Assembly (NCBI GenBank): GCA_040768745.1
Contig: JAXGMI010000001.1
Coordinates: 1,664,001 to 1,728,000 of the forward strand
Length of the DNA stretch: 64,000 nt
Direction of reading: 5' to 3'
DNA from: Desulfomicrobium sp.
GTDB lineage: Bacteria > Desulfobacterota > Desulfovibrionia > Desulfovibrionales > Desulfomicrobiaceae
In this document: piece after piece, positions 1 to 64,000 of the stretch
How positions within the stretch are numbered: position 1 is the stretch's first letter
How the letters are laid out: each line of letters starts with the position of its first letter
Program-made: the position numbers and the translations under genes
The notes under the pieces: model-generated
The model's database searches: none
Told to the model about the DNA's origin: nothing
What the model saw: only the letters and a program-made list of their open reading frames with translations

Positions 1-1272
1 ATTCTGGATTTCGACCGCCAGCACATCTGGCACCCGTATACGTCCATGCGCGACCCCCTGCCCGTGCGCGAGGTAGTCTCCGCGTCTGGTGTGCGTCTGC
101 GCCTTTCCGACGGCCGGGAACTGATCGATGGCATGTCCTCCTGGTGGGCGGCCATCCACGGCTACAACCACCCGGTCCTGAACGCCGCCATAACAAACCA
201 GCTTTCGCGCATGGCCCATGTCATGTTCGGTGGCCTGACGCATGAGCCAGCCGTGGAACTTTGCCGCACCCTTGTGAATATGACCCCTCCCTCTTTGACG
301 AGAGTATTTCTGGCGGATTCGGGTTCTGTGGCCGTGGAAGTGGCCATCAAGATGGCCTTCCAGTTCTGGATCTGTCAGGGCAGGCCGGAAAAGAGCAGAC
401 TTTTGACCATTCGCGGGGGGTACCACGGCGACACCTTCGCGGCCATGAGCGTGTGCGATCCGGTCAACGGTATGCATGAAATTTTTGCCAATGTCCTGCC
501 CCGGCATTATTTCCTCCCCCGTCCGCGCTGCCGGTTTGGAGAGGATTGGGACGAGGCGGACGCTGCTCCCGTGCGCGATGTCCTGGAGCGCCACCACCGG
601 GAAATCGCGGCTGTCATCCTGGAACCCGTGGTGCAGGGCGCGGGAGGGATGCACTTCTATCATCCCATGTACTTGAAGAGAGTACGTGAATTGTGTGACG
701 CATTCGACGTGCTGCTCATCGCCGACGAGATCGCCACCGGCTTCGGGCGCACGGGTAAGCTCTTCGCCTGCGAGCATGCCGAGATCAGTCCAGACATATT
801 GTGCCTGGGCAAGGCATTGACAGGCGGATATATGACCCTGGCCGCGACCCTGGCCACGGATCGCGTGGCCGAGGGGGTGTGCGCGGGTCGACCCGGGGTG
901 TTCATGCATGGTCCCACGTTTATGGCCAACCCCTTGGCCTGCGCCGTGGCCAGGTCCTCATTGGAGGTGCTGGTTAAAAACAATTGGGCCGCGCAATCGG
1001 CCAGGATCGAGGCTTTGCTCAACCAAGGTCTTGATCCGTGCCGAAAATTGCCATATGTGTATAATGTACGAGTCCTCGGATCCATAGGGGTAGTGGAGCT
1101 CCGGGAGCCCGTACAGATGGCCGAAATTCAGACCGCTTTTATCGAAGAGGGCGTCTGGGTTCGTCCCTTTGGCCGTTTGGTGTACGTGATGCCTCCATAC
1201 ATCATGGAAGACCAGGACCTGGCCGTTTTGACCAAATCCTTGGTTCGGGTGGTGGAAGTGCATTGCAGTTGA
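1..1272 (+). CDS. bioA: Adenosylmethionine-8-amino-7-oxononanoate aminotransferase (5' end lies before the window)
   Basis: Frame open from base 1 ([16 protein letters not shown]); BioA motifs [27 protein letters not shown] lysine in [21 protein letters not shown]. Confidence 0.96.
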
Positions 1273-1340
1273 TGTTCTCCTCCCCCGTCCACAAACGACC
1301 GGTTGTCGCTGTGGGCGGCAGCCCAAAAGGAGAACATCGG

Positions 1341-2786
1341 ATGCAAAAAAATTACGCGTGGCTGTTCTGCCTGGCCGCCATTGGCCTGGGATTTTTCGGC
1401 GCGTTGCCCGATGCCTTGGCCGCAGACGGGGACCTGCATCATGAGGCCGAGGAAATCGGAAAGCACCTGGGCGTGATGTGGGTGGTGCCCTTCGCATGCA
1501 TGCTCCTGTCCATCGCCATTATGCCCCTGGCCATTCCCCACTTCTGGCATCATCACTACGGCAAGGTCTCCGCGTTCTGGGGTCTGGCCTTTCTGGTGCC
1601 CTTCGCCCTGGTCCACGGGCTCGATCTGGCCTTCTATTCCGTAGTGCACACCCTGTTGCTGGAGTATATCTCCTTCATTGTCCTGCTCTTTTCGCTGTTC
1701 ACCATTGCCGGTGGGGTGTGCCTGCGCGGGTCCCTGGTGGGCAAGCCTGTGGTCAACACGGTCATCCTGCTGATCGGGACCCTGCTGGCCAGTTGGATGG
1801 GGACCACCGGCGCGGCCATGCTGCTCATCCGGCCGCTCATGCGGGCCATCTCGCACCGCAAGTACAAGGTGCACACCATCGTCTTCTTCATCTTCCTGGT
1901 GGCCAACATCGGCGGCAGCCTGACTCCCCTGGGCGACCCCCCGCTGTTTCTGGGCTTCCTGAAGGGTGTGTCCTTTTTCTGGACCACGATCCACATGCTC
2001 ATCCCCTTCGCGGTCCTCTCGGCCATCCTGCTGGGCCTGTATTTTGCCATCGACACCTACCTGTTCAACAAGGAAGGCCGCCCCGAGTCCCCTGACGCAG
2101 GACAGGATGGACGCCTGCGTCTGGAAGGAACCCACAACCTGCTCCTGCTGGGCGGCGTGATCGCCGGCGTGCTCATGAGCGGCATGTGGAAGCCCAAGGG
2201 AGGGATGACAATCTATCACGTGCACGTCGAGCTGCAGAACATCGTGCGCGACATCCTGCTCCTGGTCCTGGCCGCCGTGAGCCTCAAGACCACGGCCGCG
2301 GAGATCCGGCGCCGAAACGAGTTCGACTGGGAGCCCATCCGCGAGGTGGCCAAGCTTTTCGCCGGCATCTTCATCTCCATGATTCCGGCCATCTCCATCC
2401 TGCGCGCGGGCATGGACGGCGCCCTGCGCGGCGTCATCTCCATGGTCAAGACAGCCGACGGCCTGGACAATCACACCATGTACTTCTGGCTGTCCGGCGG
2501 TCTTTCGAGTTTCCTGGACAACGCCCCAACCTATCTGGTCTTCTTCAACACCGCCGGCGGCGACCCGCAACGGCTCATGAGCGAGGTCGGCACGCTGCTG
2601 GCCATCTCGGCGGGCGCGGTGTTCATGGGCGCCAACACGTACATCGGCAACGCTCCGAACTTCATGGTCCGGTCCATAGCCGAGTCCGGCGGGATCAAGA
2701 TGCCCAGCTTCTTCGGGTACATGGCCTGGTCCGTGGGCATCCTGGTGCCGTGCTTCGTGCTCATGAACATCCTCTTCTTCCACTAA
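1341..2786 (+). CDS. Ion-transporter (ArsB/NhaD-like) superfamily sodium:proton antiporter-like permease, copy 1
   Basis: Many TM helices; ANIGGSLTPLGDPPL, LSSFLDNAPTY and YIGNAPN motifs; AGGAGA RBS before ATG 1341. Confidence 0.85.
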   Translation: MQKNYAWLFCLAAIGLGFFGALPDALAADGDLHHEAEEIGKHLGVMWVVPFACMLLSIAIMPLAIPHFWHHHYGKVSAFWGLAFLVPFALVHGLDLAFYSVVHTLLLEYISFIVLLFSLFTIAGGVCLRGSLVGKPVVNTVILLIGTLLASWMGTTGAAMLLIRPLMRAISHRKYKVHTIVFFIFLVANIGGSLTPLGDPPLFLGFLKGVSFFWTTIHMLIPFAVLSAILLGLYFAIDTYLFNKEGRPESPDAGQDGRLRLEGTHNLLLLGGVIAGVLMSGMWKPKGGMTIYHVHVELQNIVRDILLLVLAAVSLKTTAAEIRRRNEFDWEPIREVAKLFAGIFISMIPAISILRAGMDGALRGVISMVKTADGLDNHTMYFWLSGGLSSFLDNAPTYLVFFNTAGGDPQRLMSEVGTLLAISAGAVFMGANTYIGNAPNFMVRSIAESGGIKMPSFFGYMAWSVGILVPCFVLMNILFFH

Positions 2787-2826
2787 ATCGAAAGCAGGGC
2801 GGCTCTGCCGCCATGGAGGAACGACC

Positions 2827-3291
2827 ATGATAAAGGTAGAAAAAGTGCTTATCCCGGTGGACGGGTCCGATTCGTCCAGGAATGCGACCAAGTACGGCGC
2901 GCACCTAGTCAATTCCAGAGACCCGAAGATCTACCTGCTGAACGTCACGGAGCCGGTGAACATGACCATCGGCGGAGAGATGGCCGAGCGGGTGCGCAAG
3001 GCGGCCGAGGCCAAATCCCTGGCCCTTCTGGAGGAATACAAGAAACTGCTCGAGCCCTGCGGTATGGACGTGGAACTCATCTCGCGCAGCGGCCGTCCGG
3101 ACTACGTGATTCTGAACGTCCAGGACGAGCTGGACTGCGACCTCATCGTCATCGGCTCCCGCGGCCTCTCTGTCCTGGAGAACGTGATCATGGGCAGCGT
3201 GGTCACCCGCGTGCTGGAAGGGGCGACCTGTCCGGTGCTGGTCACCCGCAACCTCAGGCTGAAGTATCTGCAGGACGCCTGCGGACTCTGA
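2827..3291 (+). CDS. Universal stress protein (UspA family), copy 1
   Basis: VLIPVDGS N-terminus; DLIVIGSRG...MGSV and CPVLV motifs; GGAGG RBS. Confidence 0.93.
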   Translation: MIKVEKVLIPVDGSDSSRNATKYGAHLVNSRDPKIYLLNVTEPVNMTIGGEMAERVRKAAEAKSLALLEEYKKLLEPCGMDVELISRSGRPDYVILNVQDELDCDLIVIGSRGLSVLENVIMGSVVTRVLEGATCPVLVTRNLRLKYLQDACGL

Positions 3292-3316
3292 TTTCGCTTC
3301 GAGGGAATGCATTACG

Positions 3317-3348
3317 GGTCGGCCTCCGTAAGGGGGCCGGCCTTTTTT
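3317..3348 (+). terminator. Rho-independent terminator after USP copy 1
   Basis: GGTCGGCCTCC-GTAA-GGGGGCCGGCC stem followed by TTTTTT. Confidence 0.85.
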
Positions 3349-3761
3349 CATCATTCCCCGGTTTCTTGGAAAGAATGGAATGGTTCCAGGCGCATGGGGA
3401 TGTTTTTTTCCTGCTTGTCTGGATTTGTGATGCATCGTCCGCAGGGCGCGACTGACAGGGTCTTGCTCGAGGCTCTTGCTCCAATCGATGATATGTTATA
3501 TTCGGCTCGCCGTGAGCGTGCTGGGTTCCATGGCCATCGTTTTTTGACGCCAGTGCGCAGGACAGATCCGGAAGCCCCTTGCAAAGTTGCATCCGGATTC
3601 GCCCTCGGGAAGTTGGCAGGAATGATGTCATCACATCATCATGGGCCAGATCTGTTTTTTGTCAGGGTGTCGAGAGATGGGCTGGGCGCCGGTCACGATG
3701 CCTTCAACGTTCATGTGAATGGTGCGTCGCGCCAAGCGGCGGCCCAAAAGGAGAACATGGG

Positions 3762-5201
3762 ATGCGAAAGAGTTCTGTCTGGTTTGTTTGCCTGGCGGTC
3801 ATTGGTCTGGGTGTGTTCGGCATGTTGCCCGATGTCTGGGCCTCGGGAGGGGATCTCCATCACCAAGCCGAGGAAATCGGCAAACATTTGGGTGGGCTGT
3901 GGGTTGTGCCCTTTGCCTGTATGCTTCTCTCCATTGCCATCATGCCCCTGGCCATGCCCCATTTCTGGCACCATCATTATGGCAAGGTGGCAGCATTCTG
4001 GGGGCTGGCATACCTGATACCCTTTGCCATTAGCCACGGGTTCGATCTAGCGCTGTATCAAGTTGCGCACACTATGTTCCTGGAATACTTTTCTTTTTTA
4101 ATTCTGCTCTTTTCACTTTTCACCATCGCCGGCGGCGTGTGCCTGCGCGGATCCCTGGTAGGCAAACCGCAGGTCAACACCGCCATTCTGCTGATTGGCA
4201 CCCTGCTGGCCAGCTGGATGGGGACCACCGGTGCGGCCATGCTGCTCATCCGGCCGCTGATGAGAGCCATCTCCCACCGCAAATACAAGATTCACACCAT
4301 CGTCTTTTTCATCTTCCTGGTGGCCAATGTCGGCGGCAGCCTGACGCCCCTTGGCGACCCGCCACTGTTTCTCGGCTTCCTGAAGGGCGTGTCCTTCTTC
4401 TGGACCACCGTGCATCTTTTTATGCCCTTTGCAGTTGTTTCTGGCATCCTTTTGGCCATTTACTTTGTTATTGACACGGTCCTCTTCAATAAGGAAGGCC
4501 GGCCCGAATCCCCGGATGCGGGCAAGGACGGTAAGCTGCGCCTGGAAGGCTCCCACAACTTGCTCCTGCTGGCCGGCGTGGTCGGCGGTGTGCTCATGAG
4601 CGGCATGTGGAAGCCAGAAGGTGGATTCAGCATTTATCATGTGCATGTGGAGCTCCAGAATGTCGTGCGTGACATCCTGCTTCTTGTCCTGGCCGCCATC
4701 AGCCTGAAGACCACTTCCACAGAGATCCGACGTCGCAATGAATTTGAATGGGAGCCAATCCGTGAAGTGGCCAAGCTGTTCTTGGGCATTTTCATTTCCA
4801 TGATCCCGGCGATAGCCATTCTCCGTGCGGGAGAGGAAGGTGCTCTGCGCAGTCTCATCGCCCTGGTCTCGACCAACGGCGTACCCAACAACGCCATGTA
4901 TTTCTGGCTGACCGGAGCTTTGTCGAGTTTCCTGGACAACGCCCCGACCTACCTGGTGTTCTTCAACACTGCTGGCGGTGATGCGAACGCTCTGATGAAT
5001 CAGGTACCGACGCTCATGGCCATTTCTGCTGGTGCGGTGTTCATGGGTGCCAACACGTATATCGGCAACGCTCCGAACTTCATGGTCCGGTCCATAGCCG
5101 AGTCAGGCGGGATCAAGATGCCCAGTTTCTTCGGGTACATGGCCTGGTCAGTGGGCATCCTCATTCCGTGCTTCATACTGACGACCCTGCTCTTTTTCTA
5201 A
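3762..5201 (+). CDS. Ion-transporter superfamily sodium:proton antiporter-like permease, copy 2
   Basis: Paralog of 1341..2786 with the same motifs; same AAAAGGAGAACAT RBS context before ATG 3762. Confidence 0.85.
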   Translation: MRKSSVWFVCLAVIGLGVFGMLPDVWASGGDLHHQAEEIGKHLGGLWVVPFACMLLSIAIMPLAMPHFWHHHYGKVAAFWGLAYLIPFAISHGFDLALYQVAHTMFLEYFSFLILLFSLFTIAGGVCLRGSLVGKPQVNTAILLIGTLLASWMGTTGAAMLLIRPLMRAISHRKYKIHTIVFFIFLVANVGGSLTPLGDPPLFLGFLKGVSFFWTTVHLFMPFAVVSGILLAIYFVIDTVLFNKEGRPESPDAGKDGKLRLEGSHNLLLLAGVVGGVLMSGMWKPEGGFSIYHVHVELQNVVRDILLLVLAAISLKTTSTEIRRRNEFEWEPIREVAKLFLGIFISMIPAIAILRAGEEGALRSLIALVSTNGVPNNAMYFWLTGALSSFLDNAPTYLVFFNTAGGDANALMNQVPTLMAISAGAVFMGANTYIGNAPNFMVRSIAESGGIKMPSFFGYMAWSVGILIPCFILTTLLFF

Positions 5202-5243
5202 TCGCGAGCAAATGGGCGGGCTCACCGCCAGGGAGAAAATCTG

Positions 5244-5708
5244 ATGATCAAGATTGAACGTGTGTTGATACCCGTGGACGGGTCCGATTCGTCCAGGAAT
5301 GCGGCCAAGTACGGGACCCAGCTGGTCAATGCCCGCAACCCCAAGATATACCTGCTGAACGTCTGGGAACCGGTCAACATGACCATCGGCGGGGAGATGG
5401 CCGAAAAACTGCGGCAGAACGCCGAGGCCAAATCCATGGCCATGCTGCAGGAATACAAGAAACTGCTCGAACCCTGCGGCATGGAAATAGAACTCATTTC
5501 CCGCAGCGGCCGTCCGGACTACGTGATTCTGAACGTCCAGGACGAACTGGAGTGCGATCTCATAGTCATCGGTTCACGGGGCCTTTCGGTCCTGGAGAAC
5601 GTGATCATGGGCAGCGTGGTCACGCGGGTGTTGGAAGGAGCCAGCTGTCCTGTGCTGGTGACGCGCAACCTGCGGTTCAAGTACCTGCAGGACGCCTGCG
5701 GAATCTGA
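5244..5708 (+). CDS. Universal stress protein (UspA family), copy 2
   Basis: 154-aa close paralog of 2827..3291. Confidence 0.93.
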   Translation: MIKIERVLIPVDGSDSSRNAAKYGTQLVNARNPKIYLLNVWEPVNMTIGGEMAEKLRQNAEAKSMAMLQEYKKLLEPCGMEIELISRSGRPDYVILNVQDELECDLIVIGSRGLSVLENVIMGSVVTRVLEGASCPVLVTRNLRFKYLQDACGI

Positions 5709-5732
5709 CCCCGGCAGAACAGCAAAGAAACG

Positions 5733-5763
5733 AAAGCCGGCTCCTGGTGGGGCCGGCTTTTTT
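5733..5763 (+). terminator. Rho-independent terminator, probably bidirectional
   Basis: AAAGCCGGCTCC-TGGT-GGGGCCGGCTTT plus T run, between convergent genes. Confidence 0.8.
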
Positions 5764-7121
5764 CATCTGGTGGTCAGGCCATGTTTTTTCAGACGGTACT
5801 GCAGGGTGCGGCGGCTGATGCCCAGGGCCTGGGCCGTACGCTCGCGGTGCCCATGGCATTTGCGCAGAGTCTCCTCCAGCGCCTGGCGTTCGGCGAGTTC
5901 CAGTGGACTGTTCAGAACATGGAGACTGGGCTCAAGCAACGGTCTTTCTTTGTGTTGGAGGTGCTCTGGCAGATCACGCAGATCCAGGATGTCCCCTCGG
6001 CAGAGAATCAAGGATCGCTCCAGCACGTTTTCCAGCTCCCGCACGTTCCCACGCCATTCATGGCGGCCGAGGGCATCAAGGAATTCTCTGGATACCGATC
6101 GGATGGGTTTACTGTTTTTACGACCCAGCTTGGCAAGGAGAAAATCAACCAGCAAGGGGATGTCCTCCGGGCGTTCGCGCAGGGGGGGGATGCGTATTTC
6201 GAGGACGTTCAGACGGTAATACAGGTCTTCCCGGAATGTGCCTGCGGCAATCATGGCCGGCAGGTCACGGTTGGTGGCGGCAATGAAGCGCACGTCAACA
6301 TTGACCGGGGCCACGCCCCCCAGAGGCTCTACAATCCGTTCCTGCAGGGCTCGCAGGATTTTGGCCTGCAGGGTCAGGGGCAGTTCGCCGATTTCGTCCA
6401 GGAAAAGGGTCCCTCCGCTGGCCAACTGAAAGCGACCGGGTTTGTCCTGGGCCGCTCCGGTGAAGGCTCCGCGGATGTAGCCAAACAGTTCGCTCTCCAG
6501 CAGGCTTTCTGGCAGGGCTGCACAGTTGACCTTGATGAGCGGACCTTTGGCGCGCAAGCTGCGATCATGCAGGAGCTGGGCAGCCAGTTCCTTGCCTGTG
6601 CCGGATTCGCCGAGGATCAGGACATTGGCCTCGCTCGGTCCGACCTGTTCAATGAGCTCTACGACCCGGCGGATGGCTGCGCTGTCCCCGATAATGCGGG
6701 TTTCGCGCATCTGACCGATCTGCTTTTTCAATTCCCGGTTTTCCAAAGCCAGGCGGGAGTGCTCCACGGCTTTCTGGATCACAGCCAAAAGCTCGTCGTT
6801 GTCAGCAGGCTTGGTCAGGTAATGAAAAGCCCCGCTCTTCATGGCTTCCACCGCGCTGCCCACATTGCCAAAGGCAGTGAGCATGATCACCGGCGGAAAG
6901 GTTCCTTGTTCCTGGAGCCGCTGCAGCACCTCCAGGCCGTTCATGCCCGGCATGCGCATGTCGAGCAGAATGGCGTCAACCTGCTTGCTTCGCAGCAGAT
7001 TCAGACCCGTGGATCCGTTGTCGGCTTCGAGGACTTTGAACCCCGCATCACCCAGGACAACGCGGACCATGAGTCGGTGGGCTGGTTCATCGTCAATGAT
7101 CAGGACTGTGTGTTGCGTCAT
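5763..7121 (-). CDS. Sigma54-dependent response regulator, ZraR/HydG-like (REC-AAA-Fis HTH)
   Basis: IIDDE and LLDMRMPG receiver; GESGTGKE, GAFTGA, LFLDEIGE; C-terminal LGISRRTL HTH. Confidence 0.9.
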   Translation of the reverse strand: MTQHTVLIIDDEPAHRLMVRVVLGDAGFKVLEADNGSTGLNLLRSKQVDAILLDMRMPGMNGLEVLQRLQEQGTFPPVIMLTAFGNVGSAVEAMKSGAFHYLTKPADNDELLAVIQKAVEHSRLALENRELKKQIGQMRETRIIGDSAAIRRVVELIEQVGPSEANVLILGESGTGKELAAQLLHDRSLRAKGPLIKVNCAALPESLLESELFGYIRGAFTGAAQDKPGRFQLASGGTLFLDEIGELPLTLQAKILRALQERIVEPLGGVAPVNVDVRFIAATNRDLPAMIAAGTFREDLYYRLNVLEIRIPPLRERPEDIPLLVDFLLAKLGRKNSKPIRSVSREFLDALGRHEWRGNVRELENVLERSLILCRGDILDLRDLPEHLQHKERPLLEPSLHVLNSPLELAERQALEETLRKCHGHRERTAQALGISRRTLQYRLKKHGLTTR

Positions 7122-8809
7122 GCCAGGTTCTCGGCAGGTTGAGGGAAGAAGAGGGAAACAGTCGTTCCCTGGTTTGGGGTTGATGCAATGGACACTGAAC
7201 CGCCATGCTCCTGCATGATGCCGTGGACAATAGCGAGGCCTAAACCCGTTCCGTGATCACGAGTGGTGAAAAAGGGTTCCAGGGCGTGTTCCTGTTCTGC
7301 AGGGGTCATGCCGCGACCATTGTCCTGAACCCGAATCCACACACCGTGGGCACCAGACTCGCTGGTCAGCCGGATCAAGCCCCCAGCCTTCGGGATGGCT
7401 TCCAGGCTGTTTACGATCAGGTTGATAAGGGCCTGCTTGAGTGCATCACGGTCTGCATGCAGCGATCCTGCCTCCAGGTTTTCCTCCAGGCGGCATTGTT
7501 TGGTCTCCAGGTCCATACCCAGAAGGGTGCGCAATTCCCGGAGAATATCCGAAAGAGTGAGGAAGTTACAAGACAATTGGCGGGGCTTGGCCAGGAAAAG
7601 GAGGTCCGTGATGACTCGATTCAGGCGGTCAGCCTCCTGAACCATAGTCCGGGCGTAGAGCTCTTCCGGGTCTCGGCCGGCCAGTTTCTTGGAGAAGAAT
7701 TGGGCGAACCCCCGCAATGCCGAGAGGGGGTTGCGGATCTCGTGGGCCACTCCCGCGGCCATGCGGCCGATGGCGGCCAGTTTTTCATTGCGATGCAGCT
7801 CCTGCTCCAGACCGGCCAACTCGGTCCGGTCGCGGATGAGGATGAGCCCTTGCCCGGAACCGTCCTTGAGCGGAAGACGGAGGATCTCCAAGTTCTTGCC
7901 CGCTGTCGTGCATGTGCTCCACTCCTGTTCTCCTTGTGGGGGAAGGTTCAGTCCCAAGGAGCAGAAAAGGCGGGCAAAGGGCTGTCCGATGACATCCTGT
8001 CCCTCCAGAAGCATCAAGGCCGCAGGATTGGCAGCCATGACAGTGCCGTCAGCGGAAATGGTCAGCAGGCCGTCGGGCATGTTGTCCAGGAGACGGGCGT
8101 TGAAGGATTCCAGACGCTGCAATCGTCGGCCCTGGTCCTTTCGCTGCATGAAGCTCATGAACAGAATCCAGAACACAATGGTCACAGCCAAAATATAGCC
8201 GGTTTGCAGGATGGCTGTGCGCTTGTACTTGCTGAATGAGGCGAGATGTTGGGTCATATCCACGCCAATGAGCAGCAGTGGAGGCTGGCTGTCCGGTGGA
8301 CATTGGCCATCCGTGCATTGGCCGCCCACGGCCAAGTGGCTGATCCGACCCAGAACCAAGATGGGCTGACCTTCGAAATTCATCTCCCCGCTCCATTCCC
8401 CTGCATTGCCCATGCGTTCCCAGGCGATGGTTGGCAACTGAAGTTGAATGGATCTGGGATCGTTGTGCGAGGAAAAGAGGATGTGCCCCAGGGGATTGAA
8501 GAGGCCGATAAACCGGGCGTCGGTACGGGTGATGTATTCCTGCAGGAGGTCTTTGATCTGGTTCCGATGCATGAGCAGAGCCGCGTGGGAATGTGCCGCC
8601 GCAGCGGGCAGGTGCAGTTCCCGGCGCAGGTTGATCTCCATCCCGGCAGCGATAGAACGGGCGGTAACGAGGGCGTGTTCGCGAAAGGAGTCCTGCTGCT
8701 GACGCAAATTACGCCAGGTGGAGAAGCTGAGAGCTATGCCCAGGACAAATACGGCCAACGTGGCGACCAAGATCGTCGGGCCGCTTCGATCAGGAATGAC
8801 GACATCCAT
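7118..8809 (-). CDS. Membrane sensor histidine kinase, ZraS-like
   Basis: Two TM segments, PAS-like region, H-box AHEIRNPL, DNGRG and GTGLGL; overlaps the regulator start; start placed at MDVVIP. Confidence 0.88.
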   Translation of the reverse strand: MDVVIPDRSGPTILVATLAVFVLGIALSFSTWRNLRQQQDSFREHALVTARSIAAGMEINLRRELHLPAAAAHSHAALLMHRNQIKDLLQEYITRTDARFIGLFNPLGHILFSSHNDPRSIQLQLPTIAWERMGNAGEWSGEMNFEGQPILVLGRISHLAVGGQCTDGQCPPDSQPPLLLIGVDMTQHLASFSKYKRTAILQTGYILAVTIVFWILFMSFMQRKDQGRRLQRLESFNARLLDNMPDGLLTISADGTVMAANPAALMLLEGQDVIGQPFARLFCSLGLNLPPQGEQEWSTCTTAGKNLEILRLPLKDGSGQGLILIRDRTELAGLEQELHRNEKLAAIGRMAAGVAHEIRNPLSALRGFAQFFSKKLAGRDPEELYARTMVQEADRLNRVITDLLFLAKPRQLSCNFLTLSDILRELRTLLGMDLETKQCRLEENLEAGSLHADRDALKQALINLIVNSLEAIPKAGGLIRLTSESGAHGVWIRVQDNGRGMTPAEQEHALEPFFTTRDHGTGLGLAIVHGIMQEHGGSVSIASTPNQGTTVSLFFPQPAENLA

Positions 8810-8825
8810 GCCGGCCTCGTTGAGC

Positions 8826-8858
8826 AAAAGGGCAAAGGCCGCCGGAGCGGCCTTTGCC
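8826..8858 (-). terminator. Terminator between the zraP-like gene and the kinase
   Basis: 12-bp stem GGCAAAGGCCGC-TCCG-GCGGCCTTTGCC followed by CTTTT on the minus strand. Confidence 0.75.
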
Positions 8859-8884
8859 TGTGCAAGGGAGGGGGAGAGAGGGAT

Positions 8885-9358
8885 TTACGTTCTTGAAGCG
8901 GACGGGCAACACGGGGCGGAACTGGTGCCGTTGCCAGCACCACTGGAGGTTGCTCTGCATTGTGGCCGTGGTCCGCAGCCTCTGCCGGATTCAAAAAGAA
9001 CAGGTTTCCCGGTGATCTCGGACAACTCCAGGCGGTAGTCGGCATTGAGCTTGTTCTTGTTCGCCTGCAGCTCGTTCACCTCGGCCATGATCTTGTCCAG
9101 GGACTTTTGGTCCACAGGTGTGCTGGCAAAGAGGTTTTCCATAGCCTGGTGCTTGGCGCTGAGCTCTTTGTGCAGGGCAAAAAGCCGTTCATGGTGAATG
9201 TCCGTGGCCTTCCGAACTTTTTCTTGCTGTTCCGGAGTCAGGCTGGACATGAAGTCCTGGTAGTGTCCCTGTCCCGGACAGCCGCCCTGGAAGGCCTGAG
9301 CTCCGGCTACAAGGGCCAGGGTCAGAACGAGGGCGGGTATGAGGTTCCTGAGGTACAT
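8885..9358 (-). CDS. Periplasmic ZraP/Spy/CpxP-family heavy-metal sensor or chaperone
   Basis: Signal peptide ending AQA; LTPEQQ motif; helical core; upstream of the ZraS/R-like pair; AGGAG RBS. Confidence 0.8.
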   Translation of the reverse strand: MYLRNLIPALVLTLALVAGAQAFQGGCPGQGHYQDFMSSLTPEQQEKVRKATDIHHERLFALHKELSAKHQAMENLFASTPVDQKSLDKIMAEVNELQANKNKLNADYRLELSEITGKPVLFESGRGCGPRPQCRATSSGAGNGTSSAPCCPSASRT

Positions 9359-9417
9359 GTGAGCTCCTGTCAATCACTTTGGAGAGAGGTTGTGTGCCTT
9401 TTGTTCATCACAGTTAT

Positions 9418-9434
9418 AGCATGCTCCATGCCAA
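9418..9434 (-). promoter_or_regulatory. Sigma54 -24/-12 promoter of the zraP-like gene
   Basis: Minus strand TTGGCATGGAGCATGCT with exact GG-N10-GC spacing, about 60 nt before the ATG. Confidence 0.85.
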
Positions 9435-9450
9435 TTTTTTCTATATTTTA

Positions 9451-9465
9451 TTTCAACGTGTTGAA
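9451..9465. promoter_or_regulatory. Putative IHF site
   Basis: TTTCAACGTGTTG resembles WATCAANNNNTTR, next to an AT tract, between the sigma54 promoter and the putative UAS. Confidence 0.5.
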
Positions 9466-9494
9466 TCTTGATTGAGCTGCGACGCATGGATTTA

Positions 9495-9541
9495 TGTGCT
9501 ATTTTTTGCACATATTTCCGGATTGTGCAAGAGCGTGCGTC
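9495..9541. promoter_or_regulatory. Two putative enhancer-binding-protein sites (UAS)
   Basis: TGTGCTATTTTTTGCACA (9495-9512) and TGTGCAAGAGCGTGCGTC (9524-9541), NtrC-family-like dyads upstream of the sigma54 promoter. Confidence 0.6.
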
Positions 9542-9625
9542 CACCCAGCCTTGCCTTTCCGGGGGAAAGTTTATAATCTTAAAAAATTATGTTCGGCGTC
9601 TGCAAGCAGGCGCGAGGAGGCTCAG

Positions 9626-9793
9626 ATGTGCAAGGGATGCGGATGTCTGCGAGGCAAGACCACGGTCAAGGAAGTTCATCACGACCACGAACACAGCCAT
9701 GGGGATCTGACCCACAGTCACCCCCACGATCACGACCATGACCACACGCATGATGAAAACAGGCCTGTAGCGCACGAAGACCACAAGCATTGA
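9626..9793 (+). CDS. 55-aa Cys/His-rich metal-binding micro-protein (MCKGCGC, 15 His)
   Basis: Strong GAGGAGG RBS; MCKGCGCLRG...HHDHEHSHGDLTHSHPHDHDHDHTH...HEDHKH. Confidence 0.8.
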   Translation: MCKGCGCLRGKTTVKEVHHDHEHSHGDLTHSHPHDHDHDHTHDENRPVAHEDHKH

Positions 9794-9844
9794 TTTGGTG
9801 GGGGGCTGCCCTCAAGGGCAGCCCGAGCTGTGGAGGACCGTCCC

Positions 9845-10249
9845 ATGACCAAGACGGGAATGATTGTGCTTGGGCACGGCAGCAGGCGCAGAGAAGTGGC
9901 GTCATCTTTCGAGGCCCTGGTCGGACGGGTGGCGGCCAGGGTGTCCGGAGCGCCGGTGCTTCCGGCTTTTTTCTCCTTAGGAGAACCGACCTTGGCCGAT
10001 CAGGTCCGAAAACTGACAGCTCAAGGGTGCAGTCGAATCGTCATCATGCAGTATTTTCTCTATAACGGGGTGCATATCGAGCACGATATCCCCAAAATGA
10101 TAGAGGGCCTCAAAGAAGAATTTCCCGGTGTTGCATTCGTGATTCAGCCAACGCTGGAAAACGACCCGGCCATGGAACAGCTGCTGGTGGAGAGACTGCT
10201 GACGGCCATGGACATGCAGGAGGAGAGCAGCCCTCCAGTGAAGACATAG
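9845..10249 (+). CDS. cbiX: Short-form sirohydrochlorin chelatase (CbiX/SirB family)
   Basis: LGHGSR and YNGVHIEHDIP catalytic His motifs, EPTL; 134-aa single domain; GGAGG RBS. Confidence 0.88.
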   Translation: MTKTGMIVLGHGSRRREVASSFEALVGRVAARVSGAPVLPAFFSLGEPTLADQVRKLTAQGCSRIVIMQYFLYNGVHIEHDIPKMIEGLKEEFPGVAFVIQPTLENDPAMEQLLVERLLTAMDMQEESSPPVKT

Positions 10250-10390
10250 CCAGCGCAGAAGGCTAAAGCCAGCGCAGAAGGCTAAAGCCAGCGCAGAAGG
10301 CTAAAGCCAGCGCAGAAGGCTAAAGCCAGCGCAGAAGGCTAAAGCCAGCGCAGAAGGCTAAAGCCAGCGCAGAAGGCTAAAGCCAGCGCA
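10248..10390. repeat. Perfect 19-bp tandem repeat, 7 full copies plus a 10-nt partial
   Basis: Unit AGCCAGCGCAGAAGGCTAA at 10248, 10267, 10286, 10305, 10324, 10343, 10362 and partial at 10381; no spacers. Confidence 0.98.
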
Positions 10391-10394
10391 TACG

Positions 10395-10583
10395 TTATTT
10401 TTCGAGCACGGCGGCCTTGACCGCCTCAATCCCCACCCTGGCCACAAACTTGGCCGTACGCTCCTTTTTCTTGGCATTTTCTTTGTAGAAGGCCAGCAAC
10501 TTTCTAACCAATCCCAGGGTCTCATCCCTGTTCAGATTCGTGGCCAGGAGGTCGGCCACCCTGGCCTGGGCCCCTGCATTCAT
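10395..10583 (-). pseudogene. C-terminal fragment of a nitrite/sulfite reductase-family protein (remnant or mini-protein)
   Basis: NAGAQARVADLLATNL...LLAFYKENAKKKERTAKFVARVGIEAVKAAVL resembles the NIR_SIR C-terminus; Cys ligands and N-terminal domains are absent. Confidence 0.55.
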
Positions 10584-10719
10584 ATCCTCTGCATTTGTGG
10601 TTTGAACATTGACGCAGACCGTCTCATGCATTGAGACTGCCCTCGGGGGGTGCGCTGTGACATTGGCGGCCTCATCGCATGGCACAGGGCCTGACACAGT
10701 CTTTCCCGTCTGGCCCAGC

Positions 10720-10762
10720 ACAAGAACGGCAAATGCCTCGTGAGTGCATATGCCGTTCTTGT
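10720..10762 (-). terminator. Long inverted repeat downstream of putA
   Basis: ACAAGAACGGCA...TGCCGTTCTTGT 12-bp arms with further internal pairing. Confidence 0.55.
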
Positions 10763-10784
10763 TGCGCTTGATGCATGGGGCCTG

Positions 10785-13700
10785 TCAGATGATCCAGTCG
10801 TCGTCAGCCTCGATGGGGGCGAATCCTCGACGCATGGTGTTCTCGCAGACAACGCGGGGATCCATGAACTGCAGCAGATAGTCGGGACCACCCGCCTTAG
10901 AGCCTATGCCGGACATGTTGAAGCCACCGAAGGGGTGACGCTCCACCAGGGCACCGGTGGAACCGCGGTTCAGATACAGGTTTCCGACATTGAATTCGGC
11001 GCGAGCCTTTTCCAGATTCCGGGGGCTGCGCGAGAACACTGAGCCGGTCAAGGCATAGCGGGTGGAATTGGCCCATTCCAGGGCCTGTTCAAAGTTTTTG
11101 GCCTTCATGACCGAGAGGATCGGTCCAAAGACTTCCTCCTGGGCGATGCGGTGCTCCGGGGTGATGCCCTCGACAATGGTCAGAGGGACGTAATACCCTC
11201 CCTCCGGGGCAGGAGTGCACACCAGGACGTTGCCTTCGCTCTTGCCAATTTCGATATACTTGAGGACGTTGGCCTTCGCCTTGTCGTCCACCACCGGTCC
11301 CATGAAAAAGGCCGGATCCTCGGCAGGGCCGATGGCCAGGGACTTGGCCCCTTCCAGCAGGCGCTCAGTGAATTTGGCGTAAATGGGCTCGACCACAATG
11401 ACCCTCGAGCATGCCGAACACTTCTGGCCCTGGAAGGCGAAGGCCGAATGCAGCACTTCCCTGATGGCCTCGTCCAGATCCGCATCGTCGTCAATGATGA
11501 TGGCATTCTTGCCGCCCAGTTCGGCGATGACCCTCTTGATCTGCTGTTGTCCAGGATGAACCACGGAAGCCCTGTTGATGATCCGGTGTCCGACTTCCAT
11601 GGAGCCGGTGAAGGCGATGAGCGCGATGTCCGGATGCTCCACCAGATAGTCGCCCATGACCGACCCGCGGCCGGGTACGTAATTGAACACGCCGGCGGGC
11701 AGCCCGGCCCTGCGGAAGATTTCGGACAGGGTGAACCCGACAACCGAGGACGGGCCGGCCGGTTTGTAGATGACCGGATTGCCTGTGACGATGGCCGCGG
11801 CACTCATGCCGCAGCTGATGGCCAGGGGAAAGTTCCAGGGGGCGATGACTGCGGCGATGCCCTTGGGCTGATAGATGAGCTGGTTCATTTCTCCAGGAGC
11901 CCGGCCCATGCGCTTGGGTTTGCCATAGCGCATCATCTCCCGGGCATAGTACTCCAGGAAGTCGATGGCCTCGGCCACGTCGGCCTGGGCCTGGTCAAGC
12001 TGCTTGCCCACCTCAAGGATCTGCCAGGCGGACAACGTGTAGATTTCCTTGCGGGCGATGGCTGCGGCCTTGAGCAGATATTCGGCCCTCTCTTCCGGGG
12101 ACAGGGCCTTCCATGCCGGTGCCGCCTTTTTGGCGGCCTCGATGGCCAGGTCGATCTCTTTCGTGGATGCTTGGCAAATGGTGCCGATGAGCTCGCTTGG
12201 ATTGGCTGGGTTGACGGAAGGCAAGGTGTCGGTTGTGCGCACTTCTTTGCCCCCGATGACAAGCGGGTATTCCTTGCCAAGCTGGGCACGCACTTCGGCA
12301 ATGGCGTCTGTGAAGGCCTGCCGCACGCTCGGCTTCGAGAAATCGGCGAAAGGCTCGTTTTCAAACTGGGGCAATCCCTTGGTTTCCTGGCGGGATCGTG
12401 GCTGGCGCTGGATCTTTTCGCGCTCCACGGTCAGGACCGGGTTTTCCAGCAGACGTTCTATCTCGGCTTCTTCGGCGAAGGACTGGCGCAGGAAGGACTC
12501 GTTGGCAGTGTTTTCCAGCAATCTGCGGACAAGGTAGGCCATGCCTGGCAGCAGATCGCCGTAGGGTGCATAGAGGCGCACCCGTCTGGCCACGTTCAGC
12601 AGGCCTTTGCGCACGGGCTCGGCCATGCCGTAAAGAACCTGGAACTCATAGCGATCCTCGGGCACATTCAAGGCCTTGGCCGTTTCCATGACTGCGGCAA
12701 TGGTGCGGATGTTATGGGATGCGCACCCGAAATGACAAATGTCGTGGTTTTCCAGGATCAGTCGGGCCTGCCGTTCGTACGCGGCGTCTGTTTCGGCCTT
12801 GATGGTCCAGACTGGAATGTCCCAGCCGTTCTGCTTGGCGATGACGGTTTCGTAGTCCCAGTAAGCCCCCTTGACCAGGCGAATGGAGACGGGCAACCCT
12901 TTGGCTCTGGACCATGCCAGAAGGTCTGCCAGATCCTGATCCGTATCCTTCAGATACGCCTGCAGCACGATGCCCAGGTGGGGATAATCCCTGAATTCAT
13001 CGCTTTCCCGCAGCCGGCGGAACACTTCCAGGGTGATCTCCTTGAACTTGTACTGCTCCATGTCGATACGCATGAACCCGTTCATTTCCTTGACCTTGCG
13101 CAGGATCGTTTCCAGTCGGTTCTGGATGCCCCGGACTGAACCTTCGAAATCCTTTGGTGAGGCCTGGGAAAAAAGGGCGGTGGGTTTGACGGAGATGTTG
13201 ACCCGAGGGGAGTGCCCCCAGTCCAGGTCCCTGCCTCCCAAAGCCGGCCACTTGGCGAATTCCGTGCTCAGCGCCCCAAGAAGCTCCATATATTCAGTAA
13301 GATAGGCGTCGGATTCAATTTCGCTGACCGTTGCTTCACCCAGGATATCCACGGTGAAGGCGAATCCATCCTTGCGGATCTTTTTGAGATTCTTGATGGC
13401 ATCGCCAGTGTTCTCCCCGATGATGAACTGTTTGGCCATGCCTTCGATGTTCGAGCGGATGGTCTTGGCCATGATGCCGGCAGCCAACTTGCCACCTAGA
13501 CCAGAGCCCATGGCTCCCGCGCCCCATTTGAGGACCTTGGGCACGTCCTGGTCATCCCCGGCAAAATATTCGTCTATATGGCGGGACAGCGATTCGGAAC
13601 TGTTCAGGTACGGGAGCACGTCCACGAAGCGGAAGAGCTGAATCTTGAAATTTTCGTTCTGCATGGACCAGTCCATGACTTTGCCGGTCCACCACCCCTT

Positions 13701-13790
13701 GTTGAAGATGGAAGGGGCCTCTCCGGAAATGCTGGCGAAGAACTCCTTGCCGCGGTCAGTGATTTTGTTGTCCAAATCCGAAAAGTTCAT
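10785..13790 (-). CDS. putA: Bifunctional proline dehydrogenase / P5C dehydrogenase
   Basis: LFRFVDVLP, RLVKGAYWD, YLVRRLLEN; ALDH motifs PWNFP, FTGS, ELGGKN, GQKCSACS, EEVFGP. Confidence 0.96.
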   Translation of the reverse strand: MNFSDLDNKITDRGKEFFASISGEAPSIFNKGWWTGKVMDWSMQNENFKIQLFRFVDVLPYLNSSESLSRHIDEYFAGDDQDVPKVLKWGAGAMGSGLGGKLAAGIMAKTIRSNIEGMAKQFIIGENTGDAIKNLKKIRKDGFAFTVDILGEATVSEIESDAYLTEYMELLGALSTEFAKWPALGGRDLDWGHSPRVNISVKPTALFSQASPKDFEGSVRGIQNRLETILRKVKEMNGFMRIDMEQYKFKEITLEVFRRLRESDEFRDYPHLGIVLQAYLKDTDQDLADLLAWSRAKGLPVSIRLVKGAYWDYETVIAKQNGWDIPVWTIKAETDAAYERQARLILENHDICHFGCASHNIRTIAAVMETAKALNVPEDRYEFQVLYGMAEPVRKGLLNVARRVRLYAPYGDLLPGMAYLVRRLLENTANESFLRQSFAEEAEIERLLENPVLTVEREKIQRQPRSRQETKGLPQFENEPFADFSKPSVRQAFTDAIAEVRAQLGKEYPLVIGGKEVRTTDTLPSVNPANPSELIGTICQASTKEIDLAIEAAKKAAPAWKALSPEERAEYLLKAAAIARKEIYTLSAWQILEVGKQLDQAQADVAEAIDFLEYYAREMMRYGKPKRMGRAPGEMNQLIYQPKGIAAVIAPWNFPLAISCGMSAAAIVTGNPVIYKPAGPSSVVGFTLSEIFRRAGLPAGVFNYVPGRGSVMGDYLVEHPDIALIAFTGSMEVGHRIINRASVVHPGQQQIKRVIAELGGKNAIIIDDDADLDEAIREVLHSAFAFQGQKCSACSRVIVVEPIYAKFTERLLEGAKSLAIGPAEDPAFFMGPVVDDKAKANVLKYIEIGKSEGNVLVCTPAPEGGYYVPLTIVEGITPEHRIAQEEVFGPILSVMKAKNFEQALEWANSTRYALTGSVFSRSPRNLEKARAEFNVGNLYLNRGSTGALVERHPFGGFNMSGIGSKAGGPDYLLQFMDPRVVCENTMRRGFAPIEADDDWII

Positions 13791-13809
13791 CTATCGCTCC
13801 TGAAAGGAT

Positions 13810-14295
13810 CTATTTGGGTGATTTTTTGGGTTGCCTGCATTTGACGAAATCCATGGACAGGGCCTGGGTTTCTTTCAGGGTGTCCAGGACCAGAGTGGTC
13901 CGGCTGTCCCGCACTCCTGGTATTTCACCGAATTTTTTCATCAAGATTGTCAGAGTATCTGTGCCGCTGACCCGGGCTTTGACCAGATAGTTGTATTCTC
14001 CGGCTGTCCAATGCACCTCCTGGACTTCCGGGAAGGCGGCAATCTGGCGGCCGATGTCAGAACTACCCACGGAATCAGAAGTCTTGATCTGGATGAAGGT
14101 GGAAAGGGAAATGCCCAAAGCCTTGGGATTCAGCCGGACCTCGAAGCCCTGGATGATGCCTTTCTGTTCCAGTTTCTTGACCCGTTCCAGGACTCCCGAA
14201 GGCGCCATGCCGATGAGTCGGGCCAGCTCAGCGTTTGAAATTTTTCCGTTTGATTGAAGAATATTCAAAATTTTGATGTCTGTTTTGTCTAACAT
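13810..14295 (-). CDS. Lrp/AsnC family regulator (PutR-like)
   Basis: LDKTDIKILNILQ HTH and RAM domain; directly upstream of putA; AAAGGTGA RBS. Confidence 0.9.
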   Translation of the reverse strand: MLDKTDIKILNILQSNGKISNAELARLIGMAPSGVLERVKKLEQKGIIQGFEVRLNPKALGISLSTFIQIKTSDSVGSSDIGRQIAAFPEVQEVHWTAGEYNYLVKARVSGTDTLTILMKKFGEIPGVRDSRTTLVLDTLKETQALSMDFVKCRQPKKSPK

Positions 14296-14318
14296 GTGTA
14301 TCACCTTTAATTTTTCAT

Positions 14319-14347
14319 AATATAATTCTAATAATTTTACACGTCAA
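14319..14347 (-). promoter_or_regulatory. Sigma70 promoter of the Lrp-putA operon
   Basis: Minus strand TTGACG-17 nt-TATATT in an AT-rich tract. Confidence 0.7.
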
Positions 14348-14553
14348 CGAAGATCGTATATAAAAGAGAATCCGGGATCTGCAAAGTTGTGTGACCCCAA
14401 GGGCGAAGGAAGTGGCGCGGTGATTTGCCTGGGCAGGGTTGTTTTGTGTTCTGCAGCAGAACAGAAACGTTTGCCGAGGCGGCGAAGGGCAGCCGGGGCA
14501 TTGTCAGGAAGAGGAGGTGCGGAGGTCGGGCAAGGGCGGCATGAACCGTCCGA

Positions 14554-15222
14554 TCAGCCGAGGACTGCTGTCTTGAAGGCCTGATGGCGGGTGGAATAGG
14601 GCGGATAACCAAAAAAGGCGGAGCCGGACACGAGCACGTCCGCACCAAGCTCGGAGAGTTCCCGGGCATTTTCCAGGGTCACTCCTCCATCGACCTGGAC
14701 AAGGGTGCTGAGGTTTCTGGCTTTGATCATCGCGGACACGTCTTTGATCTTGTCCTTGCAGAAGGGAATGAAGGATTGCCCTCCGAATCCAGGGTTGACG
14801 GTCATGATCAGAACCATGTCCAGCTGGGGCAAAACATAGTCAACAACGGCCAGGGGCGTGGCGGGGTTGAGAGACAGGCCGACGCGCATGCCCGCCTCAC
14901 GGATGGCGCTCAACGAGCGTTCGAGATGTATGGTGCTTTCAGCGTGGATGCACAGCAGATCTGCTCCGGCTCCGGCGAAGTCGTTGATGTACCGTTCCGG
15001 CCGTTCAATCATCAGGTGAACGTCGAAAAAGAGGCTGGAGGTCCTGCGCAGGGCTTTGATCACCGGAGGGCCGAAGGTGATATTGGGCACGAAGGCTCCG
15101 TCCATGACATCCCAGTGCACCCACTGCAGACCCGCCTTTTCCAGTGCCTCCAACTCAGCCTGCAGGTTGCCGAAATCCGAGGACAGAAGGGACGGAGACA
15201 GGATGAATTCCCTGGCCATCAT
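14554..15222 (-). CDS. rpe: Ribulose-phosphate 3-epimerase
   Basis: SPSLLSSDF, HWDVMDG.FVPNITFG, DVHLM, MTVNPGFGGQ, VDGG. Confidence 0.96.
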   Translation of the reverse strand: MMAREFILSPSLLSSDFGNLQAELEALEKAGLQWVHWDVMDGAFVPNITFGPPVIKALRRTSSLFFDVHLMIERPERYINDFAGAGADLLCIHAESTIHLERSLSAIREAGMRVGLSLNPATPLAVVDYVLPQLDMVLIMTVNPGFGGQSFIPFCKDKIKDVSAMIKARNLSTLVQVDGGVTLENARELSELGADVLVSGSAFFGYPPYSTRHQAFKTAVLG

Positions 15223-15671
15223 TCCTCTCCCATTTTGAAATCGACCTGGATTTTGAACATCTTGGTCGCCGGCAGGTTCAAGATGGGCACCCCGGTCTTG
15301 CTGGTCACTTCAGCCAGAGTCGCCTGCACCTCTTCCCAGGATGGGGCTATGAAGGTGAACCATACGTTCTGACGATGAGCCCGCAGGTAGTTATGGGTCA
15401 CGCCCGGAAGACGGTTCACTTCAGCGATGAACGTGTCCAGCTTTTCGTCCGGCACGGCGGCCGAGCAGAGGGTTGAACGCCAGCCGAGCTTTCCGGACTG
15501 GAAATTGGCTCCGATGCGGCGGATGACCCCTTTTTCCGTCAAGGTCCGCACCCGGGCCAGGGTTTCAGCCTCGGTCAGTCCGACTTGGCGGCCTATTTCT
15601 GAGTAGGGGCGCTTCTCCAGGGGAAAAGCGGTCTGGATGATGTCCAGTATTTTTTTGTCGAAGTTGTCCAT
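15219..15671 (-). CDS. ahbA: Siroheme decarboxylase subunit alpha (NirD/L-like)
   Basis: IQTAFPLEKRPY, IRRIGANF, GVTHNYLR, NVWFT; in the ahb cluster. Confidence 0.9.
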   Translation of the reverse strand: MDNFDKKILDIIQTAFPLEKRPYSEIGRQVGLTEAETLARVRTLTEKGVIRRIGANFQSGKLGWRSTLCSAAVPDEKLDTFIAEVNRLPGVTHNYLRAHRQNVWFTFIAPSWEEVQATLAEVTSKTGVPILNLPATKMFKIQVDFKMGEE

Positions 15672-15683
15672 CGGCGCCCCGGA

Positions 15684-16862
15684 TCAGGGTTTTTGCTGGC
15701 CTGCGAGTTTGGGGGTGTAGGAGCAGAGGGGTTCCTCGCCCATGTAATTGTGGTCCATGGAATGGGCCCTGGCCCGGCATCCGCCGCAAACCTTATGATA
15801 TTCGCAGATCCCGCATTTGCCTTCGTACTCGTCCTGATTGCGGAACTGCTTGAACTGTTTGGAGCTTTTCCAGATTTCGGGGAAGCGGGTTGTGCGCACG
15901 TTGCCGCAGTCCAGCTCCAGGTAACCGCATGGCTGCACCTGGCCCACGTGGGAAATAAAGCAAAATCCCGTACCGCCCAGACAGCCCCTGGTCATGGCGT
16001 CCAGCCCGAAGTTTTCCACCGTCACGGGCACGCCCTCTGCCTTGGCCCGCTGGCGCATGATGCGGTAATAGTGCGGGGCACAAGTGGCCTTCAGGTGCAT
16101 CTTCGTGGTCTTGCGGAAGTCGTAGAACCAGTTCAGCACGTCCTCGTACTCCTGGGCCGTGATGACTTCAGCTCCCAGCTGGGCAGCCCGGCCGGTGGGC
16201 ACCAGAAGGAAGATGTGCCAGGCTGCGGCTCCAAGACTTTGGCACAGGTCGAAAATCTGCTTGAAGCTGCCGAGATTCGCCCTGGTTACCGTGGTGTTGA
16301 TCTGGAATTCGATGCCTGCCGCCTTCAAATACCCGATGCCGCGCATGGACGCGTCAAAAGCGCCCTGCACACCCCGGAATTCGTCGTGACTGGCTGCGTC
16401 AGGGCCATCGATGGAGATGGAGCAGCGCTGCACCCCCGCCTCGCGCATCATGGCGCCCGTTTCCGGGGTGATGAGGGTCCCGTTGGGAGACATGACGCAG
16501 CGCAACCCCTTGTCCGTGGCGTAGCGGATCAGTTCGTATACGTCGGGACGCATCATGGGGTCACCGCCAGTGAAGATGATGATGGGGTTGCCCACTTCGG
16601 GGAAGGTGTCGATGAGTGCTTTGGCCTCGACCGTGTCCAGTTCGCCCTCATAGGGCTCGAGGCGGGCTTCGGCCCGGCAGTGCTTGCAGGCCAAGTTGCA
16701 GGATCGGGTCACTTCCCAGGCGATGAGCTTGCATGCCGGAGAGCCGTCGGCCAGGGTTCTGATCATGCCACCGGGATGGCCGCCGGGCTTGGTTCCCGGG
16801 TGAGCTGTTGGATGGGCGCCCAGATTGCCGAGGCCTTTGCCGTGTTGGGTATGGCTGTGCAT
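15684..16862 (-). CDS. ahbD: Heme b synthase (radical SAM/SPASM)
   Basis: AWEVTRSCNLACKHCRA, KATCAPHYYR, GCLGG and SPASM cysteines. Confidence 0.9.
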   Translation of the reverse strand: MHSHTQHGKGLGNLGAHPTAHPGTKPGGHPGGMIRTLADGSPACKLIAWEVTRSCNLACKHCRAEARLEPYEGELDTVEAKALIDTFPEVGNPIIIFTGGDPMMRPDVYELIRYATDKGLRCVMSPNGTLITPETGAMMREAGVQRCSISIDGPDAASHDEFRGVQGAFDASMRGIGYLKAAGIEFQINTTVTRANLGSFKQIFDLCQSLGAAAWHIFLLVPTGRAAQLGAEVITAQEYEDVLNWFYDFRKTTKMHLKATCAPHYYRIMRQRAKAEGVPVTVENFGLDAMTRGCLGGTGFCFISHVGQVQPCGYLELDCGNVRTTRFPEIWKSSKQFKQFRNQDEYEGKCGICEYHKVCGGCRARAHSMDHNYMGEEPLCSYTPKLAGQQKP

Positions 16863-17839
16863 CAGAGATGTCCCGCCTTGAGCAGATCATTGGTGAAGTA
16901 CGAGAGGATCAGGTCGGCCCCGGCTCGTTTAAGGGCCAGGAGGCTTTCCATGGCCACGGCCGTCTCGTCGATCCATCCGTTCATGGCCGCGGCTTTGATC
17001 TGGCTGTATTCCCCACTGACCTGGTACGCGGCGACAGGCAGGTCGAATCTGTCCCGGACCTGCCGAATGATGTCAAGATATGGCAATCCCGGCTTGACCA
17101 TGAGGATGTCCGCTCCTTCGGCCACATCGGCGGCTGCCTCGCGCAGCCCCTCCCGGCCGTTGCCCGGGTCCATCTGGTAGGTCTTGCGGTCCCCGAATTT
17201 GGGGGCGCTTTCTGCGGCGTCCCGGAACGGCCCGTAGAAGGCAGAAGCATACTTGACCGCGTAGGACATGATCGGCGTGTTGAGAAATCCCGCCCCATCC
17301 AGGGCCTGGCGTATGGCCGCCACGCGACCGTCCATCATGTCTGAAGGGGCGATGATATCCGCTCCGGCTTGGGCCTGGGCCACGGCGGTGCGGGCCAGAA
17401 GTTCCAGGGTCGGGTCGTTCTGCACCTCGCCCACTGGGGAGACCAGGCCACAATGCCCGTGGGAGGTGTACTCGCAAAGACATGTGTCAGCCACGACGAT
17501 GAGTTCGGGCCATCTGCCCTTGATCTGACGGATGGCCCGCTGCACGATACCCGCATCAGCGTAGGCCTGGGAACCGGCAGGGTCTTTTTGGACCGGGATG
17601 CCGAAAAGGATGAGACTTTGAAGCCCCGCATGCACCGCTTCGCCGACTTCGGCCATGAGCTGGGACAGGCCCAGCTGGAACTGGCCAGGCATGGAGGCGA
17701 TGGGTTTTCTGAAATCAGGGTCCGACTCCACCACGAAATAGGGCTGGATCAGATCTTCCCTGCCCAACCGGGTCTCGCGGACCATATCCCGCAACGCCTT
17801 GGATGAACGCAGCCGGCGGCCGCGATAGAACGAACGCAT
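16862..17839 (-). CDS. hemB: Porphobilinogen synthase
   Basis: [12 protein letters not shown]n site, [34 protein letters not shown]. Confidence 0.97.
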
Positions 17840-17849
17840 GACGCCCTCC

Positions 17850-19043
17850 CTAGATCGGCTCGCCGCTGATTTCCTCGTCCGTCAGGTAGCAGGCCGGATC
17901 GTGGGCCCAGAAATCATCATAAAAAGCTTCGGCCCGGGCCCGGAAATTGCCGCCGCAGATGTTCAGGAACCGGCAGGTGGCACATCGCCCCTTCACGTGC
18001 GGCCGCTTGTCCTTCAGTTTGTGCAGCAGTTCTATGCCCTCGTCCATCCAGATCTCGGAGAAGGGGCGCTGGAGTACGTTCCCGAAGGTGTGATGGCGCA
18101 TGAACTGGTCCGCGTGCACCGAGCCGTCCCAGGAAATACACCCGATGCCCCGGCCGGAGGAGTTGCCCTCATTCATTTTGAGGAGTTCCAGTACTTCAGC
18201 CGCGCGCTTGGGATCCTCCTTCAAAAGACGATAGTATACGTAAGGCCCGTCGGCGTGGTTGTCCACGGTCAGAACTTCCTTGGGCAGGCCTCTGTCGTGC
18301 AGGTCCCGGGTCCGGTCCATGATCAGGTCCACTACAGCCCTGGTTTCGGCATGATCCAGGTCTTCTTTGATCAGCTCAGAGCCGCGACCAGAATACACCA
18401 GATGGTAAAAACAGATTCTCGGCACGTTCATGGTCTCGATCAGATTGAAGAGGTGGGGGATCTCGGCGGCGTTTCTTTTGTTGATGGTGAAGCGCAATCC
18501 GACCTTGAGTCCCTCGGCCTGGCAGTTCTCCACGCCCTTCAAGGCCTGTCTGTAGGATCCGGAAACCCCTCGGAATTGGTCATGCACAGTCTCGGCGCCG
18601 TCCAGGGAGATGCCGACATAGGACAGCCCGACTTCTTTGAGTTCCCGGGCCTTGGCCTTGGTGATGAGGGTGCCATTGGTGGAGATGACGGCGCGCATGC
18701 CCTTGGATGTAGCGTATTTGGCCAGTTCGACCAGATCTTCGCGGACCAGGGGCTCGCCGCCGGAGAAAAGCATGACCGGCGCCCCAAATCGGGCCAGGTC
18801 GTCGATGATGGTCTTGGCCTGATCCGTGGAAATGGGATCCTTATGGCTGCTCGGCTCCACGGCGTGGGCGTAGCAGTGCACGCATTTCAGGTTGCAGCGC
18901 TGGGTCATGTTCCAGACCACAACGGGTTTCTTGTCTTTGGCGAATTGCAGCAGATGGGAGGGAAGCTGGGAGGAGTGGCGCCCGTAGCGCAGGGCATCGG
19001 ATGGTTCCACAGTGCCGCAGTACAATTTCGAGATACCGATCAT
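17850..19043 (-). CDS. ahbC: 12,18-didecarboxysiroheme deacetylase (radical SAM)
   Basis: [43 protein letters not shown]. Confidence 0.92.
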
Positions 19044-19301
19044 GGTTGCCTCATGTGAGCCATTGCGCTCGTCTGGGTGACATTAATCTCCGCCAGGAGT
19101 CATGGTTGGCGGGCTTTACGAAAAAACGGGTCTGAACCTTGCCCTAATGGTTCCCTTTGTCAAGTCAAGGCAAAGGGCTTGGGGGAAGCGCAGGACGCCA
19201 ATCCGCTCCGGATTGGCGTCGAGAGTTGGCAGCGGTCCGCAGAAAGCGGCCATAACGAAACGGTCTGTCATGGCAGGAGGGCGCACGCCCATCCTGGCCG
19301 T

Positions 19302-20198
19302 TCAGACTCTTCCGAAGAGCAGGGTCAAGACGATGGCCACGACAAAAGCCAGGAGCATGGGCAGGATCAGGACCGCCAGGACTTGCTTGTTCGTCGCGTT
19401 GTGCACGTGTCTCAGCCCGAGAAATTTGTAGACGGTCACACCGATCATGGCCAGAGGCAGCCCAATGTAGGGCACGACCATGAGCAGCATGGGTGCGGAA
19501 CTGTAGACTTCAGCCCGGAACGTGCCCTCGAAGCCCTTGGTGTCCGCTTTGAAGAGACGCAAAAAGAAGTGATTTATGGCTGTATCGAAAAAAAGAAAAA
19601 TCGAAACCTGCAGCGGGTAGAGAATGAGGGCCAGTCCGGCTTGCAGGTTGTGGCCCAGGTTTTCTGTTATCATACTGGGAGGCAGGATGCCCAGCAACTG
19701 CCAGAGGGATTGAGACAGGGCCACGGACTCGATGATGATGAGAAAAAAGAGGAGCGGCTTGATGAAGCCGTGCCCTACGGGCATGGCCGAAAAAAAGCGT
19801 TTCGGGTTGGACAGCACATCCAGGAATGTCCGGGCAAAGGCCTGGGGATAGCCGGAAGAGGCCAGTTCCCAGGCCGGCAGTTTCGGTTCGACAGGGTCTT
19901 CCGACTCGGACGTATCCTCTTCGCTTTCCTGGTCCAAGGCCTCCAAACCCTTCCACAAGTCCTCATCCTTGGGGGGCTCCGCAGGTTGGGGCGGAGCAGA
20001 GGGAGGAGCGGTCGGTGTGGCCGGTTCTGGGTTTTCTGACTGCGGCTGGGATTGAGTTTGTTCAGGGTCAGGGATGGCGATTTCCCGGAATTTGAAGCGA
20101 TGTTTGCATTTGGGGCAAGTTGCCATGGCCGCTTTGGGAGGCAGACTCGCTTCATCGACGTCGCGGCCGAATCCGCAATTGGGGCACGTAATGTTCAT
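19302..20198 (-). CDS. Zinc-ribbon plus YIP1-family membrane protein
   Basis: CPNC...CPKC N-terminus, Pro-rich linker, about 5 C-terminal TM helices. Confidence 0.75.
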   Translation of the reverse strand: MNITCPNCGFGRDVDEASLPPKAAMATCPKCKHRFKFREIAIPDPEQTQSQPQSENPEPATPTAPPSAPPQPAEPPKDEDLWKGLEALDQESEEDTSESEDPVEPKLPAWELASSGYPQAFARTFLDVLSNPKRFFSAMPVGHGFIKPLLFFLIIIESVALSQSLWQLLGILPPSMITENLGHNLQAGLALILYPLQVSIFLFFDTAINHFFLRLFKADTKGFEGTFRAEVYSSAPMLLMVVPYIGLPLAMIGVTVYKFLGLRHVHNATNKQVLAVLILPMLLAFVVAIVLTLLFGRV

Positions 20199-20415
20199 GG
20201 TAAGCGCATTCTCCTCTTGCCAGAAGGCTGATACCTGCTCTCGTCCGGATTGGCAACCGCGCCTGCTGGGGACGGAAGAGGGCCTTGTTGCATCGAGGAC
20301 AATGTGGCAGTACCGATCTCCCCGTTATCTTGGTTTGGCCCTGAAATAGCTGGTCATTCCAGGGCGAGATTCTGTATGGCAACGGTGTTGTCGAGCGGCT
20401 GTGGAGGCACGTTGG

Positions 20416-20823
20416 CTAACGGGCGTAGTAGGCTGCGGCCTTCGGTGGAGACGGGTGCGGGGTGTGGCATATCTCGGCAAAAGCGGACCTGAACGCGGAC
20501 AGGATGGTGACGACCTCGTCGATGGGTTCCTGGGTCATTTTGAGATTGGCCTGAAGCAGGCGCGCGTTACAGTACATGTAGAGTGTGTGCAGAGTTCGGG
20601 CGATCTCTCCTCCTCTTTCCGTGTTCAAGGACCCGTCAAGCTCGGCGATGATGTCCAAAGCCTGGGAGATGAGCACGCCCTTTTGGGCGAAGTTCTTCTC
20701 CTGCATGTGGATCTTGGCCTGTTCCAGGAATGTGATGGCCCCGTCATAGAGCATGACCACGAGATGGCCAGGGGTGGAGGTGGTGACCTGGGTCTGCATG
20801 TAGGCGGTTGCGGCTCTCTGCAC
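20416..20823 (-). CDS. fliS: Flagellar export chaperone
   Basis: AY..TQVTT, LVVMLYDGAI, GGEIA..L..LY.Y; GTG start after AAGGAG. Confidence 0.95.
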   Translation of the reverse strand: MQRAATAYMQTQVTTSTPGHLVVMLYDGAITFLEQAKIHMQEKNFAQKGVLISQALDIIAELDGSLNTERGGEIARTLHTLYMYCNARLLQANLKMTQEPIDEVVTILSAFRSAFAEICHTPHPSPPKAAAYYAR

Positions 20824-20835
20824 TGTGAAATCTCC

Positions 20836-22920
20836 TTATTTTGAGCTGCCGGATAAGCTTTTGATCTGGGACTCCAACTGGGTCTGGATACTTTCGTAGG
20901 TTCCGAGCAACGCTTCCAGATTGGCGAACTTGAGCCGCAGGTTGCTTTCAAGAAGGGTCAGCCGCCGCTCTTCATAGGCGATTTTTTCGTCGATGGAATC
21001 CATGATGTCCTGGTAATTGTCCTTCAGGATATCCAGGGTGCCGGTCAACGGATCGGTCAGCTTTTTGATTTCCTGATACAGCTCTTCGGTCTTGCCTGAC
21101 TTGATCTGGATTTGGCCGTTGAAAATCCGCGCCTCGGACAGGTTCAGCACTTCGATGGCCAATCCGCGGGCAGGGTTGCCGTCTCCGTCCGCAGTGATCT
21201 TGGTCCCCTCTATGCGGGCTGCATAGCCATTGATGGAGGCCGAAATGACTTCACCCGTTGCGCTGACTTCATAGCTGACCGAAAAATCACCTGCACTGGT
21301 CACCCCTCTGATGGAGGAGGCGTATCTGAAATTTGGGGATTCCGTGGGCACGCCGTCGACGGTCTCCTTGGTCGACGGATACATGTCCGCGCTGAAGAGT
21401 CGGCCCACGGCGTCAGGTTCGGATGCAAGGGCCGAGGAAAAGGCGCCTTTGTCGAAGACAAGGAGGCCGAAGGTGGCGGAGCCTTCATTCGTGTCCGTGG
21501 TGATGCCGAGACTGCCCAGAGAGACGAACGGGTCCATGTCAAAGTCAAAGCCCAGTCCTTTTCTGGAGAGAATGTTCTTCAGGTTCTGCTGAATCATCTG
21601 CACGCCATAGTTTCCCGTCAGGATGGAGGAGTTGACCTCCTTGCCTTCCGTCGTGACCTGGGTCTGCTCCTTGATGAGGGTCAGCACCGTGTTGATCCCA
21701 TCCACAAAGGTTTGCACGTTCTGTATGACCGCGGCGGCGTCGATGCTTGTGGTCAACGTGGTTGAGCCCGGGGCGGCCAGGTTCATGGCCACCCCGGCGA
21801 TGACGTCGGATACGGTATTGGTGGGACGTTCGATATACCCGTCGGTTGCCCCAAGAATCTGGGTGAACTTGTCGGATTGGAGTGTGGTCGCCGATGTTCC
21901 TGGCATATTGACGATGGAAATCTGGTTGGCCGAGCCGGGGTCACCCGTAAGCGTGAATTCGAGATCCCCAGAGGCGTTCGTCAAAGCCGATGCCTGGAAC
22001 GCGGACGATGGCAACCTGGCCAGTACGGCAATGTTCACGGCTGTGGCCAGTTCCGCATAGGTGGTTGTGCTGCTGAGGGACACGGAAAAAATGTTTCCCG
22101 CATAGGTGAACTTGAATGCGCCGCCTGCCCCAGATACGACGGACGCGGGGGTGCTGCCCGTAATGGCAGCGGTCAGGGTGTCGGCTGTGGGCGTTGCCGT
22201 GTGAGGCCACCCGTCAACAACGAGCTGCGCGTTGCCGGAGTTCTGGGTTTCAATGAACTGGCTTTGCCCAAAGTTTGCCAGCAGTTCGGAGGAAGTCAAA
22301 CTTTCATCGATGATGAAATCATTGCCGGCACCGAGGTCCATGCCGCGGATTTGCAGTCGAAATCCGCTGCCATCATTGATCATGCTGGCGCGGACATAGT
22401 TGCGGTTCTCTGGGTCGGAATTGATCAGTTTTGCGAATTGGGATAGGGTTGTGGTCGATGTCACATCCACGGATATCTGACGATTCCCATAGGTGAAGGA
22501 AAATGTTCCTGCGGAACCGCCACTGATGACGTCCTCTGGGGAGGAAAAAATTGCCGCCCCCATGTGCATGTCGGTGGTGGCCATGGACACAACGGTTACA
22601 AGATGGGAACCTTGTTCCGCTTCGCTGGTGGCCGAAGCCGTCATGGCTGTGGAGTTGGACGACGCCACCGTCTTGATCAGGAATTCGTCCGCCGTGTTCA
22701 TGGACGACAGGGTTGTGTTCAGGTTCAGCATGGCGACGCTCAGGGCGTCAAAGGCGTCACTTTTCTGTTCCCACTCTGCGCGCCATGTTTCCAGGCGGTT
22801 GGTGTTGGTTTTTTCCACCTCCACCAACTGGGTGACCAGGGAATCGAAATCCGTGCCCGAACCAAGGCCGGTGAACCTGATTGCTCCTGAAATCAGCGAT
22901 GTGGACAGATCGTCAGCCAT
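20836..22920 (-). CDS. fliD: Flagellar filament cap protein
   Basis: FTGLGSGTDFDSLV N-terminus; C-terminal coiled coil LRLKFANLEALL; between fliC and fliS. Confidence 0.92.
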   Translation of the reverse strand: MADDLSTSLISGAIRFTGLGSGTDFDSLVTQLVEVEKTNTNRLETWRAEWEQKSDAFDALSVAMLNLNTTLSSMNTADEFLIKTVASSNSTAMTASATSEAEQGSHLVTVVSMATTDMHMGAAIFSSPEDVISGGSAGTFSFTYGNRQISVDVTSTTTLSQFAKLINSDPENRNYVRASMINDGSGFRLQIRGMDLGAGNDFIIDESLTSSELLANFGQSQFIETQNSGNAQLVVDGWPHTATPTADTLTAAITGSTPASVVSGAGGAFKFTYAGNIFSVSLSSTTTYAELATAVNIAVLARLPSSAFQASALTNASGDLEFTLTGDPGSANQISIVNMPGTSATTLQSDKFTQILGATDGYIERPTNTVSDVIAGVAMNLAAPGSTTLTTSIDAAAVIQNVQTFVDGINTVLTLIKEQTQVTTEGKEVNSSILTGNYGVQMIQQNLKNILSRKGLGFDFDMDPFVSLGSLGITTDTNEGSATFGLLVFDKGAFSSALASEPDAVGRLFSADMYPSTKETVDGVPTESPNFRYASSIRGVTSAGDFSVSYEVSATGEVISASINGYAARIEGTKITADGDGNPARGLAIEVLNLSEARIFNGQIQIKSGKTEELYQEIKKLTDPLTGTLDILKDNYQDIMDSIDEKIAYEERRLTLLESNLRLKFANLEALLGTYESIQTQLESQIKSLSGSSK

Positions 22921-22965
22921 ACATGCCCCTGCACAAAGAAGTTGCGAGTCGACTGTCAAATGCCT

Positions 22966-22982
22966 AGCAAGCCTGATGCCAG
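22966..22982 (-). promoter_or_regulatory. Sigma54 promoter of fliD-fliS
   Basis: Minus strand CTGGCATCAGGCTTGCT, close match to TGGCAC-N5-TTGCW. Confidence 0.88.
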
Positions 22983-22997
22983 GCTGTTCCCTGTGAG

Positions 22998-23032
22998 GAA
23001 AAGAAAGGCCGGGCCGCGTGTGCGTCCCGGCC
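22998..23032 (-). terminator. Terminator after the flagellin gene
   Basis: GGCCGGG...CCCGGCC stem followed by TTTCTTTT on the minus strand. Confidence 0.75.
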
Positions 23033-23064
23033 AGGAGTCGGTCAAGAACGGGTACTGGGTGTCA

Positions 23065-23955
23065 TTATCCCTGCAGGAGCTGCAGGGCCATCTGTGGCAG
23101 GCTGTTGGCCTGCGAGAGCATGGCTACGGCACTCTGGGTCAGGATCTGGTTCCTGACGAAGTTGGTCATTTCCGTGGCGACGTCCACGTCGGAGATCCGT
23201 GATTCTGCTGCCTGCAGGTTTTCGGCCTGGATGGTCAGGTTGGTGATGGTGTTTTCCAGACGGTTCTGTAGGGCGCCGAGGTTCGCGCGGATGTTGTCCT
23301 TGGTGGTGATGGCCGTGTTCAGGGCATCCAGGGCATTCTGGGCATTGGCCTGGGTGGAGATATCGTGGCCCGCAGTTCCAGCGGCAGTGCTGTTGCCCAC
23401 GCCCAGGGCCGCGGCCGTGGCGTCGCCGATGGCGATGTAGTAGTAGTCCTCGTCACTGTCGTTGCCCGTGCCGAAGTGGACCTTGAGCTGGCCTGTGGAT
23501 GTCGCAGCTGTTCCATCATGCGGTCCGGAGAGGTTTCCGTTCAGCAGATAAATGCCGTTGAAGTCCGTTGCGTTGGCGATACGGGTGATTTCCGAGGCCA
23601 TGGCCTGGTACTCGGAATCGATGATCGCGCGCTGATCCGACGTGTAGGTGCCGGTGGCCGCCTGGGTGGCCAGCTCCTTCATGCGGATCAGCTTTTCATC
23701 GATGACCTGCAGTGCGCCATCGGCAGTCTGAATCAGGGAAATGGCATCGTTGGCGTTGCGTACGCCCTGGTTCAGGGACGAGATGTCCGCGCGCATGAGT
23801 TCGCGGATGGCCAAGCCGGCGGCGTCATCGGCGGCGCTGGTGATGCGCAGGCCCGAGGACAGACGGCTGGTGGACGTGGACAGGCTGTTGTAGGCGGTGG
23901 CCAGGTTGCGGGACGCGTTCATGGCCATCAGGTTGTGGTTGATTACCAAAGACAT
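23065..23955 (-). CDS. fliC: Flagellin
   Basis: MSLVINHN, RLSSGLRI..AADDAAGLAI, RANLGALQNRL, SRISDVDVA.EM. Confidence 0.97.
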   Translation of the reverse strand: MSLVINHNLMAMNASRNLATAYNSLSTSTSRLSSGLRITSAADDAAGLAIRELMRADISSLNQGVRNANDAISLIQTADGALQVIDEKLIRMKELATQAATGTYTSDQRAIIDSEYQAMASEITRIANATDFNGIYLLNGNLSGPHDGTAATSTGQLKVHFGTGNDSDEDYYYIAIGDATAAALGVGNSTAAGTAGHDISTQANAQNALDALNTAITTKDNIRANLGALQNRLENTITNLTIQAENLQAAESRISDVDVATEMTNFVRNQILTQSAVAMLSQANSLPQMALQLLQG

Positions 23956-24035
23956 GACAATTCCTCCTTGAAGATGATCGGCTTCCTTGCCTTGGGGTTC
24001 AGCAGCGTCTGGGCTGCATCGTGTACTTGAAGGAT

Positions 24036-24062
24036 GAATCGGCAGGACTTGGATTTTCTTTA
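24036..24062 (-). promoter_or_regulatory. Sigma28 (FliA) promoter of flagellin
   Basis: Minus strand TAAA-15 nt-GCCGATTC. Confidence 0.9.
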
Positions 24063-24095
24063 GGAGTTTTCGTCCGATTTTTTTCGAGAATCTTT

Positions 24096-24839
24096 TTATT
24101 CGAAATCGAAGATGTTCTGACGCGCTTCGTCCGGACTGATGCCCCGGGATCTGGCAATGGATTCGAGGTTGTCCTCAGCGTCGGATTTACGCAGGTAGAG
24201 GGGGTGGGGGGGATGGACAGAATAATGCGCCCGGCAGGCCAAGCCGAGCAGCAGTGCGGGCATGGGCGTGTCGAAGCAGGGAGGGAGAATGCGGGCCTTC
24301 GGCAGGTCGAGCAGTGCCTGATTCCTGCGCAGCCCGCTGCCCAGCAGGTGGACAGCCCCCGAGCGACTGGTGAGCAGATCCCCCACCTTGCTCAGGGGGA
24401 GAGGCTGGATGCCTGTCAAAGGCCCCCTTCCGTCAAAGCCCTGGACATAGACCTGGGCCTTGCGGGCATGGGTCAGGACCCAGACCTCGTCAGGGAGCAA
24501 AGGGGCGATCTGTGCGGCCAAAAGGGAAGGGTACTCCAGCCCGGCCATGGGGATGGAGAAAGGTCTGGCCAGTCCGTACATGGATGCATGAGAGATGCGC
24601 AGCCCGGTGAACGAGCCAGGTCCGCGCACGCAGGCAATGCCCGCCAGATCCTTCACCCTGACATTGGCGAGCCTGAGTCCCCGTTCAATGGAGGTGTGCA
24701 GGTGCCGGATGGATTGTCCAGGGCAGAGGATTTCTTCACTGAACAGAAGCTGCTGTGGGGAGCCCAGGACGACCTGCATGCGCTCCTCCGCGCAGTTCAG
24801 GGCGAGAAACATCTCACTGGAAATGGCGCAGGATGTCAT
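24096..24839 (-). CDS. tsaB: tRNA threonylcarbamoyladenosine biosynthesis protein (alternative start 24812)
   Basis: IACVRGPGSFTGLRI motif and PLYLRKSDAE. Confidence 0.92.
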   Translation of the reverse strand: MTSCAISSEMFLALNCAEERMQVVLGSPQQLLFSEEILCPGQSIRHLHTSIERGLRLANVRVKDLAGIACVRGPGSFTGLRISHASMYGLARPFSIPMAGLEYPSLLAAQIAPLLPDEVWVLTHARKAQVYVQGFDGRGPLTGIQPLPLSKVGDLLTSRSGAVHLLGSGLRRNQALLDLPKARILPPCFDTPMPALLLGLACRAHYSVHPPHPLYLRKSDAEDNLESIARSRGISPDEARQNIFDFE

Positions 24840-25878
24840 TGATAGTCGCGAAAACCATGAGCATGAAGAGGAGCGTCATGCCGATCCGCAGTGCGATTTG
24901 TTGAATCTGCGGGCTCAACGGTTTTCCGGTGATGGTTTCCAGAAAGAAAAAAAGGATATGTCCGCCGTCAAGGACAGGAATGGGCAGCAGGTTCAGTATG
25001 CCCAGATTGATGCTGATGAGGGCGGTCAGGGCCAGCAGATTGATGAGTCCTGTCTGTGCTTCCTTATGGATCATCTCCGAGATGAGGATGACCCCGCCCA
25101 TGTCTGTCCAGGGGATGACCCGTTCCACAAGCTTGATGATGCCCATGACCATGAGACCGCTCACATCCCAAATTTGTCGAGCCCCCTGTACGGATGCGGC
25201 AAAAAATCCCAATTCCCTGGTCATCAGTTCACCCTTGGGTGCGATACCCAACATGGGCATTGCTTTCACTTCACCGAAAAGATTGCGCTTCTCTTGGATA
25301 CGGGGGGTGACATGCAGGGTGAATTCTTGGCGGCCACGGATCACGGTCAGTTCCATTGCATCGCCCTGGTTGGCTTCGATGCGCTGGACCAAGTCACTCC
25401 AGACAAGGATCTCGCGCCCGTCGACAGTCACAATGCGATCATCGGGGAGAATGCCGGCGTCGGCTGCTGCGCTGGAGTTGGTCACCTGGCCGATGACCGG
25501 GAGCATTTCCTGCACACCCTGAGTCCAGGCCAGACCCCAGAAGATGATCCAGGCCAGCAGGAAGTTGAAGACCGGACCGGCCAGGACAACCAGCATGCGC
25601 TGCCAAGGGGGGCGGCGCGAAAAGGATTCTTCAGGTGTGAACCCTTCCGGAAGCTCGGCATCGGGAGATTCGCCGACCAGTTGGACGTAGCCTCCCAGGG
25701 GAAAGACGCAGATACGGTAATCAGTCTTGCCCCGCTTGAATCCGAAAAGCCGTGTTCCAAAGCCCAGGGAAAAGACGTTGACGCCCATGCCCAGGCTTCT
25801 GGCCAGCACGAAGTGCCCCAGTTCGTGGAAGAAGATCAGCCCGCCCAGGACCAGAACGACGGCCAGAATACTCGTCAA
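24814..25878 (-). CDS. rseP: RIP metalloprotease
   Basis: HELGH, PLGGYV, AGP.FN, PDZ domain, NLLPIPVLDGGH; TTG start. Confidence 0.95.
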   Translation of the reverse strand: MTSILAVVLVLGGLIFFHELGHFVLARSLGMGVNVFSLGFGTRLFGFKRGKTDYRICVFPLGGYVQLVGESPDAELPEGFTPEESFSRRPPWQRMLVVLAGPVFNFLLAWIIFWGLAWTQGVQEMLPVIGQVTNSSAAADAGILPDDRIVTVDGREILVWSDLVQRIEANQGDAMELTVIRGRQEFTLHVTPRIQEKRNLFGEVKAMPMLGIAPKGELMTRELGFFAASVQGARQIWDVSGLMVMGIIKLVERVIPWTDMGGVILISEMIHKEAQTGLINLLALTALISINLGILNLLPIPVLDGGHILFFFLETITGKPLSPQIQQIALRIGMTLLFMLMVFATINDILRHFQ

Positions 25879-27086
25879 AATGCGCCCTCCGCGATGGCAG
25901 CCTCGGCCAGGGATCGCGTTTCCGCATCAATGGCCAGAATGTGGTCCAGGTTGTCCACAGGAAGCGAGTCGTGCCCATCGAGCATGCGGTCGATGAGTCT
26001 GGCAATGCCCGGGAAGGACACACGGCCATCAAGGAATGCCTGCACTGCAATCTCGTTGGCGGCATTGAGGACCACCGGGTGGCTCGGCCCGGCCAGCAGG
26101 GCCTCCCTGGCCAACCGCAGGCAGGGGAAGCGCACCACATCCGGGGATTCGAACGTAAGGACTCCGACCTTGGCCAGATCGAGCCGTTCCAGACCGATGT
26201 GCAGACGCTGTGGATAGCCCAAGCAATACCCAATGGGAATTTCCATATCCGGCATGCCCAGGTGTGCCAACTGCGAACCGTCCGCGTATTCGACCAGCGA
26301 GTGGACGATGGACTGCGGGTGGACAACCACCTCCACTTCGTCAGGCTTGGCCCCGTAGAGGTGTACTGCTTCGATAACTTCCAGGCCTTTGTTCATCATC
26401 GTTGCGGAATCGATGGAAATTTTTGCTCCCATGGACCAGTTTGGGTGTTTCAAGGCCTGAGCAGGGGTGACAGCGTGGATCTCTTCCAGGGAAGTGGTCC
26501 GAAATGGGCCTCCCGATGCGGTCAGAATCAGGCGCGAGACAGTTGTTCCGTCGTGGCCAATGAAGGCCTGGAACAGGGCGTTGTGCTCCGAATCGACAGG
26601 GAGAATCGCTGCCCCGCTGCCCCTGCAGACTTCCCGGAAAATACCCCCGGCCAGAACCAGGGCCTCCTTGTTGGCCAGGCAGAGCACCTTGCCGGCCCGC
26701 GCCGCGGCCAGGGCGGGAACGAGTCCGGCGGCTCCGACCTGGGCGGCCAGAACAAGATCCGCTTCCGGGAGGGTGGCCAGAGCCGTGTATCCGTCCAGGC
26801 CGATGAAGATCCGGGGTGTGTAGCCGGCCGGCAACAGATCGCGCAGGGTCCTGGCGTGTTGTTCCTCCAGCACCCCGAGGTAAGGCGGGCGGAACTGATC
26901 GGCCTGCCGGGCCAAGAGGGCCATGTTTCGGGCTCCGGCCAGAGCAACGATGTGCAGGTATCCGGGATTCTTTGCTGCCACCCGCAGGGCACTGGTGCCG
27001 ATGGAGCCCGTGCTGCCAAGGATCGCAATGGCCCGCGGCCCTGTGCGGTTGAAGACAGGGGAGGACAGGCCTGAGATATACTTCAT
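25875..27086 (-). CDS. dxr: 1-deoxy-D-xylulose-5-phosphate reductoisomerase
   Basis: LGSTGSIG, LANKE, PVDSEH, TASGGPF, HPNWSMG.KISIDSATMMNKGLE. Confidence 0.97.
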   Translation of the reverse strand: MKYISGLSSPVFNRTGPRAIAILGSTGSIGTSALRVAAKNPGYLHIVALAGARNMALLARQADQFRPPYLGVLEEQHARTLRDLLPAGYTPRIFIGLDGYTALATLPEADLVLAAQVGAAGLVPALAAARAGKVLCLANKEALVLAGGIFREVCRGSGAAILPVDSEHNALFQAFIGHDGTTVSRLILTASGGPFRTTSLEEIHAVTPAQALKHPNWSMGAKISIDSATMMNKGLEVIEAVHLYGAKPDEVEVVVHPQSIVHSLVEYADGSQLAHLGMPDMEIPIGYCLGYPQRLHIGLERLDLAKVGVLTFESPDVVRFPCLRLAREALLAGPSHPVVLNAANEIAVQAFLDGRVSFPGIARLIDRMLDGHDSLPVDNLDHILAIDAETRSLAEAAIAEGAF

Positions 27087-27889
27087 GGCTTTCCGCCGGC
27101 AAAGAAGTCGAAGAGGGCGGCCAGTGCGCAGTAGAGGGGGAGGACAAAGAGCAGGCTGTCGATGCGGTCCAGAATGCCGCCGTGGCCAGGGAGGATCCAG
27201 CCCGAATCTTTGATCCCTCTCCAGCGTTTGAGGCCGGATTCAAAAAAATCACCCAGTTGGGCGGCCAGGTTGAGAGCTGCGCCCAGGAAGGCAAAGTGGA
27301 ACCATGGTGCGGCGCCCAGGGCGTATCCCATGGCGGTGCACACGGCAATGCTGGCAACCAGGCCGCCGATGCTTCCGGCCCAGGTCTTCTTGGGGCTGAT
27401 GGAGGGCCAGATCTTGGGGCCGCCGAAATGGCTGCCGGCGTAAAAAGCCCCGGTGTCGGCCGCGAAGGTGGTCAGCAGGACCAGGGCGATCTCCGTTCCG
27501 GACAGGAAGCGTCCCAGACGGAGGATAAAAGGGAGATACAGAATGCCGAAGAGCAGGATCTGGCAGTCTGGAAAGGCATCAGGAGCTTTGTCCTGGTCGT
27601 AGACAAGCAAGAATCCAATGGCCACAGCCAGCAGAGCCAGGCAGACCAAGGCGGAACCATTCCAGTCCAGAGGTGCCCAGATCAGACCCAGGGCCAAAAA
27701 AAAACCAGCGACTTTCCAGGGTAATTTTTCCAGTCCTGGCCAGAACATGGCGTAGAATTCCATGAGTCCCAGACAGGCCACCACCGAGAGCACGAGGCTG
27801 AGGACCGGATCTCCGCAAAAAATGGCCCAGGCCAGGAGTGGGAGCAGAAGCAGAGATGTCAGGATGCGCTGATAATGGGTTGCCGTCAT
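27083..27889 (-). CDS. cdsA: Phosphatidate cytidylyltransferase
   Basis: SPKKTW.G and GDFFES.LKR..GIKDSG.ILPGHGGILDRIDS. Confidence 0.95.
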   Translation of the reverse strand: MTATHYQRILTSLLLLPLLAWAIFCGDPVLSLVLSVVACLGLMEFYAMFWPGLEKLPWKVAGFFLALGLIWAPLDWNGSALVCLALLAVAIGFLLVYDQDKAPDAFPDCQILLFGILYLPFILRLGRFLSGTEIALVLLTTFAADTGAFYAGSHFGGPKIWPSISPKKTWAGSIGGLVASIAVCTAMGYALGAAPWFHFAFLGAALNLAAQLGDFFESGLKRWRGIKDSGWILPGHGGILDRIDSLLFVLPLYCALAALFDFFAGGKP

Positions 27890-28587
27890 GCGGGTTGTTC
27901 TCCAGTGGTCCCGAATCGGCGATGACGGCGGCCAAATTCTGCCAGGGCTGCGTGCAATTCGGGTGCGTGGAAATCGGGCCAGGCCACGTCGGTGAAGTAC
28001 AGTTCGCTGTAGGCGGTCTGAAAAAGGAGGTAGTTGCTGAGCCGTTGCTCGCCGCTGGTCCGCAGGACCAGGTCTGGATCTGGCATGCCGGCTGTGTACA
28101 ACTCCCCGCCGAACATGGCCTCGGTGACGTCTTTGGCGGCCACGCCCCGTTGGATCAAGGCCTTGCAGGCGCGCAGAATTTCATGTCGCCCCGAGTAATT
28201 GAGGGCCAGATTGAGCATCATGGCCGTGCAGCCCCTTGTCCTGTCCATGGCATGGCGCAGCACCTGCCGGGTGGTCAGCGGGAGCTCGTCGAGCTCTCCC
28301 AGCACATTGAGGCGGATGGACTGTTCCACCAGGGATGGCAGCTCGGCGCTCAGGAAGTCACGCAGCAGGTCGAACAGGAATCCGACCTCCTGCGCCGGCC
28401 TAGCCCAGTTTTCCTTTGAGAAGGTGTACAGGGTCAGGAAGGGAATGCCGAGCTTGCGGCATTCTCTGACGATTTCCCGGGCTGTTTCGGTTCCGGCCTT
28501 GTGTCCGGCGCTGCGCGAAAGTCCTCTGGCCTTGGCCCAACGGCCATTGCCGTCCATGATGATGGCGAGATGGGTGAGAGGAGGCAT
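27886..28587 (-). CDS. uppS: Undecaprenyl diphosphate synthase
   Basis: HLAIIMDGNGRWA, FS.ENW.RP, RTSGEQRLSNYL. Confidence 0.96.
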   Translation of the reverse strand: MPPLTHLAIIMDGNGRWAKARGLSRSAGHKAGTETAREIVRECRKLGIPFLTLYTFSKENWARPAQEVGFLFDLLRDFLSAELPSLVEQSIRLNVLGELDELPLTTRQVLRHAMDRTRGCTAMMLNLALNYSGRHEILRACKALIQRGVAAKDVTEAMFGGELYTAGMPDPDLVLRTSGEQRLSNYLLFQTAYSELYFTDVAWPDFHAPELHAALAEFGRRHRRFGTTGEQPA

Positions 28588-28595
28588 GATCAGGA

Positions 28596-29150
28596 TCAGA
28601 TCTCCATGATTTCCTTCTCTTTCTCCGCAAAGACCGCATCGGCCTTCTTGACGAATCCATCCGTCACCTTCTGCACTTCCTCCTGGGCCTTGTGCAGGTC
28701 GTCTTCGCTCAATTCCTTGGCGCTTTGCAGCTTTTTCAGACTTTCGTTCACGTCCCGTCGAACATTGCGGATGGCCACCTTGGCCTCTTCCGTGAATTTT
28801 TTTGCCATTTTGACCAGGTCCCGGCGGCGTTCCTCGGTCAGAGGCGGAATGTTGATGCGGATGGACCGGCCGTCATTGATGGGCGTCAGGCCCAGGTCCG
28901 ACTTCATGATGGCCTTCTCAATGCTGTTGAAGGCGTTGCGGTCCCAAGGTGAAATGGAGATGGTCCGGCTGTCCGGGATGGAAACCGAAGCAACCTGATT
29001 GAGCGGAGTTGGCGTGCCGTAGTATTCAACCTTGATGCCGTCCACCAATGCGGTGGAGGCACGGCCTGTGCGCAGCTTGGCGAAATCCTTTTCCAGGCTG
29101 TCGATGCTTTTCTGCATCCTGTTTTTACAATCGGTTACGTGCTTTTCCAT
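28596..29150 (-). CDS. frr: Ribosome recycling factor
   Basis: [26 protein letters not shown]; start at MEKHV after AGGAG. Confidence 0.96.
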
Positions 29151-29151
29151 G

Positions 29152-29871
29152 TTAGTCTCCTTGTACGATCGTTCCGATGTCCTCGCCCATGACCACCCGC
29201 TTGATGTTGCCAGGCACAAAAAGATTGAAGACTCCGATGGGGAGCTTGTTGTCCATGCATAGGGAAATAGCCGCCGAGTCCATGACCCGCAGACGGCGTT
29301 GCAGCACATCCAGATAGCTCAGCCGGGTGAACATGACCGCATCGGGGTATTTTTCCGGGTCCTTGTCGTACACACCGTTGACCCGGGTGGCCTTCAGGAT
29401 GGCCTCGCATTTGAGTTCCATGGCCCGGATCACTGCGGCAGTGTCTGTGGTGAAATAGGGGATACCCGTGCCGGCCGCGCAGATGACCACACGTCCCTTT
29501 TCCAGGTGGCGGATGGCCCGACGGCGGATATAGGGCTCGGCCACTTCCTTCATGTCGATGGCGGTCATGACCCGGGTGGTGATGTTCTGCTTTTCCAGGG
29601 CATCCTGGACAGCCAGGGCATTCATGACCGTGGCAAGCATGCCCATATAGTCCGCAGATGCCCGGTCCATGCCTTTGGAGGATACGGAAACACCGCGAAA
29701 GATGTTTCCACCGCCGATGACAAGGCTGAGTTGGACACCCAACGTGGCCGCCGAGGCCACTTCCTGACAGATGGATTGAATGGTCTGGGGTTCGATGCCA
29801 AAGCCCTGTTCTCCAGCCAGGGCCTCGCCGCTCAGCTTAAGCATGACCCTGCCGTATCGGAGTTTCTGCAT
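29152..29871 (-). CDS. pyrH: UMP kinase
   Basis: [32 protein letters not shown]. Confidence 0.97.
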
Positions 29872-30009
29872 TGATCAGTACCTCATGGTGGACGGTGAAC
29901 GAAAGGAGGCCGGGGTTTCCCAGCCTCCTTCTCGGATGAGGCTATACCCATTTCGCGCCAGGGGCGCAACAAGAGGCTTTTGTTTGTCCCGGAAAACAGA
30001 GGGGAGGCC

Positions 30010-30034
30010 AAAAAAAAGGGCCTTGCGGCCCTTT
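30010..30034 (-). terminator. Terminator after tsf
   Basis: GGGCC-GCAA-GGCCC with T8 on the minus strand. Confidence 0.85.
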
Positions 30035-30036
30035 CC

Positions 30037-30840
30037 CTATGCGCCCACCGCGAACCGGAAAAACCGGACCACGTCGGCGCTTTTTCCGAGAAGATCCTTG
30101 ATGGTCTTCTTGTCGTCCTTGATGAAGACCTGCTCGCGCAGGCAGACTTCCTGATAGTACTTACGGATGCGTCCCTCGACGATCTTTTCCGCGATCTGGG
30201 CCGGCTTTCCTTCTTCCTTGGCCTGGTTCAGGTAGATTTCCTTCTCCTGGGACAGGGTCTCGGCAGGGATCTGATCGGGGGTCACACACAGAGGGTTGGC
30301 GGCCGCGATCTGCATGGCGATGTCTTTGGCCAGTTCCGGGGTGACAGCGCCGGTCAGTTCGACCAGCACGCCCAGCTTCTTGTTGGAATGGACGTAAGTA
30401 CCGATGGCGCCGGCACCGGGCAGCTCGACAAATGCCAGCCGTCCGACCTGCATGTTTTCCCCGATCTTGCCAATGAGGCCGGTCAGGTCGGTGGCTTCAA
30501 CCGGCAGGGCGGTCATATCGGAGGTTTTCCTGTCCAGGGCCAGTTTGGCGATGCCTTCGGCCAGGGCGATGAATTCCTCGTTTTTCGCCACGAAATCGGT
30601 TTCGCACTTGAGCTCACTCATGGCCGCGGACTTTCCGTCTTTGGCCACGACGATGGTGATCAAACCTTCGGTTGTTTCCCGGCCAGCCTTCTTGGCGGCC
30701 TTGGACAGACCTTTTTCACGCAACCAAGCGATGGCTTTTTCCTCGTCCCCATCACATTCGGTCAGGGCCTTCTTGCAGTCCATCATACCTGCGCCGGTCC
30801 GGTCGCGCAGATCTTTAACCATTGAAGCAGTGATACTCAT
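30037..30840 (-). CDS. tsf: Elongation factor Ts
   Basis: LRDRTGAGMMDCKKAL, CETDFVA. Confidence 0.97.
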   Translation of the reverse strand: MSITASMVKDLRDRTGAGMMDCKKALTECDGDEEKAIAWLREKGLSKAAKKAGRETTEGLITIVVAKDGKSAAMSELKCETDFVAKNEEFIALAEGIAKLALDRKTSDMTALPVEATDLTGLIGKIGENMQVGRLAFVELPGAGAIGTYVHSNKKLGVLVELTGAVTPELAKDIAMQIAAANPLCVTPDQIPAETLSQEKEIYLNQAKEEGKPAQIAEKIVEGRIRKYYQEVCLREQVFIKDDKKTIKDLLGKSADVVRFFRFAVGA

Positions 30841-30841
30841 C

Positions 30842-31627
30842 TTAATATTCCTCTTCGTCTGTGTCTTCAGAGTCGAAATCTTCAGTGGTGATCGGAACAT
30901 CCACAGCCGGGACCTTGGCTTTGGGCTGCAGGGGGGTGTCCTTGGCGCTGGCCAGACCCTCCAGGCAGGCGTCGGACATGGCTCCGGCAAAGAGCTTGAT
31001 GGCCCGGATTGCGTCGTCATTGCCCGGAATGATGTAGTCGATCAGGTCGGGGTCACAGTTGGTGTCCACCACGGCCACAATGGGGATGCCCAGCTTGCGG
31101 CATTCTTTGACCGCGATTTCCTCGCGGTGTGGATCGATGATGAAGGCGGCCGCTGGTGGTTCTTCCATGTCCTTGATCCCGCCCAGGGTCAGGTTCAGCT
31201 TGGCCACTTCGCGCTCCATGCCCACGATTTCCTTTTTCAGAAAGCGGTTCACGGAGCCGTCCTCGAACATGCCTTCCAGTTTTTTCAGACGGGCGATGCT
31301 GCTACGGATGGTCTGGTAGTTGGTCAGAGTGCCGCCCAGCCAGCGGTTGGTGACATAGTACATGCCGCAGCGTTCGGCTTCGGTCTTGACCACATCCTGG
31401 GCCTGGCGTTTGGTGCCGACAAAGATGATCTTGCCGCCACGGGCCACTGTATCGGACATGAAGTCGTGCGCTTTTCGGTACAGCTTCACGGTCTGTTGCA
31501 GGTCGATGATGTGGATGCCCTTGCGCGCTCCGAAGATGTAGGGCCGCATCTTGGGGTTCCAGCGCCGGGTCTGGTGACCGAAATGCACACCGGTCTCCAG
31601 CATTTGCTTCATACTGACATAAGGCAT
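30842..31627 (-). CDS. rpsB: 30S ribosomal protein S2
   Basis: [35 protein letters not shown]. Confidence 0.98.
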
Positions 31628-31712
31628 GGGGAGTCTCCTTGGTTTTTTTCCTCCGCCCGCGTCAGACCAGTCGGCCAAACCAAAGGGCTGCGGGCGTGTG
31701 GAGTGTGTGAGA
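31628..31712 (-). ncRNA. rpsB leader RNA (t44/S2 autoregulatory-like element)
   Basis: Minus strand CACACACTCCACACGCCCGC...GCGGGCGGAGG-A7-CC; CACAC start, long stem and GGAGG...AACC typical of rpsB leaders. Confidence 0.6.
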
Positions 31713-31755
31713 ACTGAAGCCGATACGCGAGATCAGAAGGGTTTGCAAGCGGAAA

Positions 31756-33408
<1,653 letters not shown>

Positions 33409-33492
33409 GGGCCGTCTCCGGTGATCTGTAGTGGGGGGCAGGTGCTGTGCATGGCCGGGAAACTACGGGAACTCGATGTCCAGGACAAGGCC

Positions 33493-33522
33493 AAAAGAAA
33501 AGGCCGCTTTCGGGCGGCCTTT
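33493..33522 (-). terminator. Terminator after the EF-G paralog
   Basis: AAAGGCCGC-CCGAAA-GCGGCCTTT then TCTTTT on the minus strand. Confidence 0.8.
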
Positions 33523-33542
33523 CGGAGTTCAGGAAAGAGAGA

Positions 33543-35603
33543 CTATTCCGCTTCTTTCTTGCTGTCGGCGATGACCTGTTCAGTCACGCTGGGGGGGCAT
33601 TCCTCATAATGGGCGAATTCCATGGTGAAGGTCCCCTGGCCACCGGTCATGGACCGCAGGTCGGGCGCGTATTTCATCATCTCGGCCATGGGCACGTGGG
33701 CCTTCACCTCGGTGATGCCGCCAATGGAGTCGGACCCCAGGACTCGCCCACGCCGGCTGGACAGGTCGCCGATGACGTCGCCCATGAATTCGTCCGGGAT
33801 GAAGACCGAGGCCAGCATGATGGGCTCGAGCAGGATCGGGTTACACATCTCCACAGCTTTCTTGAAGGCCAAAGACCCGGCTATCTTGAAGGCCATTTCA
33901 GAGGAGTCCACGGTGTGGTAGGAGCCGTCGTAAACCGCGACCTTGAAGTCAACCATGGGATAGCCGGCCAGGAAACCGCGTACAGCGGCTTCCTGGATGC
34001 CCTTGTCCACGGCCGGGATGTAGTTGCGGGGGATGGAACCGCCCACGATCTCGTCCAGGAATGCGTAGCCAGCTCCGCGCGGGTTGGGTTCCATGCGGAT
34101 CCAACAGTCGCCGAACTGGCCGCGGCCGCCGGACTGCTTCTTGTGCCGTCCCTGGACCTGGGCTTTGCCTTTTATGGTTTCCCGGTAGGGAATCTTCGGG
34201 GTCTTCAGCAGAATGTTGGCCTTGTAACGGCGCCGGGCCTTTTCCACGGACAGTTCGATGTGCAGCTGACCCATGCCGGAGAGGAGCATGTCGCCGGTCT
34301 CGTCATTGCGGACCAGGTGCAGGTTGATGTCCTCTTCCAGCAGCTTCTGGACGGCAGCAAAAACCTTGTCCTCTTCGCCCTTTTCCTCGGCAGCCAGGGC
34401 GTACGAGATGATGGCCGGACTCAGGGGCGGCTTGGGCAGGACGAAGGGGGCCTTTTCCGCACAGAGGCTGTCACCGGTGGTGGTGTTCTTGAGCTTCGCC
34501 ACAGCCACGACGGCGCCGGGCCCAACTTCCTGCTTGCAGGGGGTCTGCTTTTTGCCTTCCAGGAAGAGAATCTGACCGATTTTTTCCTTTTCGTCCTTGC
34601 CTGCGTTGAGGACCGTTGCGTCAGGAGCGAGGGTGCCGGACAAGATGCGCATGACCGAGAGCTGGCCAGCAAAGGGGTCCGCGATGGTTTTGAACACAAA
34701 GGCGGCAAAAGGCGCTTCTGGGGCCGAGTCACGCTCGTTGCCGTCGCCATCCAGCCAGGGTTTATGCTCCAGAGGAGAAGCCATGATGTCCAGCAGGGTG
34801 TCGAGCAATGGCGCTCCCCCCTTGTTGAGCATGGCCGCGCCCACGCAGACAGGGACCAAGGTCCGGTTCAAAACGCCGGTGCGCAGGCCCGAGAGCATCT
34901 CCTCCTCGGTCAGAGCGCCTTCCTCCAGGTATTTTTCCATCAGCTCTTCGCTGCTTTCCGCGATATTCTCTACAGCGATTTCCCGGGCCATGGTCACTTC
35001 CTCGGCCAGGTCTGAAGGCATGTCCATGGGTTTGAGCTCACCCTTGTCGCCGAAGGAGTAGGCTTTTTCGCCGAGGACATCGATCACGCCGCGGAAGGAG
35101 GCTTCACTGCCGATGGGCATGTACAGGAGCACGGGCTTCATGCCCAAAATCTCGGACAGTCCCTGGTAGGCCTGCTGGAAATCGGCCCGTTCCCGATCCA
35201 TCTTGTTGATGAAGACCATGGCCGGAATTTCGGCCTTGACCGCCTCAGACCAGATTTTCTTGGTCAGGGGCTTCACGCCGTCAATGGCGTCGATGACCAG
35301 GATGGCATTGTCGGCTGCCTGCATGAGGAACGGAAGGTCACCAATGAAGTTGTTGTCGCCGGGCGTGTCAATCAGAAAATTGAGGTTCTTTTTCCAGGCG
35401 AACTGCGCGAATCCGGGCTGGATGCTCCCTCGGCGCTTGATTTCCTCGGGTTCGTAATCAAGGGCCGTGGTCCCCTCGTCAATTTTTCCCAGTCTGGAGA
35501 GGGAACCGGCGTTGAACAGCAGCATTTCCGCCACCGAAGTCTTGCCGGTTCCGCCATGCCCTATCAGGGCGAATGTCCTCTGTTTTTGAAGTTGATCCCG
35601 CAT
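33543..35603 (-). CDS. fusA: Elongation factor G paralog (EF-G II type)
   Basis: GHGGTGKT, DTPG, NKMD, KKQSGGRGQFG, DGSYH.VDSSEMAF; not within the rpsL-rpsG operon. Confidence 0.9.
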   Translation of the reverse strand: MRDQLQKQRTFALIGHGGTGKTSVAEMLLFNAGSLSRLGKIDEGTTALDYEPEEIKRRGSIQPGFAQFAWKKNLNFLIDTPGDNNFIGDLPFLMQAADNAILVIDAIDGVKPLTKKIWSEAVKAEIPAMVFINKMDRERADFQQAYQGLSEILGMKPVLLYMPIGSEASFRGVIDVLGEKAYSFGDKGELKPMDMPSDLAEEVTMAREIAVENIAESSEELMEKYLEEGALTEEEMLSGLRTGVLNRTLVPVCVGAAMLNKGGAPLLDTLLDIMASPLEHKPWLDGDGNERDSAPEAPFAAFVFKTIADPFAGQLSVMRILSGTLAPDATVLNAGKDEKEKIGQILFLEGKKQTPCKQEVGPGAVVAVAKLKNTTTGDSLCAEKAPFVLPKPPLSPAIISYALAAEEKGEEDKVFAAVQKLLEEDINLHLVRNDETGDMLLSGMGQLHIELSVEKARRRYKANILLKTPKIPYRETIKGKAQVQGRHKKQSGGRGQFGDCWIRMEPNPRGAGYAFLDEIVGGSIPRNYIPAVDKGIQEAAVRGFLAGYPMVDFKVAVYDGSYHTVDSSEMAFKIAGSLAFKKAVEMCNPILLEPIMLASVFIPDEFMGDVIGDLSSRRGRVLGSDSIGGITEVKAHVPMAEMMKYAPDLRSMTGGQGTFTMEFAHYEECPPSVTEQVIADSKKEAE

Positions 35604-35875
35604 ACAGCCCCCTTATGCAAAGTATTACGCAACCATAATGGCCACAGGGTATGAAACCGTCCCGGTCCTGCATGTCAAGCCACCGGGAAATTCGCTTGCA
35701 AAAGAGATGAAATTGGATGAGTGTCCCAGACTCCGCAGTCCAGAGGACGATTCAAACCCGCTGCTATCTTGAGCTTTTTTCAAGAAGTACCCCTATAGGG
35801 AGGGGGCTTGGAAGTTGTCAAGTGTGCCTGAATTTTTCCGAATTCCTAATCTATGAAAATCATTGAGAGAAAATT

Positions 35876-36853
35876 ATGAGCACGGACGCCACGACCGTCA
35901 ATTTTTCAGCTGGTTCCCGCATAGTGCGCTGCCCCGCGGGACAGATAGACGCCAGTGGACCCTGGCTGTTTTGGACTGCGCAGCCCCGTGCTGTTTTACG
36001 CCGCAGCGTGGAGCGTCACGGTCAGCTGCTTCCTGTTCTGGTAGATTGGAGCGGCCAGGGGCCGGTCCTATTGGCCGGCGCGGCGCGCACGGCATGCCTC
36101 GTCGGCCTGGGCCGGGATGTGGCGTGTCTGGACATGGGCAGGCTTGACGCCTGGGAAAAGGGGCTGGTCTATGTGCGGTCCAATGCGGACCGGGACCTGA
36201 GCGATGGGCAGATCGTCAAAGCCCTCCGCTATTTTCAGAGGCTAGACCCCGGTAGAACCGGCGATGTCCACGAAGAGCTCGGTCTGGAGCCCCGTTCCAG
36301 GCGTGAGCGTCTGGTCGTGGAGTGGTTGAGCCTGCCTGTCATGTGGGACAGGTTTTTGCAGGAAGGACACGCGCCACTGGCCTGCGCGGACTTGCTGGCC
36401 GGGTTTGGGCCAGATGGGTTGGAAATGCTCGCGCCCCTCTTCGAACATCTCTCCTGGTCCAGGGGCAGCGCGGTCAACCTGCTCACGTGGCTTCAGGAAT
36501 CCTCGGTTCGCGACGGCAGGACGATTCGAGAGCTCATGGATGAGGCGGGGGTGGAGGGAATTCTCCGCTCTGATCTTTCGCCCAAGGACGCCATGTCCCG
36601 CATCACAGCCAATGTCCGCTGCCTGCGTTTTCCCCGGTTGAGCAGGATGGAGCAGGATTTCGCGGCCACGGCCCGGACCATCGCAGCGGGTACGCGCTGG
36701 CGCTTGATCCAGCCCGATCAGTTCGAATCAGGGAAGGTGGAATTGAGCGTGGCTGTGGGGGGCTTGTCCGGTTTGCACACCGCCGCGCAGGACCTGGTGC
36801 GCATGGCCAGCCATGAGGGATGGGGCGCTCTTTTTTCAGGAGATGACCGATGA
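35876..36853 (+). CDS. Protein with a degenerate ParB-like N-terminal domain
   Basis: LRRSVERHGQLLPVLV...LLAGAART resembles ParB boxes; helical C-terminus; stop overlaps the next ATG. Confidence 0.6.
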   Translation: MSTDATTVNFSAGSRIVRCPAGQIDASGPWLFWTAQPRAVLRRSVERHGQLLPVLVDWSGQGPVLLAGAARTACLVGLGRDVACLDMGRLDAWEKGLVYVRSNADRDLSDGQIVKALRYFQRLDPGRTGDVHEELGLEPRSRRERLVVEWLSLPVMWDRFLQEGHAPLACADLLAGFGPDGLEMLAPLFEHLSWSRGSAVNLLTWLQESSVRDGRTIRELMDEAGVEGILRSDLSPKDAMSRITANVRCLRFPRLSRMEQDFAATARTIAAGTRWRLIQPDQFESGKVELSVAVGGLSGLHTAAQDLVRMASHEGWGALFSGDDR

Positions 36854-37944
36854 GCGTCTTGCCCGCCCATCTGCGAGGGATCAGCCGGGTGGTGGTGGAC
36901 GCGGCCGTGGCGAGGAGCCCCGTGGCCAGCCGTGTGCACCAGCGCCTGTCTGATCTGCCCTGGGAAATTCTGGCCGATGGGGAGCGCCTCACGCCGGGTC
37001 TCAGTCGCGAGGACATCCTGTATCTGAAACAGTACCGGGGAAGGTTCCTGCGGTTTTGTCCCGGGACCAGTCATTACCGCTGCTGCGGTTACCAGATCAT
37101 CCATATAGGCGAAAACTGTCCGCTGCGTTGCTCCTACTGCATATTGCAGGCGTATTTCCAAGACCGGGTGCTGAAGGTCTGGGCCAACCAGGATGACTTG
37201 TGGCGGGAACTGGACGAGGCGTTCAGCGCTCATCCCGGACGGCGTGTCCGGGTCGGCACAGGGGAATTCACCGACTCCCTGGTGCTGGAGCCCCTGACCG
37301 GATACAGCCACGATTTAGTTGCCTTCCTGGCGCGTTATCCGCAGGTCTGTCTGGAACTCAAGTCCAAGGTTGTGGATCTGAGCTGGATGGAGGCCGCGTC
37401 TGATCCGATCCGGGTTCTGCCGGCCTGGTCCCTGAACTCCCCCGCCATTGTTGACACGGAAGAACAGGGGGTGTGCGCCAGTCTCGAGCAACGCCTCGCA
37501 GCGGCCCAGACCTGCGCCCGGGCGGGATTCAGGGTCTGTCTTCATTTCGACCCCATCATCTATTACCCAGGATGGCAGGATGGCTATGCCCGCACCGCGG
37601 AAATGATATTCGACTACCTGCGGCCTGCTGACATTGCCTATGTCAGCATGGGATCCTTCCGGCACATGCCTGAACTCAGGCGCTGCATTGCCGAGAATTT
37701 TCCGGGGTCCACCTACATATACGGCGAGTTTATCACCGGACTTGACGGTAAGCAGAGACTGCTCAAACCCCTGCGGGTGGAGCAGTTCCGCTTTCTGGTC
37801 ACGAGGCTGCGGCGGGGCGGGCTCGACCAACAGCTCTACCTGTGCATGGAGTCGGATGAGGTCTGGCAGGCTGTTCTGGGAAGGACGCCGGAAAATCTGG
37901 GGGGGCTGTACCGGCATCTCATGGACCTCGCCTTCGGGGAATAG
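36850..37944 (+). CDS. Spore photoproduct lyase-like radical SAM protein
   Basis: CPLRCSYC, GTGEFTDSL, LELKSK, WSLN, HFDPII, YLCMES. Confidence 0.85.
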   Translation: MSVLPAHLRGISRVVVDAAVARSPVASRVHQRLSDLPWEILADGERLTPGLSREDILYLKQYRGRFLRFCPGTSHYRCCGYQIIHIGENCPLRCSYCILQAYFQDRVLKVWANQDDLWRELDEAFSAHPGRRVRVGTGEFTDSLVLEPLTGYSHDLVAFLARYPQVCLELKSKVVDLSWMEAASDPIRVLPAWSLNSPAIVDTEEQGVCASLEQRLAAAQTCARAGFRVCLHFDPIIYYPGWQDGYARTAEMIFDYLRPADIAYVSMGSFRHMPELRRCIAENFPGSTYIYGEFITGLDGKQRLLKPLRVEQFRFLVTRLRRGGLDQQLYLCMESDEVWQAVLGRTPENLGGLYRHLMDLAFGE

Positions 37945-38088
37945 GCGAAGAAAAGGGCGTTCATCTTCAGGCCATTCCCAGAGGATCGTGCTTTCCCGGC
38001 CTGCCGGCATGCGTGGAATCGAAGGCCGAGAAGCGTTCTTCTTATGGATGGGGAAAAGGCAAACGCAGCCGAGAAAGGGGGATGAAGG

Positions 38089-38634
38089 CTACTCAGCGGT
38101 GGCCTGACTGTTGACAACGCCTTTCAGGTCAAGATTCATGTTCTTGATGCAGCTGTCCTTGAGAAAGCAGCGCTCGCAGCCGTGACGGTACGGGCAGGGC
38201 GTGATGGTGGAATATTTCCGGGAGAGGGCCCCGGATTCCTGCATGCTGATGCCGATTTTTTCCAGGGTGCGGCGGAGGGGTTTGCCCGGTTCAGGCACAG
38301 GGGCGCACTCCTTCTCTCCCAATTCGGGCATGAGCGCCTTCAGGGTACCCATGATCATGGTCTGGGCGATGGCCTCATGCTTGAAGCCCTCGGAGGGGGA
38401 CCGGGACCAGATTTCGTCCACCTCGCGTTCCACAGGTTCCTCCAGGAAGACCAGCACATATCCTTTGCGCTCCCCGAGTCTGAAGACCTTGAGGTGTGGC
38501 AACCATCTTTCCCACGTTTCCAGCACTGCAAGCATCTCCTGAGGTCCGACTTCGTCGATCTGGGCCAGAAAAAGAAAGGTGGAAAAATCAAAATCAGGCT
38601 GAGTGGGCAGAAGGGCGAAAGGCAAAGTCTTCAT
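38089..38634 (-). CDS. Hypothetical protein with a C-terminal Cys cluster (start uncertain, 38667 possible)
   Basis: Clean ORF between real genes; CPYRHGCERCFLKDSC. Confidence 0.65.
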   Translation of the reverse strand: MKTLPFALLPTQPDFDFSTFLFLAQIDEVGPQEMLAVLETWERWLPHLKVFRLGERKGYVLVFLEEPVEREVDEIWSRSPSEGFKHEAIAQTMIMGTLKALMPELGEKECAPVPEPGKPLRRTLEKIGISMQESGALSRKYSTITPCPYRHGCERCFLKDSCIKNMNLDLKGVVNSQATAE

Positions 38635-38720
38635 GAACGTAACCTGCAGAATAGAGTTCCGAAACATCGGAGACAGGGGCCATCATCCGCCTAGCGCCTT
38701 GGTATATTTGCCGCCGAAGC

Positions 38721-39731
38721 TCAAGGCTTTTCTTCGCCCTTAAGGTGTTTGGCGGTCCAGAGCGAGGCCTGCAGACGGTTCGGAACATCGATTTTCTTAT
38801 AGATGTTGTACAGATGGGACTTGATCGTGTTCAGGCTCAGGAAGAGCTTATTGGCGATGTCCTTGTTGGTTGCTCCGGATGCCAGCATGAGCAGAATCTC
38901 CTTTTCCCGCGGGCTCAGTTCGTTCGAGGCCGTCTCTGTAGCTGCAACCCAGAGGGGACGGGTCTGGCGTCCCAGCAGATAGGCGGACATGGCTTCCCGG
39001 GAAAACCAGAGTTCGTTGTCAAGCATGGCCGAAATCCCTTTGACCAGAATCTTGAATGGTGTGTTGCGGTAGAAGATGCCGCGAATGCCGGAATTGATGA
39101 CCTCCAGTTCCACGGGATGGTTGTTTGCAACATTGAACAGGGCCACAGAAGACGCCAGAAAGGGCGAATTTTCCCCGCTGGCCTCCTCCAGCAGGTCCAC
39201 TACGGAAATGCCGGAGCAGTCGACCAGGGTCAGATCCGGTTGCGCGGTTTCCAGAATTTTCGGCATGGACGGGGAATGGCTGCAGTTCAAACCCGTTTCC
39301 AGGCTGAGGCGCGAGGCCAGTAGGTCGTTGAGAAGCGGGTCGGTTCCGACAATTCCTATCATGGTCTGAGAGGAGAAGCTCTCCGCATTCATTGTCGCCG
39401 TGCGGATGGAGGATACTTGCCGGGGATCGAAGGCAATGGCCATGCCGTTGGGTTCTGTGCGGACCACGATCCCCTCCACCCGGAACCTGGATTGGTGCAA
39501 GGATGGTTTGCCACCCCCGAAGTCCAGGGATATATGAAGAGTCAATGTGGTGCCGAGGGGATAGATCCTGTCTGTTTCGAAGAAGATGCCACCCGCGGAG
39601 ATGTTGGTCGTGGGCAGGAGCTGTGTTGGCTGGTCATGTACGAGCGCCGTTACTTTCGTGGGAATGCTCATGATGAAGCGCTCGAGTTGTCGTCGATTGG
39701 CACTGCTCGCCGCGTTTTTTTCCATACTCAT
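38721..39731 (-). CDS. PilZ domain fused to a CsgD/VpsT-like REC-LuxR transcriptional regulator
   Basis: RQLER and NISAGG PilZ motifs; GIRGIFY and ELWFSR; LSPREKEIL...NKDIA.KLFLS.NTIKSHLYNIYKKI HTH; GAAGGAG RBS. Confidence 0.85.
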   Translation of the reverse strand: MSMEKNAASSANRRQLERFIMSIPTKVTALVHDQPTQLLPTTNISAGGIFFETDRIYPLGTTLTLHISLDFGGGKPSLHQSRFRVEGIVVRTEPNGMAIAFDPRQVSSIRTATMNAESFSSQTMIGIVGTDPLLNDLLASRLSLETGLNCSHSPSMPKILETAQPDLTLVDCSGISVVDLLEEASGENSPFLASSVALFNVANNHPVELEVINSGIRGIFYRNTPFKILVKGISAMLDNELWFSREAMSAYLLGRQTRPLWVAATETASNELSPREKEILLMLASGATNKDIANKLFLSLNTIKSHLYNIYKKIDVPNRLQASLWTAKHLKGEEKP

Positions 39732-39754
39732 GACTCCTTCTTCCCGTCTGGCGT

Positions 39755-40555
39755 TCAACTGCTTGAGGAGGGAACTCCCGTTCCAGCGGGGCTCGTTGGC
39801 AACATGTTGTTTTTTTTCAAAAAAAGCAGAAATTTCTGGGCGACTTCAAAATCCTTGTTCAATTTCAGGGCACTGTACAGGTGCTCTGCGGCTTTCCCAA
39901 TGTCCGCCTTGGAAAAACACGCCCGCGCCATATTGTAGTGCAGATTCTCGTCAGCAGGGGATAGTTCCAGGGCCTTGGCATAATATTCCAGGGCCTGATC
40001 GTACATGCCGTTTTTGCGCAGGCTTATGCCGAAGTCATTGAACAAATGTTTGTGCTCAGCTTCGAAGGCGCCTTCCATCCTGACCAGACGCTGAAAGATG
40101 TTGTCCGCCTTGTCCGTTTCCCCTCGATCCAGGTAGGTCAGTCCGAGCCCGAAATTGGCCCGGATATTTTCCTCGTCCACCCGCAGCGCGTTACCGAATT
40201 CGTATTCCGCGCTGTAGCAGTCCCCATTACCCCTGTAACGTTCGGCCTTGGCGATGGTCTGGTTCAGCCTGCGCATACTCGGGTACACTTTCGTGGTGTA
40301 GAATTCTGGTTCCGGGGCATAGTGCTCCAGGAATTGTTCCTTGAGAATCTCCTGCTTCGGCCCTGAAGGGATGTAGTTGGGGTTCAGGGGCTGGACCCAG
40401 ATCAGGCCATCCTCGCCCTCCTCCGCATACCAGTACATGGTTTGCGTGGTCTTGCGGGCCGTTGACCCGGCGCCAACCTTGGCAATTCGTTCCGAGGAAA
40501 AAATTCCTTTGATGCGCATACGCAGGTTGTGTTCGTGCTGTTCTGAGTCCGCCAT
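39755..40555 (-). CDS. Tetratricopeptide repeat protein
   Basis: TPR patterns NFGLGLTY, FNDFGISLRK...ALEYYAKALEL.P.DENLHYNMA. Confidence 0.85.
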   Translation of the reverse strand: MADSEQHEHNLRMRIKGIFSSERIAKVGAGSTARKTTQTMYWYAEEGEDGLIWVQPLNPNYIPSGPKQEILKEQFLEHYAPEPEFYTTKVYPSMRRLNQTIAKAERYRGNGDCYSAEYEFGNALRVDEENIRANFGLGLTYLDRGETDKADNIFQRLVRMEGAFEAEHKHLFNDFGISLRKNGMYDQALEYYAKALELSPADENLHYNMARACFSKADIGKAAEHLYSALKLNKDFEVAQKFLLFLKKNNMLPTSPAGTGVPSSSS

Positions 40556-40573
40556 GGGCTCTCTCCATGGGAA

Positions 40574-41287
40574 TCAAGCCATATCCCGCAGGTATTCCTC
40601 GGCCGCCTGGACCGGATTTTCGGCCCTGGTGATGGGTCTGCCTACCACCAGGAAATTGCTGCCATCCCGGGCTGCCTGGGCAGGGGTGCAGACTCTGGCC
40701 TGATCCCCGCACGCGGCGTCGGGAAGTCTGATTCCCGGGGTCAGGAGCTGGAATGATGCTCCACATGTGTTCCGAATATCACAAACTTCCCTGCCTGAAC
40801 AGACCACGCCGTCCAGTTTCCACTTTTGGGCCGAAGCGGCGAGATCAAGGGTCAGTTTGTGCAGGCTTTCTGCAGTCCCCCGGGGTTGCCAGGCCAGATC
40901 TGCGGGGCCAAGGCTGGTCAACAGGGTTACCCCCAGGATCAGGGGCGGCGTCGTTCCGGCTTCGTGGGCCTGAGCGCGGCCAGTCAACGCTGCCTCGCAC
41001 ATGGCGCGCCCACCCAGGGCGTGGATGGTCAGCATGTCCACGCCCATGGCAGTGACCTGGGCGGTAGCTGCCTGCACGGTGTTGGGGATGTCCATGAACT
41101 TGAGGTCAAGAAAAACGGAAAACCCCATTTTTTTGAGATGCTGAACGAATTGTCTGCCGGAGGCCAGGTAGAGTTCCAGCCCGACCTTGACCCAGGGCAC
41201 GACTCCCCGGAGTTTCCGGGCCAGGTTGAGTGCCTGGTTTTCTTCGGGAAAGTCCAGGGCCACGACCAGGGCGGGAGGTGTGTTCAT
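40574..41287 (-). CDS. pyrF: Orotidine-5'-phosphate decarboxylase
   Basis: VVALD, VKVG, FLDLKFMDIPNTV, LTPGIR, LVVGRPI. Confidence 0.96.
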   Translation of the reverse strand: MNTPPALVVALDFPEENQALNLARKLRGVVPWVKVGLELYLASGRQFVQHLKKMGFSVFLDLKFMDIPNTVQAATAQVTAMGVDMLTIHALGGRAMCEAALTGRAQAHEAGTTPPLILGVTLLTSLGPADLAWQPRGTAESLHKLTLDLAASAQKWKLDGVVCSGREVCDIRNTCGASFQLLTPGIRLPDAACGDQARVCTPAQAARDGSNFLVVGRPITRAENPVQAAEEYLRDMA

Positions 41288-41919
41288 TCGATCCCCCATT
41301 GGGTGGCAATGGTTTTCTGCCAGGCAGCATGGTACAGAGGGCGGGTTTTTTCAGCAACGTAAATGGCCCGCAGCTGGTCATAGGCCACGGAGAGGTTGTC
41401 GTTGACGATCCAGTGGTCGAACCAGTGGCTGTCGCAGATTTCATGCTTTGCCCCAGCCAGGCGGCGGGCAATGGTTTCCTGACTGTCCGTGCCACGACCG
41501 GTCAGACGTTGTTCGAGGACCTCTCGGGAAGGCGGGAAGACGAAGATAAAGCATCCGTGCCCGATGCTGGCTTTGAGTTGCCGGGCGCCCTGCACGTCGA
41601 TGTCAAAGATGACATCACGACCCTGGGCCAGGAGGTCCTCGGTGGCCTGCCGCGGCGTGCCGTAGAAATGGCCGTGCACCTCGGCCCATTCAGCGAAAAA
41701 TCCGCTTTCTTGGCGGGCAAGGAAGTCGTCCCGGGTCAGGAAATGGTACTCACGCCCATGGACCTCTCCGGCCCTTGGCGCGCGGGTGGTGCAGGACACG
41801 GAGAAGGCGAAACCCTGAAACTCCCTGGACAGGCGGCGGATGAGGGTGCTCTTGCCTGTACCCGAGGGGGCGCTGATGACCAGCATCAGACCTGTGGAAT
41901 CATGACGCGCGTCATTCAT
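41284..41919 (-). CDS. gmk: Guanylate kinase
   Basis: [34 protein letters not shown]. Confidence 0.96.
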
Positions 41920-42169
41920 CGCTGCCTCCGGCGACGAACCGCTGACTGATGGTCTCGGGCTGGATGGCGGAAAGAATGCAATGGTTGGAATCCGTAATGA
42001 TCAGGGAACGGGTCTTGCGTCCCTGGGTGGCGTCAATGAGCCTGCCGGCCTGTTTTGCTTCTTCCCGCAGGCGGCGCATGGGCGACGAAGCGGGACCGAC
42101 AATGGCCACGACCCGGTTCATGACGACGGCGTTGCCGAAGCCGACATTGAGGAGTTTTTTCTTGTCCAT
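41912..42169 (-). CDS. remA: DUF370 / RemA family protein
   Basis: [41 protein letters not shown]. Confidence 0.9.
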
Positions 42170-42171
42170 GC

Positions 42172-43053
42172 CTACTCCAGGTTTTGAATCTGCTCGCGGC
42201 ATTTTTCCAGTTCGGCCTTGAAGGCAACCACGAGCTGGCTGATGCGGGTGTTCTGGCTTTTGTTCCCGCACGTATTGATTTCGCGAAAGCATTCCTGGAC
42301 CATGAAGTCGAGCTTGCGCCCCACAGGTTCTGTCTGACGGAAGTATTCGTCAATGCCTTGCAGATGAATGTCCAGGCGGGTGAGTTCCTCGGACACATCC
42401 ACGCGGTCGGCAATGATGGCCAGCTCCTGCAGCAGGCGTTCGGGATCGGATTGTATCCCGCTGTCCGCCATGAGCTTTTCCACACGCTCCTTGACCATGG
42501 CCAGGCGTTCCCCGGGGATCGCTGCGGAAACGGTCCTGATCTGTTCCACCAGTGTGCGCAAGGATGCGAATCGGGTTCTCAGGTCCGCCTCCAGGGCAAG
42601 CCCTTCGCGGATGCGCGCCCCGTCCCAGTCGGCCAGGGCCCGGCCCAGGGTTGCGGTCAGGGAGGCAATGAGACGCGGGTTGTCGACGGCGCCCGATTCT
42701 TTCCAGAGGGCTGGTATGGACACGAACCGATTCAGGTCGGGAGCGAACGGGATGTGCATGGCTTCGGCCAGGCGTTCCAGTTCCAGCAGCATGGCTCCGG
42801 CCAGGGTGGTATCCAGGGAGATGTTCTGCAGTTCGGGGCTGGTCAGTTTGAGATTCAGGAAGAGTTCCACCCCGCCCCGGCTGGCCACAGTCCGGACCAG
42901 GTTTTCCCATTCCTTCTGACAGGCGTAGCAGGTGGGCGGAATCTTCCATTTCAGGTCCAGGTGGCGGTTGTTCAGGCTGCGGATTTCCCAGGACAGGGTC
43001 CAGTTCTCTTCCTGGGCGCTGGCCCGGCCGTAGCCAGTCATACTTTTGGGCAT
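42172..43053 (-). CDS. yicC: YicC/YloC family endoribonuclease
   Basis: [39 protein letters not shown]. Confidence 0.93.
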
Positions 43054-43063
43054 GGCGTGTCCT

Positions 43064-43597
43064 TCATCTCATGTGCTTGAGATCGTTTTTGTACATTTCC
43101 CGGATCCTGGTCAGGTGGACCTTTATCTCGGCCGTGGAGTAATCCGGAAAGGTCCAGGGCAGGTCGAACCACTCCCCCTTGTGGAAAATAAGGGTCAGAT
43201 CGGCCCAGATGCCGTGGGAGAGGTAGACGCGATGCGAGAAATTCTTGCCCGTGGCCAGGACCAGCCGCTCCTGGGTGAGGTAGCCGGGGTCCAGGTTGAA
43301 CAGGCGCTGCCCCGAAGTGGACCATTCTTCCTCCAGGCTGTTGGTCGCCAATTTTATGTCCGCGAGGCCGTCCATGGCAAGAGGGCGGGCAAAGGACAGG
43401 ATGCGCCGGGCTATGGGGTTGCCCAACTCGCGGTCATAGTACCTTGTCTGGGTGAAGGGTATGAGATCGGATTCGTAGTCTATACGGCCAAGAATGTTCT
43501 CGATTTTGGGCACGAGGTCTGGCCAGAAACGGTCCCATCTGGCGCTCAGCACGGACAGCAGAGCCCGGGCCGGAAGAGGGATATGCGGGGTGCTCAT
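43064..43597 (-). CDS. DUF4416 family protein
   Basis: T.YY..E.G, R.FNLDPGYL, LVLATGKNFSHRVYL..GIWADLTL, PWTFPDY. Confidence 0.85.
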   Translation of the reverse strand: MSTPHIPLPARALLSVLSARWDRFWPDLVPKIENILGRIDYESDLIPFTQTRYYDRELGNPIARRILSFARPLAMDGLADIKLATNSLEEEWSTSGQRLFNLDPGYLTQERLVLATGKNFSHRVYLSHGIWADLTLIFHKGEWFDLPWTFPDYSTAEIKVHLTRIREMYKNDLKHMR

Positions 43598-44889
43598 AGG
43601 GCTGCCGTGTTCTCTGTGGCCCTGACTACAAGACCCGCAGGGGAAATCCCGAGGGGGGCGACAGGGACCAGGCTTCTTGACTGCATGTTTTCAGCGCCCT
43701 CAACCCGGCATTCCACATAGAATTCATTCATGCCCGTGGAGGTGTCCTCCAGGACCACCTCCATGCAGGGGCGAGTCAGCAGGTGGCGCAAAAACTCCAG
43801 GCGCTTTTTCTCCACAACTTGGCGCAGGATTTTGGCCCGTTCCCGGCGCAGATGGCCTGGAACGGCGTCTTTGAAGTTTGCGGCCGGGGTGCCGGGGCGT
43901 TCGGAATAGGGGAAGACATGGGCATAGGTGAGGGGCAGCCGGGAGACGAGTTCCAGGGTCTCCTGAAAACAGGAATCGGTTTCCCCGGGAAACCCGGCGA
44001 TGAGGTCAGCACCCAGGCCGAAAACAGGCCAATGTCCACGAAGATCGGCCAGGAACGTGGCGATGTCTGTCGGGTCGTAGTGTCCCCGACCCATACGCCG
44101 CAGCACGTCAGTGCTGCCGCTTTGCAATGAGATGTGCAGATGCGGGGACATGAGCCGGCTCGCATGCAGGCTGGCCAGGGCCTTGGCGTGCAGGTCGGCC
44201 GGTTCCAGGGATCCAATCCGCAGCCGGGCCCGGCCTGCCCATTCGGGGGCAAGGGCGCGGTCCACTCCTGCCAGCAGGTCCCAGAAATCCATGCGGGGGG
44301 AGAGGTCTCGTCCGTATTGCCGCAGGTTGATCCCGCACAGGGCGAACTCCCTGATTCCGGCAGAAAGGAGGCGCCTGCACTCGGCGATGACCTGCCCGGG
44401 GTCCCGGCTGACAGAGGTTCCCCTGGTGGTGGGGATGATGCAGTAGGTACAGCCGTGAGAACAGCCGTCCTGCACCTTGATGACGGCACGGGCCCGATTG
44501 TAGTCCGAAATGGTGAAGGCGGAAAAGGGCGCTTCGCCTGTTCGCGAAGTCAGATCGCCAAGGTCCCATTTGCCTTTTTGGGTCAATGTTTCATCCACGC
44601 CGGGCAACCCCTGCACACGTTCAGGATCGGCTTCCACGGCGCACCCCGCAACCACGGTCCAGGGTTTGGGACAGATGGCCGCAAAGCCCCGGACCAGCTT
44701 GGCCAGGTCCAGAATGGCCCGCTCGGTCACGGCGCAGCTGTTGATGAGCACGATGTCGGCCAGGCCCGGATCCCAGGTCTCCACCAGACCTTGGGCAATC
44801 CATGTCTCGCGGATGGCCTGGGACTCATACTGGTTGACCTTGCAGCCCTGGGTGACCAGGAAGAAGAGTTGTCCTGGTTCACGTCTCAT
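43594..44889 (-). CDS. mtaB: tRNA methylthiotransferase (MiaB/MtaB family)
   Basis: TQGCKVNQYES, NSCAVT, KVQDGCSHGCTYC, HVFPYSERPGT. Confidence 0.9.
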   Translation of the reverse strand: MRREPGQLFFLVTQGCKVNQYESQAIRETWIAQGLVETWDPGLADIVLINSCAVTERAILDLAKLVRGFAAICPKPWTVVAGCAVEADPERVQGLPGVDETLTQKGKWDLGDLTSRTGEAPFSAFTISDYNRARAVIKVQDGCSHGCTYCIIPTTRGTSVSRDPGQVIAECRRLLSAGIREFALCGINLRQYGRDLSPRMDFWDLLAGVDRALAPEWAGRARLRIGSLEPADLHAKALASLHASRLMSPHLHISLQSGSTDVLRRMGRGHYDPTDIATFLADLRGHWPVFGLGADLIAGFPGETDSCFQETLELVSRLPLTYAHVFPYSERPGTPAANFKDAVPGHLRRERAKILRQVVEKKRLEFLRHLLTRPCMEVVLEDTSTGMNEFYVECRVEGAENMQSRSLVPVAPLGISPAGLVVRATENTAAL

Positions 44890-45922
44890 GGTGGATTCCG
44901 TTGAGGATCGTAGCCCCGGCCAGGATTTGTCCGTCGGGCGCGTAGACCGCGGCGACCTGGCCAGGGGCAGGCAGGGGTCGAGGCCTGGCAAAGGTGATGG
45001 TCATGCCGTCGTCATCGAGTTCGATGGCTGCCGGCTCGGGTTGTTGACGGTAGATGGTCTGCACCAGGACTTGGGCCGGCCAGGTGCCGGGTTTGGCCAG
45101 CAGGTTGGGCGCATCTGTGCGGCAGCCAGTGGAAAGCGCTTCGGGCCTGGGCCCCACGACCAGGGTGTTGGTCGGCACGTCCTTGCCCGTGACGTAGAGG
45201 GGCTCGGAGTAGGCGACGCCGAGCCCCTTGCGTTGGCCCAGGGTGTGGTTCCACAGGCCGGCATGCCGACCGAGAACCGTTCCGTCGGCCAGGGCAATGG
45301 GACCCGGGCCACTCAGTAGGACTTTGCGTTGTTGCAGGAACTCACGGTAGTTTGTGTTGATGAAGCAGATCTCCTGGCTTTCCTGGTCAGCAGGCGGAGT
45401 CAGCCCCCTGGCGGCCAGCGCTTGGCGCACCTTGACCTTGGTCCATCCGGCCAAGGGGAAAAGCGTGAGGGCGAAGCGGGCCAACGGCACTCTGGACAGG
45501 AAGTAGCTCTGGTCCTTGGTCGGGTCCAAACCGCGGTACAGGGTTGGTCCTTCGGCAGTCTGCTCCAGCCGGACATAATGTCCCGTGGCCAATCTGTCCG
45601 CGCCGAGGTCCAGTACCCGGTCCATCAACAGCCCGAATTTCATGGCAGGGTTGCATGCTGCACAGGGATTGGGGGTGAGACCCCGCTGATAGGCCTGGAT
45701 GAACGGAGTGACCACGCGTTCCTCGAACTCCAGGCGCAGGTCGACGAGGTGGAAGGGGACGCCCAGATCCGTGCACAGGTTTCCCAGCCGGTCTGCCAGA
45801 CTGTCATCGCCTGCAGTCAGGAAGCGGGCGTGCACGGCCATGATTCTCGCTCCGGTCTCCCGGAGCAGGATCAGGCTCATGAGGGAATCAACCCCTCCGC
45901 TCAAGGCAACAGCGATGTGCAT
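44879..45922 (-). CDS. mnmA: tRNA 2-thiouridylase
   Basis: SGGVDS, TPNPCAACN, ATGHY, KDQSYFL, ESQEICF, GQRKG. Confidence 0.95.
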   Translation of the reverse strand: MHIAVALSGGVDSLMSLILLRETGARIMAVHARFLTAGDDSLADRLGNLCTDLGVPFHLVDLRLEFEERVVTPFIQAYQRGLTPNPCAACNPAMKFGLLMDRVLDLGADRLATGHYVRLEQTAEGPTLYRGLDPTKDQSYFLSRVPLARFALTLFPLAGWTKVKVRQALAARGLTPPADQESQEICFINTNYREFLQQRKVLLSGPGPIALADGTVLGRHAGLWNHTLGQRKGLGVAYSEPLYVTGKDVPTNTLVVGPRPEALSTGCRTDAPNLLAKPGTWPAQVLVQTIYRQQPEPAAIELDDDGMTITFARPRPLPAPGQVAAVYAPDGQILAGATILNGIHHET

Positions 45923-45956
45923 GCAGTTCAACGACCGGGGATCCCGAGATATCGGA

Positions 45957-47423
45957 TTACGGCAGGGGCGGCGCAGGAAGCTGTGGCAGGGCAGCTTCGA
46001 GGGTGGCAGCCACCTGCAGCATCCTGACTTCATCCATGCTCCCTCCGAAAAGCTGCAGCCCTACTGGGAGATTCGAGTCCCGTCCCAGTCCCACCGGCAG
46101 GCTCAGGCCCGGCAGGCCGCTCAAATTCAGGGAGATAGTGAAGATGTCCGTCAGATACATCTGCAGGGGGTCCGCGGTGTTTTGACCGATGGCAAAGGCC
46201 GTGGTCGGGCTGGCCGGGCCGCAGATGAGGTCGCACTTCTCCAAGGCGCGCAGATAGTCCTGGCGGATCAGTCTGCGGACCTGGGCGGCCTTCTTGTAGT
46301 AGGCGTCATAATATCCGGCCGAGAGAACGTAGGTGCCAAGCATGATCCGGCGCATGACCTCCTCGCCGAAGCCTTCGCTGCGGGACTTGGTGTACATGGA
46401 TGCCAGGTCCTGGACGTGAGGGCTGCGGCGTCCGTAGCGGACTCCGTCGAAGCGGGCCAGATTGGAACTCGCCTCGGCCATGGCCAGGATGTAGTAGGTG
46501 GCGATGGCGTATTCGGTATGCGGCAGAGACACGGGCACGATTTCCGCGCCCAGGCCCGCAGCTAGGTCAACGGCAGTGCGGCAGGCCTGCTCCACCTCGG
46601 GAGTCAGACCTTTGCCCCAGTACTCTTCGGGCAGGCCCAGGCGCAGGCCGGCGAGGGATTCCCGCTGCCCGAGAACCCCCACGTAATCCGGAACCGGCAC
46701 ATTGACGCTGGTCGAATCCTTGGGGTCGTGTCCGGCAATGACCTGCAGCACTTCGGCCGCATCGCGGACAGTGCGGGTCATGGGGCCGGCCTGATCCAGG
46801 GACGATCCATAGGCGACAAGCCCGCGGCGGGAGACCCGGCCATAGGTGGGCTTCAAGCCCACGATTCCGCAAAAGCTGGCTGGCTGCCGGATTGATCCGC
46901 CTGTGTCCGTGCCGATGGATGCGAAGCATTGGCCGGCGGCCACGCTGGCGGCCGAGCCGCCGCTGGAACCGCCAGGAACGTGGGACGTGTTCCAGGGATT
47001 CTTTGTCGTCTTGAAGGCCGAGTTTTCGGTGGAGGAGCCCATGGCGAATTCGTCCATGTTGGCCTTGCCGAGGATGATGGCCCCGGCCTCCCTGAGCTTG
47101 GCCACGCAGTGGGCGTCGTAGACCGGAACGAAATTTTCCAGGATTCTTGACCCGCAGGTGGTTGGCATGCCCTTGGTGGCCAGGACGTCCTTGACCGTGA
47201 TGGGCACTCCCCACAGCGGCCTGGAAGGGTCGGGACCGGCAGTGTCCAGGAGTCCGGCTTCCCGCAGGATCTCATCTCCAGCAACGTGCAGAAGGGCGTC
47301 CAGCGTCGGGTCGGTCCGGGCGATGCGGTCCAGGCAGGCGGCGGTGCATTCCCGGGCCGAGAGCTCTCTGGTGCGCAGGAGGTCGCGCACCTGGGTAAGG
47401 GAAAGACAGTGAATCTGTGACAT
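45957..47423 (-). CDS. gatA: Asp/Glu-tRNA amidotransferase subunit A
   Basis: [44 protein letters not shown]. Confidence 0.97.
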
Positions 47424-47454
47424 GGAGATTCCTTGAAGCGAGTTGGTTTCGCGC

Positions 47455-47739
47455 TCAGACGATACGTGGCACGATGAAGTACTCCCCGTCTGACTCCGGG
47501 GCATTGCGCAGGATGTCGGCACGGGTGGATTCCTTGCGGACCTCGTCTGGCCGCAGCATTCCGGCCTGGTCCACGGGGGTGTACATCGGCTCGACGCTGG
47601 CGGTGTCCAGTTCGTTCAGCTTGCCCATGTAACCCAGGATGTCATCCATCTGGGCGGCCAGGACCGCAGCCTGGTCCGGAGTGATTTCCAGACGGGCCAG
47701 GGTGGCGATGGCCAGTGCTTTTTCGGGACTTAAGTTCAT
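47455..47739 (-). CDS. gatC: Asp/Glu-tRNA amidotransferase subunit C
   Basis: IATLARL, LNELDT..VEP, NAP...YFIVPRI; upstream of gatA. Confidence 0.95.
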
Positions 47740-47746
47740 GCGGACC

Positions 47747-49678
47747 TCATTGTTTTGTGTTCTTCAGCAACTGGGCCCGGCGTTCTTCGCGTCGGAGCTG
47801 CCGGTATTCGCGGGTCTGACGTATTTTTTCCATGTCTGCCCGGACCATGCCCGATCCGGTGGGCTGGAAGAGGAACAGTTCCTGACTGACTCGGCCCGCG
47901 TCCCAGTACATGGGGGCCAGGCCCCAAGGCATTCGGCTTGAGGCCAGGACCAGGGCCTGGTTGAAGGCTTCGGCCGTGGGGTGCCCGCCCCCGACCAGGG
48001 CCGTGAAGCGGACGAAGTCATAGCCCAGGGCGGCCCACATTTCGGCCGAGCCCCCGCCGCCATCGGACATGGCCTGCTTCAGGCTCTGCACCGGCTGTGA
48101 GGTAGAGTTCGGATCCCACGCCCCGGGGAACATGGTCAGGTCGAAGTACTGCATTTCGAGCTGGGATTCGCCCGCGTTCTGGCTCCACAGCTGCGGACCA
48201 AGAAAGATCAGCCGTGTCTCCTCGTAGTAGTGGAAGAGGGGGGCCAGTTGCTGCACCCGGAACAGGGAGTCTGGCATGAACACCGCCTGAAAGGCCGGCT
48301 CGGGGTTCATGGTGTTCTTCTTTCCGCTGGCTCCGAGCACATCGGCCACAGCCTTGCTCCAGCCCGGGGGGTTGGACAGGTCGTATCCCCTGACCAGGGA
48401 GATCTGTGCGTTCAGGGCCTTGGCTTCGGTCTGGAAGACCTCGCTCATGGCCGTGCCGAAGCGGTCCTGGGGATGGAGGATTGCAAAGGACGAGACGCCG
48501 AGCAGTTCACATCCACGAATGAGGGCCTTGACCTGGTCCCCTGGGCTGCTGAAAAAACGCCAGGCTTCGACGCCCTCGTCTTCGACATTGGGCAGGAACG
48601 TCATGTAGCGGGCCGCGCGGTGCAGTCCGGCGAAGCGGATTTTTTCCCACACCTCCTTGCGCAGAGGGCCGCCGACGATGGGCGAGCCGCTGAGGGCTTT
48701 CAGTTCGTCCAGAAAGGTCGGGGACTCGGCATTGATGAGCTTGATTTCCGGAGTCCCTGTCTGGGCCCGGTTCTCCCGCCAGGCGCAGTCCGCGCCCTTG
48801 GCGATTTGCCAGCCGACCTGGGCATAGGGTCCGGACAGGGGCAGCAGCAGGACCAGGCTTTGCCTGACCACGCCCATCTGCTGTTCCAGAGAATGCAGGT
48901 TTCCGGCGAAGAATTCCCGGTTGGCCAGACCACCGGAACGGACTACCGCGGACAGGCTGGGCCATACCGAGGCCCAGTTCGCCTTGTCCTGGGTCAGGAG
49001 TTTCATGCCCTGGGCCCAGACCAGCATGGACCAGGGATAGGTGTTCGGATCGGCGCCCATGGAACTGTTGAGGGTTTTCTGCAGCTGGTCCAGATTCAAG
49101 GACTCTGCCCGGCTCAAGGCATGGGCTTCGAGAGGGCTTTTGGTCGCGGCGTCGGGAGCTGCCGCGTAAAGCATTCCCAATGCCTCGAAGGACAGTCCGT
49201 ATTCGGGGATGCCCCAGAAGTGGTCGGCCAGTTCCATGCCGGCCGCCTCCCTTGTGGTCCAGTCAAGATCCGTCCGCTTGACAAGATTCGTCAGATAGGT
49301 GGCATAGGCATTCTTGCCCTGGCGGGCCAGCAGAAGCTGGGCGTTGGCCTGGTTCCAGTCCCAGGTGGCAGAGGCGTTTCTGCTTTCTGTCTTCCATGCC
49401 TGTAGGTTTTGTTCGGCCAGATCGAATTCGCCAAGCTGCACGGCGCTGCCTACAGTGTTCTTCCAGGCCTCGGCCCGTCCAGGATCCCCGGGTTTGGTCG
49501 CGGCCAGGTGTTTGGAGTACTTCTGCAAGGCCATTTGTGGATCCTGGGCCTTGTGTCCTGGCAGGGTGGAGGACGCGGCCGGGCGGTCAGGGCCGGAATA
49601 GATGGTCTTTTGAGGGGCGCAGGCGAAAAGCGCCAAGGTCAGAGCCAGGAAGCAGAGAAGAAGTCGTAGGGTGTTCAT
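47747..49678 (-). CDS. Lipoprotein, LppC/LpoA-like penicillin-binding-protein activator
   Basis: Lipobox LFAC; TPR-like N-terminal region; LLLPLSGPYA.VG periplasmic-binding fold; ALGYD. Confidence 0.75.
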   Translation of the reverse strand: MNTLRLLLCFLALTLALFACAPQKTIYSGPDRPAASSTLPGHKAQDPQMALQKYSKHLAATKPGDPGRAEAWKNTVGSAVQLGEFDLAEQNLQAWKTESRNASATWDWNQANAQLLLARQGKNAYATYLTNLVKRTDLDWTTREAAGMELADHFWGIPEYGLSFEALGMLYAAAPDAATKSPLEAHALSRAESLNLDQLQKTLNSSMGADPNTYPWSMLVWAQGMKLLTQDKANWASVWPSLSAVVRSGGLANREFFAGNLHSLEQQMGVVRQSLVLLLPLSGPYAQVGWQIAKGADCAWRENRAQTGTPEIKLINAESPTFLDELKALSGSPIVGGPLRKEVWEKIRFAGLHRAARYMTFLPNVEDEGVEAWRFFSSPGDQVKALIRGCELLGVSSFAILHPQDRFGTAMSEVFQTEAKALNAQISLVRGYDLSNPPGWSKAVADVLGASGKKNTMNPEPAFQAVFMPDSLFRVQQLAPLFHYYEETRLIFLGPQLWSQNAGESQLEMQYFDLTMFPGAWDPNSTSQPVQSLKQAMSDGGGGSAEMWAALGYDFVRFTALVGGGHPTAEAFNQALVLASSRMPWGLAPMYWDAGRVSQELFLFQPTGSGMVRADMEKIRQTREYRQLRREERRAQLLKNTKQ

Positions 49679-49729
49679 GATGATGAGGCCTGCAGCCATT
49701 TCAGGCCTGACGTGGGATGTGTCCCGGTT

Positions 49730-49761
49730 AAAAAAAAGCCTGGCCCCGTTCAGGGCCAGGC
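49730..49761 (-). terminator. Terminator after dnaK
   Basis: GCCTGGCCC...GGGCCAGGC stem plus T8 on the minus strand. Confidence 0.85.
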
Positions 49762-49798
49762 AACGAATATATGTACCGGCAAATTGCCGTGTCAATGC

Positions 49799-51709
<1,911 letters not shown>

Positions 51710-51805
51710 ATGATCTCTCCTCTCATGTATGCGAAAAGTCGTAAAATCGGGGACAAACTAACGCTTAAAAAATGCTTGTAAAGGGCAACGGGATATTTTT
51801 TGTAC

Positions 51806-51836
51806 AAAAAAGCGGCCCCGGACTTCCGGGGCCGCT
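51806..51836 (-). terminator. Terminator after the Gld-like ABC operon
   Basis: AGCGGCCCCGGA-AG-TCCGGGGCCGCT plus T run on the minus strand. Confidence 0.85.
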
Positions 51837-51846
51837 GGGATCCGAC

Positions 51847-52809
51847 TCAGCCCGCTGGGTTGGGCGGTGCGGGGAAAAGCCTTCGGAAGACCGTGGCGTG
51901 CATGCGGTACACATGCGACGAGTCGGCGCGCCTGACGAGGATGTCATCCCTGTGGAGAGCCGCTTCCAGGACAAGGGTGCGGGAGGGAGTCCGGATCTCC
52001 AGGCGATGGGTTGGGGTGTTCAGCCTGGAGACCAGAGCATTGCCGGGTGGAACGGCCTCAAAGACACTGACCCTTGCCAAAGCCGGAACAATGTCCTCCA
52101 GTTGGCCCAGGGGCAGGCCTTTGCCCCTGGATTGCCGGAGGGTCCACGCGGACGCGGCATTGCCGGTATTGCCTTTAACCTGAGTGGTGCGGATCAGGAT
52201 CGCTTCGTCCGTGGGAGTGGAGAGGCGCAGTTCCGCCACCTCGGTGGCCGGCACCGAAAGAAGGTTGGTATCGATCCAGAACTGCGCCGAAAGGGAGGAA
52301 CCATGGGCGCCGAGCTGGCCAAGGATGGTTCCGGGGACAACGCAGACATCAGAGCTGCCCGCGGCGCGGACAAAGACTTGGCGGAAGTCGCCCTTGCCAA
52401 AGAGCAGGTGGGCGAGTTCGGTCTGGCCCTGGTGCAGGACGAGCCCCAGAGCCTGTTCACTTTCCAGTTCGAAATCTCTCAACACGGCCGGGTCGCTGGA
52501 GCGCAGCTCTCCGCGCAGCCCGCCAACCGCGGCCAGCATGTGCTCCACGCCCTGGGCGCTGGCCATGACTCCCCCCAGGGCCGGGATGCGCCACGAACCG
52601 TCTGTTTTCTCAAGGATCACGGCTGCACTCCCGGGCCGGGAGATTTCGATCCGGTCCAGCGCTGTCGTGTTCAGGTCGGCCGGCACCATGGGCCGCAAGG
52701 ACTCGGAGGTCATGACGCGTGCGTCATCCCGGAATGTTCTGCGGTACCAGAGGCCGGCACCCAGGAGGGCAAGGATCAACGCGAGGACTACGATGCTTCG
52801 CGCGTTCAT
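51847..52809 (-). CDS. DUF4340-like membrane-anchored protein
   Basis: N-terminal TM anchor, repeated beta-rich units, typical position after a GldG-like gene. Confidence 0.7.
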   Translation of the reverse strand: MNARSIVVLALILALLGAGLWYRRTFRDDARVMTSESLRPMVPADLNTTALDRIEISRPGSAAVILEKTDGSWRIPALGGVMASAQGVEHMLAAVGGLRGELRSSDPAVLRDFELESEQALGLVLHQGQTELAHLLFGKGDFRQVFVRAAGSSDVCVVPGTILGQLGAHGSSLSAQFWIDTNLLSVPATEVAELRLSTPTDEAILIRTTQVKGNTGNAASAWTLRQSRGKGLPLGQLEDIVPALARVSVFEAVPPGNALVSRLNTPTHRLEIRTPSRTLVLEAALHRDDILVRRADSSHVYRMHATVFRRLFPAPPNPAG

Positions 52810-55187
52810 GCCGACGTCCTCATGCCGCGGGCGTACTGAACCCGGCGGCGGTTGCGGGACCAGATCCTGGACAGGGCCAGCCCGGCGATGGCCAGGGCGG
52901 GCAGGCAGTAGGTGATCAGTTTCCAGATGGTCGCTGTTTGCGGGTCGATATCGAAAATGAGGCGCGTGGGCAGCCTCTTGCCCCGGATCTGGAGCAGCTC
53001 CGGGCCGTAGGCGAGGAAGTCCACGGCGTTCATGAGGAAATCGACGTTGTTCTGGAGCATGTCATCGCCGAACATGGCCGCTCCTCCGATGAGAATCAGT
53101 TCGCCAGGCGCCAGCGGGCGTTCGAGCACTGCCTCTGCGGGCGCATTTTCGGCGTCGGGCCAGGCCGGAGGAGGGTCAGCAGGGACCGGGAACTGTCCGC
53201 TGATCCGTGCAGCCACGGGGCGGGAGGCCTGTCCGACAGCTGGGGGCGTGATCTGGCTCTGGATGAGGTGCGACTTTGCCTCGGCCAGCCAGGATCTTGA
53301 ACTGGAGGAGACCAGAACCGTGGGGTGCAGCCCTATTCTGGACAGCTTCTCCGAGTCCAGGTTCAGTGCGGCGCCCCAGAGGTAGAAAAGGTTGTCCAGA
53401 CGGGTGGTGATGGGATCATCCGGGCTCATGTTGTCCTTGGTCAGGACGATCTGGATCGGAAGTTTCACGCTGAGGCCCCCGCCGACCATCTGATCGAACT
53501 GGTTGCGGGCCACGCGGATGGCCGTGTTCTGCTCATCCATGAGAATCCTGGAATCGACAGACACCCCAAAGGTATCGAACAGTCTGTCCAGGCCGCTGTC
53601 CAGAGGGGTGAAATTCACAGCCATACTGCCCTGGGCCAGGTCGTAGTCCCATTGCCCGGTCTGCACGGCCATGATGGTCTTCTGCCCGGCGGCCAGGGTC
53701 CTGCCCAGTTCCCATGCCTGACGTTCGTTCATGGCCGTGGGCTGGAGAACGAGGAGCACGTCGGCATCGGCGGGAACGCTGTCCTGGCTGCTCAGGGCTA
53801 CGGGGCGGATGCGGTATTTTTCCTGCTGCAGGACCCGGTTGAGCAGGTCAAAGCCTTCGCCGCCAACGACCGCAACCACGGGCTCTCTGGACCGGGTCAG
53901 ACGGAACACCGTGGAAACCAGCATGTATTCCAGATCACTCAGAGAGTCAGGTACGATGCGAGGGATGATGACCTCTGGAGCGTCCTTGTAGGCCACGCCG
54001 AGAGACGAATAGATGAGGTCACTGACAGACCCTGTCTGGCGCATGGCCGAGACGGAGAACGGTTCGACGCCCTTCTCCAGCATGCGTTTTTCCAGCGGAT
54101 CTGTGTTCGGTCCCTGGGCAGCCAAGGGATCTCCGCCCACCACGTTGGCCGCGCGCATGTGAACGCGTTTGTAGGTCAGTTTGCCGCCGCTGACTAGGCG
54201 CAGTTCCTCCAGACGGTCCAGGACATCGCGCTCCAATGTCTTGATTTCCGTAGGCATGTCTTCTTCGGGTGTGACATAGTAGGAAATTTGGACCGGCACG
54301 CTCAGCCCGGCCAGGATGCGCTGTGAGGCCGGGCTGACAGAGTGGATCCTGCCTTCGGTCCAGTCGAAACGGGCAAGGCTGACATCGCTCAGCAGGGCAT
54401 TGCAGAACAATCCGATACCCAGGCACAAACCCGCGCAGAGGGTGAAAAAGGCTGCAAAACCCCTGCGCCCCCGGCCTTCGATGTGCAGTCCGTTCAGGAA
54501 CAGAAAAAGGGCGACCCAGACGAGAAAGAAGGCAAGATCAGCCACTTCGACAATGCCGCGGGCGAACACGTCGTAGCGGCCCGTTACACCCAGCAGTTCC
54601 CGGAGCAGGGTGCCCAGGCCTCCGATCCAGGAGTCAAGGGCAGTGGCCGCGAAGTTGGTGCCCAGGAGGAAGATGCCGAAGCAGGCCAGCAGGCTCAGTA
54701 CGAAGGCCACGATCTGGTCTCTGGCAAAGCCGGAGACGAGCTGGCCCAAGGCCAGGAAAAAACCGCCCAGCAGGATGGCTCCGAGATAGGAACTGGCTAT
54801 TTGGCCGAAGTCCGGCCGGCCCAGGGCCGTGACCATAAGGGGCAGGAGCAGGGTGGAGGCCAGGGCCAGGAGGAGGAAGCAGAACCCGGCCAGGTATTTG
54901 CCCAGAACCAGGGACATGGGATGCATGGGAAAGGTCAGAAGCATCTCCATTGTGTTGCTGGAACGCTCCTCGGCCCACAGGCGCATGGCCACGGCCGGGA
55001 CAAAGACGCAGAGCATGAAGGGGAGGACTTGGAACAGCCCGCGGAGTTCAGCCACTGGAAAGAGAAAGAACTCGGTGACGAAAAGACCGCTGGCGATCAG
55101 GGCGAACACGACCAGGAAAATGGCCCCGATGGGTGAATTGCAATACTCGGCCAGTTCGCGCCGCATGATGGTGATCAGGTCTCGCAC
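52806..55187 (-). CDS. Fused GldF-like ABC-2 permease and GldG-like periplasmic domain
   Basis: RRELAEY..SP, MRLWAEE...T.E.LLT.P, LGKY; R.DWTE...SVS..S..IL..L..PV; C-terminal TM; GTG start after GAGGAGG. Confidence 0.8.
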   Translation of the reverse strand: MRDLITIMRRELAEYCNSPIGAIFLVVFALIASGLFVTEFFLFPVAELRGLFQVLPFMLCVFVPAVAMRLWAEERSSNTMEMLLTFPMHPMSLVLGKYLAGFCFLLLALASTLLLPLMVTALGRPDFGQIASSYLGAILLGGFFLALGQLVSGFARDQIVAFVLSLLACFGIFLLGTNFAATALDSWIGGLGTLLRELLGVTGRYDVFARGIVEVADLAFFLVWVALFLFLNGLHIEGRGRRGFAAFFTLCAGLCLGIGLFCNALLSDVSLARFDWTEGRIHSVSPASQRILAGLSVPVQISYYVTPEEDMPTEIKTLERDVLDRLEELRLVSGGKLTYKRVHMRAANVVGGDPLAAQGPNTDPLEKRMLEKGVEPFSVSAMRQTGSVSDLIYSSLGVAYKDAPEVIIPRIVPDSLSDLEYMLVSTVFRLTRSREPVVAVVGGEGFDLLNRVLQQEKYRIRPVALSSQDSVPADADVLLVLQPTAMNERQAWELGRTLAAGQKTIMAVQTGQWDYDLAQGSMAVNFTPLDSGLDRLFDTFGVSVDSRILMDEQNTAIRVARNQFDQMVGGGLSVKLPIQIVLTKDNMSPDDPITTRLDNLFYLWGAALNLDSEKLSRIGLHPTVLVSSSSRSWLAEAKSHLIQSQITPPAVGQASRPVAARISGQFPVPADPPPAWPDAENAPAEAVLERPLAPGELILIGGAAMFGDDMLQNNVDFLMNAVDFLAYGPELLQIRGKRLPTRLIFDIDPQTATIWKLITYCLPALAIAGLALSRIWSRNRRRVQYARGMRTSA

Positions 55188-55197
55188 GGTGTCCTCC

Positions 55198-56139
55198 TCA
55201 TGCGGCCTGTTCGGCACGGGTCAAGGCCAGAAAGATGTCTTCCAGGGACTGGCCGGTCAGGGTCAGCCCGCGCAGGGGCCATGACCTCGCCGCGCACAGG
55301 GCTGACACGTTCTCCAGGGACGTCATCGGGTCCAGGACTGCAAAACGGATGGCAGTCCATCCACCCCCTTCGCGCTCAGGGTGTACTGCCACGATGTCGC
55401 GCATGGCTTCCAGGGCGACGCGGATTTCAGCAACGGGGGCCTTGATTTCTGCCAGGCCCCAGGTCCGCGTCCCGGCACGGGCAGCCAGTTCCCCCAGAGT
55501 GCCCTGCGCCCTGATGGTTCCGTGACTGATGATGACGATCCGGTCTGCGATGGTTTCGGCTTCATGCAGGATGTGGGTGGAGAAGAGGACGGTCTTGGTC
55601 GCCGCGAGTTCCCTGATCAGGCCGCGGATCTCCAGGATCTGGTGGGGGTCCAGTCCGGTGGTCGGTTCGTCCAGGATGATGACCTCCGGATCGTGGATCA
55701 AGGCCTGGGCCAGGGCCGTTCGCTGCCGGAAGCCCTTGGAAAGTTCGCCTATGGGTCGGCGGAACACGGGGATGAGGCCCGTCCTGACCAGAACCCATTC
55801 CAGACGTTGGCGCAGCATGTCGCTTTTCAACCCACGGGCACGGGCCACAAAGTCGAGGTATTCGCCCACCTCCATGTAGAGGTAGAGGGGCAGATTTTCA
55901 GGGAGGTAGCCGATCCTCCGGCGGACCTCGCGCGGCTCCTGGACCACGTCAAACCCGCAGACCGTGGCCGATCCAGCGGATGGGCGCAGGTAGGTCGTCA
56001 GTATTTTCATGACAGTGGACTTGCCCGCCCCGTTGGGGCCCAGCAGGCCGAGGATTTCTCCCTGTCCGACACGAAAGGTGGCATCCTCCAGAGCCGTGAC
56101 AGGGCCGAACTGCATGCCCAGGTTCTGTACGTCGATCAT
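55198..56139 (-). CDS. ABC transporter ATP-binding protein (GldA-like)
   Basis: GPNGAGKST, LSKGFRQR, ILDEPTTGLDP, STHIL. Confidence 0.92.
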   Translation of the reverse strand: MIDVQNLGMQFGPVTALEDATFRVGQGEILGLLGPNGAGKSTVMKILTTYLRPSAGSATVCGFDVVQEPREVRRRIGYLPENLPLYLYMEVGEYLDFVARARGLKSDMLRQRLEWVLVRTGLIPVFRRPIGELSKGFRQRTALAQALIHDPEVIILDEPTTGLDPHQILEIRGLIRELAATKTVLFSTHILHEAETIADRIVIISHGTIRAQGTLGELAARAGTRTWGLAEIKAPVAEIRVALEAMRDIVAVHPEREGGGWTAIRFAVLDPMTSLENVSALCAARSWPLRGLTLTGQSLEDIFLALTRAEQAA

Positions 56140-56340
56140 GGCAGCTCCTGCGATGATGGGGTAACCGGGCCGTACAGGATTGGCCGGTTTAAACATGCCT
56201 GCGCTAAGACAGGATTTTGTGCAAAGGCAAGTCCAAATTCAAGTATCCGCGCATGGTTCGCGGCGGTCCCGGAGGACTGACTGTTGACACCGCGTCCGGA
56301 GGGATTAAAGGACCATCTATTCAACCTATAGGAGGAGCTT

Positions 56341-56661
56341 ATGTTCGTTCTCAATCCGGCGGCCAAGGAGCAGCTGGACATGCATTTTGGCGACAAGGAC
56401 AAGGAACCCATCCGCATATACCTGTCCTCGGGTTGTGGCGGCCCTCGCCTGGGTCTGGCGTTGGACGATAAAAAGGCCACGGACCAGGTCTTTGAAGTGG
56501 ACGGGTATTCCTTTGTGATGGAGACGAGCCTCTTCGAGGAGGCCAAGCCTGTGACGGTCACTTTTGACCAGAACATGGGCTTCGCCGTGCAGTCGAGTCT
56601 GGTTTTTCCTGCCAGCAAAGGTGGCTGCTCGTCCTGCGGCTGCGGCGGGTCCTGCGGCTGA
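56341..56661 (+). CDS. IscA/HesB family protein
   Basis: IRIYL..GCGGPRLGLALD; C-terminal GGCSSCGCGGSCG; AGGAGG RBS. Confidence 0.85.
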   Translation: MFVLNPAAKEQLDMHFGDKDKEPIRIYLSSGCGGPRLGLALDDKKATDQVFEVDGYSFVMETSLFEEAKPVTVTFDQNMGFAVQSSLVFPASKGGCSSCGCGGSCG

Positions 56662-56747
56662 ACCGACTGCTTTTCACATGCGGGAAGGGTGGCCAGGGCC
56701 GCCCTTTCCGCTTTCAGGCGAGCAGGTAATCCGCTATTTCCGGCTCC

Positions 56748-57161
56748 ATGCACATACCTCCCCGCATCCACATCGAGGACTCTGACATCCTGTTCGAATT
56801 CATCCGTGCAGGCGGTCCCGGTGGCCAGAACGTGAACAAGGTGTCTACAGCCGTGCGGTTGCGCGTGCGTCTGGAGAACATCCATGGCCTGGACCGGGAC
56901 GGGATGGTGCGACTTGCAACCCTGGCCGGGAAACGGCTTACCTCAGACGGGGAACTGGTCCTCAGGGCCCAGGCCCACCGCACACAGGACGCCAACCGCA
57001 GGGCAGTGCTGGAGCGCCTGGCTGATCTGCTCGCCCAGGCTGCCATGCGGCCCAGGGACCGCCAGCCAACCAAGCCGACCCGAGCCTCGCGTGAGCGGCG
57101 CCTGGGTTCCAAGGCCAGGAGGTCCCAGATCAAGACCCTGCGTCGGCTGCGTCCAGAATGA
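56748..57161 (+). CDS. arfB: Alternative ribosome rescue peptidyl-tRNA hydrolase
   Basis: RAGGPGGQNVNKVSTAV, R.Q..NR, basic tail PTKPTRAS.ERRL..K. Confidence 0.93.
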   Translation: MHIPPRIHIEDSDILFEFIRAGGPGGQNVNKVSTAVRLRVRLENIHGLDRDGMVRLATLAGKRLTSDGELVLRAQAHRTQDANRRAVLERLADLLAQAAMRPRDRQPTKPTRASRERRLGSKARRSQIKTLRRLRPE

Positions 57162-57278
57162 GCCCGTGCGGAACGCAACGTCCGTGGGACATGACGTCCC
57201 GGCAGATCGCACCCGCAGGGCGCCTTTTTCAGCAGGCTGCGGGCTGGACATTTCCGAAAAACGAGGCGATCTGTGGCC

Positions 57279-58142
57279 ATGAACGCCAAGCTTCGCATGT
57301 ATGCGTTTTCCATCCCCTGGAACCTTTTCCTGCTGAGTGCCGGCAGCGTCCTTGTGGCCTTGGGCATCAAGGCCGTAGCCGTTCCCCACGGCCTGATCTC
57401 GGGGGGAGTCTCGGGCATAGGATTGCTGCTGTATTATTTCACCCATACCCTGAGTCCGGGTCTGTGGCTTTTGCTCTTGAACATTCCCATCGCCCTGGCC
57501 GGGTGGATCATGGTCAGCCGCAGATTCGTGCTCTACACGGCCTACGGGATGCTTGCCATCACGGCCAGCATGGAGGCCATGTCCTTCTCTTTGCCCGTTC
57601 ATGACCGTCTGCTGGCCGCCATTGTCTCCGGGGCCCTGATTGGGGCGGGCAGCGGGACGGCCTTGCGCTCCCTGGGTTCCTCGGGAGGGCTCGACATCAT
57701 CGGCGTCATTCTGCATCAACGTTTCGGTTTCCGCATCGGTCAGATCAGCTTTCTCTTCAACGCCGCCCTCTTCTCGGCCAGCTTCGCCCTGATGGACACG
57801 GACCTGGTGCTCTATTCCCTCATCCACGTTTTTGTCAGTGGACAGATCACAGACGCTGTCTTGAGTATGTTCAATCAGCGCAAGCTTGTGTTCGTCGTTT
57901 CGGATCACGCCCAGGCCATTGCTGATGTCATCATGAAAGAGGCCAACCGGGGGGTGACCCTCCTTGAAGGTCGGGGCGGGTACACGGGCCTGCCCAAACA
58001 GGTGGTCATGACCGTAGTCAACAACGTGCAGCAGAAGAAGCTGGAAGAACTGATCTTCACCATGGATCCCGAGGCATTCGTCATTTTCGAGAACACTTTC
58101 AATGTCATCGGAAGGGGTTTTTCCAAACGCAAAGTCTACTGA
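57279..58142 (+). CDS. YitT family membrane protein
   Basis: GGVSG, LNIP, SSGG.DI, RGVT.L.G.GGYT, DP.AF. Confidence 0.88.
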   Translation: MNAKLRMYAFSIPWNLFLLSAGSVLVALGIKAVAVPHGLISGGVSGIGLLLYYFTHTLSPGLWLLLLNIPIALAGWIMVSRRFVLYTAYGMLAITASMEAMSFSLPVHDRLLAAIVSGALIGAGSGTALRSLGSSGGLDIIGVILHQRFGFRIGQISFLFNAALFSASFALMDTDLVLYSLIHVFVSGQITDAVLSMFNQRKLVFVVSDHAQAIADVIMKEANRGVTLLEGRGGYTGLPKQVVMTVVNNVQQKKLEELIFTMDPEAFVIFENTFNVIGRGFSKRKVY

Positions 58143-58159
58143 TTCCTGGATAAGACGGC

Positions 58160-59599
58160 ATGGAGAATATCCCCTTTCAAATTTCGCGCACACACCTGAT
58201 ACCCTTGCTGCCAGCCATCCGCATCTGGCTGGTCTGCCTCCTCATGCTCACTGCCGCATCGTCCTGCACCCTCAAGACGGCATCAGTCCCTGCGCCTCCG
58301 ACACCTGGAATTGAAGACGACGTCGTTTCCTTCATCCCTGAATTGCTGGATGTGGTCCTCGACGTCCCACAGTTGAGCAGCCACGCTGTAGCGGTATCGG
58401 ATGAGCCGATTTTGACCATGGCAGAGCAGTCCGCCCTGTATGATCAGGCCGTGAAACGCTTTTTTGCGCCCTGGCATCTGCGCGATGCGTCCCTTTCCCG
58501 CAAGCAGGCATTCTGGGGTGTGCGGGCCTACGGGTCCAGGCAGGGATATGCCGAGAATCTCCAGCCCTATCCGCCGGAGCGATGGGTCAGGGTCGTGGCC
58601 TTGCAGAACATGGACGCCTATCCGTCCATGGCCTCTCCGGCTATAGTCATCAGGAACACGTCCCTGCGCATCCTGCCCTCCATGCGTCCGTTTTTTTTCG
58701 ACCCGTCCCAGCCCGGTGAGGGTTTTCCCTTCGACTATTTTCAGAATAGCGCCCTGTGGCTGGGAACTCCCTTGCTGGTGACCCACGTGTCTTTGGACCA
58801 GGCCTGGTTTTTCGTGGAGACCTCCTTTGTCAGCGGATGGGTGCGCAGGGAGGATGTGGCCCTGGCGGAAGGGGATTTCCGCAGGACGTACGAAACCCTG
58901 GCCATGGTCGCCATCCGGCAGGACGATACGATCCTTTCCGGAGCCGGGGGAGGTTTTTTGGGACAGACCCATATCGGGGCGATTTTCCCGCTGCACAGCC
59001 AGGACGTGCAGAAGCTGACGATCCGCGTCCCGGCCCGATCCGCTCATGGACAAGCGGAACTCCATCTGGCCGAAGTCGATCTTCAGCAGGCAGCGCCAAT
59101 GCCCCTGCCGTGCACCTCCCGGAACATCGCCAGCCTCGCCGACGCCATGTCCGGGCAGCTCTACGGGTGGGGAGGGATGTTCGAGAACAGGGACTGCTCC
59201 TCGACCATGCGCGATCTGCTCCTGCCATTCGGCATCTGGTTGCCACGCAATTCCGGTCTCCAGGCCAGGCAGGCAGGTGGGGTCATTTCCCTGGAGAACA
59301 TGGACCCCGAAGCCAAGCTGTCCGTCATCCGGGACCAGGGGGTGCCTTTCGGATCCTTGATCTGGATGCCGGGGCACATCGGTCTGTACCTGGGCACGGA
59401 CCAGCGCGGAGAACCCCTCATGCTGCATAACATATGGGGGGCGCGAACAGTGTTGCCCGAGGGCAGAGAAGGCAGAGCCGTCATTGGCCGTCTGGCCGTG
59501 ACCAGCCTGCGGCCGGGCGAGGAACGGCCCGACGTGCGCAAGGGGGCTTTTCTGGAACGGGTCAGGGGCTTGACCCGCATCGGACGGTTTCGGCAGTGA
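58160..59599 (+). CDS. NlpC/P60 cell-wall peptidase lipoprotein with SH3-like domains
   Basis: Lipobox-like AASSC; GFPFDYFQNS; YGWGG..RDCSS catalytic Cys; GHIGLY; HNIWG. Confidence 0.85.
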   Translation: MENIPFQISRTHLIPLLPAIRIWLVCLLMLTAASSCTLKTASVPAPPTPGIEDDVVSFIPELLDVVLDVPQLSSHAVAVSDEPILTMAEQSALYDQAVKRFFAPWHLRDASLSRKQAFWGVRAYGSRQGYAENLQPYPPERWVRVVALQNMDAYPSMASPAIVIRNTSLRILPSMRPFFFDPSQPGEGFPFDYFQNSALWLGTPLLVTHVSLDQAWFFVETSFVSGWVRREDVALAEGDFRRTYETLAMVAIRQDDTILSGAGGGFLGQTHIGAIFPLHSQDVQKLTIRVPARSAHGQAELHLAEVDLQQAAPMPLPCTSRNIASLADAMSGQLYGWGGMFENRDCSSTMRDLLLPFGIWLPRNSGLQARQAGGVISLENMDPEAKLSVIRDQGVPFGSLIWMPGHIGLYLGTDQRGEPLMLHNIWGARTVLPEGREGRAVIGRLAVTSLRPGEERPDVRKGAFLERVRGLTRIGRFRQ

Positions 59600-59797
59600 G
59601 CCGGCAAAGCGCGTTTGATACAAGCCGACGGCCGCGAATCCGGACAGGATGTTCTGAAAACGTTGTTCCTTGTGAAATCAAGGACAATGCTGCCCTGTGT
59701 TTTTCATGTGCGGTGGCAGTGGGTAAAAAACGGATCATAGTATCGTCTAACAGCGACGCTCCGGTGGGAGATCGCATCATTTCAGCGGGAGAGGACC

Positions 59798-61885
59798 ATG
59801 ACGGCAACCAAGTCTGTGTTCAGCGTCTGTGGCATGTGCACTGTACGCTGTCCAATCCAGGTGGATGTGCGGGACGGCAAGGCTGTGCGCATTCAGGGCA
59901 ACGAATTTTCTCCGCTCAAAGGCGGGCTATGCGCTCGCGGCGCTGCCGGCATCGCCTTGGAGCAGGATCCGGAAAAGCCCCAAACCCCTCTCATCCGCGT
60001 GGGCGCGCGGGGGGAAGGCAAGTGGCGGGCCGTGTCCTGGGCCGAGGCCCTGGATTACGTGGCGGACAAACTGAGGGGGATCATGGCCGAGCATGGTGGG
60101 AGGTCCGTCCTCTGGTCCGACCGCGGCGGACCTTTCCCGGATCTGCACCAGGCCTTCATGCGGGGCATCGGTTCGCCGAACTATTGCAACCACGATGCGT
60201 CCTGCGCCCGGAACGTGCAACACGGGGCCCAGTCGGTCATCGGGGTTGGCCGCAAGATGGTGGCCTACGATTTCCGCAATGCCAAGCACATCATCCTGCA
60301 GACCCGCAATATCATGGAAGCCATCAACGTGGCCGAGGTCAACGCTGTTCTGGATGGGATGGCCGGCGGGGCGAAACTGACTGTCATCGACATCCGGGGC
60401 ACGGTCAGCGCCAGCAAGGCCGACAATTTCTTCATGATCCGACCGGGCACGGACTATGCCTTCAACCTGGGTGTGATCCACGCCCTGATTTATGAAGACC
60501 TCTACGATAAGGATTTCGTGGGTCAGTTCGTGGACGGTTTTGATGAGCTCAAGGAGTTTGTCAAACCCTATACCCCGCAGTGGGCAGCGGCCGAGACAGG
60601 AGCATCGGCCGAAGGCATTCTCGGCCTGGCCCGCCAGCTTGCCGAGGCCGCGCCCAGCGTTGTCTGGCATCCGGGCTGGATGGTGGCCCGCTACAACGAC
60701 TCCTTTCAGGTCTGCCGCACGGCCTACATCATCAATGCCCTGCTGGGCGCCTTTGCGGCCAAGGGAGGCCTGCCCTTCGTGAACACGGCAAAGGAAGTGG
60801 GGCGCAAGGGCCTCAAAAAGCTCGTGGACCTGTTTCCCAAACCCGATGAGAAACGGGCCGACGGTGTGGGCTGGAAGTATCCGCAGTTTGATGCCGGCCC
60901 GGGCCTCGTGAACCTGGCCTACGACGCCATCGTCACCGGCGAGCCGTATCCCATCAAAGCCTACCTCTGTTTTCGCCATGACCCGCTCATGGCCATGCCT
61001 GACCCTGAAGCATTGAAGAAGAAATGGGCAGACCTGGACCTTCTGGTCAGCATCACCTTCACGTGGTCGGACACTGCCTGGCATTCGGATGTGGTCCTGC
61101 CCCTGTCCACCTATCTGGCCAGGGAGAGCATCATCGCCGGCAAGTCCGGCCTCAAGCCCCAGTTCTTCGTTCGCCGTCGTGCACAGGAACCGACCTTCGA
61201 CTCCAAGGCCGAGTGGGAGATCATTTGCGGTCTGGCCAAGCGCCTGGGCCTGGATGCCCTGGCCTTCGACAGCATCGAGGACATCTGGAACTACCAGCTG
61301 CAGGACACGGGCGTGGGCATAGAGGATTTCAATGCCAAAGGCTTTGTGGAGCTGGCGGACAAACCCCTGTATCGGCCCATGTCCGAAGTCAAGCTGCCCA
61401 CGGTCTCGGGCAAGGTCGAGATGGTCAGCGGCAAATGGGCCAAAGCGGGGTACAACACCCTGCCGGCGTACCAGTCTCCGCAGCATCCGCCCCAGGGCCT
61501 GTTCCGCATCGCCTTTGGCCGGGTCGGCGTACATACCCAGGGGCACACCGTGAACAACCCTCTGCTGGCCGAACTCATGCCTGAGAATGTGGCCTGGATC
61601 CATACCAGTCGGGCGGCGGAACTGGGCATCGCCGACGGTGACCTGGTGGAAGTGTTTTCCCCCAGGGGAGAAAGTGGGCGAATCAAGGCATTTGTGACCG
61701 AATGCGTCCATCCGGAAGCCTTGTTCATGGTGCACGGATTCGGGCACAAGCTGCCCGTTGAGTCACGGGCCAGGGGCCGGGGCGCGGCTGACCACGAACT
61801 CATGCCTGGCGGTCTTGAATGTTGGGACAAGGGCGGCGGTTGCCTGTCCATGCAGGAACATTTTGTCGGCGTGCGCAAAATCTAG
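59798..61885 (+). CDS. Molybdopterin oxidoreductase catalytic subunit (PhsA/PsrA-like)
   Basis: CGMCTVRC...LCARG 4Fe-4S motif; NHDASC Mo-ligand region; RPGTD; C-terminal Mo-bisPGD domain. Confidence 0.88.
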   Translation: MTATKSVFSVCGMCTVRCPIQVDVRDGKAVRIQGNEFSPLKGGLCARGAAGIALEQDPEKPQTPLIRVGARGEGKWRAVSWAEALDYVADKLRGIMAEHGGRSVLWSDRGGPFPDLHQAFMRGIGSPNYCNHDASCARNVQHGAQSVIGVGRKMVAYDFRNAKHIILQTRNIMEAINVAEVNAVLDGMAGGAKLTVIDIRGTVSASKADNFFMIRPGTDYAFNLGVIHALIYEDLYDKDFVGQFVDGFDELKEFVKPYTPQWAAAETGASAEGILGLARQLAEAAPSVVWHPGWMVARYNDSFQVCRTAYIINALLGAFAAKGGLPFVNTAKEVGRKGLKKLVDLFPKPDEKRADGVGWKYPQFDAGPGLVNLAYDAIVTGEPYPIKAYLCFRHDPLMAMPDPEALKKKWADLDLLVSITFTWSDTAWHSDVVLPLSTYLARESIIAGKSGLKPQFFVRRRAQEPTFDSKAEWEIICGLAKRLGLDALAFDSIEDIWNYQLQDTGVGIEDFNAKGFVELADKPLYRPMSEVKLPTVSGKVEMVSGKWAKAGYNTLPAYQSPQHPPQGLFRIAFGRVGVHTQGHTVNNPLLAELMPENVAWIHTSRAAELGIADGDLVEVFSPRGESGRIKAFVTECVHPEALFMVHGFGHKLPVESRARGRGAADHELMPGGLECWDKGGGCLSMQEHFVGVRKI

Positions 61886-61894
61886 GGGGCAGTC

Positions 61895-62344
61895 ATGAGC
61901 AATTACAGAATGAAACTGGATAAGACACGCTGCATCCACTGCAAGGCCTGCGAGGTGCACTGCAAGGTCAAGAACAATAATCCCGTGGGTATCAAATTCG
62001 CGGTGCACACTTCCGCCGGTCCGGAACAGAAGGACGGCAGGATCGTGCTCAAGGCTTCGTTCCGCAGCTGCTATCACTGCGACGACCCGGCCTGCGTGGA
62101 AGCCTGCCCGACCGAGGCCATGGTCCGCCGGGAGTCCGATGGGCTGGTCTATGTCAGGAAGGATCTGTGCATCGGTTGTGAATCGTGCATCGCGGCCTGC
62201 CCGTGGAACATTCCTGTCCTGTTCGAAGAGGAGAACGTGGTCGGCAAGTGCGACTACTGCATGGACCGTCTGGACGCCGGACTGGAGCCGGCCTGCGTCA
62301 CGGCGTGCACCACCCATGCCCTCAAGCTGGAGCGCAAGAAATAA
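61895..62344 (+). CDS. 4Fe-4S dicluster electron-transfer subunit (PhsB/DmsB-like)
   Basis: CIHCKACEVHC, CYHCDDPACVEACP, CIGCESCIAACP, KCDYC...PACVTAC. Confidence 0.92.
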   Translation: MSNYRMKLDKTRCIHCKACEVHCKVKNNNPVGIKFAVHTSAGPEQKDGRIVLKASFRSCYHCDDPACVEACPTEAMVRRESDGLVYVRKDLCIGCESCIAACPWNIPVLFEEENVVGKCDYCMDRLDAGLEPACVTACTTHALKLERKK

Positions 62345-62366
62345 GTCCGGTTTCTCCCTCCCGGTC

Positions 62367-62402
62367 AGCCCCTGCACCATAGGTCCAGGGGCTTTTCTTT
62401 TT
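62367..62402 (+). terminator. Terminator after the PhsB-like gene
   Basis: AGCCCCTG...CAGGGGCT followed by TTTCTTTTT. Confidence 0.8.
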
Positions 62403-62422
62403 GGTCTGCCGGGCGTTGCGTG

Positions 62423-63547
62423 TCATGTCATCTGTGTGATGGTCTTGCGGAATCGTCGTAGGGCGATGACAAAAAAAATGCCGCCAATGAGAGCCAATGC
62501 CAGAACCTGGGGCCAGACCACATCGAACCCTGCTCCCCTGTACAGAATGGCCTGAGCGGCCGCAACGAAGTGCGTGGTCGGCACGATTTCCATCGCATGC
62601 TGCACGAATGCCGGCATGCTCTCGCGCGGAGTCACACCGCCCGAGAGCATCTGCATGGGCAGCAGGATAAGAATCGTCAGAAGTCCGAACTGCGGCATGC
62701 TGCGGGCCACGGTGGCCATGAGGATGCCCAGAGAGGAGGCCACGAACAGATGCAGGCCGGCTACGGCCAGGAACAGGGGCACCGATCCCTCGATGGGCAC
62801 CTTCAGCAGGCCCTGCACGATGTATTGCAAGGAAAACGCGGTCCCCAGAAAAACGACAAGGCCTGTGGACCACACTTTGGCCAGCATGACCTCGGCCGGT
62901 TTGACCGGCATGACGAGCAGGTGCTCGATGGTGCCATGTTCGCGTTCGCGGATGAGGGCGGCTCCGGCCAGGATAATGGCCAGCATGGTCACGTTGTCGA
63001 TGATCTTCATGACCGACCCGAACCAGGACTGGGTCAGGGCCGGGTTGAAGCGCACGCGCAAGGCCAATTCCACCGGCTGAGCCTGACTTACCCGGAAGTG
63101 CTGCACAAACTCGTTCACCTCGCCCAGCACGATCTGCTGGATATGGCCGCTGCCCGTGAAGGCCTGGCTCATGCGCGTGGCATCGACATTGAGCTGGACT
63201 GCGGGTGAACGTCCGGCCAGCACGTCCCGCTGGAAGTTCGGCGGGATGTTGAGCGAGAACGTATACACCCCGGCATCCAGCCCTGCATCGACCTCGGCCA
63301 GGCTCACCTTCTGGGGCGGCATGAACTGCGGCGGAAAAAAGGCCGAGGTGATGCGCGCCGAAAGGGGCGAGTCGTCCTCGTCGACGATGGAGATGGGCAC
63401 TTTGTTCAGCTGTTCCGGCATGGCCGTCGCAGCGATATGGATCTGGAAGGTGAAACTGTAGATGATCAGGACCAGCATGAAGGGGTCCCGAGCCAGGCTC
63501 CAGAGTTCCTTGACGCCCAGATGCCCAACGTTGGAAAGCCTGCTCAT
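62423..63547 (-). CDS. ABC-2 permease, YhhJ-like
   Basis: LGVKELWSL.RD, DEDDS.LS, NVDATRMSQA, REREHGTIEHLLVMP, ARSMPQ. Confidence 0.9.
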   Translation of the reverse strand: MSRLSNVGHLGVKELWSLARDPFMLVLIIYSFTFQIHIAATAMPEQLNKVPISIVDEDDSPLSARITSAFFPPQFMPPQKVSLAEVDAGLDAGVYTFSLNIPPNFQRDVLAGRSPAVQLNVDATRMSQAFTGSGHIQQIVLGEVNEFVQHFRVSQAQPVELALRVRFNPALTQSWFGSVMKIIDNVTMLAIILAGAALIREREHGTIEHLLVMPVKPAEVMLAKVWSTGLVVFLGTAFSLQYIVQGLLKVPIEGSVPLFLAVAGLHLFVASSLGILMATVARSMPQFGLLTILILLPMQMLSGGVTPRESMPAFVQHAMEIVPTTHFVAAAQAILYRGAGFDVVWPQVLALALIGGIFFVIALRRFRKTITQMT

Positions 63548-63549
63548 GC

Positions 63550-64000
63550 TCACCGCTCCTGCTTCTTGAGGAGAATGACGGCCAGCCAGATGACGGCCAG
63601 AGCGGCCAGAATCATGGGGGCGAAGGTCTGGTCCAGGTCGCGCATGCCCAGGGCCTTGTTGAACACTCCACGGCAGATGGTCAGGTAATGGCTCGCGGGG
63701 TATATTTCGCCAATGAAACGTCCCGCCCCTTCGAGGGAGGACACGGGGTTGATCATGCCCGCGAACTGGATGGCCGGCAGCATGCTGCCGATCATGGTGA
63801 AGAACATGGCCGCGATCTGGCTTTTGGTGAAGGTGGAGGCGAGCAGCCCGAATCCAGTGGCAAAACACACAAAAATGAACGTGGCCAGGGTCAGAGTGAC
63901 AAAGCTGCCTTTGATGGGCACTCCGAACAGGGTCACAGCCACAAAGCTCAGCAGCAGAAAATTCGCCATTCCCAGCACGAGGTAGGGCAACTGCTTGCCG
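63550..64000 (-). CDS. rbbA: C-terminal permease part of an RbbA-like ATPase/transporter (5' end lies beyond the window)
   Basis: GKQLPY, FGVP.KGSF, S.F..SQIAA.F, P.SSLEG, LLKKQE; directly upstream of the yhhJ-like gene. Confidence 0.85.

Follow-up and report, generated by a model that had tools for sequence, protein, structure and literature searches.

A conserved stand-alone peptide resembling the HypB N-terminal tip, encoded upstream of a short CbiX chelatase in Desulfomicrobium

A 55-aa frame at 9626..9793 on the forward strand of the window, by which we mean the whole 64,000-nt stretch of Desulfomicrobium sp. DNA that was analysed, is a real, conserved and stand-alone protein-coding gene, the product of which begins MCKGCGC, is rich in histidine and resembles the N-terminal tip of HypB. 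On balance, we lean towards the view, drawn from sequence comparison, that this peptide is a detached HypB tip-like module serving as a free store of metal in the cytoplasm, with nickel the likeliest ion, and not a subunit of the CbiX chelatase encoded downstream. By the tests made, the peptide family belongs to neither the HypB nor the Hpn family, and it is apparently undescribed, as a search of the open-access literature found no published description.

The small gene and its expression signals

The frame runs from an ATG at 9626 to a stop at 9793, encodes 15 His, 3 Cys and 11 Asp/Glu, and is preceded by the ribosome-binding site GAGGAGG (9614..9620, +), 5 nt before the ATG. An automated ORF track begins the peptide at 9494 to give 99 aa. 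This start is wrong, because an in-frame stop lies fewer than 44 codons upstream of the MC in 13 of 26 loci and an RBS-like purine run precedes the MC in all 26. In loci of equal length (n = 21), third codon positions vary in 53 of 56 cases, compared with 18 first and 24 second positions; since the variation is mostly synonymous, the frame is coding and not a chance occurrence. C2, C5, C7 and nine His are invariant across 30 aligned peptides, and one family peptide has CxxCAC in place of CxxCGC. The earlier note had described a 55-aa MCKGCGC frame with 15 His and a strong RBS, mis-started at 9494 by the ORF track; both points are borne out, and the frame is not the broken piece of a longer local gene that the note had considered. 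A search for longer homologues (8000 candidates scored), which is weak evidence by itself, recovered two copies with a wrong start, together with one HypB at E=1e-3.

Protein collections frequently lack the small gene or give it a wrong start. Seven of 16 near database matches are 70-94 aa long, the four of these that were read carrying an upstream extension, and the exact peptides of relatives were absent from a collection of 15 billion proteins in nine of nine cases, the window's own peptide being present. No Pfam family matched the peptide, and its ESM Atlas matches were unnamed clusters only. AlphaFold2, run on the 30-sequence peptide alignment, returned a model with a pLDDT of 58.5, a pTM of 0.13 and no secondary structure.

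A candidate sigma-70-type promoter (TTGCCT, 15 nt, TATAAT; 9551..9577, +) lies in a block conserved in the genus. A sigma-70 consensus scan found no sites, because it demands a spacer of 16-18 nt. Between the two genes, a 9-bp GC hairpin (9803..9824, +) lacks a T-run in the window and is terminator-like in most relatives. A spacer hairpin of at most -12 kcal/mol is present in 26/26 adjacent loci, and at least five T within the following 8 nt in 22 of them; of the four loci that fail the T-run test, three fold the T-run into the stem, which leaves the window alone without one. A hairpin also follows the peptide gene in 23 of 32 non-adjacent loci.

RNA-library sequences bearing on this region came, all as contigs, from four runs of three studies among 19 runs listed; the runs were chosen for containing the window sequence, and contigs cannot rank genes. 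The peptide gene is covered partly or wholly in all four runs, and bases 9425-9601 in none. Contigs from two different studies span 9602-9830 and 9603-9799 and stop short of cbiX; their starts at 9602 and 9603 are a weak hint for the candidate promoter. Two contigs of one study (9688-10277 and 9688-9996) cross the spacer, which does not show a single transcript. As the runs were selected by the presence of the window sequence, the contigs give only a weak hint of a short peptide transcript plus read-through into cbiX.

The CbiX chelatase and its linkage to the peptide

The downstream gene, cbiX (9845..10249, +), starts 51 nt after the small-gene stop behind the RBS GGAGG (9832-9836, +) and encodes a short, single-domain class II sirohydrochlorin chelatase of 134 aa. 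It scores 85.1 bits against PF01903 (cut-off 22) and is the only PF01903 match in the window genome. Its His residues are found only at 11, 77 and 80, so that the earlier description of a chelatase without a His-rich segment of its own is accurate; His11 and His77 are invariant in 30 CbiX sequences and align with His of solved SirB. The nearest solved structures are SirB and CfbA/CbiX-S.

The chelated metal cannot be read from the structure of a chelatase, according to PMC7689651. The earlier note had drawn a nickel lead from CfbA, which turned out to be weak: the window CbiX scores 59.2 bits against the CfbA model NF033198, below the cut-off of 120, and relatives carry a CbiX domain fused to CbiC inside a cobalamin operon (cbiA-cbiD-cbiG), a fusion that points to cobalt as the metal of CbiX. 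The window genome contains one CbiK, located in the cobalamin cluster and bearing an N-terminus that looks by eye like a signal peptide, as well as one CbiC and one CysG N-terminal match, and an alternative heme cluster (AhbC, HemB-like by eye, AhbD and AhbA; 15219-19043, -) lies 5-9 kb from cbiX. On the basis of these genes and of the CbiC fusions, the window CbiX may be a cytoplasmic Co and/or Fe chelatase. A perfect tandem repeat (10248-10390, 19 bp x 7.5 copies, 100% matches) begins at the cbiX stop codon. Beyond it, a 108-aa frame (10395-10721, -), the C-terminal half of which resembles a nitrite/sulfite reductase 4Fe-4S domain at 26.1 bits, just under the cut-off, is probably a gene remnant.

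A search of 61 genomes found CbiX in 24/24 congeners and 31/34 family members, and full-length matches (51-97 bits) were confined to three families of the order. The peptide is directly upstream of cbiX in 26 of the 30 best loci, namely 25/25 of the genus and one of a sister genus (G027); because these genomes are kin and not independent, the 26 adjacencies should be weighed as roughly a single event. Distances were tabulated for the window genome and for 22 genomes outside the genus, where the two genes are adjacent in one, 1.7-6.6 kb apart in six, 32 kb apart in one, 1.4 Mb apart in one and on different contigs in ten, three having no CbiX. In all six near-linked genomes peptide and cbiX are separated by an Fe-S gene on the opposite strand, and a search of the window genome for this gene at E<=1e-30 found none. 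In most of the near-linked genomes queA is located divergently upstream, and in the window genome it lies ~9.7 kb upstream. Because of the intervening opposite-strand gene in related genera, the genus-wide adjacency may be a relic of deletion. An old synteny tightened by loss of intervening genes is the simplest history, and the long linkage also fits a functional tie.

Each gene also occurs without the other. In 22 peptide-bearing genomes that are 93-100% complete, there is either no CbiX match or, in most, only one with E>=4e-7, these weak matches being, as we read them, cross-matches of CbiK; two more peptide-bearing genomes without CbiX are 77% and 82% complete. Conversely, CbiX occurs without a peptide detectable by profile or pattern in 14 genomes, nine of them at least 90% complete. 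At 34 other family loci, none of the chosen ORFs scanned (119/190 plus 47/92 candidates) matched CbiX. Since most other lineages keep the peptide away from cbiX, it is probably not a dedicated chelatase partner. The two-part peptide-CbiX system of the earlier note is only partly supported: the pair is conserved throughout the genus and in G027, but the evidence does not support such a system as the main function; the genomes with one gene alone, the distances of 32 kb and 1.4 Mb and the hairpin all weigh against it.

Likeness to HypB and spread of the family

A pattern built from the peptide and scanned over 185,579 genomes gave 72 loci, comprising 44 HypB N-termini, 26 stand-alone family peptides and two cut by contig ends. 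In the residues that follow the patterned stretch, 16 of the 44 HypB N-termini read HG[DE]xxH[STAV]H[PAS]H like the peptide, and three HypB tips carry the exact 10-residue stretch of the window peptide. In 301 genomes of the phylum of G301, 11/11 pattern matches are HypB fusions; outside the order, the motif was found only as a HypB N-terminus. The HypB-like character claimed for the stand-alone peptide is upheld. Against the NCBIfam model NF053667 (HypB_prefix_1), the window peptide scores 21.6 bits, below the cut-off of 30; 18 of 29 peptides match this model at E<=0.05 and none of the 29 reaches the cut-off. Because His-rich tracts are low in complexity, the likeness to HypB tips may be partly convergent. 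One 400-aa HypB (P0019) carries an N-terminal extension that repeats the peptide-like His motif four times.

The hypB of the window genome is a separate short gene (G000:C2). Among 30 chosen genomes of the order (20 peptide-bearing and 10 peptide-free) plus the window genome, the best HypB copy is without CxxCGC and His tract in 31/31; three second copies are present, and the one that was read is also short. HypB is short with or without the peptide, so the order gives no signal of complementarity between peptide and HypB tip. In a quick tree, the short HypB of the order form one side of a branch with an SH-aLRT of 92. This would fit a fission of HypB, in a tree that is unrooted and whose prefix-bearing rows were chosen by pattern, which biases the sampling. 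The peptide lies near hypB in one of 34 other loci examined (2.3 kb, G069).

Within the order Desulfovibrionales, a 15-row peptide profile found matches in 53 of 301 genomes, including 32/34 of the peptide's own family, 13/27 of family f3, 1/9 of f5, 5/194 of f6 and 1/1 of f8. The f8 match (G041) was left out of further counts, being a 124-aa repeat protein without an MCxxCGC start; this protein (L099 1127-1498, -) carries a pair of CxxC motifs and, after them, the His hairpin-like motif of the peptide twice. An MCxxCGC DNA pattern gave 169 matches in 133/301 genomes of the order. Forty of these were chosen by hand, of which 17 are further stand-alone proteins (72-136 aa, 20-60 His, clear RBS) and 23 were rejected as not being family members; there were no HypB fusions among the 40. 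Stand-alone relatives of 53-136 aa are present in at least 68 of the 301 genomes, and in most genomes of the order no peptide was detected. Searched against 1.84 billion representative proteins, the profile gave 20 matches; the weakest ten (nine read) include one HypB N-terminus and two proteins that look like truncated HypB N-termini.

Several family members stand in settings of their own. In G205 a 98-aa member (L118 3747-4040, -) precedes a same-strand [FeFe]-hydrogenase operon by 400 bp, in G146 (L110) a member stands between hydF and a family-5 ABC transporter, and G299 (L098, L117) has two members of different subtype, of 61 and 98 aa, the shorter directly upstream of a ZIP gene. In genus g38 (L102-L105, L107), MCKYCGC frames of 13-18 codons are conserved in five genomes without a clear RBS; they probably belong to the frame of a different gene or match out of frame.

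A free metal store, its rivals and known systems

If the peptide is a free metal store, then, once Met is removed, a single Ni(II) would be held tightly by Cys2, Cys5, Cys7 and the amine of the N-terminus, in the manner of E. coli HypB, whose Ni(S)3NH2 site is likewise formed by three Cys plus the terminal amine (PMC7055735). The HxHxH tracts would hold several further ions weakly, as His tracts of rhizobial HypB bind several Ni and also Zn, Co and Cu (PMC7055735), and the metal-free peptide would probably be unstructured. A short separate transcript would encode the peptide, and cbiX would be reached by transcription reading through the hairpin. From the store, metal would pass to the HypA/HypB-dependent maturation of [NiFe] and [NiFeSe] hydrogenases, and the pool would limit free-metal toxicity; CbiX likely loads sirohydrochlorin with Co or Fe independently of the peptide. 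The window genome encodes large subunits of the [NiFe] and [NiFeSe] types as well as NikR and CbiM. Two hydrogenase large-subunit genes lie at G000:C1:86425-93039, one with an in-frame TGA as expected for [NiFeSe]. No NikR or Zur box was found within three mismatches at 9370-9630 (consensus from PMC545781).

As to neighbours, a metal-transport-type gene adjoins the peptide at 13 of 34 other family loci and none does at 21, among the ORFs scanned and as raw counts. They comprise CDF (three), ZIP, periplasmic binding proteins (three), CbiQ, TonB plug or FmdE (three), a family-5 ABC binding protein and DUF4198. The neighbours of the peptide (CDF, ZIP, CbiQ, zraP) point as much to Zn or Co as to Ni. 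In the window, the block 5763..9358 (-), divergent from the peptide gene, consists of a zraP-like gene (8885-9358; PF13801, 71 bits), a sensor kinase gene (7118-8827) and a sigma-54 response regulator gene (5763-7121). The zraP-like product scores 26.6 bits with the ZraP model, far below the cut-off of 200, and the name zraSR for the kinase and regulator pair would follow from gene order. A sigma-54-like site (9419-9433) lies upstream of the zraP-like gene block. Two TGTGCA-N6-TGCACA-like palindromes, 29 bp apart (9495..9541; one and three mismatches), are likely binding sites of the neighbouring sigma-54 activator; such palindromes are seen by eye in most genus loci, and 16 such sites exist genome-wide at <=1 mismatch. 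Farther away, 1263-5708 (+) holds two tandem paralogous pairs of a CitMHS_2-type transporter (the first confirmed) and a 154-aa protein that looks by eye like a universal stress protein.

We rank the free metal store ahead of a zinc-stress sink and both ahead of a dedicated CbiX partner. It is unlikely, yet worth weighing, that the peptide is a sink for zinc or heavy metals in general, induced by metal stress as the cytoplasmic counterpart of the divergently encoded ZraP. The divergent zraP-like gene and two-component pair, with zra genes upstream in most genus loci and in G027, speak for this, as do the putative activator sites ending ~10 bp before the candidate -35 of the peptide gene; CDF exporters adjoin the peptide in G092, G098 and G101, a ZIP gene is directly downstream in G299, and Cys3 plus a His tract could bind Zn. 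However, the zra neighbourhood is confined to two genera, queA being the older neighbour, the 21 loci without a metal-transport neighbour do not show such a setting, and the strict position of the N-terminal Cys motif fits an amine-dependent Ni site. Least probable by a wide measure is a leader peptide, the product of which would be irrelevant and in which attenuation would control cbiX read-through. There is indeed a His-rich ORF with a terminator-like hairpin between it and the next gene, but the amino acids of the ORF, including the three Cys, are conserved under synonymous change, the next gene is on the opposite strand in many loci, the His codons alternate rather than stand in tandem, the hairpin sits after the stop codon, and an Rfam scan gave no riboswitch and one match only, at chance level (E=0.55, below the gathering score).

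Somewhat less probable than the zinc sink is the proposal that the genus peptide is a dedicated in-trans metal donor to the short CbiX, of Co or Fe rather than Ni, rebuilding the layout of CbiX-L. Besides the adjacency in 25/25 genus genomes and G027, it can draw on same-strand linkage at 1.7-6.6 kb in six more genomes of two families, on the RNA contigs of one study that bridge the spacer without showing a single transcript, on the proposal that the His-rich tail of CbiX-L stores and delivers metal (PMC7689651) and on the co-purification of M. maripaludis HypB with CbiX/CfbA (PMC13202556). Against it stand the 22 peptide-bearing genomes without full-length CbiX and the 14 with CbiX and no detected peptide, the Fe-S gene intervening in the six near-linked genomes, with queA retained ~9.7 kb upstream in the window layout, and the terminator-like hairpin. 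Moreover, deletion of the CbiX-L tail leaves cobalt insertion unaffected (PMC7689651), and PMC10206600 describes the early cobalt route as independent of metallochaperones. The peptide may serve another chelatase in the 22 CbiX-less genomes, whose weak matches are read as CbiK. A bolder scheme, to which we give the same low credence as to the dedicated donor, is that Desulfovibrionales split HypB and that the free tip was recruited in one genus as an in-trans Co/Fe donor for a minimal CbiX; if true, a route believed to run without a chaperone would have one that needs no GTP and that directs sirohydrochlorin to B12 or to siroheme/heme.

The free metal store remains our preferred reading. Long HypB proteins (E. 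coli with CxxCGC, rhizobial with CxxCGC plus His) share with the peptide Cys 2, 5 and 7 after Met and the His-rich tract; unlike them, the peptide has no GTPase domain, and its gene is distinct from hypB and lies on a different contig. The role of the HypB N-terminal site and His tract is described as unsettled in PMC7055735, and the peptide would be a natural construct in which a HypB-tip-like module is under selection without the GTPase attached. The tail of B. megaterium CbiX-L, the parallel drawn by the earlier note, likewise is a His-rich segment associated with a sirohydrochlorin chelatase, but the parallel is loose: the tail is in cis, C-terminal and dispensable for cobalt insertion, and the MxCxxC motif is a 4Fe-4S site (PMC7689651), whereas the window peptide is encoded by a separate upstream gene and has MCxxCGC. 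The chelatase itself shares with CbiX-S a single domain of 120-145 aa (134 here) and both catalytic-type His (His10/His74 in A. fulgidus, His11/His77 here); it is bacterial, whereas CbiX-S is generally archaeal (PMC7689651), and it differs from CfbA in falling below the cut-off of the F430 nickel chelatase model.

Hpn and Hpn-2 of Helicobacter are tiny, His-rich and stand-alone like the peptide, and Hpn is its most likely functional analogue. Hpn has His runs and internal Cys pairs, not an N-terminal CxxCGC with alternating His. It sequesters nickel and interacts with HypAB (PMC4671568), and it is reported only from gastric Helicobacter, whereas the peptide comes from Desulfovibrionales. The best-known stand-alone His-rich nickel stores are those of gastric Helicobacter; a further family of this kind in hydrogenase-rich sulfate reducers, with the build of the HypB tip, if true, would add a missing piece of metal handling.
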